A stretch of DNA of 64,000 bases from Faecousia sp. (GCA_045126495.1 JBGVON010000052.1:4516-68515), one strand, 5' to 3'. Shown: positions 1 to 64,000, numbered from the stretch's first letter. The notes: generated by a model not told the origin, from the sequence alone. Numbers and translations: made by a program.

Positions 1-2
1 TT

Positions 3-791
3 ATTGGGATCGACAGAGACCCGGTGGCATTGCAGGCGGCAGCAGAGCGCTTGACGCCTTATATGGATCGGGTCACATTGGTGCATTCCAATTTCTGCGA
101 AATGGCGCAGGCGGTGAAAGACCTGGGTCTTTCCGGTGTGGATGGCATCCTGCTGGATCTGGGGGTTTCTTCTCCCCAGTTAGACGATGCGGAGCGTGGC
201 TTTTCTTATATGGCAGACGCCCCTTTGGATATGCGCATGAACGGCGAGGATACTTTGACCGCCTTCGCAGTTGTGAATACTTGGTCCTATGAGGAATTGA
301 AACGGATCCTCTTTGATTATGGCGAGGAACGGTACGCCCCCCGCATTGCCGCGGCGATCTGCCGCAGGCGGGAAGAAAAATCCATCAGCACCACTTTGGA
401 ACTGGCGGATATTATCCGTTCTGCCATGCCACCTCAGGCGCTGCGGGAAAAGCAGCACCCGGCAAAGCGGAGCTTTCAGGCGATCCGCATCGCGGTCAAT
501 GATGAGCTTGGTTCCGTGGAACGGGCCATGGAGGCGGCGATCCCCCTGCTGAATCCCGGCGGTCGGCTGGCGGTCATTACTTTCCATTCTTTGGAAGACA
601 GGATTGTGAAAAATGCTATGGCAGAGGCAGCGAAGGGCTGCACCTGTCCTCCCAGCTTCCCGGTGTGTGTCTGCGGAAAGAAGCCTTTGGTGAAGCTGAT
701 CAGCCGCAAACCCATCGTGGCAAGCGATGTAGAATTAGAAGCAAATCCCCGTTCCCGCAGCGCAAAACTGCGGGTGTGTGAGAAAATATAA
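3..791 (+). CDS. rsmH: 16S rRNA m4C1402 methyltransferase, 5'-truncated by the window edge
   Basis: Frame open from base 3 (IGIDRDPVAL). Motifs DLGVSSPQLD, RGFSY..DAPLDMRM, ITFHSLEDRIVK, NPRSRSAKLR. First gene of the dcw cluster. Confidence 0.96.
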   Translation: MGIDRDPVALQAAAERLTPYMDRVTLVHSNFCEMAQAVKDLGLSGVDGILLDLGVSSPQLDDAERGFSYMADAPLDMRMNGEDTLTAFAVVNTWSYEELKRILFDYGEERYAPRIAAAICRRREEKSISTTLELADIIRSAMPPQALREKQHPAKRSFQAIRIAVNDELGSVERAMEAAIPLLNPGGRLAVITFHSLEDRIVKNAMAEAAKGCTCPPSFPVCVCGKKPLVKLISRKPIVASDVELEANPRSRSAKLRVCEKI

Positions 792-811
792 AAGTAAAGG
801 AGCAGGCGGTT

Positions 812-1276
812 ATGGCGCAGGGTGTTAACGTCCAGTATGTGCAATTTTATACACAGGGCAGCGCGGCGCGTCGTGTGCTGCCTGCGATCTCTACATATTT
901 CCGCCCGCTGCCTCAGATTCGGAAGCGGAAAGTCCGACGGATCTGCGTAGATCCGGTGGCACTTCTGGGAACAGCGGTGGCGGTGTGTATGCTGGTTATG
1001 ATGGCGGTTGGTGTGAGCCAATTGCGCACCGAGCAGCAGGAAAGCGCTGCTATGACAGAATATGTGCAGCGCTTGGAATTTGAAAACCGGCATTTGCAGG
1101 CAGAGTATGCCGCGTCCTGCGATCTGGAAGCGGTGGAAAAGACCGCGCTGGCGCTGGGCATGATCCCGCAGGAGCAAGCAACTCACACAGTGATTGCAGT
1201 AGAACCCCCGCAGGTGCAGGAATCTGTAACCCTGTGGAACCGGATCGGAATATTTTTGACGGGCTTGTTTGCATAA
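812..1276 (+). CDS. FtsL-like cell division protein
   Basis: Basic N-terminus, one TM helix, coiled coil, DLEAVEKTALALGM motif. Lies between rsmH and the PBP, with an AAGGAG RBS. Confidence 0.65.
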   Translation: MAQGVNVQYVQFYTQGSAARRVLPAISTYFRPLPQIRKRKVRRICVDPVALLGTAVAVCMLVMMAVGVSQLRTEQQESAAMTEYVQRLEFENRHLQAEYAASCDLEAVEKTALALGMIPQEQATHTVIAVEPPQVQESVTLWNRIGIFLTGLFA

Positions 1277-1312
1277 TACATGGTCCTGCCAATACACTTG
1301 AATAAGGCTGCG

Positions 1313-1347
1313 ATGGGCGGCGAGGGATTCCCTTGCTGCCCATTTTT
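1313..1347 (+). terminator. Intrinsic terminator-like hairpin between ftsL-like and PBP genes
   Basis: ATGGGCGGCGAGGGA-T-TCCCTTGCTGCCCAT (two G-U pairs), running into TTTTT. Confidence 0.55.
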
Positions 1348-1365
1348 AGGAAAGGTCGGAGTGTA

Positions 1366-3696
1366 ATGGCAAAGGAAATGAAAAAACGGGAGTATAACCG
1401 CATCCGTAAGGATACCGGTCAGCACCGGCGGATCACATGGACGGCTTTGTTTTTGGGGATTTTGGCATTTATCCCGGTCATCGTGCAGCTTTTTGGTCTT
1501 ATGGTCAGAGATTACGATTATTACGCCCGGCTGGCGCTGCGGAATCAGACCCGCACCACCCGGGTCACAGGGGACAGGGGCGTGATCTACGACCGGAATA
1601 TGAACATTCTTGCCACTTCCCAAAGTGTGGAGAATGTGTATTTAGACCCTCATGAGTTAAAACAATCCAAAGCAGATATCCAAGCCATTGCCCAAACCTT
1701 GGGGCAGATCCTGCAACTGGACGCCCAATGGATCGCCCAGCAGGCAAAGGATACCAAAATGCGGTACAAGCAGATCGCTGCGAGGGTTGATGAGGAGACC
1801 GCAGGGCAGATCCGCAGCTATATTAACCAGCAAAAGATCTCCGGCATCCATTTGGAACCCAATTCTCAGCGCTATTATCCCTATGGAAGTCTTGCTGCGC
1901 AGGTAATTGGCTTTACCAACGCCTCCAATACGGGATCTGAGGGGATAGAAGCGGCGTATAACAGTTATTTGGAAGGTTCAACGGGCAGTGTCATCACCAC
2001 CAAGGGCAATAATGAGATGGATATGCCCTTTTCTTATGAACATTACACCGCCTCAAAGCAGGGAAACAGCGTGGTGCTTACCTTAGATACTACGGTACAG
2101 GCATGCTTAGAAAAGCAGATGGAAGCGGCAATTGCCCGGTATGATGTGCAAAACGGCGCTTTTGGCATGGTGATGAATGTCAATACCGGGGAGATCCTTG
2201 CTATGGCGACCCTGGGCAGCTATGACCCCAATAACTATCTGGAAGTGCAGGACGCTGAGACTGCCTATGAGCTGGAAAAACTGCGCGCCCAGTATCTTAT
2301 GTATCCGGAGTCCTCACAGGCATTTTTAGACGGACAGACCACCTATAAACAGGCGCTGAATGCTGCCCGCTTGAAGCAATGGCGAAACCGGTGTATCTCC
2401 GATGGTTATGAGCCCGGCTCAACCTTTAAGGTAATGACCATGGCAGCGGCGCTGGATTGCGGCGCCATTGACTTGGAAACCAATTTTTCATGCAGCGGCG
2501 CTGAGCAGATCCCCGGCCGCGCCCAACGGCTGCATTGCTGGCGTTCAACCGGTCACGGCGCCCAAAAAACCCCACAGGCGTTGCAGAATTCCTGCAACCT
2601 TGCCTTTGCCCATATCGCACTGAAATTGGGCGGGCAGCGCTTTTATGAATATGTGGAACAGTTTGGCATTTTGGAAAAGACGGGACTGGATCTGGCGGGG
2701 GAGAGCAAGGGTGTGTTCTTTTCCAAAGAACTGGTCACTGATACAGATAAATGGGGCACTGCCTCGTTGACCTCCGGTTCTTTCGGTCAGACCTTTAAGC
2801 TGACCCCCTTGCAGCTGGTGCGGGGGATCGCCGCGGTGGTAAACGGCGGATACCTGCTGGAACCTTACCTGGTCAGTCAGGTAATTGATGCAGATGGAAA
2901 TACTGTCTTGCAGCAGGAGCCTACCGTTTTGCGGCAGGTGATCCGGGAGGAAACCTCCAAAACCATGTGCAGCCTTATGCAGTCGGTGGTAGAAGAGGGA
3001 ACGGCAAAAAATGCTCAGGTTGCAGGTTTTGCTATCGGCGGCAAGACCGGTACCAGCGAGAAGATCGACGTGTTTGATGATAACGGTCAGCGGGTGCAGG
3101 ATAAAATTGTATCCTTTGTAGGGGTTGCGCCTATGGATGATCCGGAGTATATTGTACTTGTAGCTTTGGACACCCCCTCCCGCAGTACCGGGATCTATAT
3201 TTCCGGCGGTGTCATGGCTGCGCCTACGGTAGGCGCGGTGATGGCGGATATCCTGCCTTATCTGGAAGTGAAACGCAACTGGACAGAGGAAGATGCGGCA
3301 GGCAGAGAAGTGACGGTGGAGGATTTCACCGGACTGACGTTGAAAGAAGCGCAGACGCAATTGAAGGCCATGGGTCTGTCCGCAGAGACTGTGGGCACAG
3401 GAGATACCGTCACCGCCCAGATCCCCATGGCGGGGAATGTGGTGCCGGGGAACAGTCAGGTGCTGTTATATCTGGGTGAAGAACCGGAAGCGCGGTATGT
3501 CACCGTCCCGGATTTTACAGGCATGACCCGTCAGCAGGCAAGTGATGCCGCAGGGCTTTTGGGTCTGTACATTTTGGTGACCGGAAATGATGCCATGGAT
3601 GCATTGGTCACCGCACAATCTTATACAAAAGATACACAGGTTCCCGTGGGAACGACAATAAAATTGGAGTTTGCCGATACCAAGGCAGCGGATTAA
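1366..3696 (+). CDS. Class B penicillin-binding protein (FtsI/SpoVD family) with two C-terminal PASTA domains
   Basis: N-terminal TM, RG.IYDRN dimerisation motif, EPGSTFK (SxxK), SCN, KTGT, two VPDF/VEDF-type PASTA repeats. Confidence 0.92.
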   Translation: MAKEMKKREYNRIRKDTGQHRRITWTALFLGILAFIPVIVQLFGLMVRDYDYYARLALRNQTRTTRVTGDRGVIYDRNMNILATSQSVENVYLDPHELKQSKADIQAIAQTLGQILQLDAQWIAQQAKDTKMRYKQIAARVDEETAGQIRSYINQQKISGIHLEPNSQRYYPYGSLAAQVIGFTNASNTGSEGIEAAYNSYLEGSTGSVITTKGNNEMDMPFSYEHYTASKQGNSVVLTLDTTVQACLEKQMEAAIARYDVQNGAFGMVMNVNTGEILAMATLGSYDPNNYLEVQDAETAYELEKLRAQYLMYPESSQAFLDGQTTYKQALNAARLKQWRNRCISDGYEPGSTFKVMTMAAALDCGAIDLETNFSCSGAEQIPGRAQRLHCWRSTGHGAQKTPQALQNSCNLAFAHIALKLGGQRFYEYVEQFGILEKTGLDLAGESKGVFFSKELVTDTDKWGTASLTSGSFGQTFKLTPLQLVRGIAAVVNGGYLLEPYLVSQVIDADGNTVLQQEPTVLRQVIREETSKTMCSLMQSVVEEGTAKNAQVAGFAIGGKTGTSEKIDVFDDNGQRVQDKIVSFVGVAPMDDPEYIVLVALDTPSRSTGIYISGGVMAAPTVGAVMADILPYLEVKRNWTEEDAAGREVTVEDFTGLTLKEAQTQLKAMGLSAETVGTGDTVTAQIPMAGNVVPGNSQVLLYLGEEPEARYVTVPDFTGMTRQQASDAAGLLGLYILVTGNDAMDALVTAQSYTKDTQVPVGTTIKLEFADTKAAD

Positions 3697-3707
3697 GGAG
3701 ATTCGTT

Positions 3708-5162
3708 ATGAAATTAAAGCAGTTGCTTGCGGATGTGAGCGTCATCAAGTCCAATGTATCCATGGATACGGATATTCCGGCGGTGGTCTATGATTCCCGT
3801 CAGGTAACTCCCGGCTGCGTGTTTGTTGCCATTACAGGCTTTGCCACCGATGGCAATAAGTATATCCCCATGGCGCTGGAAAAGGGCGCCGCGGTGGTAG
3901 TGACCGCCCAGTCCCAGCCGGACACCGTTCCCCATGTGCAGGTGACATCCGACCGCTTGGCATTGGCGCAGATCGGCAGCAATTTCTTTGACCACCCGGG
4001 TAAAGCCATGAAGCTCATCGGCATTACCGGTACCAACGGTAAAACCTCTTCCACGTTGCTGTTAAAGCACATTTTGGAACAGGTGCTGGGGGCGAAGGTT
4101 GGCTTGGTGGGCACCATGGGTAATATGATCGGCGATATGCCCATTCCTGGTGACCGTACCACTCCGGAGAGTTTTGCTTTGCAGGAATTACTGGCCCGGA
4201 TGCGAGATGCAAATTGCACCCATGTGATCATGGAGGTGTCCTCCCACGCCATTGCGCTGGACAGAGTGGCGGGACTGCACTATACTGTGGCAGCATTTAC
4301 CAATCTGACAGAGGATCATCTGGATTTTCACAAAACCATGGAAAACTATTGCGATACCAAGGCAGAACTGTTCCGGCGCTGCGATAAAGCGGTAATTAAC
4401 CGGGATGATGCCTGGTTTGAGCGGATTACCCAAAATGTATCCTGTGAAGCGATTACCACCTCCGTAAAGGGCAGGGGAAGTCTATGCGCAGAGAAGCTGG
4501 AACTGCTCTCCGATGGCGTTTCTTTTGCGGTAACCTATGGAGCGGAACAGGCGCAGGTGTACCTGCCCATTCCCGGCAAGTTTTCTGTTTATAATGCGCT
4601 GACCGCCTTGGGCTGCGCTATGGAGCTGGGCATTTCCCTCACCGATGCGGCCCAAGCTCTGAAAACCGCCAAGGGTGTTAAGGGCAGGGTGGAGGTAGTC
4701 CCCACCCCCGGCAAAGATTACACGGTGCTGATCGATTACGCCCATACCCCCGACGGCTTGGAAAATGTCCTTTCTTCTGTAAAGGGTTATTGCAAGGGAC
4801 GTTTGATCGCGGTGTTTGGCTGCGGCGGCGACCGGGATCCGGTGAAGCGGCCTATTATGGGCAGAATCGGTGTGGAGCTTGCTGACTATGCCATCATTAC
4901 CTCGGATAATCCCCGTACAGAAGAACCGGGAAAAATCATACAGGATATCCTAAAAGGGGTAGATTCGTCAAAAAATAACTATGAAGTTTTGGAAAATCGC
5001 CCAAAAGCTATCGAACATGCTATGGACATTGCCGAAAAGAATGATATAATAGTATTGGCTGGAAAAGGCCATGAAACTTATCAGGAGATTTGCGGCGTGA
5101 AGCACCATCTGGATGAGCGTGAGGTGGTGGCTGCTTATCTGGCGAAATCGAGGAACGGATAA
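3708..5162 (+). CDS. murE: UDP-MurNAc-dipeptide--meso-DAP ligase
   Basis: GITGTNGKTSS, TTPES, MEVSSH, IDYAHTPD, and DNPR (meso-DAP specificity motif). Confidence 0.96.
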   Translation: MKLKQLLADVSVIKSNVSMDTDIPAVVYDSRQVTPGCVFVAITGFATDGNKYIPMALEKGAAVVVTAQSQPDTVPHVQVTSDRLALAQIGSNFFDHPGKAMKLIGITGTNGKTSSTLLLKHILEQVLGAKVGLVGTMGNMIGDMPIPGDRTTPESFALQELLARMRDANCTHVIMEVSSHAIALDRVAGLHYTVAAFTNLTEDHLDFHKTMENYCDTKAELFRRCDKAVINRDDAWFERITQNVSCEAITTSVKGRGSLCAEKLELLSDGVSFAVTYGAEQAQVYLPIPGKFSVYNALTALGCAMELGISLTDAAQALKTAKGVKGRVEVVPTPGKDYTVLIDYAHTPDGLENVLSSVKGYCKGRLIAVFGCGGDRDPVKRPIMGRIGVELADYAIITSDNPRTEEPGKIIQDILKGVDSSKNNYEVLENRPKAIEHAMDIAEKNDIIVLAGKGHETYQEICGVKHHLDEREVVAAYLAKSRNG

Positions 5163-6523
5163 TGGGTAGAATAACATTACAGCAGGCCGCCCTTTGGTGC
5201 GGCGGTCGGGTGGATCCCAAATATCAGGATATTACTTTTTTTGGCGCTAACAACGACAGCAGGAAGTTGGAGGCCGGTCAGCTTTTTGTTGCCTTGCATG
5301 GGCAGCGGGACGGACATGACTTTATCCCGGTTGCTTTGGAAAAGGGCGCGGCGGCGGTGCTTTGTACCCATTGTGACGGGGACTATCCCGCTATCGTGGT
5401 GGAGGATACCCGTGTGGCTTTGGGTCAGATCGCCCGTGGCGAGCGGGCACGGCTGGGTATAAAGGTTGTAGGCATTACCGGCTCTGTGGGCAAAAGCACC
5501 ACCAAGGAGATGGTTGCTTCTGTCCTTGGCAGTGTCTACCGTGTGGCAAAGACCCCGGAAAATCATAATAATGATATCGGCATGCCCATGGCGATCTTGG
5601 GTATACCGGAGGACACCCAAATCGCGGTGCTGGAAATGGGCATGAACCACTTTGGCGAGATTGCCTACCTTACCAATATTGCCCGTCCGGACATTGCGGT
5701 GATCACCAATATTGGTTCGGTGCACATTGAGCATTTAGGCTCTGTGGAGGGCGTTTTGCGGGCGAAGCTGGAAATTCTGGATGGCATGCCCCAAGACGGC
5801 ACGGTGATCTTCAATGGTGATGATGCTCTGCTGTGGAATCTGCGGCAGACCTTGGATAAAAAGATGGTCTATTTTGGCGTGCGGAATCCGGAATGCGGAA
5901 TGCTGGGCAGTGGGGTCACCCCAAAAGAGGGAAGTTTGTCCTTTCACGTGCAGTGTTCTGGCCAGTCCTTTGATTTGTCGCTGCCCATAGAGGGCGAGCA
6001 CTATGTCCATGATGCGCTGGCTGCGGTGGCTGTGGGCTTTCAATTGGACGTCCCGGCAGAAAAGATCCGCAGTAGCCTGTCCCGCTTTCAGAATATGGCG
6101 GGGCGGCAGGAGATCTACGAAAAAAACGGCTTTACCATTATTCAAGACTGCTACAATGCCGGTCCTGAGTCCATGACTGCCGCGCTGACGGTGCTGGGCA
6201 GCCGTACCGGACGCCGTGTGGCGATTCTGGGGGATATGTTGGAACTGGGTGTGTGTGCCGATGCGGAGCACTATAAGATCGGTCGGGTGGCTGCAAAAAA
6301 TGCAGACATGCTTCTTGCCTATGGACCGAAAAGTGAGCGGATGCTCTACGGTGCTATTACCGGTGGTATGTCTCAGAACAGCGCAAGGGCGTTTACCGAC
6401 AGGGATAAATTATCGGAAGTGCTGAAACAGATCGCAAAACCCGGAGATATCCTGCTGTTTAAGGGAAGCGCGGGTATGCGAATGCAGTTGGTGCTGGACC
6501 GGTTTTTGGAAGATACCAAGTAA
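5162..6523 (+). CDS. murF: UDP-MurNAc-tripeptide--D-Ala-D-Ala ligase
   Basis: GITGSVGKSTTKE, NNDIGMP, LEMGMNH.GEI, DCYNA.P.SM, GDMLELG. Confidence 0.96.
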   Translation: MGRITLQQAALWCGGRVDPKYQDITFFGANNDSRKLEAGQLFVALHGQRDGHDFIPVALEKGAAAVLCTHCDGDYPAIVVEDTRVALGQIARGERARLGIKVVGITGSVGKSTTKEMVASVLGSVYRVAKTPENHNNDIGMPMAILGIPEDTQIAVLEMGMNHFGEIAYLTNIARPDIAVITNIGSVHIEHLGSVEGVLRAKLEILDGMPQDGTVIFNGDDALLWNLRQTLDKKMVYFGVRNPECGMLGSGVTPKEGSLSFHVQCSGQSFDLSLPIEGEHYVHDALAAVAVGFQLDVPAEKIRSSLSRFQNMAGRQEIYEKNGFTIIQDCYNAGPESMTAALTVLGSRTGRRVAILGDMLELGVCADAEHYKIGRVAAKNADMLLAYGPKSERMLYGAITGGMSQNSARAFTDRDKLSEVLKQIAKPGDILLFKGSAGMRMQLVLDRFLEDTK

Positions 6524-6538
6524 CACGGAGGATAAACC

Positions 6539-7516
6539 ATGACAAGAGTGTGTATAACCGCATTGGCATCGGTGGTGATGACCGGTATTATCGGTTACTT
6601 TTTGCTGCCGATTCTCCGTGCGTTGAAGGCAGGGCAGTCCATTCGGGAGATTGGACCGACTTGGCATAACAGTAAAGCGGGCACCCCCATGATGGGCGGA
6701 CTGATGTTTATTGCATCGGCGGTGCTGTGCCTTACCATCAATATTCCCTCCATGCAGGAAAAGACCGTCCTTTATCCCTTGGCGCTGGGCCTGTGCTTTG
6801 GTCTCGTGGGATTTTTGGATGACTTTTTCAAATTGAAATTTAAGCGGAATCTGGGCTTGACGGCGTTGCAGAAGGCAATGCTGCAAATGGCAGTTTCTGC
6901 CCTTTACCTGTACCTTTTGTATGTGGAAGGCAGTATGACCAGTAATATCTATGTTCCTTTCCTGGATCAGTCTTTCTACATACACCCCATGGTCTATATC
7001 TTTTTTGCCATGTTTGTGACGGTGGGTTGTGTCAATGCGGTGAACCTTACTGACGGCGTAGACGGCCTGTGCGGCTCGGTGACCATACCGGTGATGCTTT
7101 TCTTTACTGCCGCCGCGGTGTGTATGGGCAAATTCGATCTTGCACTGCTGCCGGCATCTTTGGTGGGCGGTTTGATTGCTTACCTGTTCTATAACTGGCA
7201 TCCTGCCAAAGTATTTATGGGTGATACCGGCTCTCTGTTTTTGGGAGGCATCGTCTGCGGACTGGCATTTGCGCTGGATATGCCGCTGGTGCTGATCCTT
7301 GTGGGCGTCGTGTATATTGTGGAGACCCTTTCGGTCATTTTGCAGGTAGGCTATTTTAAGCTGACACATGGCAAACGCCTTTTCAAAATGTCTCCTATCC
7401 ACCATCATTTTGAGATGTGCGGCTGGAAAGAGGAGAAGATCGTTACAGTGTTTACGCTGGTGACCGGTCTGATGTGCCTGGTTTCCTGGTTTGCGGTACG
7501 GGGACACGTTTTTTAA
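6539..7516 (+). CDS. mraY: Phospho-MurNAc-pentapeptide transferase
   Basis: KAGTPMMGG, GFLDD, NAVNLTDGVDGL, PAKVFMGDTGS, PIHHHFE. Confidence 0.97.
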   Translation: MTRVCITALASVVMTGIIGYFLLPILRALKAGQSIREIGPTWHNSKAGTPMMGGLMFIASAVLCLTINIPSMQEKTVLYPLALGLCFGLVGFLDDFFKLKFKRNLGLTALQKAMLQMAVSALYLYLLYVEGSMTSNIYVPFLDQSFYIHPMVYIFFAMFVTVGCVNAVNLTDGVDGLCGSVTIPVMLFFTAAAVCMGKFDLALLPASLVGGLIAYLFYNWHPAKVFMGDTGSLFLGGIVCGLAFALDMPLVLILVGVVYIVETLSVILQVGYFKLTHGKRLFKMSPIHHHFEMCGWKEEKIVTVFTLVTGLMCLVSWFAVRGHVF

Positions 7517-7534
7517 ACCCGGAAAGGAGCGCTT

Positions 7535-8707
7535 GTGGCATTGCAGAAATCTCTGTATGCCAAAGAGAACCGCCGTCTGATGAAAAAGCAGACGGGCGAA
7601 GGTGTGGACCTTGTATTTTTGCTGCTTTTACTGCTTGTGCTGACTGTGGGGCTCATTATGCTCTATTCGGCAAGCTATGCCCAAAGCGAATACGATACCG
7701 GCTATACCCAATCCACCCGCTACCTGCAAAAACAGGGACTGTGCGCGCTGATTGGCTTGGGCGCCATGATGATCCTCAGTCGTATTCCACCGGAGTTTTG
7801 GCTGCGATGGGCGTGGGTGCTTTACGGTGTCAGCATTGTTCTTTTGCTGTGCGTGCTGGTGTTTGGGCAGTCCGTTAACGGCGCCAGACGGTGGATCAAT
7901 ATTGCAGGCTTGCAGTTTCAACCCTCGGAGATCGCCAAGTTCACTATGATCGTCCTCTTTGCCAAGCTGACCCGGGATTTTGGGAAGCAGGCGCGGCAGT
8001 TCCGCCGGGGCGTGTTGGGGTTTGGCGCGGCGCTATTGGGCATTCTTGTGCCTCTGGCGCTGGAAAAGCACCTGTCTGCCATTATGCTGATGGGCATGGT
8101 GGCGGTGGTGATGATGTTCATTGCCGGTACCCACCCCAAATGGCTGCTGGCAGGGGCAGGGGCAGCAGTGGTGTTCGTGGCGGTGTATGTAAGCCTCATG
8201 GGCTACGCCGGTGATCGGGTGACCGCATGGCTGCACCCGGAGCAGGATCCCTCGGATACCGGCTATCAGATCCTGCAATCCCTCTATGCCATTGGTTCCG
8301 GGGGGTTGTTTGGCTTAGGCTTGGGTAAGAGCAGACAGAAATATCTGTACTTACCCTTTCAGTATAACGACTATATTTTCGCTATCATTTGCGAGGAACT
8401 TGGCCTTGTGGGCGCGGCGCTGATCATCGTACTGTTCGGCGCGTTGATCCTGCGGGGTTACCGGATTGCCCTTTATGGGGGTAGCCGGTTCCGGACGGTT
8501 CTGGGTGCGGGACTGATTACCCTGATCGCTGTCCAGACCATTTTGAATTTATGTGTTGTGACCAATCTGCTGCCCTCTACCGGCATTGCACTGCCTTTCT
8601 TTTCCTATGGAGGGACGGCGTTGGCAGTGAATCTGGGGGAGATGGGGATCGTGCTGAGCATATCCCGTTACCGGAACCAATCGGCACAACAGGAGGAAAC
8701 CTTATGA
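7535..8707 (+). CDS. ftsW: SEDS-family peptidoglycan polymerase FtsW/SpoVE
   Basis: GARRWI, QPSEIAK, GYQ..QS..AIGSGG, DYIF.II.EELG, PFFSYGG. Position upstream of murG. Confidence 0.9.
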   Translation: MALQKSLYAKENRRLMKKQTGEGVDLVFLLLLLLVLTVGLIMLYSASYAQSEYDTGYTQSTRYLQKQGLCALIGLGAMMILSRIPPEFWLRWAWVLYGVSIVLLLCVLVFGQSVNGARRWINIAGLQFQPSEIAKFTMIVLFAKLTRDFGKQARQFRRGVLGFGAALLGILVPLALEKHLSAIMLMGMVAVVMMFIAGTHPKWLLAGAGAAVVFVAVYVSLMGYAGDRVTAWLHPEQDPSDTGYQILQSLYAIGSGGLFGLGLGKSRQKYLYLPFQYNDYIFAIICEELGLVGAALIIVLFGALILRGYRIALYGGSRFRTVLGAGLITLIAVQTILNLCVVTNLLPSTGIALPFFSYGGTALAVNLGEMGIVLSISRYRNQSAQQEETL

Positions 8708-9855
8708 ATGTGATCTTTACCTGCGGTGGTACGGGGGGACATATTAACCCCGCTATTGCGGTTGCCAATTGCTGGAAAGAACGCCACCCGGACAGTAACA
8801 TCCTGTTCATCGGCGGCAAGGGCTATATGGAAGAAGAGTTAGTGCCCAAGGCGGGGTACAAGCTGGAAGTCATGGATGCCTTCGGCTTAGAGAGAAGTCT
8901 TTCTTTTTCTGCAATGCGCAATAATATCAAGGCAGTAAAAAGCGTCATTTCTGCCATCGGCAAGTGCAAAAAGATCATTCGGGATTTTCAGGCGGATGTG
9001 GTAATGGGCACCGGCGGTTATGCCAGCTTCCCTGCGTTGTATGCCGCAAAGCAGTTAAAAGTTCCCACCTGTGTCCATGAGGCTAACGCCATGCCGGGTT
9101 TGACTACCCGTATGGTTGCAGGCTGGACGGATAAGGTACTGGTGTGCTTCCCGGAGAGCGCAGGGTATTACAAGGATTCTGCCAAGGTGGAAGTGGTGGG
9201 CATGCCTGTCCGCCGGGAGTTTATTTATACGAAAAAGTCCGATGCCCGTCGGGAACTGGGATTGGACGATCGTCCTCTGGTGGTTTCTGCTTTTGGCAGT
9301 CAGGGGGCAAAAGTTATGAATGAGGTGACCGGAAAGCTGTTCCGGTTGGAGCAGGATGCAGGCTGTCCTTTCCGCCATATCCATGCAGTGGGCAGCTACG
9401 GCTGGAAGTGGATGCCGGATTATGTCCGGCAGCAGGGCGTGGATTTAGAGAAGAATCCCGCTATTACCATGCAGGAGTATATTTATAATATGCCCACGAT
9501 GATGGCAGCGGCAGATGTGTTTATCAGCCGGGCAGGGGCATCCAGTTGCAGCGAGATTGCCGCATCCGGAACGCCCTGTATCCTGATCCCGTCTCCCAAT
9601 GTGACGGATAATCATCAGGAGAAGAATGCCCGGGCACTGGAAGCCCAGGGCGCGGCGGTGGTGATCCCGGAAAAGGACTGCACCCCCCAGCGGCTGCTGG
9701 ATGAGGTAAATGGCCTGCTGCATGACCGGGCGCGTTATGATGCCATGTGCAAAGCTCTTTATAAAATGGCAGTGCCGGACAGCGCAGAACGGCTGTGTGA
9801 TGTAATGGAGCAGCTGGCAGAGAAAAAGGAGAAACGCAATGCAAATCAAGGATAG
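8704..9855 (+). CDS. murG: Lipid II GlcNAc transferase
   Basis: GGTGGHINP, GTGGYAS, HEANAMPG, SRAGASS, DNHQEKNA. Start moved from the ORF-track 8551 to ATG 8704. Confidence 0.96.
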   Translation: MNVIFTCGGTGGHINPAIAVANCWKERHPDSNILFIGGKGYMEEELVPKAGYKLEVMDAFGLERSLSFSAMRNNIKAVKSVISAIGKCKKIIRDFQADVVMGTGGYASFPALYAAKQLKVPTCVHEANAMPGLTTRMVAGWTDKVLVCFPESAGYYKDSAKVEVVGMPVRREFIYTKKSDARRELGLDDRPLVVSAFGSQGAKVMNEVTGKLFRLEQDAGCPFRHIHAVGSYGWKWMPDYVRQQGVDLEKNPAITMQEYIYNMPTMMAAADVFISRAGASSCSEIAASGTPCILIPSPNVTDNHQEKNARALEAQGAAVVIPEKDCTPQRLLDEVNGLLHDRARYDAMCKALYKMAVPDSAERLCDVMEQLAEKKEKRNANQG

Positions 9856-10783
9856 AAACAGAAGACCCCCTGCCGGAAGACCCACCCAGCGGAAAAAATC
9901 CCCCCAGGGCCGTCCCTCCCGGGAGCCGGAACTGCAAATTCAATATACCCCGGCAAAACCCTTTAACCGCAACCGTTTTCTGCTCCATTTGGCGACGGTT
10001 GCCGCGGTGGTTCTGGCGGTGCTTTTGGGTATGTCCATCTTTTTTAAGACCGGACAGGTGAATGTTTCCGGCGCGGAAAAATACACACCATGGGAAATCA
10101 AACAGGCAGCGGGGATTCAAGACGGTGATGCCCTTTTGACGTTGAGCGAAGCGAAGATCAGCGCCAGAATCCGCACGAAACTTCCTTATGTGGGGGATGT
10201 GCGGGTAGGAATAAAATTGCCGGATACGGTTAATATTGAGATTGTAGAGTTGGAAGTGGTTTATGCCGTGGAGGATAACCGCTCCGGCTGGTGGCTTATG
10301 GACGGAAACGGACGTGTTGTGGACAGTACCGATGCCATCAATGCCATGAACCATGCCCGGATTCAGGGCGTGCGGATTCAGGATGCACAGATCGGTCAGC
10401 AGGCGGTTGCAGCAGAGCCGGAAATTGCGCCGGATACCCAGACGGAAACTGGCGTTACTGTCGCCACGCTGCCGCCGATCCCTGCCTCTCAGCTTTTGAA
10501 TACAGCTGTTCAGGTGCTGCAAGCGCTGGAAAGCAACGGTGTCATGGGTACGGTGGACACTTTGGATGTGTCGGATCCGGAAAATCTTCTTTTGTGGTAT
10601 GAAGACCGGTATCAGGTTGCTTTGGGAAATGCCACCCGTTTGGATTATAAAGCAGGCGCTATGAAGGCGGCGATCCAAAAAATGGGCGAGTACCAGACCG
10701 GTTATCTGGATGTGAGCTTTACCATTTGGCCCGATGAGGTGGGTTACAGACCCTTCGATGGTGATTCCAGTGCAAAAAAATGA
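9839..10783 (+). CDS. ftsQ: Cell division protein FtsQ/DivIB
   Basis: Basic tail, single TM, POTRA-like region (VNVSG..KYT, LPYV..VRV..KLPDTVNI). Lies between murG and ftsZ. Confidence 0.85.
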   Translation: MQIKDRNRRPPAGRPTQRKKSPQGRPSREPELQIQYTPAKPFNRNRFLLHLATVAAVVLAVLLGMSIFFKTGQVNVSGAEKYTPWEIKQAAGIQDGDALLTLSEAKISARIRTKLPYVGDVRVGIKLPDTVNIEIVELEVVYAVEDNRSGWWLMDGNGRVVDSTDAINAMNHARIQGVRIQDAQIGQQAVAAEPEIAPDTQTETGVTVATLPPIPASQLLNTAVQVLQALESNGVMGTVDTLDVSDPENLLLWYEDRYQVALGNATRLDYKAGAMKAAIQKMGEYQTGYLDVSFTIWPDEVGYRPFDGDSSAKK

Positions 10784-10813
10784 AAATCTTTGACGAAAAA
10801 ATGATAATTTCTA

Positions 10814-10842
10814 TTGACCAAATCCAACTTATGCGGTAGAAT
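10814..10842 (+). promoter_or_regulatory. SigA-type promoter of ftsZ
   Basis: TTGACC-17 bp-TAGAAT. Confidence 0.65.
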
Positions 10843-10913
10843 ATATAAGTAATATTGTAGTTATAGCAGATAGAGGGTTATTCTGCGAAACCATACATAG
10901 GAGGATTAGCAAC

Positions 10914-11954
10914 ATGGCAGAAACGTTTCAGGAACGCGTCGTTAAGATCAAAGTAATCGGTGTGGGCGGTGCAGGTAACAATGTTATCAACCGCATGATC
11001 GAAGCAGGTGTGTCCGGTGTTGACTTTGTGGTTATCAATACCGACAAACAGGATCTGAATAAGTCCAATTGTAAGAATAAGGTCCAGATCGGTGAAAAGC
11101 TCACCGGCGGCATGGGCGCAGGCAGCAAGCCGGAGATCGGTCAGAAATCCGCAGAGGAAAGCCGCGCGCAAATTGCTAAGATTCTGGAAAATACCGATAT
11201 GGTATTCATCACCGCCGGTATGGGCGGTGGCACCGGCACCGGCGCAGCCCCCATCGTGGCTGACCTTGCCCGTGAGGCTGGTTGCCTGACCGTTGGTATC
11301 GTTACCAAGCCCTTTAAGTTTGAAGGCGCAAACCGTATGCGTCAGGCAGAGGCCGGTATTGCTGCGCTGCACGAGAAGGTAGACTCCCTGGTGATCATCC
11401 CCAATGATCGCTTGAAGTACGTTACCGATCAGAAGATCACCTTTGCCAACGCATTCGGCATTGCTGACGATGTGTTGAAGCAGGCAGTTACCTCCATCTC
11501 CGAACTGGTTGGTTATTCTGATCGCGTGATCATCAACCTGGACTTTGCTGACGTTTCTGCAATTATGAAGGAAGCTGGCCGCGCGCATATGGGCGTGGGC
11601 GTTGCTTCCGGTCGCGAGAAGGCTGAGCAGGCTGCCTTGGCAGCTGTGGCAAGCCCCCTGCTGGAAACTTCTATTAACGGCGCCACCGGCGTTTTGGTGA
11701 ACGTCACCGGCTCTGCCGATCTGACTTTGGATGATGTGGAGACTGCTGCGGGCATTGTGCAGGAAGCTGCCAACCCCGACGCAAACATTATCTTCGGCGC
11801 TACCGCTTCCGATGAGTTTGAGGATGAGATGCGTGTCACCGTTATTGCTACCGGTTTTGATCACAAGGAAATTGCAGAGGAAACCGGAAGCACTGTCAAG
11901 AAGTCCGGCATTGCGGACGATGATGACGATATTTTCAGCCTGTTCAACCGCTGA
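10914..11954 (+). CDS. ftsZ: Cell division GTPase FtsZ
   Basis: GVGGAGNN, AGMGGGTGTG, PFKFEG, NLDFADV, VTVIATGF. Confidence 0.98.
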   Translation: MAETFQERVVKIKVIGVGGAGNNVINRMIEAGVSGVDFVVINTDKQDLNKSNCKNKVQIGEKLTGGMGAGSKPEIGQKSAEESRAQIAKILENTDMVFITAGMGGGTGTGAAPIVADLAREAGCLTVGIVTKPFKFEGANRMRQAEAGIAALHEKVDSLVIIPNDRLKYVTDQKITFANAFGIADDVLKQAVTSISELVGYSDRVIINLDFADVSAIMKEAGRAHMGVGVASGREKAEQAALAAVASPLLETSINGATGVLVNVTGSADLTLDDVETAAGIVQEAANPDANIIFGATASDEFEDEMRVTVIATGFDHKEIAEETGSTVKKSGIADDDDDIFSLFNR

Positions 11955-11968
11955 TAAAGACGTTTATG

Positions 11969-12000
11969 GCATCCCGGACGGTTGTCCGGGATGCTTTTTT
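11969..12000 (+). terminator. Intrinsic terminator after ftsZ
   Basis: GCATCCCGGAC-GGTT-GTCCGGGATGC followed by a T tract. Confidence 0.85.
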
Positions 12001-12026
12001 GAGCAATACTTTGATTAGGGGATAAT

Positions 12027-12578
12027 ATGGCAGAGGATAAGAAAATACACCTGCATATCGGTATGCGAAAAATCAAAAGCCTGCTGGCGATCCTGATCGG
12101 GTTTTTTATCTGGCAGGGGATCCGCCTGTTCTTTCCGGATCTGGAAGTGCATCCGTTGTTTATCTATATCTACGGCTTTTTGGAAGTTCGTGACACTTCC
12201 GAGAAAACCAAGACCTTTGGCATGCAGCGGATCAAAGCAACTGCTGTGGCGATCCTCATTGGCTTGCCCCTGTTGCCCATACGGATATGGATGCATTCCG
12301 GGTTAGAGCATGAAATGCTGCTGACATTTTTGGACCTTTTGATGATCCTTTTGGGCTCCCTTGCTGCGCTGCAATTGGCAGAAAAATTCCGCTGCGGCGC
12401 TATGACGGGTCTTGCTGCGGTGATCTATATTATCTTACTGCTGTATCACGCTGACGATACCCGCTACCTTTATGCGGTGCTTCGGGCATCCCAGACAGTG
12501 ATCGGCGTTTTTGTGGCGTGGTTTGTGAATGTACTGCTGTTCCCTTATCCTGAAAAAAATACGAAAAATAAAGAGTAA
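12027..12578 (+). CDS. FUSC/aromatic-acid-exporter-like membrane protein
   Basis: HIGMRKIKS N-terminal motif, several TM helices, C-terminal R..QTVIG..VA..VN.LLFP. Confidence 0.6.
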   Translation: MAEDKKIHLHIGMRKIKSLLAILIGFFIWQGIRLFFPDLEVHPLFIYIYGFLEVRDTSEKTKTFGMQRIKATAVAILIGLPLLPIRIWMHSGLEHEMLLTFLDLLMILLGSLAALQLAEKFRCGAMTGLAAVIYIILLLYHADDTRYLYAVLRASQTVIGVFVAWFVNVLLFPYPEKNTKNKE

Positions 12579-12585
12579 ATAGATT

Positions 12586-13335
12586 ATGAATGCTTATAAT
12601 GCGTTGGCTGCCAGTTACGACCGGCTGACCAATGATGTGGATTATGATGCCATTGTGGCGTTTTACCGAACCATATTGGATCGTGAAGGTCTGACACCCC
12701 GGACTGCGGTGGACCTTGCCTGCGGCACAGGTTCTGTGGCTTTGCGGCTTGCAGCGCAGGGTTTGCAGGTAACGGGTGTGGATATGTCACCGGAGATGCT
12801 GTGTATGGCTGAACAGAAGACTGGGTGCATGAAAAATCGCCCGACATTTGCTTGCCAGAAGCTCCAAAAGCTGCACCTGCCCAAGGGCGTGGATCTGGCG
12901 GTATGCGCTCTGGATGGGTTGGACTATATTACAGAACCGGAGGATTGCCGCCTTGCCATCGCAAGGGTCTATAAGGCGCTTAACCCCGGTGGCTGCTTTA
13001 TCTTCGATGTCAACACACCGGAAAAACTGCGGGCCATGGATGGTGAGATGTTTCTGGATGAGGATGACGATGTGTACTGTGTGTGGCGCGGCGAGTTTGA
13101 TGAACAAACCAATATCTGTACCTATTGGATGGACTTGTTCCAGCGCCAGGGAAGCCTTTGGCAGAGAAGCTATGAGGAACACAAAGAATACGCCTACTCC
13201 CGGCAACAGCTGACGGAATACTTAAAGGCAGCAGGCTTCACTTCTATTGAAGTTTTCGGCGATGGTCAGATCCGCGCTCCGCAACCGGGAGAGCAGCGGA
13301 TCTATTTCAAAGCGAGAAAGGGTAAAATCAAATGA
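12586..13335 (+). CDS. Class I SAM-dependent methyltransferase
   Basis: VDLACGTG, GVDMSPEML, ALNPGGCFIFD. Confidence 0.9.
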   Translation: MNAYNALAASYDRLTNDVDYDAIVAFYRTILDREGLTPRTAVDLACGTGSVALRLAAQGLQVTGVDMSPEMLCMAEQKTGCMKNRPTFACQKLQKLHLPKGVDLAVCALDGLDYITEPEDCRLAIARVYKALNPGGCFIFDVNTPEKLRAMDGEMFLDEDDDVYCVWRGEFDEQTNICTYWMDLFQRQGSLWQRSYEEHKEYAYSRQQLTEYLKAAGFTSIEVFGDGQIRAPQPGEQRIYFKARKGKIK

Positions 13336-14219
13336 ATGACTATTTAGTACGGGGCATGAGTATGGATGGCTTTGTGAAGGTAGTTGCCATTCGCTCTACC
13401 CAGTTGGTGCGCCGGGGCGCACAGATTCATAAAACCACCCCCAATGCCACCGCAGCCTTCGGTCGGGCATTGACAGCGGCGTCCATGATGGGCAATATGC
13501 AGAAGGTGGAAAACGGTTCTATGACCTTGCAAATCAAGGGCGATGGACCTATTTGCTCTATTGTGTGTGTCTCTGATCCTGTGGGCAATGTCCGGGGTTA
13601 TGTCTATGAACCCCGGGTGCCTTTTGTGGAGAAGTACCCCGGCAAGTTGGACGTGGGCGCTACCGTGGGCACCGATGGTATGCTGACGGTGATTCGTGAC
13701 TTGCAGATGAAAGAGCCTTATGTTGGCTCTGTGCCGTTGGTTTCCGGTGAAATCGGCGATGATATCACAGCGTACTTTGTCCAGTCTGAGCAGATCCCCA
13801 CGGCCTGCGCCTTGGGTGTGCTGGTGGACCGGGACCAAAGTGTTAAGGTTGCCGGTGGCTATCTGATCCAGCTTTTGCCCGGCGCTCCGGACGAGACCAT
13901 TGACATTGTGGAAGCAGGCATCAAGCGCGCCGGCGCAGTTACGGCAATGCTGGATGCCGGTATGACCCCGGAAGATATTTTGGGACAAGTCTGCGGCGAT
14001 TTGGGCGTGGTGTTTATGGAGACCACACCGGTGGAGTATAAGTGCTACTGCACCCGCGCCCGGGTGACGGACGCGCTGATCAGCGTTGGCAAAAAGGAAC
14101 TGACGGAGATCGCCGGCGAAGGGAAGAACTTCCCGGTGGAATGCCAGTTCTGTGATGAAAAATACTTGTTTACCCCGGAGGATATCCGGAAAATACTAAC
14201 AGATATTGAGGAGGCTTGA
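13332..14219 (+). CDS. hslO: Hsp33 redox-regulated chaperone
   Basis: AFGRALT, SGEIGDD..YF.QSEQIPT, and zinc centre CYC...CQFC. Confidence 0.95.
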   Translation: MNDYLVRGMSMDGFVKVVAIRSTQLVRRGAQIHKTTPNATAAFGRALTAASMMGNMQKVENGSMTLQIKGDGPICSIVCVSDPVGNVRGYVYEPRVPFVEKYPGKLDVGATVGTDGMLTVIRDLQMKEPYVGSVPLVSGEIGDDITAYFVQSEQIPTACALGVLVDRDQSVKVAGGYLIQLLPGAPDETIDIVEAGIKRAGAVTAMLDAGMTPEDILGQVCGDLGVVFMETTPVEYKCYCTRARVTDALISVGKKELTEIAGEGKNFPVECQFCDEKYLFTPEDIRKILTDIEEA

Positions 14220-14221
14220 CT

Positions 14222-15220
14222 ATGGGCTTTGTCAGCTTTGCTTTACAGGGCAATTATAAGCGCTTTTATGGCGATCTGAAAGAACTGTCGAAAAAGGTGG
14301 GCAAGCCTGCATGGTTTATGTTTTTGGATACCGCCGTCTGTGCGTTGCGGTACGGCTCCGGTTTGCAGGATTATCTGAATTTTGGGTTTTATGAAAAAAA
14401 GCATGCCCAACGAAAGAACTATGTGAGCGTGAGCTATCTGGATAAGACCATCACCCGCCTGTCCAATATCAAGTGGTCACCTTATATCTCCAATAAGACC
14501 AATTTTCACAAGAATTACGGCCAGTACACCCGCCGGGATTTCTTTGATCCTGATGGAGGATACGAGGCATTTGAAGGATTTTTGAGCCGTAACCCCGTGT
14601 TTATTTATAAGCCGCAGATCGGTCAATGCGGTGATGGCGTTGCCAAAATCGTTACGGCTGAGATTTCGGACAAAAAGGCTTTTTATAATGAAGCCATAGA
14701 GAAGAAGGCGTGCTTGGAAGAATTGGTAGTGCAACACCCGGACTGGGAGGCGCTGTGCCCCGGTTGCGTGAACACCATGCGGATTATCACCGGCGCGGCA
14801 AAGGGTCAGTCCTGGCTGCTGTTCGCTGCTACAAGAGTCGGTTCCGGTAAGGGTGTGGCGGATAATTTCCACATGGGCGGCAGCGCGGTGCTGATCGATA
14901 TGGAGACGGGTAAGCTTACCGGTAACGGTATCGATAAGAAGCTTAATGAGCATACTCACAGCGCCACCGGCATTCTTTATGACGGCTATCAGGTTCCTTA
15001 TTGGGAGGAAATCAAGGCGTTGTGTCTGGAAGCGGCGCTGGTGAATGACCAGATCCATTTTGTGGGCTGGGATGTGGCGGTGACCCCTGATGGTCCTTTG
15101 CTCATCGAGGGTAACCGTGGTTCCGGCTTTGACCTGCCCCAGGTGCTGGCAAAGCGCGGTTTGAAGGATATGCTGGAAGAGCTGACCGAAAAAGTAGAGG
15201 CTCTGGAAAAGGAAAATTAA
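14222..15220 (+). CDS. Sugar-transfer-associated ATP-grasp domain protein
   Basis: NKTNF, YKP..G.CG.GV, LEE..VQHP, NTMRI, DNFH.GG, GWDVAVTPDGP.LIEGN. GAGGAGG RBS favours ATG 14222. Confidence 0.72.
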   Translation: MGFVSFALQGNYKRFYGDLKELSKKVGKPAWFMFLDTAVCALRYGSGLQDYLNFGFYEKKHAQRKNYVSVSYLDKTITRLSNIKWSPYISNKTNFHKNYGQYTRRDFFDPDGGYEAFEGFLSRNPVFIYKPQIGQCGDGVAKIVTAEISDKKAFYNEAIEKKACLEELVVQHPDWEALCPGCVNTMRIITGAAKGQSWLLFAATRVGSGKGVADNFHMGGSAVLIDMETGKLTGNGIDKKLNEHTHSATGILYDGYQVPYWEEIKALCLEAALVNDQIHFVGWDVAVTPDGPLLIEGNRGSGFDLPQVLAKRGLKDMLEELTEKVEALEKEN

Positions 15221-15225
15221 ATTAG

Positions 15226-15260
15226 ATTCTGCCGTCCGGAAACGTCCCGGACGGCAGAAT
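15226..15260. terminator. Hairpin after the hslO operon
   Basis: ATTCTGCCGTCCGG-AACGTC-CCGGACGGCAGAAT, a perfect 14-bp inverted repeat (end coordinates approximate). Confidence 0.7.
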
Positions 15261-15313
15261 TACACACCCATTAAAATTCCCAAAAAATCCAAAGAAAAAA
15301 ACGAAAAAAGTGC

Positions 15314-15342
15314 TTGACAAAACTGGGTTCAATGTGTATAAT
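15314..15342 (+). promoter_or_regulatory. Consensus SigA promoter of the tRNA operon
   Basis: TTGACA-17 bp-TATAAT with upstream A tracts (UP-element-like). Confidence 0.9.
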
Positions 15343-15383
15343 GAACCACGTCGCTGAGGTGCGTAGCACGGCAGCAAACGTAC

Positions 15384-15459
15384 GGGAGCATAGCTCAGCT
15401 GGGAGAGCATCTGCCTTACAAGCAGGAGGTCACAGGTTCGAGCCCTGTTGTTCCCACCA
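15384..15459 (+). tRNA. tRNA-Val(TAC)
   Basis: 76-nt cloverleaf, anticodon loop CTTACAA, T-loop TTCGAGC, encoded CCA. Confidence 0.97.
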
Positions 15460-15464
15460 TATTT

Positions 15465-15541
15465 GGCCCGGTGGTGCAGTCGGTTAGCACGCCAGCCTGT
15501 CACGCTGGAGGTCGACGGTTCGAGTCCGTTCCGGGTCGCCA
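15465..15541 (+). tRNA. tRNA-Asp(GTC)
   Basis: 77-nt cloverleaf, anticodon loop CTGTCAC, G73, encoded CCA. Confidence 0.97.
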
Positions 15542-15578
15542 CATAACTTTGAGCAGAGCACTTGCTCTGCTCATATAT

Positions 15579-15654
15579 GCCTCTGTAGCTCAGTTGGTAG
15601 AGCAGTGGACTGAAAATCCACGTGTCGTTGGTTCGATTCCGACCGGAGGCACCA
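15579..15654 (+). tRNA. tRNA-Phe(GAA)
   Basis: 76-nt cloverleaf, anticodon loop CTGAAAA, encoded CCA. Confidence 0.97.
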
Positions 15655-15768
15655 CATAATTCTTGGTTCCTGAATTGGAATCGAAAGGCGGCTCTTGGCA
15701 ATATGCCGGTGGCATATTGCAACCGCCGTGGCTTTTCCGCAGAAAAGCGATTCCGACCGGAGGCACCA
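15655..15768 (+). repeat. tRNA-Phe-linked mirror element (114-bp period)
   Basis: 15748-15768 is an exact copy of tRNA 15634-15654 (C56 to CCA). 15664-15685 is a decayed antisense copy of the tRNA 3' end. Internal hairpins at 15698-15720 and 15732-15747. Confidence 0.88.
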
Positions 15769-15807
15769 CTTTTCTAAGCATAGGTCCTTGTGTACAGGGG
15801 CCAATAT

Positions 15808-15883
15808 GCGGGTGTAGCTCATCTGGTAGAGCGCCACCTTGCCAAGGTGGAGGTAGCGAGTTCGAGCCTCGTCACCCGCTCCA
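15808..15883 (+). tRNA. tRNA-Gly(GCC)
   Basis: 76-nt cloverleaf, anticodon loop TTGCCAA, U73, encoded CCA. Confidence 0.97.
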
Positions 15884-16021
15884 ATTATTTAACCCGAGCC
15901 AATGGGCTCGAAAGATATGATCCAATAGTCCTGTGGACTGTTGATCGCGACGGCTTGACGGAGCGATTCCGTAATTTTGCGTTAGCAAAAAGCAAACGAG
16001 CCTCGTCACCCGCTCCAATTA
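15884..16021 (+). repeat. tRNA-Gly-linked mirror element (134-bp period)
   Basis: 15997-16021 is an exact 25-nt copy of 15863-15887 (C56 to CCA plus ATTA). Antisense GGCTCGAA at 15905-15912. Hairpins at 15923-15943, 15946-15965, 15975-15990. Confidence 0.88.
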
Positions 16022-16060
16022 AATAGGATAGGAACGCTTAGCGTTCCTGTTTTCATAAAT

Positions 16061-16135
16061 GGTACCGTGGCCAAGCGGTAAGGCAAGAGTCTGCAAAACT
16101 CTCATTCCCCAGTTCAAATCTGGGCGGTACCTCCA
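16061..16135 (+). tRNA. tRNA-Cys(GCA)
   Basis: 75-nt cloverleaf, anticodon loop CTGCAAA, U73, encoded CCA. Confidence 0.97.
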
Positions 16136-16172
16136 AAAATAACGGATACCCATTTGGGTGTCCGTTATTTTT
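16136..16172. terminator. Bidirectional terminator after tRNA-Cys
   Basis: AAAATAACGGATACCC-ATTT-GGGTGTCCGTTATTTT, with A and T tracts on both sides. Confidence 0.8.
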
Positions 16173-16298
16173 ATGTATGTCCAGATTTGAATAATGTAAA
16201 TGCAACGCGGACGAGCGTTGCCCGCACCGGCTGGACGGTGCGGAACCTTAATTTTTGCCTTTGGCAAAAATGCAAACAAATCTGGGCGGTACCTACCA
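16136..16298 (+). repeat. tRNA-Cys-linked mirror element (162-bp period)
   Basis: 16277-16294 is an exact copy of 16115-16132, followed by ACCA. Antisense ...CCAGATTTGAA at 16172-16191. Hairpins at 16202-16221, 16222-16243, 16252-16270. Confidence 0.88.
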
Positions 16299-16355
16299 AA
16301 ATCTCGCATGTGTTAGTGAATCACAACTTATTGGGAGAAACGTGCAGAGCTTTTT

Positions 16356-17501
16356 CTATTTTTGGTATGATACGCGGCGGTCTTCTTCTTGATAGGGTGC
16401 TTCCGGTCCGGTTTTGCAGAATAGACTGTAAAGCCGTTCTGCCCGGGATTCCAAATCCTGATATGGGTGTTCAACAGGTGCGCCTGCGTTGGGGAAACAC
16501 CCTGTTTCTCGGGCAATTTTTAAGATCTGCCGACCGGTATCGTTAAAAGCCAGAACGCGCGCATAAGGGGCAGGGGAGGTGATATCCTTTTCTGTGATTC
16601 CTAAAAACGCGCACATCACCATCCGGTCCAGCCGGGTTCGGGTGTAACGCTTGGATTTGGTAGCATTCAAGATGTTGGAAAGGGTACTCTGGGTTCTGGC
16701 GTTGCGCATCAGTTTTCGCCAAAGTCCCTCACTGCCGTAGGGCAGGGATTCAAATTCATTGTCTGTCATGGTACGCAGTCGGTATAGTATCGCCTGCTCG
16801 CCGAAGGGCAGATCGTGGAGGGGCGCACCGGAAAAAATCGATCTTGCATCTTCCGGCACATACGCAAGCCAATCTCTGTCGGAAAGCATGCTGTTTCTTA
16901 TGGCAGTGGCGGAGGGATTCTCGGAGTCAATGACCTGATCGTGATACCCTCCGTTTCGCTGAATGACCATTGGCTCCATGGGAACACCCGATTGCAGAAT
17001 CGCCTTGCAATACTCAGTTGCCAAAATATCATTGGGGTGAGTAAGGGTATCTGTATCAAGGCCCATTGCTTTCAGCGCGGCTAGCCTTGCAGCAGGAAAA
17101 GATTGCCCCTTGTCCAGTTCAACCCGCAGCATTTGGGGAAATGTGGGATCCAGTAGCGCCCTTGCGGTGTAAAGCAACGTATCTTCGTTACCACTTTCCG
17201 CGCCAAAACACAATCGTTGACAGAATCCGCCAAGAATCCGCACCCCTTCCCTGGCAAAGCCTTCGGCAGAGGAAAGCGCGGCTGTGATGGGTAATTCCAG
17301 CACCAGATCTGCACCGCATAGGATTGCAGCCCGTGCACGAAGAGATTTATCAATAATGGCGGGCATACCCCGCTGCACATAATTTCCACTCATCAGACAC
17401 ACAATACCGCCATCAGGATCAGCGGATTTTACTGCATCTAATTGCTTTTTGTGTCCCGCGTGCAGGGGATTATACTCACAAATAATGCCTGTGACCTTCA
17501 A
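16356..17501 (-). CDS. tmcAL: tRNA(Met) cytidine acetate ligase (HIGH-type nucleotidyltransferase)
   Basis: GIICEYNPLHAGH, MSGNYVQRG.P, PNDILA.EY, SATAIR, SKRYT.TR. TTG start after AGGAGG. Adjacent to ackA. Confidence 0.85.
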   Translation of the reverse strand: MKVTGIICEYNPLHAGHKKQLDAVKSADPDGGIVCLMSGNYVQRGMPAIIDKSLRARAAILCGADLVLELPITAALSSAEGFAREGVRILGGFCQRLCFGAESGNEDTLLYTARALLDPTFPQMLRVELDKGQSFPAARLAALKAMGLDTDTLTHPNDILATEYCKAILQSGVPMEPMVIQRNGGYHDQVIDSENPSATAIRNSMLSDRDWLAYVPEDARSIFSGAPLHDLPFGEQAILYRLRTMTDNEFESLPYGSEGLWRKLMRNARTQSTLSNILNATKSKRYTRTRLDRMVMCAFLGITEKDITSPAPYARVLAFNDTGRQILKIARETGCFPNAGAPVEHPYQDLESRAERLYSLFCKTGPEAPYQEEDRRVSYQK

Positions 17502-17538
17502 AATGCCCCTCCTTTGCAAAAAAAAATCATGATAGGGG

Positions 17539-17567
17539 TTGAGAAATTTGGAAAAGTATTATAAAAT
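17539..17567 (+). promoter_or_regulatory. SigA-type promoter of ackA
   Basis: TTGAGA-17 bp-TAAAAT. Confidence 0.5.
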
Positions 17568-17641
17568 AAACCTAGCTATGGTTATATTACCACATATTGC
17601 AAGAAAAGAAAATCATTTTATTTTTTAGGAGGCAATTTCCC

Positions 17642-18832
17642 ATGAATGTTCTGATTATCAACGCCGGTAGTTCTTCCCTTAAATACCAGCTGATGAACCC
17701 CGAAACCGGCGAGGTTTCTGCCAAGGGTCTGTGCGAGCGTATCGGTATCGACGGTCGTCTGAATCACAAGGTTGGCGAGGAGAAGGTCGTTAAGGATATC
17801 CCCATGCCCACCCATTCCGAGGCCATTGCCGCTACTTTGGAGATCTTGCAGGATCCTCAGGTCGGCGTTATCAAGAGTGTTGACGAGATCGATGCAGTGG
17901 GTCATCGTGTTCTGCACGGTGGTATGGAATTCTTCGCATCCTGTATTATTGATGATGAAGTTATCGCCGCTATCAAGAAGTGTATTCCTCTCGGACCTCT
18001 TCACAACCCCGCAAACCTGATGGGTATTGAGGCTTGCCAGGCAGTTATGCCCAAGACCCCCCAGGTCGCTGTGTTTGATACTGCGTTCCATATGACCATG
18101 CCCCCCAAGGCTTACCGTTACGCCATTCCCACTGAGTACTACGAGAACGATTCCATCCGCCGCTACGGTCTCCACGGCACTTCTCATAAGTATGTTGCCC
18201 GTCGTACCGCTGAACTGGTGGGCAAGAAGGAATTCAAGATGGTCAACTGCCACTTGGGCAATGGTTCTTCCATGGCTGCCATTAAGGACGGCAAGTGTCA
18301 GGATACCACTATGGGTCTGTCTCCTTTGGCTGGTGTCCCCATGGGTACCCGTTCCGGCGATATTGATGCCTGCGTGGTGCAGTTCATCTGTAATAAGTAT
18401 GGCATGAGCGTGGATGATTGCTTGAATATGCTCAACAAGAAGTCCGGTATGCTGGCGCTGTCCGGCGTTTCCTCCGACTTCCGCGATCTGGAAGATGGCG
18501 CTAAGAACGGCAATGAGAACTGCGCACTGGCACGGGACAAGTTCTGCTATGAGGTTGCCAAGTACGTTGGCGCATACGCTGCCGCTCTGAACGGTATCGA
18601 TGTGCTGACCTTCACCGCAGGTGTTGGCGAGAACGACTGCGCTGTTCGCGCTGCTGTTTGTGAGTACCTGAGCTTTATGGGCGTGAAGATTGACCCCGAG
18701 CTGAATAGCAAGCGCGGTAAGGAAATGAAGATTTCTACCCCTGACTCTTCTGTGGAAGTTTGGATCGTTCCCACCAATGAAGAACTGATGATCGCCCAGG
18801 ATACCGCTGAGCTGGTCAGCGCTGCCAAATAA
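17642..18832 (+). CDS. ackA: Acetate kinase
   Basis: INAGSSSLKYQL, GHRVLHGG, PLHNPANL, VFDTAFH, HLGNGSS, GTRSGD, PTNEE. Confidence 0.97.
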   Translation: MNVLIINAGSSSLKYQLMNPETGEVSAKGLCERIGIDGRLNHKVGEEKVVKDIPMPTHSEAIAATLEILQDPQVGVIKSVDEIDAVGHRVLHGGMEFFASCIIDDEVIAAIKKCIPLGPLHNPANLMGIEACQAVMPKTPQVAVFDTAFHMTMPPKAYRYAIPTEYYENDSIRRYGLHGTSHKYVARRTAELVGKKEFKMVNCHLGNGSSMAAIKDGKCQDTTMGLSPLAGVPMGTRSGDIDACVVQFICNKYGMSVDDCLNMLNKKSGMLALSGVSSDFRDLEDGAKNGNENCALARDKFCYEVAKYVGAYAAALNGIDVLTFTAGVGENDCAVRAAVCEYLSFMGVKIDPELNSKRGKEMKISTPDSSVEVWIVPTNEELMIAQDTAELVSAAK

Positions 18833-18846
18833 TAAAATTGCACATG

Positions 18847-18875
18847 AAAGGACTTGCTTCGGCAGGTCCTTTTTT
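18847..18875 (+). terminator. Intrinsic terminator after ackA
   Basis: AAAGGACTTGC-TTCG-GCAGGTCCTTT followed by a T tract. Confidence 0.85.
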
Positions 18876-18886
18876 GTAAATAATTC

Positions 18887-18915
18887 TTGACAGTTGAGCA
18901 ATGTATCCGTATAAT
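18887..18915 (+). promoter_or_regulatory. Consensus SigA promoter of the LDH/MDH gene
   Basis: TTGACA-17 bp-TATAAT. Confidence 0.85.
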
Positions 18916-18972
18916 AATATCGATATAAATAGAATGATTATAATCTGAATTTTATGTAAGGAGCGGATGATT

Positions 18973-19917
18973 ATGAGCAAGATCAGTGTTATTGGAGCAG
19001 GTAGTGTTGGCGCAACGATTGCCAATGATTTGATGGTACAGGGTGTTGCTTCCGAGATCGTTTTGATCGACATCAATACCAAGAAGGCTGTGGGCGAAGC
19101 ATTGGATATTTATCAGGGCGCGCCGTTCCATTCTCCTGCCATTGTTCGTTCCGGTGACTATACCGAGGCAAAAAATTCCGATATCGTGGTGATCACCTGT
19201 GGTGTTGCCAGAAAGCCCGGCATGAGCCGTCTGGATTTGGCGCAGACCAACGTGAACATCCTGAAAGACGTGACCAAGAATGTGGTACCCCATGCGCCCA
19301 AGGCGATCTATGTGATCGTGTCCAATCCTGTTGACGTGCTGACCTATGTGTTCCATAAGATCTCCGGCCTGCCGGAGAATCAGATCGTGGGATCCGGCAC
19401 CATTTTGGATACCAGCCGCTTACAGTCAGAGCTTGCCAAGCGTTTCTGCATCAGTCCCAAAAATGTCCATGCCCATGTGTACGGGGAGCACGGCGACAGT
19501 TCTTTTGTGCCTTGGTCTTTGGCGACCATTGCCAACAATCATGTGGATGTTTATAAGGAAAATTCCCCCGATAAGGACCGTATCAATTGGAACCGCGATT
19601 ATGAAGAGGTTGAGACTTTTGTCAAGAAGTCCGGTGGCAAGATCATTGAGAACAAAGGCGCAACCTTCTATGCGGTTGCTATGTCCGTGTGCCATATCTG
19701 TAAGTGCATTTATGCCGGTGCAGGCACAGCATTGACGGTGTCCACCATGATGCATGGCGAGTATGGTGTGAACGATGTGTGTCTGTCTACTTTGGCGCTG
19801 GTTGACCGCAGCGGCGTCCGGGGCAAGATCTTGAATAAGCTTACTGATGAGGAAGTGGTAAAGCTGCAAGCCAGCGCTGATAAACTGAAAGAAGTTATCG
19901 CACAGATCGAACTGTAA
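18973..19917 (+). CDS. L-lactate/malate dehydrogenase family protein (mixed specificity signature)
   Basis: GAGSVG, SNPVD, GTILDTSR, GEHGDS, KGATFYAV. Mobile loop GVARKPG carries Arg rather than the LDH Gln. Confidence 0.88.
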   Translation: MSKISVIGAGSVGATIANDLMVQGVASEIVLIDINTKKAVGEALDIYQGAPFHSPAIVRSGDYTEAKNSDIVVITCGVARKPGMSRLDLAQTNVNILKDVTKNVVPHAPKAIYVIVSNPVDVLTYVFHKISGLPENQIVGSGTILDTSRLQSELAKRFCISPKNVHAHVYGEHGDSSFVPWSLATIANNHVDVYKENSPDKDRINWNRDYEEVETFVKKSGGKIIENKGATFYAVAMSVCHICKCIYAGAGTALTVSTMMHGEYGVNDVCLSTLALVDRSGVRGKILNKLTDEEVVKLQASADKLKEVIAQIEL

Positions 19918-19939
19918 AAACAATCATAATATAGAATGA

Positions 19940-19971
19940 CCCCCTGATGTTATTATCCTACATCAGGGGGG
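19940..19971. terminator. Terminator between convergent ldh-like and yebC genes
   Basis: CCCCCTGATGT-9 nt-ACATCAGGGGG. Confidence 0.65.
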
Positions 19972-20029
19972 ATTTTGTCTATTGTCCGTTTTTACTGGTT
20001 CGGTGCAGTTAGAGGGGGGTCATTCTATG

Positions 20030-20758
20030 TTATTCTTCCCAGTTGTGCCAGACGTTCTGCACATCGTCGTCATCTTCCATGGCGTCGATGAGCTTCTGCA
20101 TCTGGGTTGCCTGCTCTTCGCTTTCCAACTTCTGATAGTTCTGGGGAACCATCTCAATCTGGGCGGAGGCGAAGGTGTATTTTTCCAGTTTAGCAACCAC
20201 ATCGTTAAAATCGTCAGGGGTGGTGTAGATGGTGAAGCAGTCATCCTCGGCCTCGAAATCGTCAGCACCGGCATCCATGGCGTCCATCATAACTTCTTCT
20301 TCGTCATAATCGCCGTCCTCGTTGTCGATGACTAGCACGCCCTTCTTATCAAAGCTCCAAGCCACGCAGCCGGAAGCGCCCAGATTGCCACCGAACTTGT
20401 CAAAGTGATGGCGCATGGAGCCTGCGGTGCGGTTACGGTTGTCGGTCATGGTTTCCACGATCACAGCAACGCCGCCGGGGCCGTAGCCTTCATAGGTGAT
20501 GGATTCGTAGCTGTCACCACCGCCTGCACCGGCAGCCTTTTCCAGACAACGCTTAATGTTATCATTGGGCATGTTGGCAGCCTTTGCCTTGGTGATGATG
20601 GTGGCAAGACGTGAGTTGTTGGCAGGGTCAGTAATGCCGCCGCCTTCCTTCACTGCAACAATCAGCTCTTTGGCGATCTTGGTAAATGCGGCAGCGCGCT
20701 TTGCGTCCTGTGCGCCCTTGGTTTTCTGAATGTTATGCCATTTGGAATGTCCGGACAT
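20030..20758 (-). CDS. YebC/PmpR family protein
   Basis: MSGHSKWHNI, NMPNDNI, YEGYGPGGVA, TDNRNRT, DDDVQNVWHN. Confidence 0.95.
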   Translation of the reverse strand: MSGHSKWHNIQKTKGAQDAKRAAAFTKIAKELIVAVKEGGGITDPANNSRLATIITKAKAANMPNDNIKRCLEKAAGAGGGDSYESITYEGYGPGGVAVIVETMTDNRNRTAGSMRHHFDKFGGNLGASGCVAWSFDKKGVLVIDNEDGDYDEEEVMMDAMDAGADDFEAEDDCFTIYTTPDDFNDVVAKLEKYTFASAQIEMVPQNYQKLESEEQATQMQKLIDAMEDDDDVQNVWHNWEE

Positions 20759-20822
20759 AAGTATCTTCCTTCCTGTTGTTCTCAAAATATCCCATATATT
20801 TTAGCAAAGCAGTGGGAGAAAA

Positions 20823-21593
20823 TCAATAGTATTTCACGCAATCGCTGTGGGTTTCCGAGATTTTTACTTCTAAATCGGGGAATGCATGAGCAATTTTTTT
20901 AGCCAAAACCGTTACCACCGGATTTTCTGTTGGAAAGTGACCGGCATCAATGAGATTCAGTCCCAGCTCTTTGGCATCGCAAAACTGGTTATATTTCACG
21001 TCAGCGGTGATAAAGGTATCGCACCCGGATTGCAGCACTGCGGCAATTTCAGAGCCGCAGGCGCCGCCGCCCACCGCAACACGGCAAGCCTGCCGACCGC
21101 CGCTGACGTACCGCAGACCTTCGCAGTTCAGGGCGCTTTTTATATGGGCAAGAAAGGTATCAAGACTTTGGGGTTCGATTTCACCTTGCCGCAGAAACCC
21201 CGCTGGATCTTGGGGGATCTTTTGAATTGCGGTTAAGCCCAAACGTTCTGCAAGCGTGTCATTGACACCGCCGTCCGCGCAGTCCAGATTGGTATGGGCG
21301 TTGACAGCGGCAATGCCGTTTTTGATCAGGGTCATCACTGCGCAACCGGTGGTCGTATCACAGGTAATGGCAGTTAAAGGCTGAAAAATCAGAGGATGGT
21401 GCGTCACCAGCAGGTCTGCACCTATTTCTGCAGCTTCCCGGCATACATGGTCAAAGGGATCAAGGGCAACCAGAATTTTGCGGACTTCCTGACCGGCGCA
21501 TCCGCAAAGCAGACCGACGTTATCCCAGTCACATTTTAAGTTCTGGGGGGCAATGGTTTCTAAAAAATGCAATATATCCTGCACTTTGGTCAT
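20823..21593 (-). CDS. Nif3-like dinuclear metal centre protein
   Basis: WDNVGLL, THHPLIF, HTNLD, GGACG, DAGHFPTE. Confidence 0.92.
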   Translation of the reverse strand: MTKVQDILHFLETIAPQNLKCDWDNVGLLCGCAGQEVRKILVALDPFDHVCREAAEIGADLLVTHHPLIFQPLTAITCDTTTGCAVMTLIKNGIAAVNAHTNLDCADGGVNDTLAERLGLTAIQKIPQDPAGFLRQGEIEPQSLDTFLAHIKSALNCEGLRYVSGGRQACRVAVGGGACGSEIAAVLQSGCDTFITADVKYNQFCDAKELGLNLIDAGHFPTENPVVTVLAKKIAHAFPDLEVKISETHSDCVKYY

Positions 21594-22273
21594 ACTGAAT
21601 CCTCCTGAAAAGGCGGCAGCTCCCGTAATTGCGCCAATGCCTGTACAGCAAAGGGGTCTGCCAGTTCTTTACGGTTTAAGACAATGTTTTCCAGTCCTTG
21701 CACCACATATCGGTAATATGCACACAGCAATTCTTGCGGATTGCCAAAAAGGGCAGGGGGGAAGTGGCATTGACCGGGCGTCAGTTTTTGGTACGGCTGC
21801 CAAGTCACAAGCATGACGGTGTATAAAAACCGTCCGTCCCGGATGATCCGTTCCTCCTCAATACACCACCCGGTTTCTGACAGATATTTCCGCAGCTGGT
21901 GCGTTCTGGATTGACATTGCAGAATCAGCCGATATGCGCTGTCTTGCAGCCAAGGAGCGGCGGATAAGATGGATACCATGGTATCCCCGCCCATACCGGC
22001 GCAGACCAGTGCATCAAACTCCCGGGGGATATTTCGCACACCGTCGGAAAGGTAAAAGCGCATCCTGTCCTGCACACCGAATCTTTCGCTGTTATGCATG
22101 GCGCTTTGCAGAGGTCCTTCGTTGATATCCCCAGCGATGACAGTGGAAGCAATGCCTTTTTTTAGCAGATAAATACCGAGATACCCATGGTCGCAGCCAA
22201 TGTCAGCCACCCGATCACCGGGCTTAACAAAATCGCAGCAGACCAACAGGCGGTCAGATAAAGGAATTTTCAT
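21590..22273 (-). CDS. trmK: tRNA (adenine-22-N1) methyltransferase
   Basis: LSDRL, ADIGCDHGYL, DINEGPL, AGMGG. Coupled to the nif3 gene as in the common Firmicutes arrangement. Confidence 0.9.
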   Translation of the reverse strand: MKIPLSDRLLVCCDFVKPGDRVADIGCDHGYLGIYLLKKGIASTVIAGDINEGPLQSAMHNSERFGVQDRMRFYLSDGVRNIPREFDALVCAGMGGDTMVSILSAAPWLQDSAYRLILQCQSRTHQLRKYLSETGWCIEEERIIRDGRFLYTVMLVTWQPYQKLTPGQCHFPPALFGNPQELLCAYYRYVVQGLENIVLNRKELADPFAVQALAQLRELPPFQEDSV

Positions 22274-22286
22274 AGTCTACCTCAAA

Positions 22287-22320
22287 AAGGAAATGCCATC
22301 CCGGCAAAACGGGATGGCAT
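22287..22320. terminator. Hairpin between the DUF1858 gene and trmK
   Basis: ATGCCATCCC-GGCAAAAC-GGGATGGCAT. Confidence 0.55.
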
Positions 22321-22326
22321 ACCGGT

Positions 22327-22554
22327 TTACTTTGTGTCCTGATTGGCTTCGTACACTTCCAGGAAGTGGTTCAGCTGAGACAGGAAGGGCTCGCAGTCAA
22401 TGCCGTGGACCTCACAGGCCTGCTCAACCGTCTCGCCCCGGGAGGAAGGGCAACCCAGACAGTGCATACCGATGGCGAGGAACAAGGGCGCAGCATGGGG
22501 CGCAATGTCCAAAACATCGCCGATAATAGTATCTTTTTCAATTTTAACAGCCAT
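22327..22554 (-). CDS. DUF1858 (hybrid-cluster-associated redox disulfide) domain protein
   Basis: 75 aa: KDTIIGDVL, GMHCLGCP...ETVEQAC.VHG.D. GGAGG RBS. Confidence 0.85.
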   Translation of the reverse strand: MAVKIEKDTIIGDVLDIAPHAAPLFLAIGMHCLGCPSSRGETVEQACEVHGIDCEPFLSQLNHFLEVYEANQDTK

Positions 22555-22692
22555 AATATGACCTCCTGTTACATTTCTTTCCGTATTATAACCGCTATGT
22601 GTCAAAAAAACAAGAGGGAAATTTACTGTTAAATGCAGGATTTGCTTTTTTAGCTGCCATGTGGTATCATAAAATGAAAAGGAGTGGTGGCA

Positions 22693-23529
22693 ATGTTGTT
22701 TTTGGGGTGCCATTTATCTGCTGCCAGAGGCAATGCTGCCATGGTGCGTACGGCATTGGAATTAGGCGCCAACACCTTTGCGTACTTTACCCGCAACCCC
22801 AGAGGCAGTCACGGCAAGGAACTGGATCTTGCTGATTGCGAAAAAGCCGTGGCAATGCTCAAAGCCCATGATTTCGGCAAGCTGGTTGCCCACGGCGCAT
22901 ATACTATGAATCTTTGCACCGCCCGGGAAAAGGATCGGGCGTTTGCCGCGGAGATTTTAAAGGATGATCTCCATCGCGTGGGCTGCCTTCCCGGAAACTT
23001 TTATAATTTCCACCCCGGCAGTCATGTGGGTCAGGGCGTGGATGTGGGTATCCGCCAGATTGCGGATGCGCTGAAATATGCTTTGGAGCCCGATGAACCG
23101 GTCACCGTATTGCTGGAAACCATGGCAGGAAAAGGTAGCGAGGTGGGCAGCCGCTTCGAGGAATTAAAAGCGATTATAGACCTGGTGGGAAGCGAAAAGC
23201 TTGGAGTCTGCATGGACACCTGCCATGTATATGATGCCGGTTATGATATTGTCAATGATTTAGACGGCGTTCTTGGGGAATTTAACCAAGTGATTGGCTT
23301 GGATAGATTATACGCCTTACACCTGAACGATTCCAAAAATCCTTTTGCAAGCCATAAAGACCGACATGCGTGTATTGGCAGCGGCACATTGGGCTTGGAG
23401 ACTTTCCGCAGAATCGTTAACCATCCCCAATTAAAGGGAAAACCTATGATTCTGGAAACGCCCAATGACCTGCCGGAATATGCAGAAGCCATTGCCCTAC
23501 TGCGGCAAATGGAGAAGGAATCATTATGA
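22693..23529 (+). CDS. nfo: Endonuclease IV
   Basis: GCHLS, HGAYTMNL, FHPGSH, LLETMAGKGSEVG, CMDTCH, HLNDSK, DRHA.IG.G, ILETP. Confidence 0.95.
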   Translation: MLFLGCHLSAARGNAAMVRTALELGANTFAYFTRNPRGSHGKELDLADCEKAVAMLKAHDFGKLVAHGAYTMNLCTAREKDRAFAAEILKDDLHRVGCLPGNFYNFHPGSHVGQGVDVGIRQIADALKYALEPDEPVTVLLETMAGKGSEVGSRFEELKAIIDLVGSEKLGVCMDTCHVYDAGYDIVNDLDGVLGEFNQVIGLDRLYALHLNDSKNPFASHKDRHACIGSGTLGLETFRRIVNHPQLKGKPMILETPNDLPEYAEAIALLRQMEKESL

Positions 23530-23554
23530 AAAATGATGAAGAGGAGGTGACGGT

Positions 23555-25276
23555 ATGGCGCAATTTTTTGCAACTCTGCAATCTGCCCGGGACACCTATG
23601 CCAATGTGCTGGTGGGGATTCTGCGGTATGGCGCGCCGATTTTGGCGTTTGTATTGCTGCTGCGGTGTCTGAAATCTCTGCTGACCTTCCGGCGTGAGCC
23701 GGAGATCTGGGCATGGCTTTGCCTGGATGATGGGACAAGATTGCCCATCACCCATTGGGAAAACGTCATTGGACGCAGTAAACGCAGCGATATCGTCATC
23801 AATGAACCCACCGTATCCCGCAGTCACGGCGTACTGACCCGGTATGATGACGGCAGCTGGACCATTACGGATTCGGACTCCTCCAACGGCATTCTGGTCA
23901 ACGGAAAAAAGAGAAATATTTATGCGCTGACCCCTAAGGATATTTTCACCATCGGCGGCGTGCAGATGCGTTTGGAGCCCATCTCCCGTCAGCAGGAGAA
24001 AAAACTGGCGCAGCTGCGGACCAAGGGTTCTTCCTTTACGTCCAGCCTTCTGAATGTGCTGCTGTTGACGGCATTTCAGGTGCTGTGCTGTCTTGCCTAT
24101 CTTATGAACGGCACAGGGGAGACGGCGCAGGCAATATGGATCGGTTTTATTGGGCTGACAGCGATGCAGTGGTTGCTTTTGCTGTTTTACGTGTGTATCC
24201 ACAGAACCTCCTTTGAGGTGGAGACCATTGCCTTCTTTTTGAGCACCATGGGTATGACGGCCATTGCGGCGGTGGTGCCCACAGAGACCATCAAGCAGCT
24301 AATCGCAAGCGGATTGGGACTTGGCATATTTTTGTTGGTGGGATGGTCTCTCCGGGATCTGGAACGGGCAAAGAAGATCCGGTATCTGGCAGGTGTCGCC
24401 GGTGTGCTGTTCCTTGTGGTTACGTTGGTTTTCGGTAAGGAATATTACGGCGCTAAAAACTGGCTGATCATCGGTTCGTTCTCTTTGCAGCCGTCGGAAT
24501 TAAGTAAGGTCTGCTTCGTGTTTGTGGGGGCATCCACCATGGACCGGCTGATGAAAAAGCGAAATATTATCCTGTTTATTGCCTATTCCATGGTCCTTTG
24601 CGGTTTCCTTGCTCTGATGAACGATTTTGGTACGGCGCTGATCTTCTTCTGCGCCTTTTTGATGATCGCCTATTTGCGCTCCGGCAGTATCGGCACGGTG
24701 GCCCTTGCCATCGCGGCGCTGGTGTTTGCCGGCGTGGTAGCGCTTCGGATCGCACCCCATGCTCTACGGCGGTTTTCTACTTGGCGGCATATCTGGGAAG
24801 TGCCGTTGGACGGCGGATACCAGCAGACAAGAGCTCTTATGTGCATGGCTTCCGGCGGATTTTTCGGTTTGGGCGCAGGCAGGGGTTGGATGAAAAATAT
24901 CTTTGCGGCGGATTCTGATGTGGTGATCGCAACCATCTGCGAGGAGTGGGGACTGGTGATGGTCATGTTCCTGCTGGCTGCCATTATTGGTCTTGCTCTG
25001 TTTGTGGTTCGTTCCGCATCGGTGGGACGCAGCAGCTTCTATACCATCAGCAGCTGCACCGCCGCGGGTATTATGTTGGTGCAGGTAGCTCTAAATGTGT
25101 TGGGGACAGTGGATGTGCTTCCGCTGACCGGCGTGACGTTCCCGTTCTTGTCCAACGGCGGATCCAGCATGATCTGCGCATGGGGACTGCTTGCTTTCAT
25201 GAAAGCCGCAGATACCCGGCAGAACGCCAGTTTTGCGGTACGTCTCCAAAAGAACGGAGGTGCGCAGGATGAATAG
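23555..25276 (+). CDS. FHA domain-RodA/FtsW (SEDS) fusion protein
   Basis: FHA motifs IGRS, SRSH, SSNG near residues 70-115. SEDS motifs GAKNW, QPSELSK, DFGTAL, GYQQ, PLTGVTFPFLSNGGSS. Confidence 0.88.
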   Translation: MAQFFATLQSARDTYANVLVGILRYGAPILAFVLLLRCLKSLLTFRREPEIWAWLCLDDGTRLPITHWENVIGRSKRSDIVINEPTVSRSHGVLTRYDDGSWTITDSDSSNGILVNGKKRNIYALTPKDIFTIGGVQMRLEPISRQQEKKLAQLRTKGSSFTSSLLNVLLLTAFQVLCCLAYLMNGTGETAQAIWIGFIGLTAMQWLLLLFYVCIHRTSFEVETIAFFLSTMGMTAIAAVVPTETIKQLIASGLGLGIFLLVGWSLRDLERAKKIRYLAGVAGVLFLVVTLVFGKEYYGAKNWLIIGSFSLQPSELSKVCFVFVGASTMDRLMKKRNIILFIAYSMVLCGFLALMNDFGTALIFFCAFLMIAYLRSGSIGTVALAIAALVFAGVVALRIAPHALRRFSTWRHIWEVPLDGGYQQTRALMCMASGGFFGLGAGRGWMKNIFAADSDVVIATICEEWGLVMVMFLLAAIIGLALFVVRSASVGRSSFYTISSCTAAGIMLVQVALNVLGTVDVLPLTGVTFPFLSNGGSSMICAWGLLAFMKAADTRQNASFAVRLQKNGGAQDE

Positions 25277-26630
25277 AATCGCATCCCGGGCAACGGCTTT
25301 GATCCTGGCAGCGCTGCTGTTGGCAGGGGGATTTGTCTTCTTTTTAGTCGAGTACCTCGCCAAGGCGGATGACTGGGTGGTCTTCGGCGGCTCTCCTCAT
25401 GTGTATAATGGCGGCAATATCGGCTGCGGCGTGGTAGTGGACCGGGACAATACCCTTTTGTTGAATTTGAACGATGGCCGCGTATATTCCAACTCACTGC
25501 CTCTGCGGCAGGCAACGGTCCATTGGTTAGGGGACAGATACGGCAGTATCAGCGCCCCGGCGCTGTCTTACTATGCCGCGGAGATGGCAGGTTTTGACCG
25601 GCTGAATGGCGTGTACAATTACGGGCAGACCGGCGGCGTGGCGGAGCTTACCCTGTCTGCTGCTATGCAGTCCGCTGCGCTGGAAGCTATGGGAGAACAG
25701 AAAGGCACTGTGGCGGTGTTCAATTATAAGACCGGCCAGCTTCTGTGCGCGGTGACCACCCCCACTTATGACCCGGACAATGTCCCCCAGTTTGCAGAGG
25801 GAGATACCCAATATGAGGGCCTGTATGTGAACCGGTTTACCCAGTCTGCCTATACTCCCGGCTCGATTTTTAAGATCGTGACCCTGGCGGCAGCGCTGGA
25901 AACAGATCCGCAGATCGTTAATCAAACCTTCACCTGTACCGGCAGTCATACCATTGGCACAGAGGAGATCACCTGCGAAGATCCCCATTGGAATCAGACC
26001 TTGAAAGAGGCGTTTCGTAACTCCTGTAACTGCGCTTTTGCCCAGATTGCTTTGCAGTTGGGGGCGGAAAAGCTGCACCATTACGTGGAAAAGTTCGGCG
26101 TTACGGATCAAATCACTTTTGATGGTATTACTACGGTGGCGGGTAATTTTCAGGTTCTGGGACAGGCGGATCTGAATGTGGCTTGGAGCAGCATCGGTCA
26201 GTATCTGGACCTTGTGAATCCCTGCGCGTTTATGACATTCATGGGGGCAGTAGCCAATGGCGGCAAGGTGGTTATGCCTTATCTCGTAGAGGAGATCTCC
26301 GTGGCAGGAAACCGTACCTATGATGCAAAGCTAACCATGGGCGATACTATCATATCCAAGGAAACCGCGGCGGTTTTGCAAGAATATCTGAAAAATAACG
26401 TGGACACCAAGTACGGGGCAGAGAACTTCCCTGGACTTACAGTGGGCGCCAAAACCGGCACCGGCGAAGTGGACGGAGGCAAAAAGCCAAACGCCATGCT
26501 GGCAGGTTATGTGGAAAATGAGGATCTGCCATTGGCATTTATCGTGTGCGTGGAGGACGCCGGTTATGGCAGATCTGTTTGCGTACCCATTATTTCTCAT
26601 GTGCTGGATGCAGCCCGCAGTTTGTCTTGA
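25269..26630 (+). CDS. Class B penicillin-binding protein (PbpA-like transpeptidase)
   Basis: N-terminal TM, PGSIFK, SCN, AKTGT. Overlaps the SEDS gene stop. Confidence 0.88.
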   Translation: MNRIASRATALILAALLLAGGFVFFLVEYLAKADDWVVFGGSPHVYNGGNIGCGVVVDRDNTLLLNLNDGRVYSNSLPLRQATVHWLGDRYGSISAPALSYYAAEMAGFDRLNGVYNYGQTGGVAELTLSAAMQSAALEAMGEQKGTVAVFNYKTGQLLCAVTTPTYDPDNVPQFAEGDTQYEGLYVNRFTQSAYTPGSIFKIVTLAAALETDPQIVNQTFTCTGSHTIGTEEITCEDPHWNQTLKEAFRNSCNCAFAQIALQLGAEKLHHYVEKFGVTDQITFDGITTVAGNFQVLGQADLNVAWSSIGQYLDLVNPCAFMTFMGAVANGGKVVMPYLVEEISVAGNRTYDAKLTMGDTIISKETAAVLQEYLKNNVDTKYGAENFPGLTVGAKTGTGEVDGGKKPNAMLAGYVENEDLPLAFIVCVEDAGYGRSVCVPIISHVLDAARSLS

Positions 26631-26690
26631 AAGTAAAATACGGATAATTTCGTGCACCCCTTGCATAGGCTTTATGCAGGGGGTGTTTTT

Positions 26691-26840
26691 ATGTGCCGAC
26701 GGAATCAGCTTTGGGGTTATTTGTTTCTTGCTTTTGGTATTGGCGTGCTGGTTGGAACTTGGCTGGAAAGCGGACTTTTTTGTCATTTGTTCGGACTTCT
26801 GGCGATATTCTCCGGTGTGGGGATATGCAGCAGAAAATAG
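26691..26840 (+). CDS. Small hydrophobic protein (49 aa)
   Basis: MCRRNQLWGYLFLAFGIGVLVGTWLESGLFCHLFGLLAIFSGVGICSRK with two TM-like stretches. AGGGGGTG RBS. Confidence 0.5.
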   Translation: MCRRNQLWGYLFLAFGIGVLVGTWLESGLFCHLFGLLAIFSGVGICSRK

Positions 26841-26843
26841 TTG

Positions 26844-26872
26844 GCATAAACTTGTCCCGGGATGAATATGAT
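26844..26872 (+). promoter_or_regulatory. Possible SigE-type promoter for the SipL-like gene
   Basis: GCATAAA-14 bp-AATATGAT resembles the mother-cell SigE consensus. Match is imperfect. Confidence 0.4.
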
Positions 26873-26905
26873 CTGGTATCAGAAGTTTCATAAGGAGTGA
26901 TTTGC

Positions 26906-28405
26906 GTGGAAATGCAATTTGACAAAATTCCCGTGGAATACATACAAAAGCTCACCGGTCAGCACTGTTGTCAGGAGGAGACGACAGAGGTGCGCCTGCC
27001 GGACGGTATGCCGGACATCGGTAGAGTCTTAGGCGCTTGGGGACAGGTGATCGTCCGGGGTAAGGAGTGGAACGGGGGTCACATGGCGGTGTCCTGTGGG
27101 GTGATGGCATGGGTGCTGTATATTCCGGAGGATGAGACAGGCGTTCAAAGTGTAGAGGCATGGCTGCCCTTTTCTGTGAAGTGGGAATTGCCGGAGACCC
27201 GGCATGATGGAAAGATCCTTACCAATTGCCTTTTGAAGGGTGTGGATGCCCGCAGCACCTCCGCAAGAAAACTAATGGTCCGCGCCACCTTGTGCGCATA
27301 TGGGGAAGCGTGGCTTCCGGATCAGGCGGAAGCGGCAGTCCCCCCGGAGCGATGGGAAGACGTGGAACTTTTGACTGCCGCATACCCGGTGATGCTGCCC
27401 AAGGAGGCTGGGGAAAAGGCTTTCTTTTTGGAGGAGCAGATCACAACCCCTGCATCGGGAAATAAGCTCCAAAAGCTGATGTATTATACCTTGCAGCCGG
27501 AGATCCTTGAAAAGAAGGTGATGGCAGGGAAGATGGTGTTCCGTGGAAATGCCGCCCTGCACGCGCTCTATCGGACAGAGGATGGAAATTTAGCAACCTT
27601 GGACTATGACTTACCATTTTCTCAGTATGCGGATCTCAATGGCGAGTATGATCAGGATGCGTGGTTGTCGGTGCAGCCTTGTATTACCAGCCTGGATCTG
27701 ATGCCGGATGAAAACGGGGTATTGCAGCTGAAAGCAGGGCTTTTGGGGCAGTATATGCTATGGGATCGCACCATGGTGCAAGTAGCAGAGGATGCATACA
27801 GTCCCCGCAGACAGGTTAAGCCCATGATGCAGCAACTGTTGTTGCCGGCAGTTCTTGACCGGTGTGAGCAAAGTGTACATGCCGAGCAGTCAGCGCAGGC
27901 AGAAGTGCAGCAGCTGGTGGATGTGACGTTCTGTCCGTGCCACGGCCAGGTAGAATATACGGATTCCGGTGTGGCGATTGCCTTGCCGGGGCAGTTCCAG
28001 ATGCTCTACTATGATATGGAGGGAAGCCTTTGCCATACAGTTGTCCCTTGGCAGGGACAATGGCAATGGAATGCCGCCCGTGAATGCCCGGTGGACACCC
28101 GGTTATATCCTGTGGGCAGAGCTCAGGCAGTGCCGGGTGGGGCAGCGGTGAATCTTCGGGGTGAGGTGCTGGTGGACGGGGTGACTGTCGCCGGGCAAGG
28201 GATTCCCATGGTAACAGGCATTGAAATGGGAGAGCCGGAAAAACCCGATCCCAACAGACCTGCCCTGATTCTGTGCAGAAAAGGGGACAGACGGCTGTGG
28301 GATGTGGCGAAACAGACCGGTACCACGGTGGATCGGATTCTGGCAGCCAATCAGCTGGATGGAGAGCCGCATGCAGATCGGATCTTGCTGATCCCGGTAT
28401 CGTAA
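26906..28405 (+). CDS. SPOCS (DUF3794) repeat plus C-terminal LysM protein, SipL-like spore coat morphogenetic protein
   Basis: LPDGMPDIGRVL SPOCS motif, KVM.GK.VFRG second repeat, C-terminal GDRRLWDVAK...TTVDRI..AN.L LysM. Confidence 0.75.
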   Translation: MEMQFDKIPVEYIQKLTGQHCCQEETTEVRLPDGMPDIGRVLGAWGQVIVRGKEWNGGHMAVSCGVMAWVLYIPEDETGVQSVEAWLPFSVKWELPETRHDGKILTNCLLKGVDARSTSARKLMVRATLCAYGEAWLPDQAEAAVPPERWEDVELLTAAYPVMLPKEAGEKAFFLEEQITTPASGNKLQKLMYYTLQPEILEKKVMAGKMVFRGNAALHALYRTEDGNLATLDYDLPFSQYADLNGEYDQDAWLSVQPCITSLDLMPDENGVLQLKAGLLGQYMLWDRTMVQVAEDAYSPRRQVKPMMQQLLLPAVLDRCEQSVHAEQSAQAEVQQLVDVTFCPCHGQVEYTDSGVAIALPGQFQMLYYDMEGSLCHTVVPWQGQWQWNAARECPVDTRLYPVGRAQAVPGGAAVNLRGEVLVDGVTVAGQGIPMVTGIEMGEPEKPDPNRPALILCRKGDRRLWDVAKQTGTTVDRILAANQLDGEPHADRILLIPVS

Positions 28406-28415
28406 GGATAGAAAA

Positions 28416-28446
28416 ACCGCCGCTGTGTGGGAGATGCACAGCGGCG
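28416..28446 (+). terminator. Hairpin after the SipL-like gene
   Basis: CCGCCGCTGTG-9 nt-CACAGCGGCGG. Confidence 0.55.
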
Positions 28447-28563
28447 GTGGCGGTTGTCGCATTCGGGGAGAATGTCCGCCACATAACAGATTAACGCAGA
28501 GCCTTTTTGGATTCAAGGGAATCCTGTCGAAGGCCTGCGTTATTTTCTGGGCGGAAAATGGTG

Positions 28564-28592
28564 TTGATTTCTGGGGGAAAGTGATGTAGAAT
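28564..28592 (+). promoter_or_regulatory. SigA-type promoter of the YesL-like gene
   Basis: TTGATT-17 bp-TAGAAT. Confidence 0.55.
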
Positions 28593-28621
28593 ACTAGAAA
28601 AAGAAAACATGGAGACAGAGT

Positions 28622-29299
28622 ATGAATAAGCTATTTGATTTGAACAGCCCAATTATGCGGCTTCTTTCCCGACTGACGGATATGGTGTTTCTCAGCATTT
28701 TGTGGGTGATTTGCTGTCTGCCGGTAATCACCATCGGACCTGCCACCACAGCCATGTACTCCGTAGCGCTGAAATGGGCAAGACAGGATGAGGTGAAGCT
28801 GGGATCTGCTTTCTTTCAATCCTTCAAGAAGAATTTCAAGCAGGGCGTGGTTCTGAATATCATCTTCATGGTGGTTGGCGTTATTTTGGTTTTGGACTAT
28901 GTTTTTATGTCAGCCATGAACACCACTGCTGGAAATATTTGCAGTGGCTGCTTCTTTGCTTTGGGGATCTGGATGTTGTGCATCATGTTCTATACCTATC
29001 CCTTGCAGGCGCAGTTTGTGAACACCATTCGGCAAACATTGCTCAATGCAGCGATTCTGTCCATGCGTAAATTGATGGATACGGTGATCGTGTTTGTGCT
29101 GAATATGTTGCCGGTGATTGTATTGTACATCTCTGTGAGAATGTTCTCCTCTTTGGAATTGTTTGTGAGACTGGCGCCTGTCTGGATTTTGGTTGCGCCC
29201 GGCGTGACTGCATTTTTGTGCGCCAAGCGTTTTGTAAAGCTTTTTGATCCGTATTTGCCTAAGGAAGAGACGGGAAATTTCCAGGAAACAGAAGAATAA
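28622..29299 (+). CDS. YesL/DUF624 family membrane protein
   Basis: NILW-like SILWVICCLPVITIGPATTAM, FFQSFKKNFKQG, four TM helices. Confidence 0.85.
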   Translation: MNKLFDLNSPIMRLLSRLTDMVFLSILWVICCLPVITIGPATTAMYSVALKWARQDEVKLGSAFFQSFKKNFKQGVVLNIIFMVVGVILVLDYVFMSAMNTTAGNICSGCFFALGIWMLCIMFYTYPLQAQFVNTIRQTLLNAAILSMRKLMDTVIVFVLNMLPVIVLYISVRMFSSLELFVRLAPVWILVAPGVTAFLCAKRFVKLFDPYLPKEETGNFQETEE

Positions 29300-29302
29300 C
29301 TT

Positions 29303-29332
29303 AAAAGGCGTGCTTCGGCACGCCTTATTTTT
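29303..29332 (+). terminator. Intrinsic terminator
   Basis: AAGGCGTGC-TTCG-GCACGCCTT followed by ATTTTTT. Confidence 0.8.
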
Positions 29333-29342
29333 TTGAAAACCC

Positions 29343-29371
29343 TTGCGCCAAGCGGTGTTGTATGGTAAAAT
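29343..29371 (+). promoter_or_regulatory. SigA-type promoter of the marR-ABC operon
   Basis: TTGCGC-17 bp-TAAAAT with an extended TG. Confidence 0.55.
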
Positions 29372-29408
29372 ATACAGGTACCTTACTAAATTACGCGGAG
29401 GTTCTGAA

Positions 29409-29858
29409 ATGGAATTGGAACATACCATTATGCGGCGGGTTATGCGAATCGCTTCCCAATCCCGCAGAAAGCTGCCCCGTGCGCAAAGGGGTGAACAACC
29501 GCACTGCCGTGGTTTTGGACATATTCTTGACTTGCTGACAGAAAATGACGGTATGAGCCAGCAGCAAGTTGCAGAGATGTTGGATATCCGTCCCCAGTCC
29601 GCATCGGAAGCCATTGCCAATATGGAGCAATTGGGTTTGGTGCGAAAAGTGGTGAGCGAGCTGGACAGACGCAGTAGCTTGATTTATATTACCCCTGAGG
29701 GAAGACAGCATCAACAAGCGCTTTTGGCAGATCGGATACAAAACGCCAAACGCGTCATGTCTCCATTGAGTGATACGGAAAAACAGGCGCTTCTGCATCT
29801 TTTGAACAAGGTGACGGATGCCTTGCAGGAAAACAAGGAGGAAACGAAATGGCTATGA
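29409..29858 (+). CDS. MarR family transcriptional regulator
   Basis: ILDLL.ENDGMSQQ.VA..LDI.P.S.S..I..ME..GLV.K.....DRRS.LIYIT.EG. Confidence 0.9.
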   Translation: MELEHTIMRRVMRIASQSRRKLPRAQRGEQPHCRGFGHILDLLTENDGMSQQQVAEMLDIRPQSASEAIANMEQLGLVRKVVSELDRRSSLIYITPEGRQHQQALLADRIQNAKRVMSPLSDTEKQALLHLLNKVTDALQENKEETKWL

Positions 29859-31834
29859 ATCCTATGGGCGGAAGAATGCCCCCTAATTATCAGCGACCTG
29901 CGCCCCCTGCGTCTTTACAGGATCTGCCCCGGTATTTGTCTCAGGTATTTGGTGGATTCTTTAAGCGGTTTTTCTATATCTTGAAGCTGGTATGGAACAC
30001 CGGCCACTGGATCCCTGTTTTGTTGACCTTTGTGGCGCTTTTCAAGGGCGTGACTCCGGTTGTCGGTTCGTTGATCTCTCAGCGCATTCTGAACGGTTTG
30101 CAGGAGGTCATTCGGCTTGGTTCTCTGCCGGAAAGCGACTTCTGGAAATCGGGGATTTTGTATCTGCTGATCGCATTCTTTGTTTATCGGTTGCTGATTT
30201 TGGTGGTCAATAACATCAGCAACGCTTTGAACCGGATCGCCGGTGAAAAGGTGGTCATGGAAGTGAAGAAGCAGATCATCCACAAGTCCAAGGAGATCGA
30301 CCTTGCCTCCTTTGACAATGCTGCCTTCTATGAAAAAATGGAAAATGCGGAACGGGAAGCCGGTCACAGACCGTTACATATCCTCACACAGACCCTGGGC
30401 ATTATCAGTTCTGTGATTGAACTTGTCAGTTTTATGGTGGTGCTGCTCTCTGTACCGGGACTTTCCTGGATTACCTTTGTGGTGATTTTGATATCTGTTC
30501 CGTCCGCAATCATCAATTTTATTTATCGCCGCAAGAATTTCCGCTATATGCGATTCAGTTCCAGGGAACGCCGGCAGATGAACTATTTTTCCCGCATTCT
30601 GGTGGATAAGGATCTGGTCAAGGAGATCCGTCTGTACGACTTGGCGGACAACTTTATCGGCCGCTATTTTACAGCATTCAAGGCCTATTACAAGGGCTTG
30701 CGGAAGCTGATTCTCACCGAGGGCGCGTGGCATATTTTCTTCTCGGTGATCACCGGCGTGTCCAATCTGATCTTCTATGTGATCATTGCCAAACGTGTGT
30801 TTACCGGCCAGTTTCAAATCGGTGACTATACCCTTTATACCGGCGCCATCGCCTCTGTGGCCAACTGCATCAGTACCCTGATCACCTCCACCGGCACCAT
30901 TTACGAGGGTACACTGTTTATTGACAATTTGATTACCTTTATGAACGAAAAGCAGACCATTACACCTGTGGTGCAGCCCGCTGAAAAGGTGCAGCATGGG
31001 GGCGCGCATACCATTGAATTTGTGGACGTGAGTTTTCGTTATCCCGGCACAAAGCGGGATGTTTTGAAAAATATCAGCTTTACCATTCATCCCGGTGAAA
31101 CCCTTGCCTTGGTAGGTCTGAACGGCGCGGGCAAGACCACCCTGATTAAATTGCTGACTCGTCTTTATGATCCCACCTCCGGACAGATTCTTCTGGACGG
31201 TAAGGATTTGAAGTGCTATGACGTAAAGAGCCTGTATCAGACCTTCGGTATTATTTTCCAGGACTTTGGTAAGTATGCGCTGACGGTAAAGGAAAATATC
31301 CAGTTGGGGGATATTCGTAAGGAATGCGATATGGATACGGTGCTGTACGCTGCCCGGCAGAGCACCGCCGGTGAGTATATTGATAAGCTGCCCGGCGGTT
31401 ATGATACGCCGCTGATGCGTATTTTTGAACAGAACGGTCTGGAACTGTCCATCGGACAGTGGCAAAAGCTTGCTATTGCCAGAGCCTTCTATGCCGACAG
31501 CGACATTATGATTCTGGACGAGCCTACTGCATCTCTGGACCCCATGGCAGAACAGGAGATATTCAATCAGTTCGATCAGCTGCGGAATAATAAGACCACC
31601 GTGTTTGTTTCTCACCGTTTGTCCAGCGCCACCATAGCGGATCAGATCTTGGTGATTGAAAACGGTTGCCTGATCGAAAAGGGAAGCCACCAGGAGTTAA
31701 TGACGCAAAAGGGGAGGTATTTTGATCTGTTCACTACCCAGTCCAAGCGGTATATAACCCAGGAAAATGCCGAGGAATTGCCCCGTCCACGGCGACCTTT
31801 CCCCGGTAGTTTTCATCAAGTCGGCAATAAATGA
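29849..31834 (+). CDS. ABC exporter, fused permease and ATPase
   Basis: TM domain, then GLNGAGKTT (Walker A), LSIGQWQK (signature), ILDEPT (Walker B), SHRLS. Confidence 0.92.
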   Translation: MAMNPMGGRMPPNYQRPAPPASLQDLPRYLSQVFGGFFKRFFYILKLVWNTGHWIPVLLTFVALFKGVTPVVGSLISQRILNGLQEVIRLGSLPESDFWKSGILYLLIAFFVYRLLILVVNNISNALNRIAGEKVVMEVKKQIIHKSKEIDLASFDNAAFYEKMENAEREAGHRPLHILTQTLGIISSVIELVSFMVVLLSVPGLSWITFVVILISVPSAIINFIYRRKNFRYMRFSSRERRQMNYFSRILVDKDLVKEIRLYDLADNFIGRYFTAFKAYYKGLRKLILTEGAWHIFFSVITGVSNLIFYVIIAKRVFTGQFQIGDYTLYTGAIASVANCISTLITSTGTIYEGTLFIDNLITFMNEKQTITPVVQPAEKVQHGGAHTIEFVDVSFRYPGTKRDVLKNISFTIHPGETLALVGLNGAGKTTLIKLLTRLYDPTSGQILLDGKDLKCYDVKSLYQTFGIIFQDFGKYALTVKENIQLGDIRKECDMDTVLYAARQSTAGEYIDKLPGGYDTPLMRIFEQNGLELSIGQWQKLAIARAFYADSDIMILDEPTASLDPMAEQEIFNQFDQLRNNKTTVFVSHRLSSATIADQILVIENGCLIEKGSHQELMTQKGRYFDLFTTQSKRYITQENAEELPRPRRPFPGSFHQVGNK

Positions 31835-31931
31835 TACAATTTGTAACCGCTTTTGTGCAAAATAACGATAAATATTGTCGGACCATTGCAAAAAAATGTT
31901 GTTAAAATAAAAAAAAGTGAAGATAGTGACC

Positions 31932-31960
31932 TTGTATTATTTGCATTTTTAAGCTATAAT
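31932..31960 (+). promoter_or_regulatory. SigA-type promoter of the two-component system
   Basis: TTGTAT-17 bp-TATAAT. Confidence 0.6.
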
Positions 31961-32064
31961 CTACATGTTAAACTGGCTTGTAATGTAGTTATTGGAAAAA
32001 TCAATAATACAAGGAGCGATTAACCCGCAGATCAACCCCCGATACACATAGATGAGGTGAAACC

Positions 32065-33624
32065 GTGTTCAAGCTTGTAATTGTCGAAGACGAGGATAAT
32101 ATCAGGCACTCTTTGGAGTGTTATATTCCTTGGGAACAGCTTGGTTTCCAGGTGGTTGGTACTTTCTGTGACGGTTCCGATGCTCTTGCATATCTGCGGG
32201 AGAATCCCTGCGATGTGGTATTGACAGATATCCTTATGAGCCGCATGAGCGGTCTGGAACTGATTCGTAATCTTCATGAGATCCACCCCCGGACCAAAGC
32301 AGTCATTCTCAGCGGTCATGGTGAGTTTACCTATGCGCAGCAGGCTATTGAATATAAAGTGGCACACTATCTGGTCAAGCCCGTGGATGAGGATGAGTTG
32401 ATCGAAGTCTTTAAGGGACTCGGCAATGAGCTTGCTTCCCAACAGGAAGAACAGTCGGCTGCGCAAACGGAGAATCAGGATTTGAAGCTGATGCTTCGGA
32501 GAACTTTCTTCCGTGATCTGCTTACCGGCAATATCACCTCTGAAAATGAATTGCGTGTATATTTGAAATTGCTGGGACTGGATAGTACGGGGAATGATTG
32601 TCAGTTCTTTGCGTTTGAAATAAAGGCTATGTATCAGCGGTCTGATGATCCGGAAGGGGATCACCCGGAACTTCCGGTGGAGGATATATTCCGGCAGCAG
32701 GTTGCCTTTGAAGTTCAGAAGTACAGAGCATTCCTGCTGGAAGGCAGGCACGATCATTGGCGTGTGGCCTTTATTGGACTACCCCAAGGGGAAAGTACAG
32801 ATCTGCGAAAGCTTTGCAGTCAGCGGATGCAGGCGTTTAGTTCAGAGCTGGGCGATCAGACCGGCAGAGAATTTACATTCCATCTGACCCACAGTGTTAT
32901 GCACCTTACAGAGCTGCTGGCGGAATCTCATGATTACAGAAGCCCGAAACAGACCCAACAGATGGATGATGCTTTGTGTGAAGCGGTTGTGTCTGATTAC
33001 AGGCTGTTGATTGTAGAACTGGATCTGGGCAGCAAGGATACACTTGTACATCTTCTCAACGGTATTCTTTACAGATTGAAGGATATCTCCTTAGAGGAAG
33101 TGCAGTTCGTTCTGAAAAATCTCTATTCCGTGGTGGAACTGGATTATAAAAAGCGAAAGTTAAATGTGTGGGACATCACAGACGGTAGGTTTAATTTTAA
33201 TCACTTGTACCGCGCCAAAGATTCGGAAGCCGTTGCTTCTTGCTTGCGGGAAGATTTCTGCATTCTCTGCGATGGACTGAAAAACAGAAAGCCTGTCAGC
33301 GAGCACGGTGTGGTAGGCCGACTCGTTCAATACTTAAACGAGCACCTGAACGAGGATATCGCCCATGATGTGATCGCTACAAAGTATCGGATCCATCCGG
33401 GTTACCTGAGCCGCCTGTTTAAACAGGAAATGGGCGAGACCCTGTCGGAGTACCTTTTGCGTATGCGGATCGAAAAGGCAGCAGGTCTGTTAAAAGAGGG
33501 CCGTCACAAGGTTGGCGAAATTGCCGGCATGGTGGGATATAGCGCTTCTTCTTATTTTTCTATCATGTTTAAAAAGTATACCGGCTATTCTCCCCGTGAG
33601 TATGTCCAGAGGGTGTCGCTGTGA
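32065..33624 (+). CDS. YesN-like response regulator (REC plus AraC HTH)
   Basis: IVEDE, LTDILM..MSGLEL, YLVKP; C-terminal YLSRLFK, GY..SSYFS..FKK.TG.SP.EY. Confidence 0.93.
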   Translation: MFKLVIVEDEDNIRHSLECYIPWEQLGFQVVGTFCDGSDALAYLRENPCDVVLTDILMSRMSGLELIRNLHEIHPRTKAVILSGHGEFTYAQQAIEYKVAHYLVKPVDEDELIEVFKGLGNELASQQEEQSAAQTENQDLKLMLRRTFFRDLLTGNITSENELRVYLKLLGLDSTGNDCQFFAFEIKAMYQRSDDPEGDHPELPVEDIFRQQVAFEVQKYRAFLLEGRHDHWRVAFIGLPQGESTDLRKLCSQRMQAFSSELGDQTGREFTFHLTHSVMHLTELLAESHDYRSPKQTQQMDDALCEAVVSDYRLLIVELDLGSKDTLVHLLNGILYRLKDISLEEVQFVLKNLYSVVELDYKKRKLNVWDITDGRFNFNHLYRAKDSEAVASCLREDFCILCDGLKNRKPVSEHGVVGRLVQYLNEHLNEDIAHDVIATKYRIHPGYLSRLFKQEMGETLSEYLLRMRIEKAAGLLKEGRHKVGEIAGMVGYSASSYFSIMFKKYTGYSPREYVQRVSL

Positions 33625-35441
33625 TGGACGGAAGAAAAACAGCGTGGCCTTATATTAAGGGGTATAAATTCAACAGCTTGCTGCTGAAAACCTTTATTTA
33701 TGTGTTTGTTCTGGTGATTATACCTCTTATGATGGTATTGAGCCTGAATTATAATAAATTCAATGGCGTGGTTAATAACCGCGTTATGGATATGAATGAA
33801 AGCCTCCTGCAAAAAAATGCGGTGGTGACAGATAATATTATGGTGGGCCTGCTGGACAGTGTTAATAAAATGTCGCAGCTTGGTTCTGTGATGGAAGTTG
33901 TACAAACTGAGGAAACGGACGAGACCTACAATGAGAAGGTCACAAAGACCGTTACGGAAGTACAGAACTATACCAAGTCCAACAGCATGATCCTTTCTAC
34001 AAGCATCTACTCTGATGTGACTGGAATGCTTATTGATGAAGCTGGCGCCAAATGGGCGAATCAGACCATCAATGCAGGAAAATGGTACGATATCCATAAA
34101 AAATTTCCCATGGTGATACCGTATATCTTGGTAAATCATTCCAACAGCATTTACATCTGCCAGCCTATCTGGTCTGCCAGAGGCGAGCGGGTAGGACTGT
34201 TTGTGCTTGAAGTGGAGTTTCAAAAGATCCGTGACGTTCTGGAAAGTCAGGATACTGCACAGCAGGGCATCTTTTTTGTGATGGATGTCAGCGGTCAGAT
34301 CATATATTCTAATGAGCGCAGAAGCGCTTCTTGGAATGAAGCTGCCATAAAAGGATATGAAGACGATATCACCAAGGTAAAAACCGGTGAATCCCGTCTG
34401 GTGACAGGTCACGGCAAGCGGGTGGTCTCCGTTATGGAATCCTCCCATAAAAGCTGGCGCTATGCGTTTGTGACAGACTTGCCGGATTATAAGGAAGAGG
34501 TCGAGGTTGTCCGAACTTTTCTGATTTCCTCTATTACTGTTGGCGTACTGACCAGCTTGATTGTCGCTTATTTGATTACATATTTTACGTATCGTCCCAT
34601 TCGGAAGATTATGAATGTGATCCAGAATCCCCAACTTCATTGGAATGAGCGGGAAGCCACCAAGGCATCCAACGAATTGCTTTTTATTACCAGCAATATC
34701 ATGGCGGACGGCGATCCGGAGTCGGACATTTCCGAAGAGTTGGGCGACAGAATACGCTCTCTGCGGCAAGCCCAGTTCCGGGCGTTGCAGTTTCAGATTG
34801 ATCCCCACTTCCTCTATAATACCTTGGAGACGATCAAGTGGAATGCAGTGGCGGAGATGGGTCTTGGAAACAAAACCAGCAAAATGCTCACCAAGGTTGC
34901 TAGACTGTACCGTTTGGGTCTTGAAAATGATGATGTGATCGTTTCACTGAAAGAGGAGCTGGATTTCCTAAAACTCTATATTGAGATTGTACAGATCCGT
35001 TTTGGCGAATCTATACAGTTTCATTGGAATATAGATGAAAACCTATACCAATGCAGTATGATAAAAATGTGCTTACAGCCTATCGTTGAAAATGCTATTC
35101 AGCATGGTCTGCGGCCGAAGAACTATATTGGTAACATTACCGTTTCAGCAAAGTTAATTGATGAACAGCTACACGTTAGCGTGGAAGATGACGGACAGAA
35201 TATGGCTCTGTCCGAAATGAAGCGGCTCAATGAAAAACTCAGAACAGGAGCAGGTTTTGAAGAGAGTAAGGTAGGCCTGCGGAATGTGAATGAACGGATT
35301 AAGTTAATATATGGAAAGAAATACGGTGTGAGCATCGAGAACGTTGTACCGCAGGATGATACCGCGGACGACAGCAGCGGTGTGCGCGTTGTGCTTACCT
35401 TTCCGTGCAGAAATTTAAATAGGAGTGAGGAAACGAAATGA
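33624..35441 (+). CDS. YesM-like sensor histidine kinase
   Basis: Two TM helices around an extracellular Cache-like region, LQFQIDPHFLYNTLE, LQPIVENAIQHG, GLRNVNERIKL.YG. Confidence 0.93.
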   Translation: MDGRKTAWPYIKGYKFNSLLLKTFIYVFVLVIIPLMMVLSLNYNKFNGVVNNRVMDMNESLLQKNAVVTDNIMVGLLDSVNKMSQLGSVMEVVQTEETDETYNEKVTKTVTEVQNYTKSNSMILSTSIYSDVTGMLIDEAGAKWANQTINAGKWYDIHKKFPMVIPYILVNHSNSIYICQPIWSARGERVGLFVLEVEFQKIRDVLESQDTAQQGIFFVMDVSGQIIYSNERRSASWNEAAIKGYEDDITKVKTGESRLVTGHGKRVVSVMESSHKSWRYAFVTDLPDYKEEVEVVRTFLISSITVGVLTSLIVAYLITYFTYRPIRKIMNVIQNPQLHWNEREATKASNELLFITSNIMADGDPESDISEELGDRIRSLRQAQFRALQFQIDPHFLYNTLETIKWNAVAEMGLGNKTSKMLTKVARLYRLGLENDDVIVSLKEELDFLKLYIEIVQIRFGESIQFHWNIDENLYQCSMIKMCLQPIVENAIQHGLRPKNYIGNITVSAKLIDEQLHVSVEDDGQNMALSEMKRLNEKLRTGAGFEESKVGLRNVNERIKLIYGKKYGVSIENVVPQDDTADDSSGVRVVLTFPCRNLNRSEETK

Positions 35442-38305
35442 TGCAGAAGATGAGAAAGTTGATTGTAGTATTTTTGGTGATCAGTCTGCTTGGCTCTTCT
35501 GTGGGCGTGATCCCTGCTATGGCAGCAGGTTCCGGCTCACTGGACGGCGACTGGACCTACAACGAGGATAACCAATCAAACCTTGGTATCTACGAAAACT
35601 ATCTCAAAGAACATGAGAATGCCGTTTATCCCAGTCAGGAGATTGCGGTAGATGTGTCTCAGTTCCAGTTGGTAGAATCGGAGTTTGCTGAGGAACCTTC
35701 CGGCACCAAGGTATACGATAAGTACGAGAACATTGAGGGCTCGGAAAACGTGACCTATATCGGCGCTAAGAGTGAGAAGCTCACTTTCACATTTGAGGTT
35801 CCGGAAACCGGTCTGTACAGCTTGGAGATGAATTACTATCCTTTGGCTGTCAGCAGCGTGCAGTATCAGTTCAGTCTGCTGATTGACGGTGAGACTCCTT
35901 TCGTTGAGTCAAACAGCTGTCGGTTGGATCGTGTTTGGCAAAATGAACCCATCGTTTCTGATGAAGAAGGCAACGATCTGCGCCCTGCTCCTGTGCAGAA
36001 GCCCGAGTGGAGAAAACAGTTCCTGTATGACCAGAATGGTGTTTACGGCAACTTGAAGTTCTATCTTGAAAAGGGCACCCGGACCATTACCTTTATCTTT
36101 GACGGCACGCCCTTGCTGCTGAAGGGTTTGACCTTTAAACAGGATTCATATCAGGTTTCCTATCAGGACTACATCACCATGTATCAGCAAATGGGAACTA
36201 AGGAAGTACAGGATGTTTTCAAGCCGATTCAGGCGGAGTCCTATTACCGGCAGTCCAGCGCTTCTCTTTGGCCGGATGCAGATAGAACCAGTCCCTTGAC
36301 TGAGCCTTACTCCTATAAGAGTGTTAAACTGAACTACGGTGGCGGCAGCCAGTGGAAAGAACCCGGCCAATGGATATCTTGGGAGATCGATGCGCCCGAG
36401 AGTGGCTTCTACCATATTGGCTGTAAGTACAAGCAGGGCTATCTGGATGGTTTGTTCAGTTCCCGTAAGATCTACATTGACGGTGAAGTTCCCTTTGAGG
36501 AACTGAATGCTGTTCGTTTTAACTATACCAGCTCCTGGAAGAACATGCTGCTGGGTGATGATAACGGCGCTTATTATATTTACTTGGAAAAGGGCACGCA
36601 TATCATCACTATGGAGAACGTGATCGGCGATCTGTCTGAGACCATTGGCGTTATGCAGACAGTTATGGGCAATCTGAACGATTTGTATTTGTCTGTCGTT
36701 ATGATTACCGGTAGCTCTCCTGACCCCTATCGTGACTACTTCCTGACCAAACAGCTGCCGGATCTGCCTGAGAAGCTCAGAGCCAATGCAGACATCCTGT
36801 TTGCAGAAGCAAAGCGTCTTGAAACCATCGTTGGTCACAAGGGCGCGGAAAATGCCTATTTTGAGGATTTGGCATATAATCTGCAAAGCTATGCAGAAAA
36901 CATTGAAGATCTGACCTATAAGAGCAGACTGACCAACCTGAAAAACGATATGAACGGTATGAGCTCCAAGCTGGCTGTATATCGTGAACAGGCGTTGGAT
37001 CTGGACTATATTGCGCTAGTTTCCGCAAATATGGAAATGCCCAAGACCAATCTGAATGCTTGGGAGTGGATCGTGTTCCAGGTAAGAAGCTTCTTTGCTT
37101 CCTTTAAGGGCAAGGCGAAAGTCGAGAACGAGACCAGATCTGTCCGTGTTTGGGTCAGCGGCGGTATTGACCAGTATGAGATTCTGAAAAACATTATCAA
37201 TGACGAGTTCACACCTAAGTATGGTATTGAGGTGGACTTGGAACTTGCTGGCGCGGCTTTGGTGAACGCCATTGCAGCCGGTACCGGACCGGATGTACTT
37301 CTGGGTCAGAACTCCTCTATGGTTGTTAACCTGGGTCTTCGTGGCGCATTGGAAGATTTGTCCCAGTATCCCGGTTACTTTGATATTTTGAAAGAGTATG
37401 TTCCGGGCAGTGAGATTCCCTTTGTTTTGGAAGGCAGATATTATGCTGTGCCCAGTACCAATACCTGTCAGGTCATGTTCGTCAGAACAGATATCTTTGA
37501 GAACATGGGCTTGGAGATCCCTCAAACCTGGGATGATATCTATGATGTGGCGCAGGTGTTGCAGCGTTATAATATGAACTTGGGCTGCGCTGGTACCTTC
37601 TCCAATTTGCTGTATCAGAAGGGTGGTTCTTACTTTAACGAGGAACTGACAGAAGTTTGCTTTGACAGTGATATTGCGGTTGAGGCACTGATTCAGCATG
37701 CTGAGTTCTACACCAAATACGGATTTCCCAAAACCTACGACTTTGCTAACCGGTTTAGAACTGGTGAAATGCCTATCGCAATTGCGGAATTTTCGGCATA
37801 TACCACATTGAAGTATACAGCGCCTGAAATCAGTGGTTTGTGGCAGATGTATCCCATTCCCGGTACCCTGAAAGAGGACGGAACCATTGACCGTACCCAA
37901 ATGGACCAGTCCGGCGTTGGCGCGATTATGTTAAGCGGCGCTAAGGATAAGGATGCTTGTTGGGAACTTATCCAGTGGTGGTCCAAGGCGGAGACTCAGG
38001 CCAGATACGGTAACGATCTGGAAGCTGCTTTGGGTATCGCTGCAAGACGTCCCACCGCAAACCTGGTGGCATTGAAAGAACTGGGTTGGACAGCACAGGA
38101 AAGAGCACTTCTGGAAGAGCAGTTCGAATGGCTGCAATTTATCCCCATCGTCCCCGGTAACTATTATGTTACCAGAGGTATGACTAACTTTACACGTGGC
38201 GTGATTGACCACGGTGAAAATGCCCGTGAGCTGCTTACTGAATGGACGATTAAGATAAACGATGAAATTACCAGAAAGAGAGAAGAGTTCTTCCTCAACA
38301 ATTAA
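35438..38305 (+). CDS. Giant extracellular solute-binding protein with N-terminal carbohydrate-binding-like domains
   Basis: Signal peptide; two jelly-roll-like segments (FEVPETGLYSL, IQAE...W...GQWISWEI.APE.G.Y.I); internal hydrophobic segment; C-terminal family-1 SBP (AGTGPDV, LEDLS, P.TWDD). Confidence 0.8.
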   Translation: MMQKMRKLIVVFLVISLLGSSVGVIPAMAAGSGSLDGDWTYNEDNQSNLGIYENYLKEHENAVYPSQEIAVDVSQFQLVESEFAEEPSGTKVYDKYENIEGSENVTYIGAKSEKLTFTFEVPETGLYSLEMNYYPLAVSSVQYQFSLLIDGETPFVESNSCRLDRVWQNEPIVSDEEGNDLRPAPVQKPEWRKQFLYDQNGVYGNLKFYLEKGTRTITFIFDGTPLLLKGLTFKQDSYQVSYQDYITMYQQMGTKEVQDVFKPIQAESYYRQSSASLWPDADRTSPLTEPYSYKSVKLNYGGGSQWKEPGQWISWEIDAPESGFYHIGCKYKQGYLDGLFSSRKIYIDGEVPFEELNAVRFNYTSSWKNMLLGDDNGAYYIYLEKGTHIITMENVIGDLSETIGVMQTVMGNLNDLYLSVVMITGSSPDPYRDYFLTKQLPDLPEKLRANADILFAEAKRLETIVGHKGAENAYFEDLAYNLQSYAENIEDLTYKSRLTNLKNDMNGMSSKLAVYREQALDLDYIALVSANMEMPKTNLNAWEWIVFQVRSFFASFKGKAKVENETRSVRVWVSGGIDQYEILKNIINDEFTPKYGIEVDLELAGAALVNAIAAGTGPDVLLGQNSSMVVNLGLRGALEDLSQYPGYFDILKEYVPGSEIPFVLEGRYYAVPSTNTCQVMFVRTDIFENMGLEIPQTWDDIYDVAQVLQRYNMNLGCAGTFSNLLYQKGGSYFNEELTEVCFDSDIAVEALIQHAEFYTKYGFPKTYDFANRFRTGEMPIAIAEFSAYTTLKYTAPEISGLWQMYPIPGTLKEDGTIDRTQMDQSGVGAIMLSGAKDKDACWELIQWWSKAETQARYGNDLEAALGIAARRPTANLVALKELGWTAQERALLEEQFEWLQFIPIVPGNYYVTRGMTNFTRGVIDHGENARELLTEWTIKINDEITRKREEFFLNN

Positions 38306-38328
38306 ACTATATTGAAGGGATGAAAAAG

Positions 38329-39243
38329 ATGCGTGATAATAAGAAGCCCACAAGGCTGAAAACATCTTTCAAACGCATATATGCAGAGCGATCCTGCTAC
38401 ATGATGATTGCTCCGTTTTTGACTGCGTTTTTTATCTTCACGGTTATTCCGGTTGTAGCAGCCATGGTTCTGAGCTTTACCGACTTTAATATGTTGCAGA
38501 CGCCTAACTGGGTCGGTTTTGATAACTATAAGACACTGTTTTTGAATGATGACATTTTCATTATTGCGATTAGAAATACGTTGATCATTGCGTTGATCAC
38601 CGGTCCTTTGGGTTACATCGCCTGCTTTATATTTGCTTGGTTTATCAACGAGCTTCCCAATAAAGTCCGTGCGGTGATGACCGTTATCTTCTACGCGCCG
38701 TCTATTTCCGGTGGTGTTTACACCATCTGGACCTACATCCTCAGCAGTGACCGTTACGGTGTGCTGAACGGCGTTTTGATGAAGCTGGGACTGCTCGATT
38801 CGCCTATTCTGTGGCTGGCTGATACGGACTATATGCTTGCCTGCTGTATCGTTGTGCAATTGTGGCTCAGCTTGGGCACCAGCTTCCTGTCCTTCCTGGC
38901 AGGCTTTAAGACGGTGGATACAACCCTTTACGAAGCTGGCGCTATCGACGGCGTTCACAACAGATTCCAGGAGATCTGGTATCTGACCCTGCCGCAGATG
39001 AAGCCGCAGCTGCTGTTCGGTGCGGTTATGCAGATTTCCAGCTCTTTTGCCTGCGGCGCTGTTATGCAGCAGTTGTGTGGTAACCCCTCGGTTGACTACG
39101 CTACCCACACCATCATCAACCATGTTTCTGACTACGGTTCGACCCGGTACGAAATGGGTTACGCCTGTGCCATCAGTACGGTTCTGTTGCTAATGATGCT
39201 GATCGTTAATAAGGTTATCAATAAACTACTTGTAGATGAATAG
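38329..39243 (+). CDS. Carbohydrate ABC transporter permease
   Basis: WVGFDNY, LYEAGAIDG EAA motif. Alternative start at 38320. Confidence 0.92.
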   Translation: MRDNKKPTRLKTSFKRIYAERSCYMMIAPFLTAFFIFTVIPVVAAMVLSFTDFNMLQTPNWVGFDNYKTLFLNDDIFIIAIRNTLIIALITGPLGYIACFIFAWFINELPNKVRAVMTVIFYAPSISGGVYTIWTYILSSDRYGVLNGVLMKLGLLDSPILWLADTDYMLACCIVVQLWLSLGTSFLSFLAGFKTVDTTLYEAGAIDGVHNRFQEIWYLTLPQMKPQLLFGAVMQISSSFACGAVMQQLCGNPSVDYATHTIINHVSDYGSTRYEMGYACAISTVLLLMMLIVNKVINKLLVDE

Positions 39244-39258
39244 GAGAGGAGAGAGATC

Positions 39259-40119
39259 ATGTTAAAAATCAAGTTACATAAACAATTGAATCGCTCTCAC
39301 TTCGGTAACTTCTCCGTTTTCTTCATGCTGGTTTGCGTCGGTGCTTTTATGGCGCTTCCCCTGTACTATACTGTTTTGCAATCCTTCAAGCCCATCGAAG
39401 AGCGTTTCATTTTCCCGCCTCGTTTTTACATAACAAACCCCACATGGAGCAACTATTCCATGCTGTTCCAGCTGGTCTCTGACCTGACGGTTCCGTTTAG
39501 CAGATACTTATTTAACAGTGTGTTTGTCAGTATTGTAAGTACCGGTGTTGGTGTTTTGATCGGTGCTATGGCGGCATACCCCTTTGCTAAGAAAAAATTC
39601 CCCGGTAGAGATGGTTTGTGGAAGCTGATCATGCTGACCCTGTTGTTTTCCGGTGGCGTTACCGCCTTGCCTGCCTATATTATCAAGGCAAAATTGGGTT
39701 TGATCAATACCTATTGGGTGCTGATCCTGCCTTCTCTGGCATCTACTCTGCATATGTTCCTTTTGCGCCAGTTTATGCTGCAAATTCCCGATTCTCTTCT
39801 GGATGCTGCGAAAATTGACGGCGCCACGGATTTGCGCATCTTCCTGAATGTTGTGTTGCCCAACGTAAAGCCCGCGTGGATGACCGTTATGGTTCTTTCC
39901 TTTACCAACGTCTGGAACAACGGTTCTACCGGTGTTATTTTCAGAGAGGAATTGAAGCTGTTGCCCACCGCGCTGACTCAGATTAGTGATGGCGGTATCG
40001 CCCGTTCCGGTGCGGCATCCGCAGCAGGTGTGCTTCTGATGATCCCGCCCATTATTTCCTTTATTCTAACCCAGAGCAAAATGTTGCAGACTATGGCGCA
40101 TTCCGGTATTAAGGATTAA
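39259..40119 (+). CDS. Carbohydrate ABC transporter permease
   Basis: QIPDSLLDAAKIDGA EAA motif, six TM helices. Confidence 0.92.
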   Translation: MLKIKLHKQLNRSHFGNFSVFFMLVCVGAFMALPLYYTVLQSFKPIEERFIFPPRFYITNPTWSNYSMLFQLVSDLTVPFSRYLFNSVFVSIVSTGVGVLIGAMAAYPFAKKKFPGRDGLWKLIMLTLLFSGGVTALPAYIIKAKLGLINTYWVLILPSLASTLHMFLLRQFMLQIPDSLLDAAKIDGATDLRIFLNVVLPNVKPAWMTVMVLSFTNVWNNGSTGVIFREELKLLPTALTQISDGGIARSGAASAAGVLLMIPPIISFILTQSKMLQTMAHSGIKD

Positions 40120-40152
40120 GCCAACGCAATGACTTTGAAGTGAGGTGTGTAC

Positions 40153-41601
40153 ATGAGAAAAACAATAGTATGTCTGTTGGCTTTGATACTCGTGCTGACT
40201 TCCTCCGGAATGGCAGTATGGGCTGCACAGCCTGACAGAACCTATACCTATGAAGACAACGTACCGGTACCCTCTACAAACGTATATCAGGCTATGGTCA
40301 TCGTGGATGAATCTGTAACAGGAACCACTCCGATCAAAAATGCCAGAGATATTTACGTAGATAATTACGACCGGACGTTTGTCCTGGATTCCGGTAATGC
40401 CAGAATTTTGGTTTTGGATACCAATTACAGGTGCATTAAGGAATTGAAAGAGTTTACATATGGGGAAGAGACCTTAACGCTCTCTGAGACCGCAGAAGGC
40501 CTGTTCTTCCGTGAAGAAAACGAACTTTTGTATATTGCTGATACCGGTAACGATCGGGTGCTGGTATCCGATCTGGATGGCAATATTAAGAAGATTTTCG
40601 AAAAACCCGTCGATGAGCTGTTGGAGGGGACATTGAACTTCCAACCTAAGAAGGTCGTCGTGGATAACATGGGAATTATGTATGTTACTTCCGGTAACAT
40701 CAACACCGGTGCATTGCTTATTGACAGCGCAGGTTCTTTCTTGGGTTTCTACGGCACCAATAAGCTGAAGGAGACCGCTGCCATGCGTATTGAGCGTGTA
40801 TGGCGGAGTATCATGTCCAAGGCGCAGCAAAAGGAAACCTTCCAGCCTGTTGAATTTAATAATATCTTCTGGTCTGAGGACAGATTTGTTTATACAGTCT
40901 CTCCGTTGGTGGAATCTGTTGCATCTTCTGTTTCCAAGTTGAATGCATTGGGCAGTAATGTATTACCCGAGTCGATCGACTTGCTCACTCTGTCCAACAG
41001 CAGAAAAATGACCGGAATGACACTCAACGACATCACTGTGGACGATGAAGGCGCCATTACCTTGCTGGAAGGCTCTACGGGTCGTTTGTTCCAGTACGAT
41101 GAAAGTTGTAACCTGCTGGCTGTCTTTGGCGGTAAAGGTTATCAGGAGGGCTTGTTTTCGCAGGCGGTTTCCCTGGAATCTGACAGCAAAAACAGACTTT
41201 TGGTTTTGGATGCCGGTAAGAATACCATCACCGTCATGGAACAGACATTCTATGGTGAAATGATTCGTTCTGCAAACCGTTTGTACAATGCGGGCTTGTA
41301 TCAGGAATCCATTGATCCTTGGATGGAAGTACTCAGAATGAACGCAAACTATACGCAGGCGTATGTTGGCCTGGGCAAGGCATATATCAGCCTGGGTGAG
41401 TATGAAAAGGCTATGGAGTACTTTGAACTGGGCAAGGATAAGGAGGGTTACTCCGAGGCCAAGGCGCTTCTGCGTGACGATATCATTCGTAAGAACTTTG
41501 CGCTGGTGGCAGCTATTGTTGTGTTGGGTATGTTCGCCATTCTTGGTTGGGACGGAATTTCCAACACATGCTCCAAGCTGTACTGGCGATTGAAGAAATA
41601 A
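40153..41601 (+). CDS. Surface NHL-repeat beta-propeller plus TPR protein
   Basis: Signal peptide, NHL motifs (LDSGNARI, YIADTGNDRV, LDAGKNTI), TPR (AYVGLGKAY..LGEYEKA), C-terminal TM. Confidence 0.8.
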   Translation: MRKTIVCLLALILVLTSSGMAVWAAQPDRTYTYEDNVPVPSTNVYQAMVIVDESVTGTTPIKNARDIYVDNYDRTFVLDSGNARILVLDTNYRCIKELKEFTYGEETLTLSETAEGLFFREENELLYIADTGNDRVLVSDLDGNIKKIFEKPVDELLEGTLNFQPKKVVVDNMGIMYVTSGNINTGALLIDSAGSFLGFYGTNKLKETAAMRIERVWRSIMSKAQQKETFQPVEFNNIFWSEDRFVYTVSPLVESVASSVSKLNALGSNVLPESIDLLTLSNSRKMTGMTLNDITVDDEGAITLLEGSTGRLFQYDESCNLLAVFGGKGYQEGLFSQAVSLESDSKNRLLVLDAGKNTITVMEQTFYGEMIRSANRLYNAGLYQESIDPWMEVLRMNANYTQAYVGLGKAYISLGEYEKAMEYFELGKDKEGYSEAKALLRDDIIRKNFALVAAIVVLGMFAILGWDGISNTCSKLYWRLKK

Positions 41602-41616
41602 GAGGGGTGAAGGGTT

Positions 41617-42258
41617 ATGAAAAAACGTACCGGTTTTGATACGATGAGCCCCTATCTGTATCCCTTTTACATTTGCAGACATCCCAGGGATGGATTTCTG
41701 GAATTAAAGGCTAACAAGAAGGGCTCCACTAATGTTGTTTTAATCACAGTGGCGCTGTGGTTGTTTGTGGAACTGTTTTACCGTACCGCAACGGGCTTTG
41801 ATATGAATGAGTTCAAGGGTGAAGATTTGAGCTTGTTGCGCACCGGTGTTGTGACGGTGGCGATGTATGTAATGGTTTGCCTGTCTAACTGGTGTATTTG
41901 CACCTTGATGGACGGTAAGGGTAAACTGAAAGATATTTGTGTTGTGGCTGCAAATGCTTTGCTACCGTATATCATTGTGCGGTTCCTGACGACCATTCTC
42001 AGTTGGTGCTTGACAGGCGACGAACAGGTGTTTTTGACCTACGCTGTCATTGTGTCTGAGATTTGGGGTGCTATGATCGCATTTAGTGGTTTGCAGGAGA
42101 TTCACGAATATTCCTTTGTCAAGACGATTGGATCAATTATTCTGACAATTGCCTGTCTGATAATCATGTTCTTCATTGTGCTGATGCTGTTGATCCTCTT
42201 CGAACAACTGTATTTCTTCTTTGTTACAGTGATCTTCGAGCTCAGATTTGAAGTGTGA
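41617..42258 (+). CDS. Yip1 family membrane protein
   Basis: HPRDGF.ELK, SNWCICTLMDG.G, five TM helices. Confidence 0.75.
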   Translation: MKKRTGFDTMSPYLYPFYICRHPRDGFLELKANKKGSTNVVLITVALWLFVELFYRTATGFDMNEFKGEDLSLLRTGVVTVAMYVMVCLSNWCICTLMDGKGKLKDICVVAANALLPYIIVRFLTTILSWCLTGDEQVFLTYAVIVSEIWGAMIAFSGLQEIHEYSFVKTIGSIILTIACLIIMFFIVLMLLILFEQLYFFFVTVIFELRFEV

Positions 42259-42280
42259 TTGAAGAGGAATGGAGGCTAAA

Positions 42281-44620
42281 ATGGACATAAAAGAACGTTA
42301 TTGGAAATGGAAGCGGGCAATTACGAAAAAGAAAGAGTTGATTAGTCGTGTTACTAGTATCACACTGATCGTCGTGTTGCTTGGCTGTGTAGCTTTTGCA
42401 GGTTATAAGATTTATCAGTCCGATGTACAAAGAGCGGCAGCCGGTGTGGTCATTGAAAACGATGATAAAATCAAGACCGTAAAAAATTACAACTATGGTG
42501 AGCCCGGCTTCAAAAAAGTTGCTGAGAACAGCAAAATGATTCTGTCTGCGGATTTTACCACCGGTGAGATCTGTGTAACAGAAAAGGCCAATGGTATGAA
42601 CTGGTATACCAATCCCCAGGATCGGGATGCGGACCAATTGGTTACCATGCGTTCCCGTATCAACTCCCAGATCCATGTTAAATTTGTTAATTTGGAACAG
42701 GGTATCACGGTGGAGTTTGACAATTACAATAACAGCATCAAGAAGGGAACCATGAAGCATGAGCTGATTGAAAATGGTGTAAAGTTCACCTTCGGTTTTA
42801 CAACAGCCAATGTTTATGTTCCTGTGCAGTATACCCTGACAGAGGACGGTTTCCAGGCAGAGATCGTTACCAATGAGATTACCGGCGTTGGCAGCAATGC
42901 CTTCATGGTGGATACGATTTCTCTGTTGCCTTATTTTGGTGCTGGCGGACTGAATGATGATGGCTACCTGTTTGTACCGGACGGTTCTGGTTCTCTCATT
43001 GCGTTTAACAATGAAAAACAGAGCATGCAGTCTTTCTCTGAATATGTATACGGTCAAAACCCTGCGTTTGTGAATGACAAGCAGAGCACGGTCAAAGAGA
43101 CTATTACTATGCCCGTGTTTGGCGCTAAGGTTAATGATCATGCATTTTTTGGCATCATCACTACCGGTGAGGTTTCCAGCAGTATTGCGGCTACTACCAG
43201 TAAAAAGGATAGCTCCTATAACCATGTGTACGCCAATGCGGCGTTGACTGAGTATACATTGAAGCGGATCGCCAATACATCTAATGTACACAACGCGTCC
43301 CACAGTATTGATTTCAGAGAGAATCAGACCGAGGGTCAGAATTACTGCGTGCGGTACTTCTTCCTGGATGGTGATCAGGCGAACTATTCTGGTATGAGTA
43401 GTCTGTATAGAGACTACCTGATTGAGACGAATCAGCTGACAAAGTCTGAACTGTCTGATGATAAGTATGTGGTCTTGGATCTGGTGGGTGCGGTTAGCAT
43501 TCAAAAGTATGTGCTTGGCGTGAAGCGTCCTGTGGTTACCGCTTTGACGACATATGATGATGTGGTTGAAATTGTCAAGGAAATGAAGTCCAAGGGTGTC
43601 GATAATCTCATTGTGAATTACATCGGCGCTATGGACAGTGGCCTAAACAATAAGATGTACGACAAGGTGTCTGTGGAATCTGTCTTGGGATCCAAGAGAG
43701 ATTTTAAGGACATGATCAGCTACCTAAAAGAAGCGGGTGTTCTGTTATTCATGGAGACCAATCCCATTGATCTGTATGAGAACGGTAACGGCTATCAGGA
43801 GAACAGGGACAGCGTTAGATCTTTCTTTGATGCTTATGCTTTCCAGTATAAGTACAATATTGATGTGAGCACTACTATTACCGCATCCCGTTGGCATTTA
43901 CTCCGTCCCGCGTTGGTATCTGAATTGACTGCGAAGTTTGTTTCTACTATGCCCAAGTGGGATTTGGAGAATCTCTCTTTGAACCGTATTGGTAACACCT
44001 TGTATTCCGACCATGTAGAGGGAACAAATGCAATTTCCAGAATGAAGGCTTTGGAACTCTGGCATGAAACTTTGAAATCCTCTGCGGAAAATGTTAAGCA
44101 ACTCATGGTTCATGGCGGTTACCTCTACACCATGCCCTATGCCGATGTAATTACCGATACACCGGATAGTCACAGTAACTTTGATATGCAGGATCAGAGT
44201 GTGCCTTTCTATCAGATGGTATTCCAAGACAGCAAACTGCTTACTGCTGCCGGTATTAATACCACTGTTGACTATGAGTATGCTTTCTTAAAGGCGTTGG
44301 AGACCGGATGCAGTTTGAAATATAACCTGATCTATGGCAATGTTTCTGATTTGGTTGGTACGGATTATAACACCATGGTTTCCTATTCCTATGACTACTG
44401 GAAGGGTCTTGCCGCTGAGCAGTACGCAGAGTTGCAGAAGGCAGCTAAGCAGCTGGCGGGCAAGAAATTCCTGTCCCATGAATCCTTAACAGAAGATGTG
44501 GTTCTGTCCCTTTATGAGTCTGCTGCTGTTGTTATCAATTACGGTAGCGAGCCTTACACTTACCAGGGCCATGAGATCGGCGCTAAGGATTACCTGATTC
44601 TTTCAGGAGGTGCAAAATGA
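42281..44620 (+). CDS. DUF5696-like membrane-anchored extracellular protein
   Basis: N-terminal TM, LPYFGA...DGYLFVPDGSGSLI, MPVFG, TTYDD, VPFYQMV. Typical member of this cluster type. Confidence 0.7.
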   Translation: MDIKERYWKWKRAITKKKELISRVTSITLIVVLLGCVAFAGYKIYQSDVQRAAAGVVIENDDKIKTVKNYNYGEPGFKKVAENSKMILSADFTTGEICVTEKANGMNWYTNPQDRDADQLVTMRSRINSQIHVKFVNLEQGITVEFDNYNNSIKKGTMKHELIENGVKFTFGFTTANVYVPVQYTLTEDGFQAEIVTNEITGVGSNAFMVDTISLLPYFGAGGLNDDGYLFVPDGSGSLIAFNNEKQSMQSFSEYVYGQNPAFVNDKQSTVKETITMPVFGAKVNDHAFFGIITTGEVSSSIAATTSKKDSSYNHVYANAALTEYTLKRIANTSNVHNASHSIDFRENQTEGQNYCVRYFFLDGDQANYSGMSSLYRDYLIETNQLTKSELSDDKYVVLDLVGAVSIQKYVLGVKRPVVTALTTYDDVVEIVKEMKSKGVDNLIVNYIGAMDSGLNNKMYDKVSVESVLGSKRDFKDMISYLKEAGVLLFMETNPIDLYENGNGYQENRDSVRSFFDAYAFQYKYNIDVSTTITASRWHLLRPALVSELTAKFVSTMPKWDLENLSLNRIGNTLYSDHVEGTNAISRMKALELWHETLKSSAENVKQLMVHGGYLYTMPYADVITDTPDSHSNFDMQDQSVPFYQMVFQDSKLLTAAGINTTVDYEYAFLKALETGCSLKYNLIYGNVSDLVGTDYNTMVSYSYDYWKGLAAEQYAELQKAAKQLAGKKFLSHESLTEDVVLSLYESAAVVINYGSEPYTYQGHEIGAKDYLILSGGAK

Positions 44621-45516
44621 TAAAGAAGAAAAGACGCACATTATTAACAGAAAACGATAAGACCGGTCTACTGTTTGTTTTGCCGTTTATTATTGGTTTT
44701 ATTTGGATGTTTTTCCTGCCGCTTCTTGAATCTTTGGAGTATACGTTTAACAGAATCTCCGTAGACTCCAACGGTTTGGCTCTGGAACCCATTGGTTTCG
44801 AAAACTGGAAATATATGGTAGAACAGGATGCTACCTTTATTAAAGCGCTTTGGAAACATACAACCACCATTGTTGTGCAGGTTTTGGTTATTATGTTTAT
44901 GAGTATCTTCCTGGCGGTGCTTTTGGTGGATAAGTTCCCTGGTCGACTGTTTTTCAGAGTTTGCCTGTTCCTGCCTATGATTTTTGGTGCGGATGCGGTA
45001 TTGAGATCTTTTGGTTTGATCGGCGGTTCTGCGGAAATGTCTCAGGATACCAATCAGTTTGTTATGATGACCGGCGAGACCACCGGTTTCATCAAAGAAA
45101 TTGTGAATAGCTTCGGTATTCTGACACCGGTTATACAGACTTTTACGGCTTATGCCGGTAAATTGTTTAATCTGTTGTGGAATATGCCTTTGCAGATCAT
45201 CATTTTTATTATTGGCTTACAGGCAATTCCTCCTTATTTGTATGAAGTGGCAAAGATGGAAGGCGCAACCGCATGGGAAACATTCTGGAAGATCACATTC
45301 CCATTGCTTACCCCCAGCATCTTGTTGTGCTTGATCTATACCATCATTGACTACTTTAATGCCAGCACCAACTCCATTGTGCAGCAGATTAATGGAAATA
45401 TGACAGCCAGATTGGACTATGCATGTACCCAGAGCTGGGCATATTCTGTATTGATTTTTGCATTGGTGTTATTAGTGAATGCCTTTGTTTCCAGAAAAGT
45501 TATTACTTTGGACTAA
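44617..45516 (+). CDS. Carbohydrate ABC transporter permease
   Basis: GLQAIPPYLYEVAKMEGAT EAA motif. Confidence 0.9.
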   Translation: MIKKKRRTLLTENDKTGLLFVLPFIIGFIWMFFLPLLESLEYTFNRISVDSNGLALEPIGFENWKYMVEQDATFIKALWKHTTTIVVQVLVIMFMSIFLAVLLVDKFPGRLFFRVCLFLPMIFGADAVLRSFGLIGGSAEMSQDTNQFVMMTGETTGFIKEIVNSFGILTPVIQTFTAYAGKLFNLLWNMPLQIIIFIIGLQAIPPYLYEVAKMEGATAWETFWKITFPLLTPSILLCLIYTIIDYFNASTNSIVQQINGNMTARLDYACTQSWAYSVLIFALVLLVNAFVSRKVITLD

Positions 45517-45534
45517 GAGGGAGGTAGTGTTCTT

Positions 45535-46503
45535 ATGAATCTTAATTTAAATGTAAAAAAAATATTCAATAAAAACACCATTTCCCCTGTATCTACTTTT
45601 TTGTACAAGGTGTTCCGTTTTGCATTGTTGCTGGGTGTTAGTTATGTTGCGATTTTCCCTGTCCTTAAAATGGTTTCTGCTTCTTTAACAGAAGCAGAAA
45701 CCTACTACAACGGCAGCGGCGGCTTTATCCCCGATCTGGCTACTTTTGAAAACTTTATCAATAGTCAGAGTTACTTCAAATACTTTAATCATGCTAAGGT
45801 TACGGCAGTCATTACCATAACTTGTACCATCTGTTCTGTATTTGTTTGTTCTTTGATCGGTTATGGCTTGGGTAGATATAAGTTTAAGGGTAGCAAACTG
45901 GTATATGCGGCTGTGCTTTTTACCATTATTATGCCTATCCAGACAGTTCAGTTGCCACTGATTTATTACTACCGTTGGTTTGATTTCTTCGGTATCGGCA
46001 AGCTGATAGGATTGTTTACCGGTGAAGCCCTTACGATTAACTTGCTTCCCAATCTGGGCAGATTTATTGTACCTGCTCTCTTTGGCGTTGGCTTGAAGGC
46101 TGGTATTTTTATCTTCCTGTTTCAGTCTTTCTTTGCCAGCATGCCCAAGGATCTGGAAGAGGCTGCAAAGATTGATGGCTGTAATCCGTTTAAGATTTAT
46201 TGGAAGGTCATGCTCCCCAATATTATCCCCGTGTTGGTTACAGTTACCCTGTTGTCTCTTATCTATTACTGGAATGATTCTCTTGTAACCGGTATGTATA
46301 AGCTGAATATGGGTACGCCCTTGATGCCAGAAGTAGAGACCTTGGTTACCTTGAAGGTGGGCGCCAGTGAACTAACAGCAATGCGTAGAGATGTGGAATA
46401 TTATTCCATCCTCTTACTGTCTGTGCTGCCGATGATTTTTGTGTTCTTGGTCTGCCAGAAGTTCTTTGTGGAATGTATGGATCGATCCGGTAGCAAGGGA
46501 TAA
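45535..46503 (+). CDS. Carbohydrate ABC transporter permease
   Basis: MPKDLEEAAKIDGC EAA motif, YYWND. Confidence 0.9.
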   Translation: MNLNLNVKKIFNKNTISPVSTFLYKVFRFALLLGVSYVAIFPVLKMVSASLTEAETYYNGSGGFIPDLATFENFINSQSYFKYFNHAKVTAVITITCTICSVFVCSLIGYGLGRYKFKGSKLVYAAVLFTIIMPIQTVQLPLIYYYRWFDFFGIGKLIGLFTGEALTINLLPNLGRFIVPALFGVGLKAGIFIFLFQSFFASMPKDLEEAAKIDGCNPFKIYWKVMLPNIIPVLVTVTLLSLIYYWNDSLVTGMYKLNMGTPLMPEVETLVTLKVGASELTAMRRDVEYYSILLLSVLPMIFVFLVCQKFFVECMDRSGSKG

Positions 46504-46604
46504 TGTACGGAATGTTAAGTTAATGGATGATAATATTGTGCAAAATGCATAAAAAATTCAATACAATAATGTCATCAAAACAAACAAAGGTTACGAAATT
46601 AATA

Positions 46605-46634
46605 TTGCGAAATGTATGGAGTGTTTGCTATAAT
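46605..46634 (+). promoter_or_regulatory. SigA-type promoter of the lipoprotein SBP gene
   Basis: TTGCGA-18 bp-TATAAT with an extended TG, followed directly by an 11-7-11 palindrome (46635-46663). Confidence 0.6.
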
Positions 46635-46702
46635 ACTTGTGTACAGAAGACTTGTACACAAGTAGCAAATTCCAAATAAAATTTAGAAAAGGAGCGAGAC
46701 TC

Positions 46703-48268
46703 ATGAAGAAAATCTTAGCATTGCTGTTGGTTCTTTGCATGGTTTTTGGCTTGGTTGCTTGTAAGAAGCCTGCCGATAAGACCGATGGAACCAACAACAC
46801 CGGCGCAGCAAACGCCGGAAACAGCGCAAACAATAACAACGATAGCGACGAAGATGAAGATTTTGTTTACACCTACGTTAAGGAAACTGCTCAGTATAAG
46901 GAAGAAGAGTTGGTTACCGGTACCGGTGCAGCTGCCGTTAATAAGGAAATTACCGACAACAATGATCTAATCAATCCTGCCTTCTCCGGTAAGAAGCTCC
47001 AGCTATACAGTTACAGCTCTGAGTTGTATGATGATATTGATAATATGGGTCAGGGCTCCTTTATTTGGATGGTCCGTGCAGCTATCGCTGACTGGGCTGC
47101 TTTGAACAACGTTGAAATTGAATATGTTGGTGACTATGACCAGAACGTTATTATGGGCGACATCAAATCTGGCAACAATCCCGATTTGATACTGCACTGT
47201 AACAAGTTCCCCCTGCCCGCAACTACCGGTTTGACCAGAGCTTTTACCGATGAAGAGTATGAGCAGCTGGCAAAAACTTGTGGATCTTACTACTTGGATA
47301 TGTGTAACTATAAGGGTAAGAGCTACGGTGTTGTCGCGCCCTGGTCTGGTGGTACGTTGTTCTATTATAACAAGACCCTGTTTGAACAGTACGGTGTTAA
47401 GTCTCCCAAGGAGTACTTTATGGAAGACAACTGGAACTGGGACACCATGGAAAAGTGCCTGACAGAGATCACCAAAGACCTTGACGGCAATGGTTCTGTC
47501 GATATCTATGGCTGCGGTTCTATGTTCCGTGTTAACAGACCGTTTACCCGTAAATTGGCTGATGACGGTAAGGCTGTATCTTTGGTTCGCAACTCTGCTG
47601 AGTATAAGAGATACTTGGAGATCCTCTACAAGGGCGTGCATGAAACCAAGTCTATGGGCGATTACAGTACGATGGTAACCTCGGCTACCAACCCCCGTCC
47701 TGCGACTGCCTGCCAGGATGCTGAGTGGTACAACTTTGCACATCTGAATCAGACCTTGGTCAATGGTGACGTTATTGAAGTCGTTCCTATGCCTAAGTTT
47801 ACCAATGACAGCGAGAGCTGGTACGAGCATACCATCGTGTACGCCTCCGTTCTTTCCTCCTGCGATGAGAACGAGGCTGCTGTGGCTTTGTTGAACTACA
47901 TTCTTCGTGTTGGTATGCGTTACATGTCCGATTTCAGCTTGGGCCTGTACAAGTGTAACTACGAGGGCATCCGCGGTGCAAGTAAGTTTAGTGCCGGTTG
48001 GAAGTCCAACTTTGCAGATGTTGTCGAAGAAAGACAGGAAAAATTTGATGAGCTGGAAGAGTGGGACCAGGAGCTGTATGAGAAGTTCCAGGCCGCTGTT
48101 CTGGGTGCTGATAATCACTTCATTTCTCTGACTTTCCCCAATGAGACTTCTACCCCTGTTTCTTTGGGTAAGGAAGAACGCGAGATGCCTCCTGCTTCCG
48201 CAATCCCTGTTATTGCGCAGCGTGAGGAAGCTTGGGTCAACGAGTACAACAACCTGTACGCTAATTAA
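46703..48268 (+). CDS. Sugar ABC transporter substrate-binding lipoprotein
   Basis: Lipobox MKKILALLLVLCMVFGLVAC, Asn/Thr-rich linker, YYNK.LFEQ.GVK.P, WNWDT. Confidence 0.88.
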   Translation: MKKILALLLVLCMVFGLVACKKPADKTDGTNNTGAANAGNSANNNNDSDEDEDFVYTYVKETAQYKEEELVTGTGAAAVNKEITDNNDLINPAFSGKKLQLYSYSSELYDDIDNMGQGSFIWMVRAAIADWAALNNVEIEYVGDYDQNVIMGDIKSGNNPDLILHCNKFPLPATTGLTRAFTDEEYEQLAKTCGSYYLDMCNYKGKSYGVVAPWSGGTLFYYNKTLFEQYGVKSPKEYFMEDNWNWDTMEKCLTEITKDLDGNGSVDIYGCGSMFRVNRPFTRKLADDGKAVSLVRNSAEYKRYLEILYKGVHETKSMGDYSTMVTSATNPRPATACQDAEWYNFAHLNQTLVNGDVIEVVPMPKFTNDSESWYEHTIVYASVLSSCDENEAAVALLNYILRVGMRYMSDFSLGLYKCNYEGIRGASKFSAGWKSNFADVVEERQEKFDELEEWDQELYEKFQAAVLGADNHFISLTFPNETSTPVSLGKEEREMPPASAIPVIAQREEAWVNEYNNLYAN

Positions 48269-48291
48269 TAGACCTGCTTTTTAGAACTTAT

Positions 48292-48319
48292 GGCGGCTGC
48301 TTCGGCAGCCGCCTTTTTT
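48292..48319 (+). terminator. Intrinsic terminator
   Basis: GGCGGCTGC-TTCG-GCAGCCGCC followed by TTTTTT. Confidence 0.88.
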
Positions 48320-48362
48320 GGCGCATATATGCCGGAATAATGAAAATATTTCGGTTTTTCTA

Positions 48363-48391
48363 TTGCATATTCCACTGCGCTTTGCTATAAT
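48363..48391 (+). promoter_or_regulatory. SigA-type promoter
   Basis: TTGCAT-17 bp-TATAAT with an extended TG. Confidence 0.7.
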
Positions 48392-48560
48392 GTGGCTGTA
48401 TGCGTAAGCGTAAATATTCTCATAAAGGGAACAAAGTATGCAAAATTTATGTGACTGTCGGACCTGTCACACCAATGGAATGTTGGGTGCAAATTTATGA
48501 TGAACAATGCTGGCAGCACAGGTGTTTCTCGTTGCTTTGGAACACCGGAAAGGAGCAGAA

Positions 48561-51221
48561 ATGGAAGAAAAACAGACAAATCAGTATGGCATCGTTCTTG
48601 ATGGCAAAATGGATGAACCGGTATGGGAAACAGCCCAGTCGTTTTCCGGATTCAGTAATATGGAGAGAAGTGGCGGCGGACCTGCTCCCGTAGATACCGA
48701 GTTTAAGGTTTTGCAGTACGAAGACAGAATCTTTGTGGGTGTTAAGTGTCTGGAACCGGATGGAATGGAGGATGTTTTGGCATCCCGCTACCTGAGAAAC
48801 GCCTTTACCGGTCATTCCGTTGAGTTGTTCTTCTCTCCCTCCGGTGACAGCTATGAATTTTATCAGTTTATTGTCACCATCAATAGTAATATCATGACAC
48901 AGTACTATTCTGAGGGCGGCAATATCCGTCCTGATCGTTATAATCCGGATTGGTCGCAGGCTGTATATATTGGTGATAACTACTGGTCCATCGAGGTAGA
49001 AATCCCCCTGACGGCATTCTATTGGACCTATCAGGAAAAGTGGAATAGCAAATGGCTTATGAATATCGGCCGTGTTCGGGTTGTTAACGGTCGACCTCAA
49101 TATAGTACATGGTCTAAGATTGGAGGGGTGGGCGGCTTCCTGTCTTCTGCATATTACAATACGGTTGACGGATTCCCCATGCGCCCTGCCCGTAATGATG
49201 TGCGTATTTTCTCCGCCGATGTGGAGCTGCGTGAGGAAGCGGCTGATGGTTACTGTGGCTTTATGACTGTGAGAACGGACAATGCCGTTGATGATACTTT
49301 TGTGTTCACTTCCGACCATGCTGATTCTGTTGAGGTGAATTTAAAAGCAGGCAGTAATGAATTTACGGTTCCATGCTTCTATCCGAAGCTAGGTCGCGCT
49401 CAGACTATGCTTGCTCTGACCCGAAAGGACGATGGTATCGTATTCAAGCGTTATTATCCCGTACTTGCCCAGTATGAGCCCATCAAACTGCATTTTACAC
49501 TGCCGGAATACCGGAACAACTTTTATCCCGGTCAGGATTATACCAAGATTACCGGTACAGTCACCGCATTTAAGCCAGCTACTATGAAGTTGGAAGGCCC
49601 CGGCATCGAGACCCAGGTAATCACACCCAATGCTGACGGTTCTTTTGCTTTTGAAACCCCGAATTTTGAGATCGGCGAGGCTTTCCTGACTGTCACCACT
49701 GCGGATGCTGAAATCAAGCCAAAAATCCGCCGTCTTGCTCCTTCTGATCACACCATGGCATGGATCTCCGGCGGTAATCTGGTAATCAACGGCAGACCGA
49801 CTCTTCGTCGAAATATGTACGCACGTTACTATAAGATCGGTGAAGCCTTCAAGAAGAGATATGATGCAGATAATCTCCACGAGACCATTGAGAACTTCCC
49901 CGAACCTGCCATTAGAATCCAACCTACGGATTTGATTAAGGGCAGCGAGGGCGCAAGCGGTGAAGCTGTTAAGGACCAAATGCCTAGTGAAGAGATGTTC
50001 CGCAAACTGGATGCAGTTATTGAAGCAAACAAGAACAGGGACTTTGTTTATTACTATCTTTCTGATGAACCTGAGTGCCGGGGACTCTCTCCTGTGTACT
50101 TGAAGCACTTCTATGAGTATGTAACAGATAAGGATCCTTACCATGTTCTTCTTGTGGGCAGTCGGAGCCCTGAATCAGTGATTGATTGCGCAGACTGGTT
50201 TGAGGTGCACCCCTACATTTGTCCTTTTAACTATAAAGACGGTCGACGTATTTACCTGCGTGCAATTAGTAGCCTGGGCGGGTTTGTGGATAAGGTGGTC
50301 AAATTGAATAGACCGGACAAATGTGTTGGCTTCCTACCCACTTGCTATTTGACCGGCGGTGGCAAGGCAGGTTGGGACTGCGTCACCTTAGATGAGTATG
50401 TGTGCCATACCTGGGCAGCTATGATTCACGGCGGAAAGACTCTGTGGCCCTATGCAGCCCATGATATGAACGACCGTCCCGTGCTTTACGAGGGCACACG
50501 GTACATCTTCTCTTCTTTCGAGGCGTTGGAGGATATCGTACTCCACGGCAAGCGCACTACACTGTATCGTTCCGACGATGCGGAATCTGTGCTTTATGAC
50601 AACGGCGACGAGAAGATGTTCGTGCTGGTGAACTTTACTCAGCAGTCCCAGACGATCACCCTTGATGGACTGACCGGCACCTGGCATGAGTTCCGTGGCA
50701 GCCGTGTGTTTACAGAGAATACCTTCCAGCTGAAACCCTTGGAAGTGGTTATCGGCACAAACGTAGTCAAGGGTGAGAACCTGCCCACTTATGCAGATAC
50801 CGTGGCGCTGATCGATAAGCTGGAATATGAGCGCACCCATCGTGGCAGTCTGCTGTTTGGTCGGCATAATGATATTACCGTGACAGCCTCTGCATCCAGA
50901 TTCACCATGAAGCATAAGCTTTTTGATGGTATGGCAGATAATCTGGCATATACAGTTTGGAGCAATCCCGATAATTTTGTGGAAGTTGATCTGACTAAGG
51001 TGAAGCCTGCGTTCAGCAAGGTAGTTGTTGGCGGCTACAATATCGAAAATATGGAACTGAAAGTTAAGATTGGCGATCAGTTGTCTGTACCTGCTGTTGA
51101 AAAGATTGAGACCGCAGAGTACTCCAAGACCTTCTATTTGAAGGAAACCATTGCTCCCGATGCATTGCGCATGGAATTCCATGGCGAGCAGGTTGAACTT
51201 TACGAATTGGAAGTTTTCTGA
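48561..51221 (+). CDS. Putative glycoside hydrolase with an N-terminal CBM9-like domain
   Basis: IVLDGKMDEPVWE...RIFVGVKC...ELF..P...YQF.V...WS.E..IP pattern of CBM9-like domains; central YYYLSDEP; no signal peptide. Catalytic family not recognised. Confidence 0.55.
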   Translation: MEEKQTNQYGIVLDGKMDEPVWETAQSFSGFSNMERSGGGPAPVDTEFKVLQYEDRIFVGVKCLEPDGMEDVLASRYLRNAFTGHSVELFFSPSGDSYEFYQFIVTINSNIMTQYYSEGGNIRPDRYNPDWSQAVYIGDNYWSIEVEIPLTAFYWTYQEKWNSKWLMNIGRVRVVNGRPQYSTWSKIGGVGGFLSSAYYNTVDGFPMRPARNDVRIFSADVELREEAADGYCGFMTVRTDNAVDDTFVFTSDHADSVEVNLKAGSNEFTVPCFYPKLGRAQTMLALTRKDDGIVFKRYYPVLAQYEPIKLHFTLPEYRNNFYPGQDYTKITGTVTAFKPATMKLEGPGIETQVITPNADGSFAFETPNFEIGEAFLTVTTADAEIKPKIRRLAPSDHTMAWISGGNLVINGRPTLRRNMYARYYKIGEAFKKRYDADNLHETIENFPEPAIRIQPTDLIKGSEGASGEAVKDQMPSEEMFRKLDAVIEANKNRDFVYYYLSDEPECRGLSPVYLKHFYEYVTDKDPYHVLLVGSRSPESVIDCADWFEVHPYICPFNYKDGRRIYLRAISSLGGFVDKVVKLNRPDKCVGFLPTCYLTGGGKAGWDCVTLDEYVCHTWAAMIHGGKTLWPYAAHDMNDRPVLYEGTRYIFSSFEALEDIVLHGKRTTLYRSDDAESVLYDNGDEKMFVLVNFTQQSQTITLDGLTGTWHEFRGSRVFTENTFQLKPLEVVIGTNVVKGENLPTYADTVALIDKLEYERTHRGSLLFGRHNDITVTASASRFTMKHKLFDGMADNLAYTVWSNPDNFVEVDLTKVKPAFSKVVVGGYNIENMELKVKIGDQLSVPAVEKIETAEYSKTFYLKETIAPDALRMEFHGEQVELYELEVF

Positions 51222-51236
51222 TTTGTAATGAAACTG

Positions 51237-51270
51237 AACCGGACTATACACTGGTATAGTCCGGTTTTTT
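51237..51270 (+). terminator. Intrinsic terminator closing the carbohydrate locus
   Basis: AACCGGACTATAC-ACTG-GTATAGTCCGGTT followed by a T tract. Confidence 0.85.
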
Positions 51271-51382
51271 ATGGAAATCTTTTGAATAATCATAGATTTT
51301 TTTTGCGGTTTGTGGTATAGTTACTACATGGAAAAATGCCTAATGGATATGAAGGCAAAATACAAAAGAAAGTGTGAATGTT

Positions 51383-52597
51383 ATGACAAAAATTGATATT
51401 TATTCCGGTTTTTTGGGCGCCGGTAAGACCACTCTTATCAAGAAAATGATCGCGGAAAGCTATGCAGGGCAGAAACTGGTGCTTATAGAGAACGAATTTG
51501 GCGAGATCGGTATTGACGGTGGCTTCTTGCAGGATTCCGGTATCAATATTACGGAGATGAATTCCGGTTGTATTTGTTGCAGTCTTGTAGGCGATTTTGG
51601 TAAGGCGTTGACCCAGGTGATCGATGAGTATCATCCGGATAGAATTGTTATCGAACCTTCCGGCGTAGGCAAATTATCGGATGTTGTCGCCGCTGTGGAA
51701 AAGGTCACCGGGGATGACGTGGTGCTGGACTGCACCGTTGCGGTTGTGGATGCAGGTAAGGTGAAGGTCTATATGAAGAATTTTGGTGAGTTCTACAACA
51801 ACCAGATTGAAACTGCTGCCACCATTATCCTGTCCCGGACGGACAGCATCCCTCAGCAGAAGTTGGATACGGCAGTGGAGCTGCTCCGGGAACATAACCC
51901 GAATGCAACCATCGTTACAACACCTTGGGATCAACTGACCGGTGCGCAACTGATGGAGGCCATGGAGGGTAAGGCTAAGGTGTCTGCGGATTTGGCGCAG
52001 CTGGAAGAGGAGCATCATCACCACCACGAGGAGCACCATTGCTGCGGCCACCATGGCGAGCATCACCATGACCACGACGGTGAACACCATTGCTGCGGCC
52101 ACCATGGCGAGCATCACCATGACCACGACGGTGAACACCACTGCTGCGGCCACCACGGCGAACATCACCATGACCACGACGGTGAACACCACTGCTGCGG
52201 CCATCACGGCGAACATCACCATGACCACGACGGTGAACACCACTGCTGCGGTCACCACGGCGAACATCATCATGACCATGGCGAACACTGCACCTGCGGT
52301 CATGATCACCATGACCACCATGCTGACGAAGTGTTCACTGCTTGGGGCGTAGAGACCCATAAGAAGTTCTCTGTTGAAGCTATCCAGTTTGCTCTGCGCG
52401 CCTTGGATAGCGGCGCTGTGGGCATGGTCCTGCGCGCCAAAGGCATCGTAGCAGGGGAGGACGGAAACTGGATCCATTTTGATTTTGTTCCCGGTGAAGT
52501 AGACCTGCGTATTGGCAGCGCCGCGGTTACCGGAAAACTGTGCGTCATCGGTTCTCAGTTGGATGAAGCCGGTGTAGCCAAACTGTTTGGAGTGTAA
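51383..52597 (+). CDS. CobW/COG0523 metallochaperone GTPase with an expanded His/Cys linker
   Basis: GFLGAGKT, ENEFG, GCICC, IEPSG, C-terminal LRAKG. Confidence 0.92.
   Translation: MTKIDIYSGFLGAGKTTLIKKMIAESYAGQKLVLIENEFGEIGIDGGFLQDSGINITEMNSGCICCSLVGDFGKALTQVIDEYHPDRIVIEPSGVGKLSDVVAAVEKVTGDDVVLDCTVAVVDAGKVKVYMKNFGEFYNNQIETAATIILSRTDSIPQQKLDTAVELLREHNPNATIVTTPWDQLTGAQLMEAMEGKAKVSADLAQLEEEHHHHHEEHHCCGHHGEHHHDHDGEHHCCGHHGEHHHDHDGEHHCCGHHGEHHHDHDGEHHCCGHHGEHHHDHDGEHHCCGHHGEHHHDHGEHCTCGHDHHDHHADEVFTAWGVETHKKFSVEAIQFALRALDSGAVGMVLRAKGIVAGEDGNWIHFDFVPGEVDLRIGSAAVTGKLCVIGSQLDEAGVAKLFGV
52034..52285 (+). repeat. In-frame 51-bp tandem repeat encoding HHCCGHHGEHHHDHDGE
   Basis: Four full units (52034-52237) differing only at synonymous sites, plus one 48-bp variant unit. 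Confidence 0.95.
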
Positions 52598-52598
52598 T

Positions 52599-53540
52599 AT
52601 GGCACAGATTCCAGTGTATGTATTTACCGGTTTTTTGGATTCCGGAAAGACGAAATTTATTCAGGAGACCTTGGAAGACCCCCGTTTCAATGCCGGCGAG
52701 CGGACGCTACTGCTGGTTTGTGAGGAAGGGGAGGAGGAATATGATTTTTCCGCTTATCCCCATCAAAACGTGTTTTTGGAAGTGGTAGATCAGCAGTCTG
52801 TTACCACCAAACAGTTGCAGACCCTTGCAAAAAAATACAAGATCCAGCGGGTCGTCGCTGAGTTAAACGGTATGCACATGGTTGGTGATTTGTACAGCCG
52901 ATTCCCCAATGATTGGGTGGTTGCACAGGAGGTTATGTTTGCTGACTCCACCACCTTTATGGCGTACAATGCCAATATGCGCAATCTGGTGATGGACAAG
53001 CTGGTGGGCGGACAGATGGTGGTATTCAACCGGCTCACACCGGGGCAGGATACCATGCCTTTCCATAAGCTGGTCCGTGCTGCCAATCGTAGAATGGACA
53101 TTCTTTACGATTATACCGACGGCACCACCGCCTTTGACGAGATTGAGGACCCCTTACCCTTTGATATCAATGCGCCAATTATTACAATCCATGATAATGA
53201 TTATGCTCTGTGGTACAGGGATGTAACGGAAGAACCCGCAAAGTATGACGGCAAAACCGTCACCTTTAAAGGACAGGTGGCAATGCTCCGCCGGGAGAAA
53301 AACGGCATGTTTGCCCCTGGCAGGTTTGTGATGACCTGCTGCGAGGATGATATCCAGTTCTGCGGCATACCCTGCCGGTATGAACAGGCAGGTCAATTGG
53401 AACCCCGGTCTTGGGTGGCAGTGACTGCTACCGTTCATGCAGAAAAACACGTCCTTTATCAAGGTGATTTGGGCCCAGTCCTGACGGCAATCAAAGTGCT
53501 GCCGGCAGAACCTGCCCAGCCGGACGTGGCAACATTTTAA
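52599..53540 (+). CDS. CobW-like GTPase-fold protein fused to a C-terminal MTCC-motif (DUF1980-like) domain
   Basis: N-terminal FTGFLDSGKT; C-terminal GRFVMTCCEDD...W..VT. Follows the CobW gene directly. Confidence 0.65.
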   Translation: MAQIPVYVFTGFLDSGKTKFIQETLEDPRFNAGERTLLLVCEEGEEEYDFSAYPHQNVFLEVVDQQSVTTKQLQTLAKKYKIQRVVAELNGMHMVGDLYSRFPNDWVVAQEVMFADSTTFMAYNANMRNLVMDKLVGGQMVVFNRLTPGQDTMPFHKLVRAANRRMDILYDYTDGTTAFDEIEDPLPFDINAPIITIHDNDYALWYRDVTEEPAKYDGKTVTFKGQVAMLRREKNGMFAPGRFVMTCCEDDIQFCGIPCRYEQAGQLEPRSWVAVTATVHAEKHVLYQGDLGPVLTAIKVLPAEPAQPDVATF

Positions 53541-53555
53541 GGAAAGGAGCGGCGT

Positions 53556-54830
53556 ATGTATCAGCCATTAGCAGATCTTATCAGACCCAATACCTTGGAT
53601 GAAGTGTATGGTCAGGCGCATATTTTAGGCAAAGGGGCGGTGCTTCGCCGCCTGATCGATTCCGGGAAGATTCCCAACATGATTTTTTACGGCCCCAGCG
53701 GCACGGGAAAGACCACGGTTGCCAACATCATTGCCAAGCAGACCAATCGCACCCTCTATCAGCTGAATGCTACCACTGCCTCTACGGCAGATATCAAGAA
53801 TATCGTGGCGCAGTTGGATACTTTTATGGCGCCCAATGGTGTACTACTGTATCTGGATGAGATCCAGTCTTTTAACAAAAAACAGCAGCAATCCCTTTTG
53901 GAGTATATTGAAAATGGCAAGATCACCTTGATCGCATCTACTACGGAAAACCCTTATTTCTATGTGTTTAATGCGATTTTGAGCCGTTCCACCGTCTTTG
54001 AGTTCAAGCAGCTTTCCCCCGATGCGGTGTTGCAGGCAGTGCATCGCGCGGTGTCCTATTTGGAGGAGCGGACAGCGTTGCAGACCGTGTGCGAGGAAGG
54101 GACGCTGGAATATATTTCTTCTGCTTGCGGTGGTGACCTGCGGAAAGCGCTGAATGCGGTGGAAGTGCTGTTCTCTGCGGGTATCCCACAGGGGGATAAA
54201 TTACCCCTCACCCTTGCCGATGCCAAGGCGGTCACCCAGAAAAGCGCCATGCGCGCCGATCGGGATGGGGACAACCATTACGATCTGCTCTCTGCTTTGC
54301 AGAAGTCTATCCGTGGTTCTGACCCGGATGCTGCCTGCCATTATCTGGCGAGGCTCTTGGAGGTAGGACAGATGCAGTCTGCCTGCCGTCGGTTAATGGT
54401 GATTGCAGCCGAAGATGTGGGTCTTGCATATCCTCAGATCCTGCCTATCGTAAAGTCCTGCGTGGATATGGCGCTGATGCTGGGTATGCCCGAGGCGCGG
54501 ATCCCTTTGGGAGATGCTGCGGTGCTGATGGCAACCAGTCCCAAATCCAACACCGGTCATGTGGCATTGGATAGTGCCTTGGCGGATATCCGTAAGGGCA
54601 AGACCGGGGATTTCCCCCGTCATTTGCAGAATATGCATGCTGATTCCTATACCATGGAGCGGGAGCAGGGGTATCTCTACCCCCATGATTATCCCCATAA
54701 CTGGGTGAAGCAGCAATACCTGCCTGATGAACTGGTGGGCACCCGTTATTATACCTACGGTGACAATAAGCTGGAACAGCTGGCAAAGCAGTATTGGGAG
54801 GCGATCAAGAATGGATATTCAGCTAAATGA
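53556..54830 (+). CDS. rarA: Replication-associated recombination protein A
   Basis: PLAD.IRP, YGPSGTGKTT, LDEI..FNK.QQ, STTENP, SALQKSIRGSDPDAA, YLYPHDYP. Confidence 0.94.
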   Translation: MYQPLADLIRPNTLDEVYGQAHILGKGAVLRRLIDSGKIPNMIFYGPSGTGKTTVANIIAKQTNRTLYQLNATTASTADIKNIVAQLDTFMAPNGVLLYLDEIQSFNKKQQQSLLEYIENGKITLIASTTENPYFYVFNAILSRSTVFEFKQLSPDAVLQAVHRAVSYLEERTALQTVCEEGTLEYISSACGGDLRKALNAVEVLFSAGIPQGDKLPLTLADAKAVTQKSAMRADRDGDNHYDLLSALQKSIRGSDPDAACHYLARLLEVGQMQSACRRLMVIAAEDVGLAYPQILPIVKSCVDMALMLGMPEARIPLGDAAVLMATSPKSNTGHVALDSALADIRKGKTGDFPRHLQNMHADSYTMEREQGYLYPHDYPHNWVKQQYLPDELVGTRYYTYGDNKLEQLAKQYWEAIKNGYSAK

Positions 54831-55002
54831 CATTCTGGAAATGAAGAAAGCCCATCCTTGCGGGGGAAAACAGTGGAAAGTGCTGCGAACCGGCGCGGAT
54901 TTCCGGTTAAAGTGTCTTATGTGTGGTCATGAGATTATGGTCCCCCGGTTTAAGGCAGAAAAAAACATTCGTAAGGTTATCAAAAACATCTCGACAGAAT
55001 GA
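54811..55002 (+). CDS. DUF951 family small protein
   Basis: MKKAHPCGGKQW.VLRTGADFRLKC..CG...M.PR. Confidence 0.88.
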   Translation: MDIQLNDILEMKKAHPCGGKQWKVLRTGADFRLKCLMCGHEIMVPRFKAEKNIRKVIKNISTE

Positions 55003-55003
55003 A

Positions 55004-55038
55004 ACGGCAGCCGATTGCATCGGCTGCCGTATTTTTTG
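55004..55038 (+). terminator. Intrinsic terminator
   Basis: ACGGCAGCCGAT-TGC-ATCGGCTGCCGT followed by ATTTTTT. Confidence 0.85.
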
Positions 55039-55167
55039 TTTTAGCCTGCGCAGGCAGTAGAAATCCACAGGGCGGTGGTAGAATCTGTAAGGAAACGCTG
55101 CACGTCAACCGACGGGATTTTTTACCGGCGTGTCCTATACTGGACGTACAGGCAAGGAGGTGCACAG

Positions 55168-55935
55168 ATGATCGACTATTTGGATGGCGTATTTCTTTTG
55201 AACTTCCTGGTGGATTTACTTTTGCTGCTGGCGGCGGGACGGTTATGCGGGTATCCGGTGAGGCTGGTCAGAGCGGCGGCAGCAGCGGCGTTGGGTGGGA
55301 TATATGCAGGCGCTTGCCTGTTGCCGGGATTTCATTTCCTGGGAAATATCCTGTGGCGCATTGTCAGTCTTGCAGGCATGTCTGTGATTGCCTACGGATT
55401 CAGTATCAGCGCGTTTCGCAGAGGTTTGGTGTTTGCGTTCTTGTTTTTTGCGTTGGGCGGCGTGGCCATGGGAATGGGCAGAGGGGGCGTTGTCGGGATA
55501 TTATCGGTTGCGCTGATTCTGTGTCTGCTATGCAGTTTCGGCTTTCGGGGGCGCATCGGCAGCAATACCTATATTCCTGTGGAGCTAACCTATGGAAAGA
55601 AACGGCTGCAAATCACCGCTTTGCAGGACACGGGAAATACCCTCCGTGACCCCATCACAGGTCAGCAGGTGCTGGTGCTGGAAGCCCGCGTGGCAGGGGA
55701 TCTCACTGGTTTGACACCGGAACAACTTCGCTCGCCGGTGGAATCGTTAAGTGTTCTGCCGGGTCTGCGGTTGATACCCTATCACAGTGTGGGAAGCAGC
55801 GGTGGATTTCTGCTGGCAATGCGGTTGCAGAATGTGAAGATCGGAAAATGGAAGGGGAGTTCGGTGGTGGCGTTTGCTCCTAATGGATTCAGCTCGGATG
55901 GTGCATATCAGGCGTTGACAGGAGGGTTATCATGA
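55168..55935 (+). CDS. spoIIGA: Pro-SigE processing aspartic protease
   Basis: [14 protein letters not shown]-terminus, five TM helices, catalytic DTGN.L.DP, IPYHSVG. AAGGAGGT RBS. Confidence 0.9.
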
Positions 55936-56642
55936 AGAATAAGTTCTTGGCTTTTTTGATGAAGTTGGGCGTTGTACAGTCACGGGGTATTTATTACATC
56001 GGCGGCGCCGATGTGCTGCCGCCGCCGCTGAAAGGGGAGGACGAGCAGGTGGCATTGGCAGGGTTGGAGCAGGGAGACGATGCAGCCAAGCAGCTGCTTA
56101 TTGAACGAAATTTGCGTTTGGTGGTGTTTATCGCCCGTCGGTTTGAAAATACCGGTGTCAATCTGGAAGATCTCATCTCCATCGGTACCATCGGACTGAT
56201 CAAAGCCATCAATACCTATCGTCGGGACAAGAACATTAAACTGGCAACCTATGCTTCCAGGTGTATTGAAAACGAAATTTTGATGCACATACGAAAAATA
56301 TCCTCTCAAAAGACGGAGGTTTCTTTGGATGAGCCTATCAATATGGACTATGACGGTAATGAATTGCTGCTTTCGGATATTTTGGGCACGGATGAGGATT
56401 TGATCTTTCGCCCGCTGGAAGAGGATGTGGACCTGTGTGTGCTGCGACAAGCAGTCAAGGATCTGCCGGAACGGGAGCGGGAAATCGTGGTGATGCGCTT
56501 TGGACTTTACGGACACAAGGAGTTGACCCAAAAGGAGGTGGCCCAATATATGGGCATTTCACAGTCCTATATTTCCCGTTTGGAAAAGCGGATTATGCTG
56601 AAATTGCGAAAAGAACTGCTGCGTCAGACCACCTGCGCATAA
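55932..56642 (+). CDS. sigE: Sporulation sigma factor E (pro-form)
   Basis: Pro-peptide, [51 protein letters not shown]. Downstream of spoIIGA. Confidence 0.95.
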
Positions 56643-56647
56643 AAATC

Positions 56648-56676
56648 TTGAATTATAGAATACGGTATGCTATAAT
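56648..56676 (+). promoter_or_regulatory. SigA-type promoter of rex
   Basis: TTGAAT-17 bp-TATAAT with an extended TG. Confidence 0.7.
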
Positions 56677-56720
56677 TAAAAAGATATATGTAAAAATATA
56701 GATATCTAAGGATGATATTT

Positions 56721-57395
56721 ATGGAATGTAAAGAGATTTCCAAGTCTGTATTAAAGCGCTTGCCGGTATATTTGTCTTATTTAAAGAGCCTTCCCCAGAA
56801 TAGTGCGGCTTATATCTCCGCAACTACATTGGCAGGCGCATTGGGCATGGGGGAGGTGCAGGTCCGAAAGGATCTTGCTATGGTTTCCGATGGCGGACGC
56901 CCCAAGCTGGGTTACCTCCGGGAAAGCCTTATAGAGGATATCAGTCAATTCCTTGGCTATGATAATACAACTGATGCAATTTTGGTGGGCGCCGGTAAGC
57001 TTGGTCAGGCACTGCTGGGTTATAGCGGATTCGAGGCTTACGGACTAAATATTTTGGCGGCATTTGACGTTGCCCCCATATCGGACAAGACTGAGGACGG
57101 CAAGCCCATTCTGCCTATGGATATGCTGGAAGGTTTTTGCCGTGAGAATAAAATACTGATGGGCATTATAACTGTGCCGGCAGCTTATGCTCAGCAGGTT
57201 TGCGATCAGCTGATCGCTTGTGGCATTAAGGCCATCTGGACTTTTGCGCCTGTCCATCTGGATGTGCCGGAAAATATTTTGGTTCAAAATGAGAATATGG
57301 CAACCTCTCTTGCGGTGCTGAGTATGCACTTGCAGGCGCAAATTAAAGAGAAAAATAAAGATGATCCCAGTGATATGCACCCCAGAAGTGTTTAA
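56721..57395 (+). CDS. rex: Redox-sensing repressor Rex
   Basis: KRLPVYL.YL, QVRKDLA, GRPKLGY, VGAGKLG.AL, GIKAIWTFAP. Confidence 0.93.
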   Translation: MECKEISKSVLKRLPVYLSYLKSLPQNSAAYISATTLAGALGMGEVQVRKDLAMVSDGGRPKLGYLRESLIEDISQFLGYDNTTDAILVGAGKLGQALLGYSGFEAYGLNILAAFDVAPISDKTEDGKPILPMDMLEGFCRENKILMGIITVPAAYAQQVCDQLIACGIKAIWTFAPVHLDVPENILVQNENMATSLAVLSMHLQAQIKEKNKDDPSDMHPRSV

Positions 57396-57413
57396 CTTTT
57401 GGGGTGCATATCA
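57371..57413. terminator. Long hairpin overlapping the rex 3' end
   Basis: TGATATGCACCCCAGAAGT-GTTTA-ACTTTTGGGGTGCATATCA. Confidence 0.6.
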
Positions 57414-57462
57414 CATCGTAGCAAAATTCTACAATATGGCAAGTGTTTTTTGTAGATATCTC

Positions 57463-57490
57463 TTGACAAAATTTTTATATAGTGTATACT
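57463..57490 (+). promoter_or_regulatory. SigA-type promoter of the glyA leader
   Basis: TTGACA-16 bp-TATACT. Confidence 0.6.
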
Positions 57491-57552
57491 ATTTTTAACA
57501 GCCAAATAACCGGTGAAACCTTCGGATATGATAATGCAGAACCGGAGGCGGA

Positions 57553-57631
57553 GGACTCTCTGGAGAACACATTTAGTTGTGTGCCGAAGGTGCAAGGCTA
57601 AGGCCGAATCTCTCAGGCAAATGGACGGAGA
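57553..57631 (+). ncRNA. Glycine riboswitch, single aptamer
   Basis: CTCTGGAGA...GCCGAAGGTGCAA...AATCTCTCAGGCAAATGGAC matches the glycine aptamer core. Sits upstream of glyA. Confidence 0.85.
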
Positions 57632-57665
57632 TACCGCAAGTGTTTTGTCCTTGTGGTGCATGTTG

Positions 57666-57695
57666 CAGACAGTCTTCTTAGATTGTCTGTTTTTT
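57666..57695 (+). terminator. Leader terminator (riboswitch expression platform)
   Basis: CAGACAGTC-TTCTTA-GATTGTCTG followed by TTTTTT, lying between the aptamer and the glyA RBS. Confidence 0.75.
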
Positions 57696-57727
57696 GTTTG
57701 TATTTTTTTAGAAAGAAGGATATGATT

Positions 57728-58981
57728 ATGCTCTCGAAAACCTTAGATTCTATTGGCTTTGTTGCCCAGTATGATGCGGAAGTTGCTGCGATGATGAATA
57801 AGGAATTTGTCCGTCAGCAGGATGGTTTGGAATTGATCGCATCGGAGAATTTTGCGTCTCCCGCGGTGATTGCCGCTATGGGCTCTGTGCTGACCAACAA
57901 ATATGCGGAGGGCTTGCCCGGTAAGCGGTACTACGGCGGTTGTCAGCATGTGGACGAGCTGGAAAGTCTGTGTATTCAAAGAGCCAAGGACTTGTTTGGT
58001 GCGGAGTTTGCCAATGTGCAGCCCCACTCCGGCGCGCAGGCCAATATGGCAGTGGAGCTGGCTTTCCTGAACCCCGGTGATACCATGATGGGTATGAGCC
58101 TTGCAAACGGCGGTCACTTGTCTCACGGCAGTCCCGCTAATATTTCCGGTAAGTATTATAATGTGGTTTCCTATGATGTAAACCATGAAACCGGTCTTAT
58201 CGATTATGACCAAATTCGGGATATGGCGAAATCTTGCCGTCCCAAGCTGTTGATCGCCGGCGCATCTGCTTACCCCAGAGCCATTGATTTTAAGATCTTT
58301 GCCGATATTGCCCACGAGGTTGGCGCAGTATTTATGGTGGATATGGCGCACATCGCAGGTCTTGTTGCCGGTGGTGCCCATATGAATCCTGTGCCCTATG
58401 CCGATGTGGTTACCACCACCACCCATAAGACCCTCCGTGGCCCCCGTGGCGGCTTGATTCTGGCAAAGGAAGAGTATGCTAAGAAGCTGAATTCTGCTGT
58501 GTTCCCCGGCACCCAGGGCGGTCCTCTGGAACATATCATTGCCGCTAAGGCTATCTGCTTCAAGGAAGCGATGGCTTCTGATTTCAAGACCTATGCTGCC
58601 AATATTGTAAGCAATGCAAAGGTAATGGCCGATGCATTGTTGGATGAGGGTTTTGATTTGGTTACCGGTGGCACCGATAACCACTTGATGCTGGCAGACC
58701 TGCGTCCTATGAATATTACCGGCGCAGAGTTGCAGATTCGCTGTGATGAGAACCACATCACTCTGAATAAGAATGCAATCCCCAACGACCCCCAGAAGCC
58801 CTCTGTTACAAGCGGTGTCCGTATCGGTACTGCTGCCGTTACCACCCGCGGCTTGGGTGCTCCGGAAATGGAGAAAATTGCCCACTGTATCGCTTTGACC
58901 GCTCGTGACTTTGAGGGTACGAAAAAAGAGGTCAAAGAGACGGTTGCATCCATCTGCGAAGAATTCCCCCTGTATAAATAA
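57728..58981 (+). CDS. glyA: Serine hydroxymethyltransferase
   Basis: [57 protein letters not shown]. Confidence 0.98.
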
Positions 58982-58995
58982 TCGCAATTTAAGTG

Positions 58996-59033
58996 AAAGA
59001 CCGCATTTGTCCAGATAGACAAATGCGGTCTTT
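58996..59033. terminator. Bidirectional terminator between glyA and the tRNA-Ala locus
   Basis: AAAGACCGCATTTGTC-CAGATA-GACAAATGCGGTCTTT, a perfect 16-bp stem. Confidence 0.88.
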
Positions 59034-59034
59034 T

Positions 59035-59183
59035 TGGTGGACCTGATCGGATTCGTTTAATCAATGTTCGCCTCCGTCAAGCCGTCGGCGGTAACGCTCG
59101 TCCGCATTACATTTGTACTTTCGAATCCGCTCGGCACAAATATCGTACCAATAAAAGACCACCCTAAAAGGGTGGTCTTTTAT
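59035..59183 (-). repeat. tRNA-Ala-linked mirror element (149-bp period)
   Basis: 59035-59055 is an exact copy of 59184-59204 (C56 to CCA on the minus strand). Inverted T-loop copy at 59120-59129. Core 59059-59114 is 43/56 identical to 16198-16253. Confidence 0.9.
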
Positions 59184-59259
59184 TGGTGGACCTGATCGGA
59201 TTCGAACCGACGACCCCCACAATGCGAATGTGATGCGCTCCCAACTGCGCTACAGGCCC
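59184..59259 (-). tRNA. tRNA-Ala(CGC)
   Basis: 76-nt cloverleaf on the minus strand, anticodon loop TTCGCAT, G3:U70 alanine determinant, encoded CCA. Confidence 0.96.
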
Positions 59260-59273
59260 GTGACTCCAAGGAA

Positions 59274-59302
59274 ATTATAGTCATAAAAGTACTGTTTGTC
59301 AA
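59274..59302 (-). promoter_or_regulatory. Consensus SigA promoter of tRNA-Ala
   Basis: TTGACA-17 bp-TATAAT with an extended TG on the minus strand. Confidence 0.88.
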
Positions 59303-59319
59303 ATGCTTTCTTAAAAAGT

Positions 59320-59350
59320 TTACCACGGGCAGAAAATCTGCCCGTGGTAA
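59320..59350 (-). terminator. Terminator of the beta-propeller gene
   Basis: TTACCACGGGCAGA-AAA-TCTGCCCGTGGTAA, a perfect 14-bp stem. Confidence 0.8.
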
Positions 59351-59358
59351 AGTGGTTA

Positions 59359-61524
59359 TTATAGTTTCATTACGTGGACTTCTGCGATTCGATCACTGCT
59401 GCCGATGGCTAAATATTGCTCATCAGGGGACAGGGTAATGCTGGACAAAATGTTTGCAACAGTAGGACCGTCAAAGTAGCCATGGACATTGTAGTTGATA
59501 ATACCCATCTGACGCAGACCGTTCTTATCATCATATTGGAAGAGATAGCCCAGATCTTCGTCATCACCGGCAACGCCCCACAGGTGGGTTTTGTCCTTGT
59601 TGGTGCACATGGAACGGATCGGCCCGTAGGCAGCGGCATTGCCCAGATTGAATACCTTGCCGTCGGGGGATACGATAGCAGCCAGAGCATCCAATGTTCC
59701 TACAAACTTTTTGCCGTCCTTCCAGTCCACAACACAGGATGCCTTTGCACGATATCGACGACCGGTGGCTTCGGGCAGTTTGATGTTGTCGTCGAAGTTA
59801 ACGGGTTGGGGCAGAATGTTCTCCCTGAGCCAAGTCTTATAGCTTTCATCGATCTCATCAAAACGTTTGACAGAGGTAACAGTACCGTCTACAAGCTCCA
59901 TAACAAAGGCAGCGCTGTCGAAACAACCGCTTTTGCCGGAGACCACATGGAGCTTCCAGCGGTAGTCCTTGGATACCTTGTCAAATGCCATGCCGATAAC
60001 CTTGGAGTCTTCAACTTCCAAGCGAGGTATGCTTCTCCAAATGCGGATTGCCTCCACCTTGGAGGGCGGGAATGCTTGGAAGGGGTTGTCTTCCGAGTTT
60101 TCTTCCATGGTTTGCTTTTCCAACGCCTGCCGATATCTTTCAATCTCTTCCGGTGTTCTGCATTGGATCTGAACACGAGGATCTTCTGTAACAGGGCCGC
60201 GTTCCCGATAGACCTTACGGAATTGGGACAAATCCACACAGCCAGCAGAGGGACGGACAGTGGAAAGGGGTTCTTTTGTAACCTCGTCTACCCAGTAAAG
60301 ACGGTCGTTTACATCATCATATTCCATCTCAGTGATGTAATGCTGTACACGTTCGGGTTTGCCAAATAAACCGCAACAGTAGGGCTCCTCGCCGTTGTCC
60401 GGATCCCAGCGGATCAAATAAGTACGGGTGGGGTGGGTGAACTCGGTGTCGTTGTGCATGGAGTTGCCGGACAGAGCAACCCACAAAACGCCCTCTTTGT
60501 CAATATCAAAGCCGTGGATCCACCAGCATCCGTCCTTGGCAGGCAGCTCATACAGACCGTCCATAGGACAGGCTTTGCCCAGAGGCGTAACCTTGCCTGT
60601 GGCAAATTCCAGTTTGTACATCTGATCAAGGGCGGCGAATGCCAGATACATATACTTGCCGGAGGGGTGGTTTCTGCCCATAACAAGATAGCGATACCAG
60701 GTATAGCTCTTGTAATTATCTTTGAAGTCGGGGACATGGAATTCCAGATTTTCAAGTTCAATGGTGTCAGTATTGACCTTAAACATCTGACCAGATTTTG
60801 TGCAGCCATAGAGGTGACCGTCAGCGCCCAGCACCAGTCGATAGCAGAAGATTTCTGCAACCTTACCAAGATCTTTGATTACACAGCGTTCGTTGAAGTC
60901 GTAACAATATACGTGACCCCGTATGAAGCCAATCATGTACAGACGGTTGTGCTTGGGATCATACTTGGCGCCGTAAATGGACTCATGAGGAACCGGTGTA
61001 CCTAAGGACATGACATGGCCATTCTTCGGGTCCCAAACAATTATCTGAGAGCCGGGGAAACCTTCCCACACATGGTTATGGTGCCCAAAAAGCATGAACT
61101 CCGGGTGATGCTTTGCACGGTCGGTGCAGTGGGTAGTAGCAAGAATCAGAAAATCCTTCTCATCGTAGGGAACCTCAGGATACAGCGCGTGCCGGGGAAT
61201 GGCGTTTAAAGAAGTGTGGAATTTGGAGTGGGGAAGTTGGCGGTCATGGTGCAGCAACACTTCTTTTGAGTTAAACAAAGTGACCACTCTGTCGTTGTCA
61301 TATTCAAATCGCGCCAGTTTGCTGGAACCGCACATACCGCTTTCGGAGGAAAGTGGGAAGTAGAAGTAGCCGTCGGGGGCCACCATGCCATCCCAACAGC
61401 AGTTAGCGTCTTCGTTGCCGTCCTTGGGTGCCATCCGTGCCCGGACTCCGGTTTGGTTGATGACACGCAGCGCCTCGTCGGAGAAGCGGTCAAAAACATA
61501 TTTCTTTCCGTCAATGTTTATCAT
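59359..61524 (-). CDS. Hypothetical 721-aa cytoplasmic beta-propeller protein
   Basis: Repeated blade-like motifs (APDGYFYF, DPKHNRLY, GADGHLYG, DKEGVLWV, SPDGKVF, SPDEQYLAIG). AGGAAGGGA RBS, no signal peptide. Confidence 0.75.
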   Translation of the reverse strand: MINIDGKKYVFDRFSDEALRVINQTGVRARMAPKDGNEDANCCWDGMVAPDGYFYFPLSSESGMCGSSKLARFEYDNDRVVTLFNSKEVLLHHDRQLPHSKFHTSLNAIPRHALYPEVPYDEKDFLILATTHCTDRAKHHPEFMLFGHHNHVWEGFPGSQIIVWDPKNGHVMSLGTPVPHESIYGAKYDPKHNRLYMIGFIRGHVYCYDFNERCVIKDLGKVAEIFCYRLVLGADGHLYGCTKSGQMFKVNTDTIELENLEFHVPDFKDNYKSYTWYRYLVMGRNHPSGKYMYLAFAALDQMYKLEFATGKVTPLGKACPMDGLYELPAKDGCWWIHGFDIDKEGVLWVALSGNSMHNDTEFTHPTRTYLIRWDPDNGEEPYCCGLFGKPERVQHYITEMEYDDVNDRLYWVDEVTKEPLSTVRPSAGCVDLSQFRKVYRERGPVTEDPRVQIQCRTPEEIERYRQALEKQTMEENSEDNPFQAFPPSKVEAIRIWRSIPRLEVEDSKVIGMAFDKVSKDYRWKLHVVSGKSGCFDSAAFVMELVDGTVTSVKRFDEIDESYKTWLRENILPQPVNFDDNIKLPEATGRRYRAKASCVVDWKDGKKFVGTLDALAAIVSPDGKVFNLGNAAAYGPIRSMCTNKDKTHLWGVAGDDEDLGYLFQYDDKNGLRQMGIINYNVHGYFDGPTVANILSSITLSPDEQYLAIGSSDRIAEVHVMKL

Positions 61525-61605
61525 AATTTTTCCCTTCCTTTACCAGTAGTCAGTGGTGGAAAATGTAGCGATACGTGGGAAAATACCCACAATTTGCTAG
61601 TATTT

Positions 61606-61634
61606 ATCATAGCCCATACAGACAGAAAAGTCAA
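61606..61634 (-). promoter_or_regulatory. SigA-type promoter of the beta-propeller gene
   Basis: TTGACT-17 bp-TATGAT on the minus strand. Confidence 0.65.
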
Positions 61635-61717
61635 ATACAATTTCCGCAGATAACACAGGTTCCATTTTGGATTTTAATGTGTTATAATAACAAATATGGG
61701 TTTAAAGGAGTGTTACT

Positions 61718-63673
61718 ATGGATTTGCTGGAAGCCCGTGAAGAATATCAGAAGGCAAGACGTCTGGCGCAGAAAGAAGTCCGTGAACTGCGTTCTCAGGG
61801 AAAGGATACCGCCCCTGCGGTTCTGGAAGATATTCTGGGAGAAACCTATACATTGACCACGCAGGATATCGGTATTGTGAATATTCCTACTCACCGGATC
61901 GTGGGCACAAAAACCGCGGGACGGATCTCGGCATTTTCCGCAGGTTTTTTGCCCCTGCTGGATACAGAGACGGAGTTTGCCCAGAAGTGGATGCATCTGT
62001 GCGCTGACCACATGTCCGATGAGGGGATTCGTAACCCCATCGTCTGCTATGAGTATCTTGGCAATTTCTATGTACAGGAGGGAAATAAGCGGGTCAGTGT
62101 GCTGCGTTATTTTGGTTCTTCCCAAATCCCCGGAACAGTGTATCGGATCTTGCCGGAGCAGAGCGAAGATCCTCATATTCAGGCGTATTTTGAATTTCTC
62201 ACCTTTTATAAAGCCACCGGCATGTATGATGTGCAGTTCCGTCAGCCGGGCGATTATGAAAAGCTTGCAGCGTATCTGGGGAAAGAACCGGAAGAAGTGT
62301 GGACAGAGCAGGAAAGACGGACCTTCCGGGCGTATTTCCGGTATTTTAAGGAAGCGTTTGATGCCCTTCACGGTGAAAAATTAGACTTACTGCCGGAGGA
62401 AGCGCTCCTTCTGTGGTTGAAGGTGTATTCTTTCCGGGATCTGGGGTCAAAATCCGCCGACGAGATTAAGCAGGCGCTGGCAGCACTGTGGGACGATGTG
62501 ATCTCCCTGTCACAGGAGACACCGGTGCAGGTGGAAACCGAGGCGGATACGGAAGGTAAGGGCGGCATTCTCAATATGCTGCTGCCTACTGGTTTCAATT
62601 CTTTGCATGTGGCTTTTGTGTATCAGCTGCATCCGGATATCAGCACTTGGGCAAAGGGACATGAGGAAGGCGCGGAATATGTGTATAAAGTCTTGTCTGA
62701 CCGGATTACCGTGAAGCATTATTATCATGCCGACTCGCCGGAGGAAGCGGAGGCACTGCTGGAACAGGCGGTGCAGGAGGGGGCCAACGTGGTATTCTCC
62801 ACCACTCCCAAGCTCAGTCGTCCTACCCTGAAAATGGCGGTGAAATACCCTCGGGTGCGGTTTCTGAATTGTTCGGTGGACGCGCCCTATTCCAGTGTCC
62901 GTACCTATTACAGCCGGGTTTACGAGGGCAAGTTTATCACCGGTGCGATTGCCGGCGCCATGGCAAACAATGATCGCATCGGTTATGTGGGCTCGTATCC
63001 TATTTTGGGTGTTCCTGCATCTATCAACGCCTTTGCTCTGGGCGCGCAGTTGACCAATCCCCGGGCGAAGATCACCCTGCGCTGGTCCTGTATGGGTGGC
63101 AATCCCGTGGAGGATTTTATCCAAAGCGGTATTAACGTCATTTCCAACCGGGATGTGCCCACGCCGGACAGAAAGTATCTGGAACACGGCACCTATGGCA
63201 CCTATCTGGTGGAGGACGGTATCTTGCAGCCGTTGGGTTCTCCTTGTTGGTTGTGGGGGCATTTCTATGAGAATGTCATTCGCTCCATACTTAACGGCAG
63301 TTGGGATAGGGACAAAGGCAACCGTCACGCGGTGAATTACTGGTGGGGCATGGACAGCGGCGTTATCGACGTGAAATTGGCCCACGGCATACCGGAGGGG
63401 ATGTTGCAGCTGACCAACATGCTTCGGGACGGTCTGCGAAACGGCACACTGGATCCTTTCCGCAGACGGCTGGTAGCCCAGGACGGACGGGTTATGAACC
63501 CTGGTGAAAACGTTCTTTCTCCTGAGGAGCTGCTGCACATGGATTGGCTGTGCGAGAATGTAGAGGGGTGTATTCCGCCCTTTGAGGAGATCGCGCCCTT
63601 TGCCCGGGATATGGTCCGGGAACTGGGTGTTTATCGGGATTCCATTCCCATGGAAAAGGAGGGAACGCTGTGA
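61718..63673 (+). CDS. ParB/Srx-like N-terminal domain fused to a BMP/PnrA-type binding domain, no signal peptide
   Basis: N-terminus IP...IVGT..AGR...F...FLP, PI..YEY.G.FYVQEGNKRVSV; C-terminus YSRVYEGKFITGAIAG, RIGYV, INAFALGA, WGMDSGVID. Confidence 0.72.
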   Translation: MDLLEAREEYQKARRLAQKEVRELRSQGKDTAPAVLEDILGETYTLTTQDIGIVNIPTHRIVGTKTAGRISAFSAGFLPLLDTETEFAQKWMHLCADHMSDEGIRNPIVCYEYLGNFYVQEGNKRVSVLRYFGSSQIPGTVYRILPEQSEDPHIQAYFEFLTFYKATGMYDVQFRQPGDYEKLAAYLGKEPEEVWTEQERRTFRAYFRYFKEAFDALHGEKLDLLPEEALLLWLKVYSFRDLGSKSADEIKQALAALWDDVISLSQETPVQVETEADTEGKGGILNMLLPTGFNSLHVAFVYQLHPDISTWAKGHEEGAEYVYKVLSDRITVKHYYHADSPEEAEALLEQAVQEGANVVFSTTPKLSRPTLKMAVKYPRVRFLNCSVDAPYSSVRTYYSRVYEGKFITGAIAGAMANNDRIGYVGSYPILGVPASINAFALGAQLTNPRAKITLRWSCMGGNPVEDFIQSGINVISNRDVPTPDRKYLEHGTYGTYLVEDGILQPLGSPCWLWGHFYENVIRSILNGSWDRDKGNRHAVNYWWGMDSGVIDVKLAHGIPEGMLQLTNMLRDGLRNGTLDPFRRRLVAQDGRVMNPGENVLSPEELLHMDWLCENVEGCIPPFEEIAPFARDMVRELGVYRDSIPMEKEGTL

Positions 63674-64000
63674 AAATTTTGACCTTGTCCGACGAAGTCT
63701 CTCCCGGTCTGTATGACTATTACGTCCCCGGCAAACTGGATGGCTATGATCTGTTGATCTCCTGCGGCGATTTAAAACCCCAGTACTTATCGTTTTTAGT
63801 AACCATGACAAGGGTGCCTCTTTTGTATGTTCACGGCAACCACGACGGTATTTACGAAAAAAGACCGCCGGAGGGGTGCGACTGCATTGAGGACAAGCTG
63901 GTGGTCTATAAAGGTCTGCGGATATTGGGACTTGGGGGCAGTCCCCGTTACAGTCCCGGTCCGCACCAATATACCGAAAGGGAAATGCGCTGGCGTATTT
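63670..64000 (+). CDS. Metallophosphoesterase (calcineurin-like), 3'-truncated; absent from the ORF track
   Basis: Translated by hand from GTG 63670: MKILTLSDE...DLLISCGDL...YVHGNHD...LGGS.RY. GTGA overlap with the upstream stop. Confidence 0.85.
   Translation, partial: MKILTLSDEVSPGLYDYYVPGKLDGYDLLISCGDLKPQYLSFLVTMTRVPLLYVHGNHDGIYEKRPPEGCDCIEDKLVVYKGLRILGLGGSPRYSPGPHQYTEREMRWRI

Follow-up and report, generated by a model that had tools for sequence, protein, structure and literature searches.

Behind an intact tRNA-Ala gene lies a second copy of that gene's own 3' end, closed in on either side by a strong hairpin. Why is it there, and does its placement tell us anything about what it does? 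The locus belongs to a stretch of 64,000 nucleotides of Faecousia sp. DNA (GCA_045126495.1, JBGVON010000052.1:4516-68515), which we call the window. A first-pass annotation of this window had read the two hairpins as terminators, reasoned that whatever lies between them should be poorly transcribed, and seen in this a hint of a role at the level of DNA. Below we ask what the duplicate belongs to, how it came to lie between two terminators, and which explanation of it survives best.

The layout described by that annotation, in which two stable, perfect hairpins that begin after a CCA flank an inverted arm, a core and the duplicate, is correct in every detail (Table 1). No shuffled sequence was as stable as either hairpin (z of -8.9 for the one directly behind the tRNA and -9.6 for the one on the glyA side). 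A simple terminator scanner flagged neither of them, because their A and T tracts are absorbed into the stems. Both open with AAAAGACC, 0 or 2 nt past a CCA. The distal hairpin was also said to end glyA, and this is so: it is a two-way structure that starts 15 nt past the glyA stop, and glyA in relatives always has a hairpin of its own right behind the stop codon. The insert as a whole measures 149 bp, is non-coding and carries no integrase or recombinase gene. Its inverted arm is exact over CGGATTCGAA (59120-59129) and becomes degenerate, with an insertion, toward the TGGT at 59147-59150; its core is made of two hairpins (59069-59110), an optional further hairpin, hp4, being absent here.

Table 1. 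Coordinates, within the window, of the parts of the tRNA-Ala site and of the sister elements in the tRNA operon.
Feature	Start	End	Strand	Basis
tRNA-Ala promoter, TTGACA / 17-nt spacer / TATAAT, 12/12 matches	59274	59302	-	Promoter scan
tRNA-Ala(CGC), intact; last 21 nt (59184-59204) are the proximal repeat copy	59184	59259	-	ARAGORN; Rfam tRNA 62 bits
Terminator hairpin 1; stem takes in the tRNA ACCA end and the TGGT that opens the inverted copy	59147	59187	-	-30.5 kcal/mol
Inverted copy of the tRNA 3' end ("anti arm"), 5' strand of helix P1	59120	59150	-	Sequence match
Hairpin hp2: GTAATGC / GGACGA loop / GCGTTAC	59091	59110	-	Fold, alignment
Hairpin hp3: CGCC / tandem G-A / CG, loop GCTTGA	59069	59090	-	Fold, alignment
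Linker AACATTGATTAAA, junction AAA/C56	59056	59068	-	Sequence
Distal direct copy of tRNA-Ala positions 56-76, 21/21; 3' strand of helix P1	59035	59055	-	
Terminator hairpin 2, two-way, common to glyA and the tRNA-Ala locus	58996	59033	.	-26.3 kcal/mol
glyA, serine hydroxymethyltransferase, convergent with tRNA-Ala	57653	58981	+	Pfam SHMT 545 bits
Element behind tRNA-Phe, short core class, inside the operon, no terminator; direct copy 15748-15768	15655	15768	+	
Element behind tRNA-Gly(GCC), inside the operon; direct copy 15997-16017	15884	16017	+	Covariance-model match 15899-16008
Element behind tRNA-Cys, own terminator; direct copy from 16277	16136	16298	+	Covariance-model match 16178-16288

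Rfam searches of the tRNA-Ala region, the operon region and 12 other loci, run with gathering and E-value thresholds, returned only tRNAs and a glycine riboswitch. The riboswitch is a single aptamer (57550-57638, + strand, 54.5 bits) immediately 5' of glyA; the usual genes downstream of glycine riboswitches are those for glycine cleavage or for transporters. Just 5' of the tRNA-Ala promoter is an open reading frame of 721 codons' worth of protein (721 aa; 59359-61524, - strand), for which Pfam gave no match at E up to 0.001.

The same window contains sister elements in a Val-Asp-Phe-Gly-Cys tRNA operon. Each ends in a direct copy of its own tRNA, which matches at 21 of 21 positions for Phe and Gly, as for Ala, and at 18 for Cys. 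The annotation had placed the Cys copy, too, beyond a terminator, and it does lie past a terminator hairpin. The Phe and Gly copies do not: both are internal to the operon, and no terminator precedes them. We found no promoter-like site between the operon tRNAs around these two units. Lacking both a terminator and an internal promoter, the Phe and Gly units are necessarily co-transcribed.

These elements are part of a large family. ARAGORN finds 43 tRNAs in the 1.76-Mb assembly, 16-17 of which have their own 3' end repeated 95-200 nt downstream, and an nhmmer sweep of the genome yielded about 40 regions. A covariance model (R1), built from 11 copies (alignment A3), recovers 27 copies in this genome and more than 1,000 matches across Faecousia, with 127 of 151 genomes positive. 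The number per genome ranges from 0 to at least 25, and five genomes that are at least 94% complete have none. Outside the genus, 150 genomes from 94 other genera of the order, each at least 90% complete, gave a single weak match. A pattern scan of a species-level genome collection found true matches in gut MAGs labelled "Faecousia sp." and "Oscillospiraceae bacterium", its other matches being chance hits in GC-rich genomes. Phage and plasmid collections queried with the Cys element had no match, and a literature search found no account of the Faecousia elements.

Among about 90 copies catalogued from other Faecousia genomes, one grammar holds across 24 tRNA species. A unit comprises the tRNA sequence from C56 through the CCA and, inverted, the same tRNA end again, in most cases with a terminator hairpin between the two; two or three hairpins complete it. 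Direct copies begin at C56, rarely T56, behind AAA, AAG or ATAT (about 90 copies); inverted arms terminate in T(C/T)GAA; and the arm starts 44-69 nt from the tRNA end where a terminator is present and about 25 nt from it where there is none. The element always has the orientation of its tRNA. The exact match of an arm to its own tRNA runs for 8.6 nt on average, as against 3.3 nt for non-cognate tRNAs, which puts the arrangement far above chance, and 27 of 67 copies in other genomes match at 21 of 21 positions. Distal copies retain positions 56-69 and are ragged or decayed at the far end, about 60% of them having no CCA or acceptor end. Tandem units occur, and in some units variable cargo separates the tRNA-end copy from the folded module. 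This genome also has an element at the 3' end of its tmRNA gene, so the target is T-arm-like DNA and not tRNA function as such. We conclude that the boxed-in Ala copy is the right-hand end of one gene-less folded module, about 90-170 bp long, that belongs to a Faecousia-wide family.

The tmRNA (ssrA) element (G000, C85:32150-32410; L063) is typical, with arms matched to the tmRNA T-arm. G000 also has a second, G+C-rich class of element, about 125 nt long, which reads approximately GGGAGCG, CGCCGCC-loop-GGCGG, GAGCGAGTGGC and then CACCGCAACAGG. It is found at C88:4890-5063, C88:5219-5348, C30:65816-65940, C30:127-259, C40:1298-1417, C18:1930-2047, C21:6527-6649 and C64:21-118 (all within L013-L019), where it stands 5' of class-II tRNAs beside a partial copy of the tRNA 5' part, and also 3' of tRNA-Leu(CAA) within a 3'-end copy. 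Rfam had no match to this class.

Comparison of the copies strongly supports a predicted fold in which the inverted arm and the distal copy pair as helix P1 and close a junction with hp2, hp3 and the optional hp4. In alignment A3, 88.3% of cells are paired, against 32-44% when partners are slid, and 20 of 34 pairs show double-sided changes. With 116 distinct sequences, 91.6% of cells are paired against 33-40% when slid, a gap that is large even though this alignment was fitted to the covariance model and is biased toward it; 31 of 32 pairs carry double changes, and none of 500 shuffles reached the observed values. P1 itself has 95.7% of its cells paired and all eight of its pairs changed on both sides, which bears out the earlier proposal that the anti arm folds back onto the duplicate. 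In hp3, whose loop is GCTYGA, the tandem G-A/G-A is kept in 88 of the 116 copies.

We considered and rejected compensatory evolution of arm and copy: an arm usually goes on matching the tRNA even when its copy has drifted. An exception is presented by core-less palindromes behind tRNA-Phe at four loci (L044, L047, L049 and L052, in G043, G046, G053 and G056). In these Phe-Gly spacers a short loop joins an inverted arm to a diverged copy of the tRNA-Phe end; arm and copy share changes that are derived relative to the tRNA, and the pairing itself seems to have been kept.

Does this conserved pairing reflect an RNA or a DNA structure? In a selected RNA, G-U is normally far better tolerated than A-C. 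Stem mismatches in the family are rare, with 51 G-T and 38 A-C in about 3,000 paired cells; as G-T is not commoner than A-C, the evidence points away from selection at the RNA level. The evidence from strands, taken across the Ala and Cys elements, is mixed: the Ala element folds well on the sense strand (z of -3.3) and not on the antisense strand (z of -0.15), the Cys element folds equally on both strands as DNA, and the tandem G-A motif of hp3 is strand-specific. Together, the lack of a G-T preference, the patchy presence and the decaying copy ends favour a DNA-level repeat over a selected RNA.

Gain and loss were followed at 30 Val-Asp-Phe-Gly-Cys operon loci from the same genus. Most are element-free, with a gap of 3-26 nt between Phe and Gly and of 35-43 nt between Gly and Cys. 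At occupied sites (Gly here and in G045, Cys here and in G061) the distal copy is followed by the native downstream flank. This comparison shows that units are present or absent at orthologous tRNA sites. When the operon-final Cys site is occupied, an additional terminator separates the tRNA from the inverted arm. At the glyA/tRNA-Ala junction synteny is lost in 30 relatives, and no empty site was found for this exact locus; tRNA-Ala in G009, G012 and G002 is followed by a terminator but has no element. To judge from the Cys and Gly loci (for Cys, in G061 and G000), hairpin 1 was most likely brought by the insert, and comparison with other loci suggests that hairpin 2 is native.

The pair of terminators thereby loses its value as a sign of a role, one of them being common to glyA and tRNA-Ala and the other most likely insert-borne. 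A unit usually carries its own terminator, and its arrival would move the old tRNA end and the terminator behind it downstream; behind a tRNA that closes its transcription unit, the core would then necessarily lie between two terminators. On this view the pair is a by-product of unit construction and is uninformative on silence. The earlier interpretation is partly right, in that a DNA-level origin is supported by a family that is gained and lost as DNA and shows no preference for G-T over A-C, but a DNA role cannot be deduced from the terminators.

Units also exchange parts. The eight tRNA-Ala elements in Faecousia have a common terminator layout and spacer and differ in their hairpin modules, with two types of hp2, three types of hp3, and hp4 either present or absent; hairpin modules have been swapped between units with the same arms and spacer. 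For 92 of 117 cores the nearest relative stands beside a different tRNA (for example Arg and His, 93%), a pattern that we read as frequent module exchange, not necessarily as jumps of whole units. Single hairpin modules may move on their own. One long imperfect palindrome, with its centre at the terminator loop, takes in the tRNA end, the terminator and the inverted copy. Alleles were compared to see which copy is the imported one; position 70 of tRNA-Arg gave two suggestive cases, too weak to rely on. We rejected the idea that the copy was made from the arm by snap-back synthesis, as the sequence past the copy is not complementary to the sequence before the arm. The element behind tRNA-Thr(GGT) (G000, C88:8492-8667; L020:391-568) has a 60-nt insertion in the hp3 loop that contains an hp2-type hairpin with a CCGGTGG apex.

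The searches made for an enzyme that could move the elements identified none. This genome has eight tyrosine recombinases, none of them linked to elements, one resolvase and one partial match to an IS110-type (DEDD) protein. The last is the only such match and lies beside no element, which disposes of an IS110 bridge-RNA system. A retro-element and a TnpB-like scaffold-plus-guide system, with GGTT as the adjacent motif, were likewise set aside, as neither an RVT_1 (reverse transcriptase) domain nor a TnpB domain was found in this 91%-complete genome. An IS200/IS605 or RAYT mover was rejected on the distribution of Y1 (IS200-like) genes, of which this genome has one and which occur in 81 of 151 Faecousia genomes: across the 151, Y1 presence does not track element counts. 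Y1 is absent from G061, G215, G258, G002 and G052, which have 9-18 elements (several element-rich genomes are near-complete), and present in G240 and G004, both element-free. We saw no excised form or circle of an element.

Nor did an autonomous version come to light. Recombinase genes abut cores at L122, L162 and L167, and these belong to separate islands with their own att junctions; such islands occupy the same tRNAs, with serine recombinases in the acceptor stem and a tyrosine integrase in the anticodon loop. At L122 (G286; oriented positions 1380-1700), L162 and L153, large-serine-recombinase islands lie in the acceptor stem of tRNA-Arg with the junction CGGT/GTACCA. The tRNA-Arg duplicate in L122 and L153 ends CCGGT/ACACGCC, and the tRNA-proximal remnant of L122, GTTCGGT/GTACCA, adjoins a large serine recombinase gene. 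From their sequences, the two L122 junctions seem to be the attL and attR of one attP type, with the tRNA and the copy both used as att sites.

Duplicates of tRNA ends are known from the tRNA-linked repeats (TLRs) of E. coli, 22 repeats at ten loci, each of which has as its last 18-19 bp an exact copy of the 3' end of the preceding tRNA or 5S gene (Stenum et al. 2021, PMC8144298). In that account they have been known since 1978, with Egan and Landy (1978) and Rudd (1999) as its cited sources; they include the RtT RNA of the tyrT-tyrV locus (Rfam RF00391) and RrA, RrB and RrF behind 5S rRNA, and are given "no known function", the function and origin of most members being stated as unknown (PMC8144298). 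The rrA, rrB and rrF repeats sit between dual terminators, T1 and T2; read-through of T1, a terminator of 87% efficiency, yields their RNAs, which are processed close to the repeat (3 nt past it in rrB) and bind Hfq and CsrA (PMC8144298). As rrB lies between T1 and T2 and is nevertheless transcribed, it is unsafe to argue that a boxed-in sequence is silent. The same precedent, made by T1 read-through (PMC8144298), and the transcribed Phe and Gly sister units undercut the earlier step from two terminators to a poorly transcribed core.

The E. coli units contain further parts that are not stated in PMC8144298. The K-12 tyrT units (178 bp each; NC_000913.3 1286700-1287630, L255) contain GGGGAAGGAT, the exact reverse complement of the first 10 nt (ATCCTTCCCC) of the tyrT terminal copy, and then GC-rich hairpins. 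In rrB (NC_000913.3 4171750-4171950, L256) a T-arm-like palindrome, CAAATCCGCC / GCGGATTTG, is followed by two hairpins and then a copy of the 5S end; this palindrome resembles a T-arm although the upstream gene is 5S rRNA. The RtT model RF00391, which scores 133-137 bits on the E. coli tyrT units, has no match in the region (E up to 10) or in the whole genome (E up to 1), and the Faecousia covariance model finds nothing significant at the E. coli loci. Judged by these models, the Faecousia modules have the TLR layout with no detectable homology to E. coli TLRs.

The reading we prefer, to which we give an even chance of being right, is that the Ala copy ends a TLR-type module that spreads and turns over as DNA through recombination at tRNA 3' ends, with exchange of modules and with read-through that is probable but unselected. 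A unit would be added at the T-loop boundary between positions 55 and 56, by recombination of the unit's tRNA-end copy with the tRNA gene. The working tRNA would then end in sequence and a terminator borne by the unit, the old end and old terminator having been displaced downstream. The long palindrome and the arm:copy helix would be the recombination-prone part, probably as a folded strand on which host functions, or an enzyme whose gene lies elsewhere, would act. Arrays could grow through unequal crossing-over, and gene conversion could homogenise the cores. As in E. coli, transcription by read-through is likely, and we see no sign of a selected RNA product. Two sets of observations weigh against this reading: the conserved tandem G-A of hp3 and the better sense-strand folding of the Ala element would also fit an RNA, and no enzyme is tied to the family, no excised circle was seen and no empty Ala site was found.

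Those first two features lead to an alternative that we consider unlikely, namely that the unit is a small RNA gene of the RrA/RrB/RrF kind. Read-through of terminator 1 would produce a four-helix transcript and terminator 2 would stop all transcription; the tRNA-like 3' copy would serve as a 3' processing signal, and the two terminators would set a low, tRNA-coupled dose of RNA. For such a gene rrB is a precedent in its placement between T1 and T2, its transcription and processing, and its binding of Hfq and CsrA (PMC8144298). The constant orientation of elements with their tRNA, the unavoidable co-transcription of the Phe and Gly copies, the folding of the Ala copy on the sense strand only and the strand-specific tandem G-A all agree with it. 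Yet about 60% of distal copies have lost the CCA or acceptor end on which such a signal would depend, and nothing in the model requires arms to match the neighbouring tRNA. It also sits badly with stems in which G-T is no commoner than A-C, with whole hairpins replaced by unrelated ones at the same locus, and with a presence as patchy as 0 to at least 25 per genome, including none in five genomes at least 94% complete.

Could the units instead arise with no dedicated enzyme? The inverted copy would form by template switching at the terminator palindrome (quasi-palindrome correction), the direct copy by slippage or unequal crossing-over, and cores would spread by ectopic gene conversion. We regard this as improbable, and somewhat more so than a small RNA gene. 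The tRNA end, terminator and inverted copy do form one long palindrome, core-less palindromes stand behind tRNA-Phe in four relatives, modules are swapped at orthologous loci, and no enzyme correlates with the elements. What speaks against it is the left junction: about 90 copies from 24 tRNA species share the exact join (C56, rarely T56, after AAA, AAG or ATAT), which suggests a directed process and not repeated accidents.

The first-pass annotation had offered a further possibility, that duplicates serve as spare or decoy attB sites. On this account the duplicate is kept so that islands land in the copy instead of the working tRNA. Among related genomes, the duplicate of tRNA-Arg in L122 and also L153 carries what seems to be an island junction, and the L122 junction with a serine-recombinase island can be read as the copy used as a second attB. 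This one case concerns one tRNA in two related genomes, the tRNA itself is occupied too in L122, and such use of the copy is a consequence of its presence, not a demonstrated purpose. Since an island that enters a tRNA gene normally restores it, a decoy would bring little benefit, and the inverted arm and conserved hairpins would be left unexplained; we think a decoy very improbable. Scarcely credible, lastly, is an attL/attR remnant of an ordinary integrase-bearing island with a deleted interior: the T-loop-to-3'-end direct repeat is the classic signature of T-loop islands and integrase islands are present at tRNA-Ala(GGC) in this genome, but a core of about 100 nt is present more than 1,000 times, spread over 24 or more tRNA species, and in no case encloses an integrase, covarying hairpins are unexpected in att arms, and the phage and plasmid collections have no match.

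The Faecousia family displays the TLR layout at a far larger scale, with more than 1,000 copies, filled and empty sites, covariation and arms matched to tRNAs. It supplies comparative material that E. coli lacks, and with it the nature and origin of TLRs could become testable. There are practical consequences as well: partial tRNA copies are easily taken for att scars of islands or for tRNA pseudogenes, cause assemblies to break at tRNA loci, and can act as secondary landing sites for real islands.

How do these modules compare with known systems? Like the palindromes of IS200/IS605 and the REP/RAYT repeats, they are small, hairpin-rich, non-coding repeats at gene ends, with conserved motifs at the hairpin apices and perfect Watson-Crick stems; those systems, unlike the Faecousia units, have no long target duplication. 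With integron attC sites and the attP(+) of CTX-phi they share imperfect palindromes in which structure is conserved and sequence is variable, and paired boxes around an unpaired centre, and some Faecousia units have cassette-like variable cargo. In contrast to those systems, no IntI-type integrase or dif-like site is linked to the Faecousia units, and the equivalent of attI would be dozens of different tRNA genes.

Islands that target tRNA and tmRNA genes, by which we mean tyrosine-integrase islands and prophages with T-loop attachment together with integrase-less cis-mobilisable elements, are also similar in several respects. In both, a direct repeat from the T-loop to the 3' end brackets the insert and the tRNA remains whole; past the distal repeat comes the native flank (seen here at the Phe, Gly and Cys sites against 30 relatives); tmRNA is a target too; and arrays accumulate at one tRNA. 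The Faecousia units differ from integrase islands in having no integrase and measuring only about 100 nt, and from islands in placing one core at 24 or more tRNAs with arms matched to each. The AAA to the left of C56 does not mimic a T-stem, so that, unlike in islands, no double-stranded core site is evident.

The closest layout is that of the E. coli TLRs. Expression and protein binding are shown for the E. coli repeats only, and the Faecousia family is far larger and patchier (0 to at least 25 per genome, at 24 or more tRNA species). The copy begins at C56 in Faecousia and around position 58 in E. coli, and the terminal copy is 21 nt long in the Faecousia Ala element and 18-19 nt in TLRs. 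We have entertained the idea that both belong to one widespread class of gene-less mobile DNA that would dock on tRNA T-loops as a folded single strand, with arms that mimic the target, and would be moved by an unnamed enzyme or by host functions. This we hold to be a long shot; if true, folded-strand docking on the T-loop would be a new, self-addressed mode of site-specific insertion. In both organisms the units lie directly behind a tRNA gene (or, for TLRs, also an rRNA gene) on the same strand and occur singly or in tandem, rrB lies between two terminators as the Faecousia Ala copy does, and the order of parts is the same: inverted arm, core and terminal copy.
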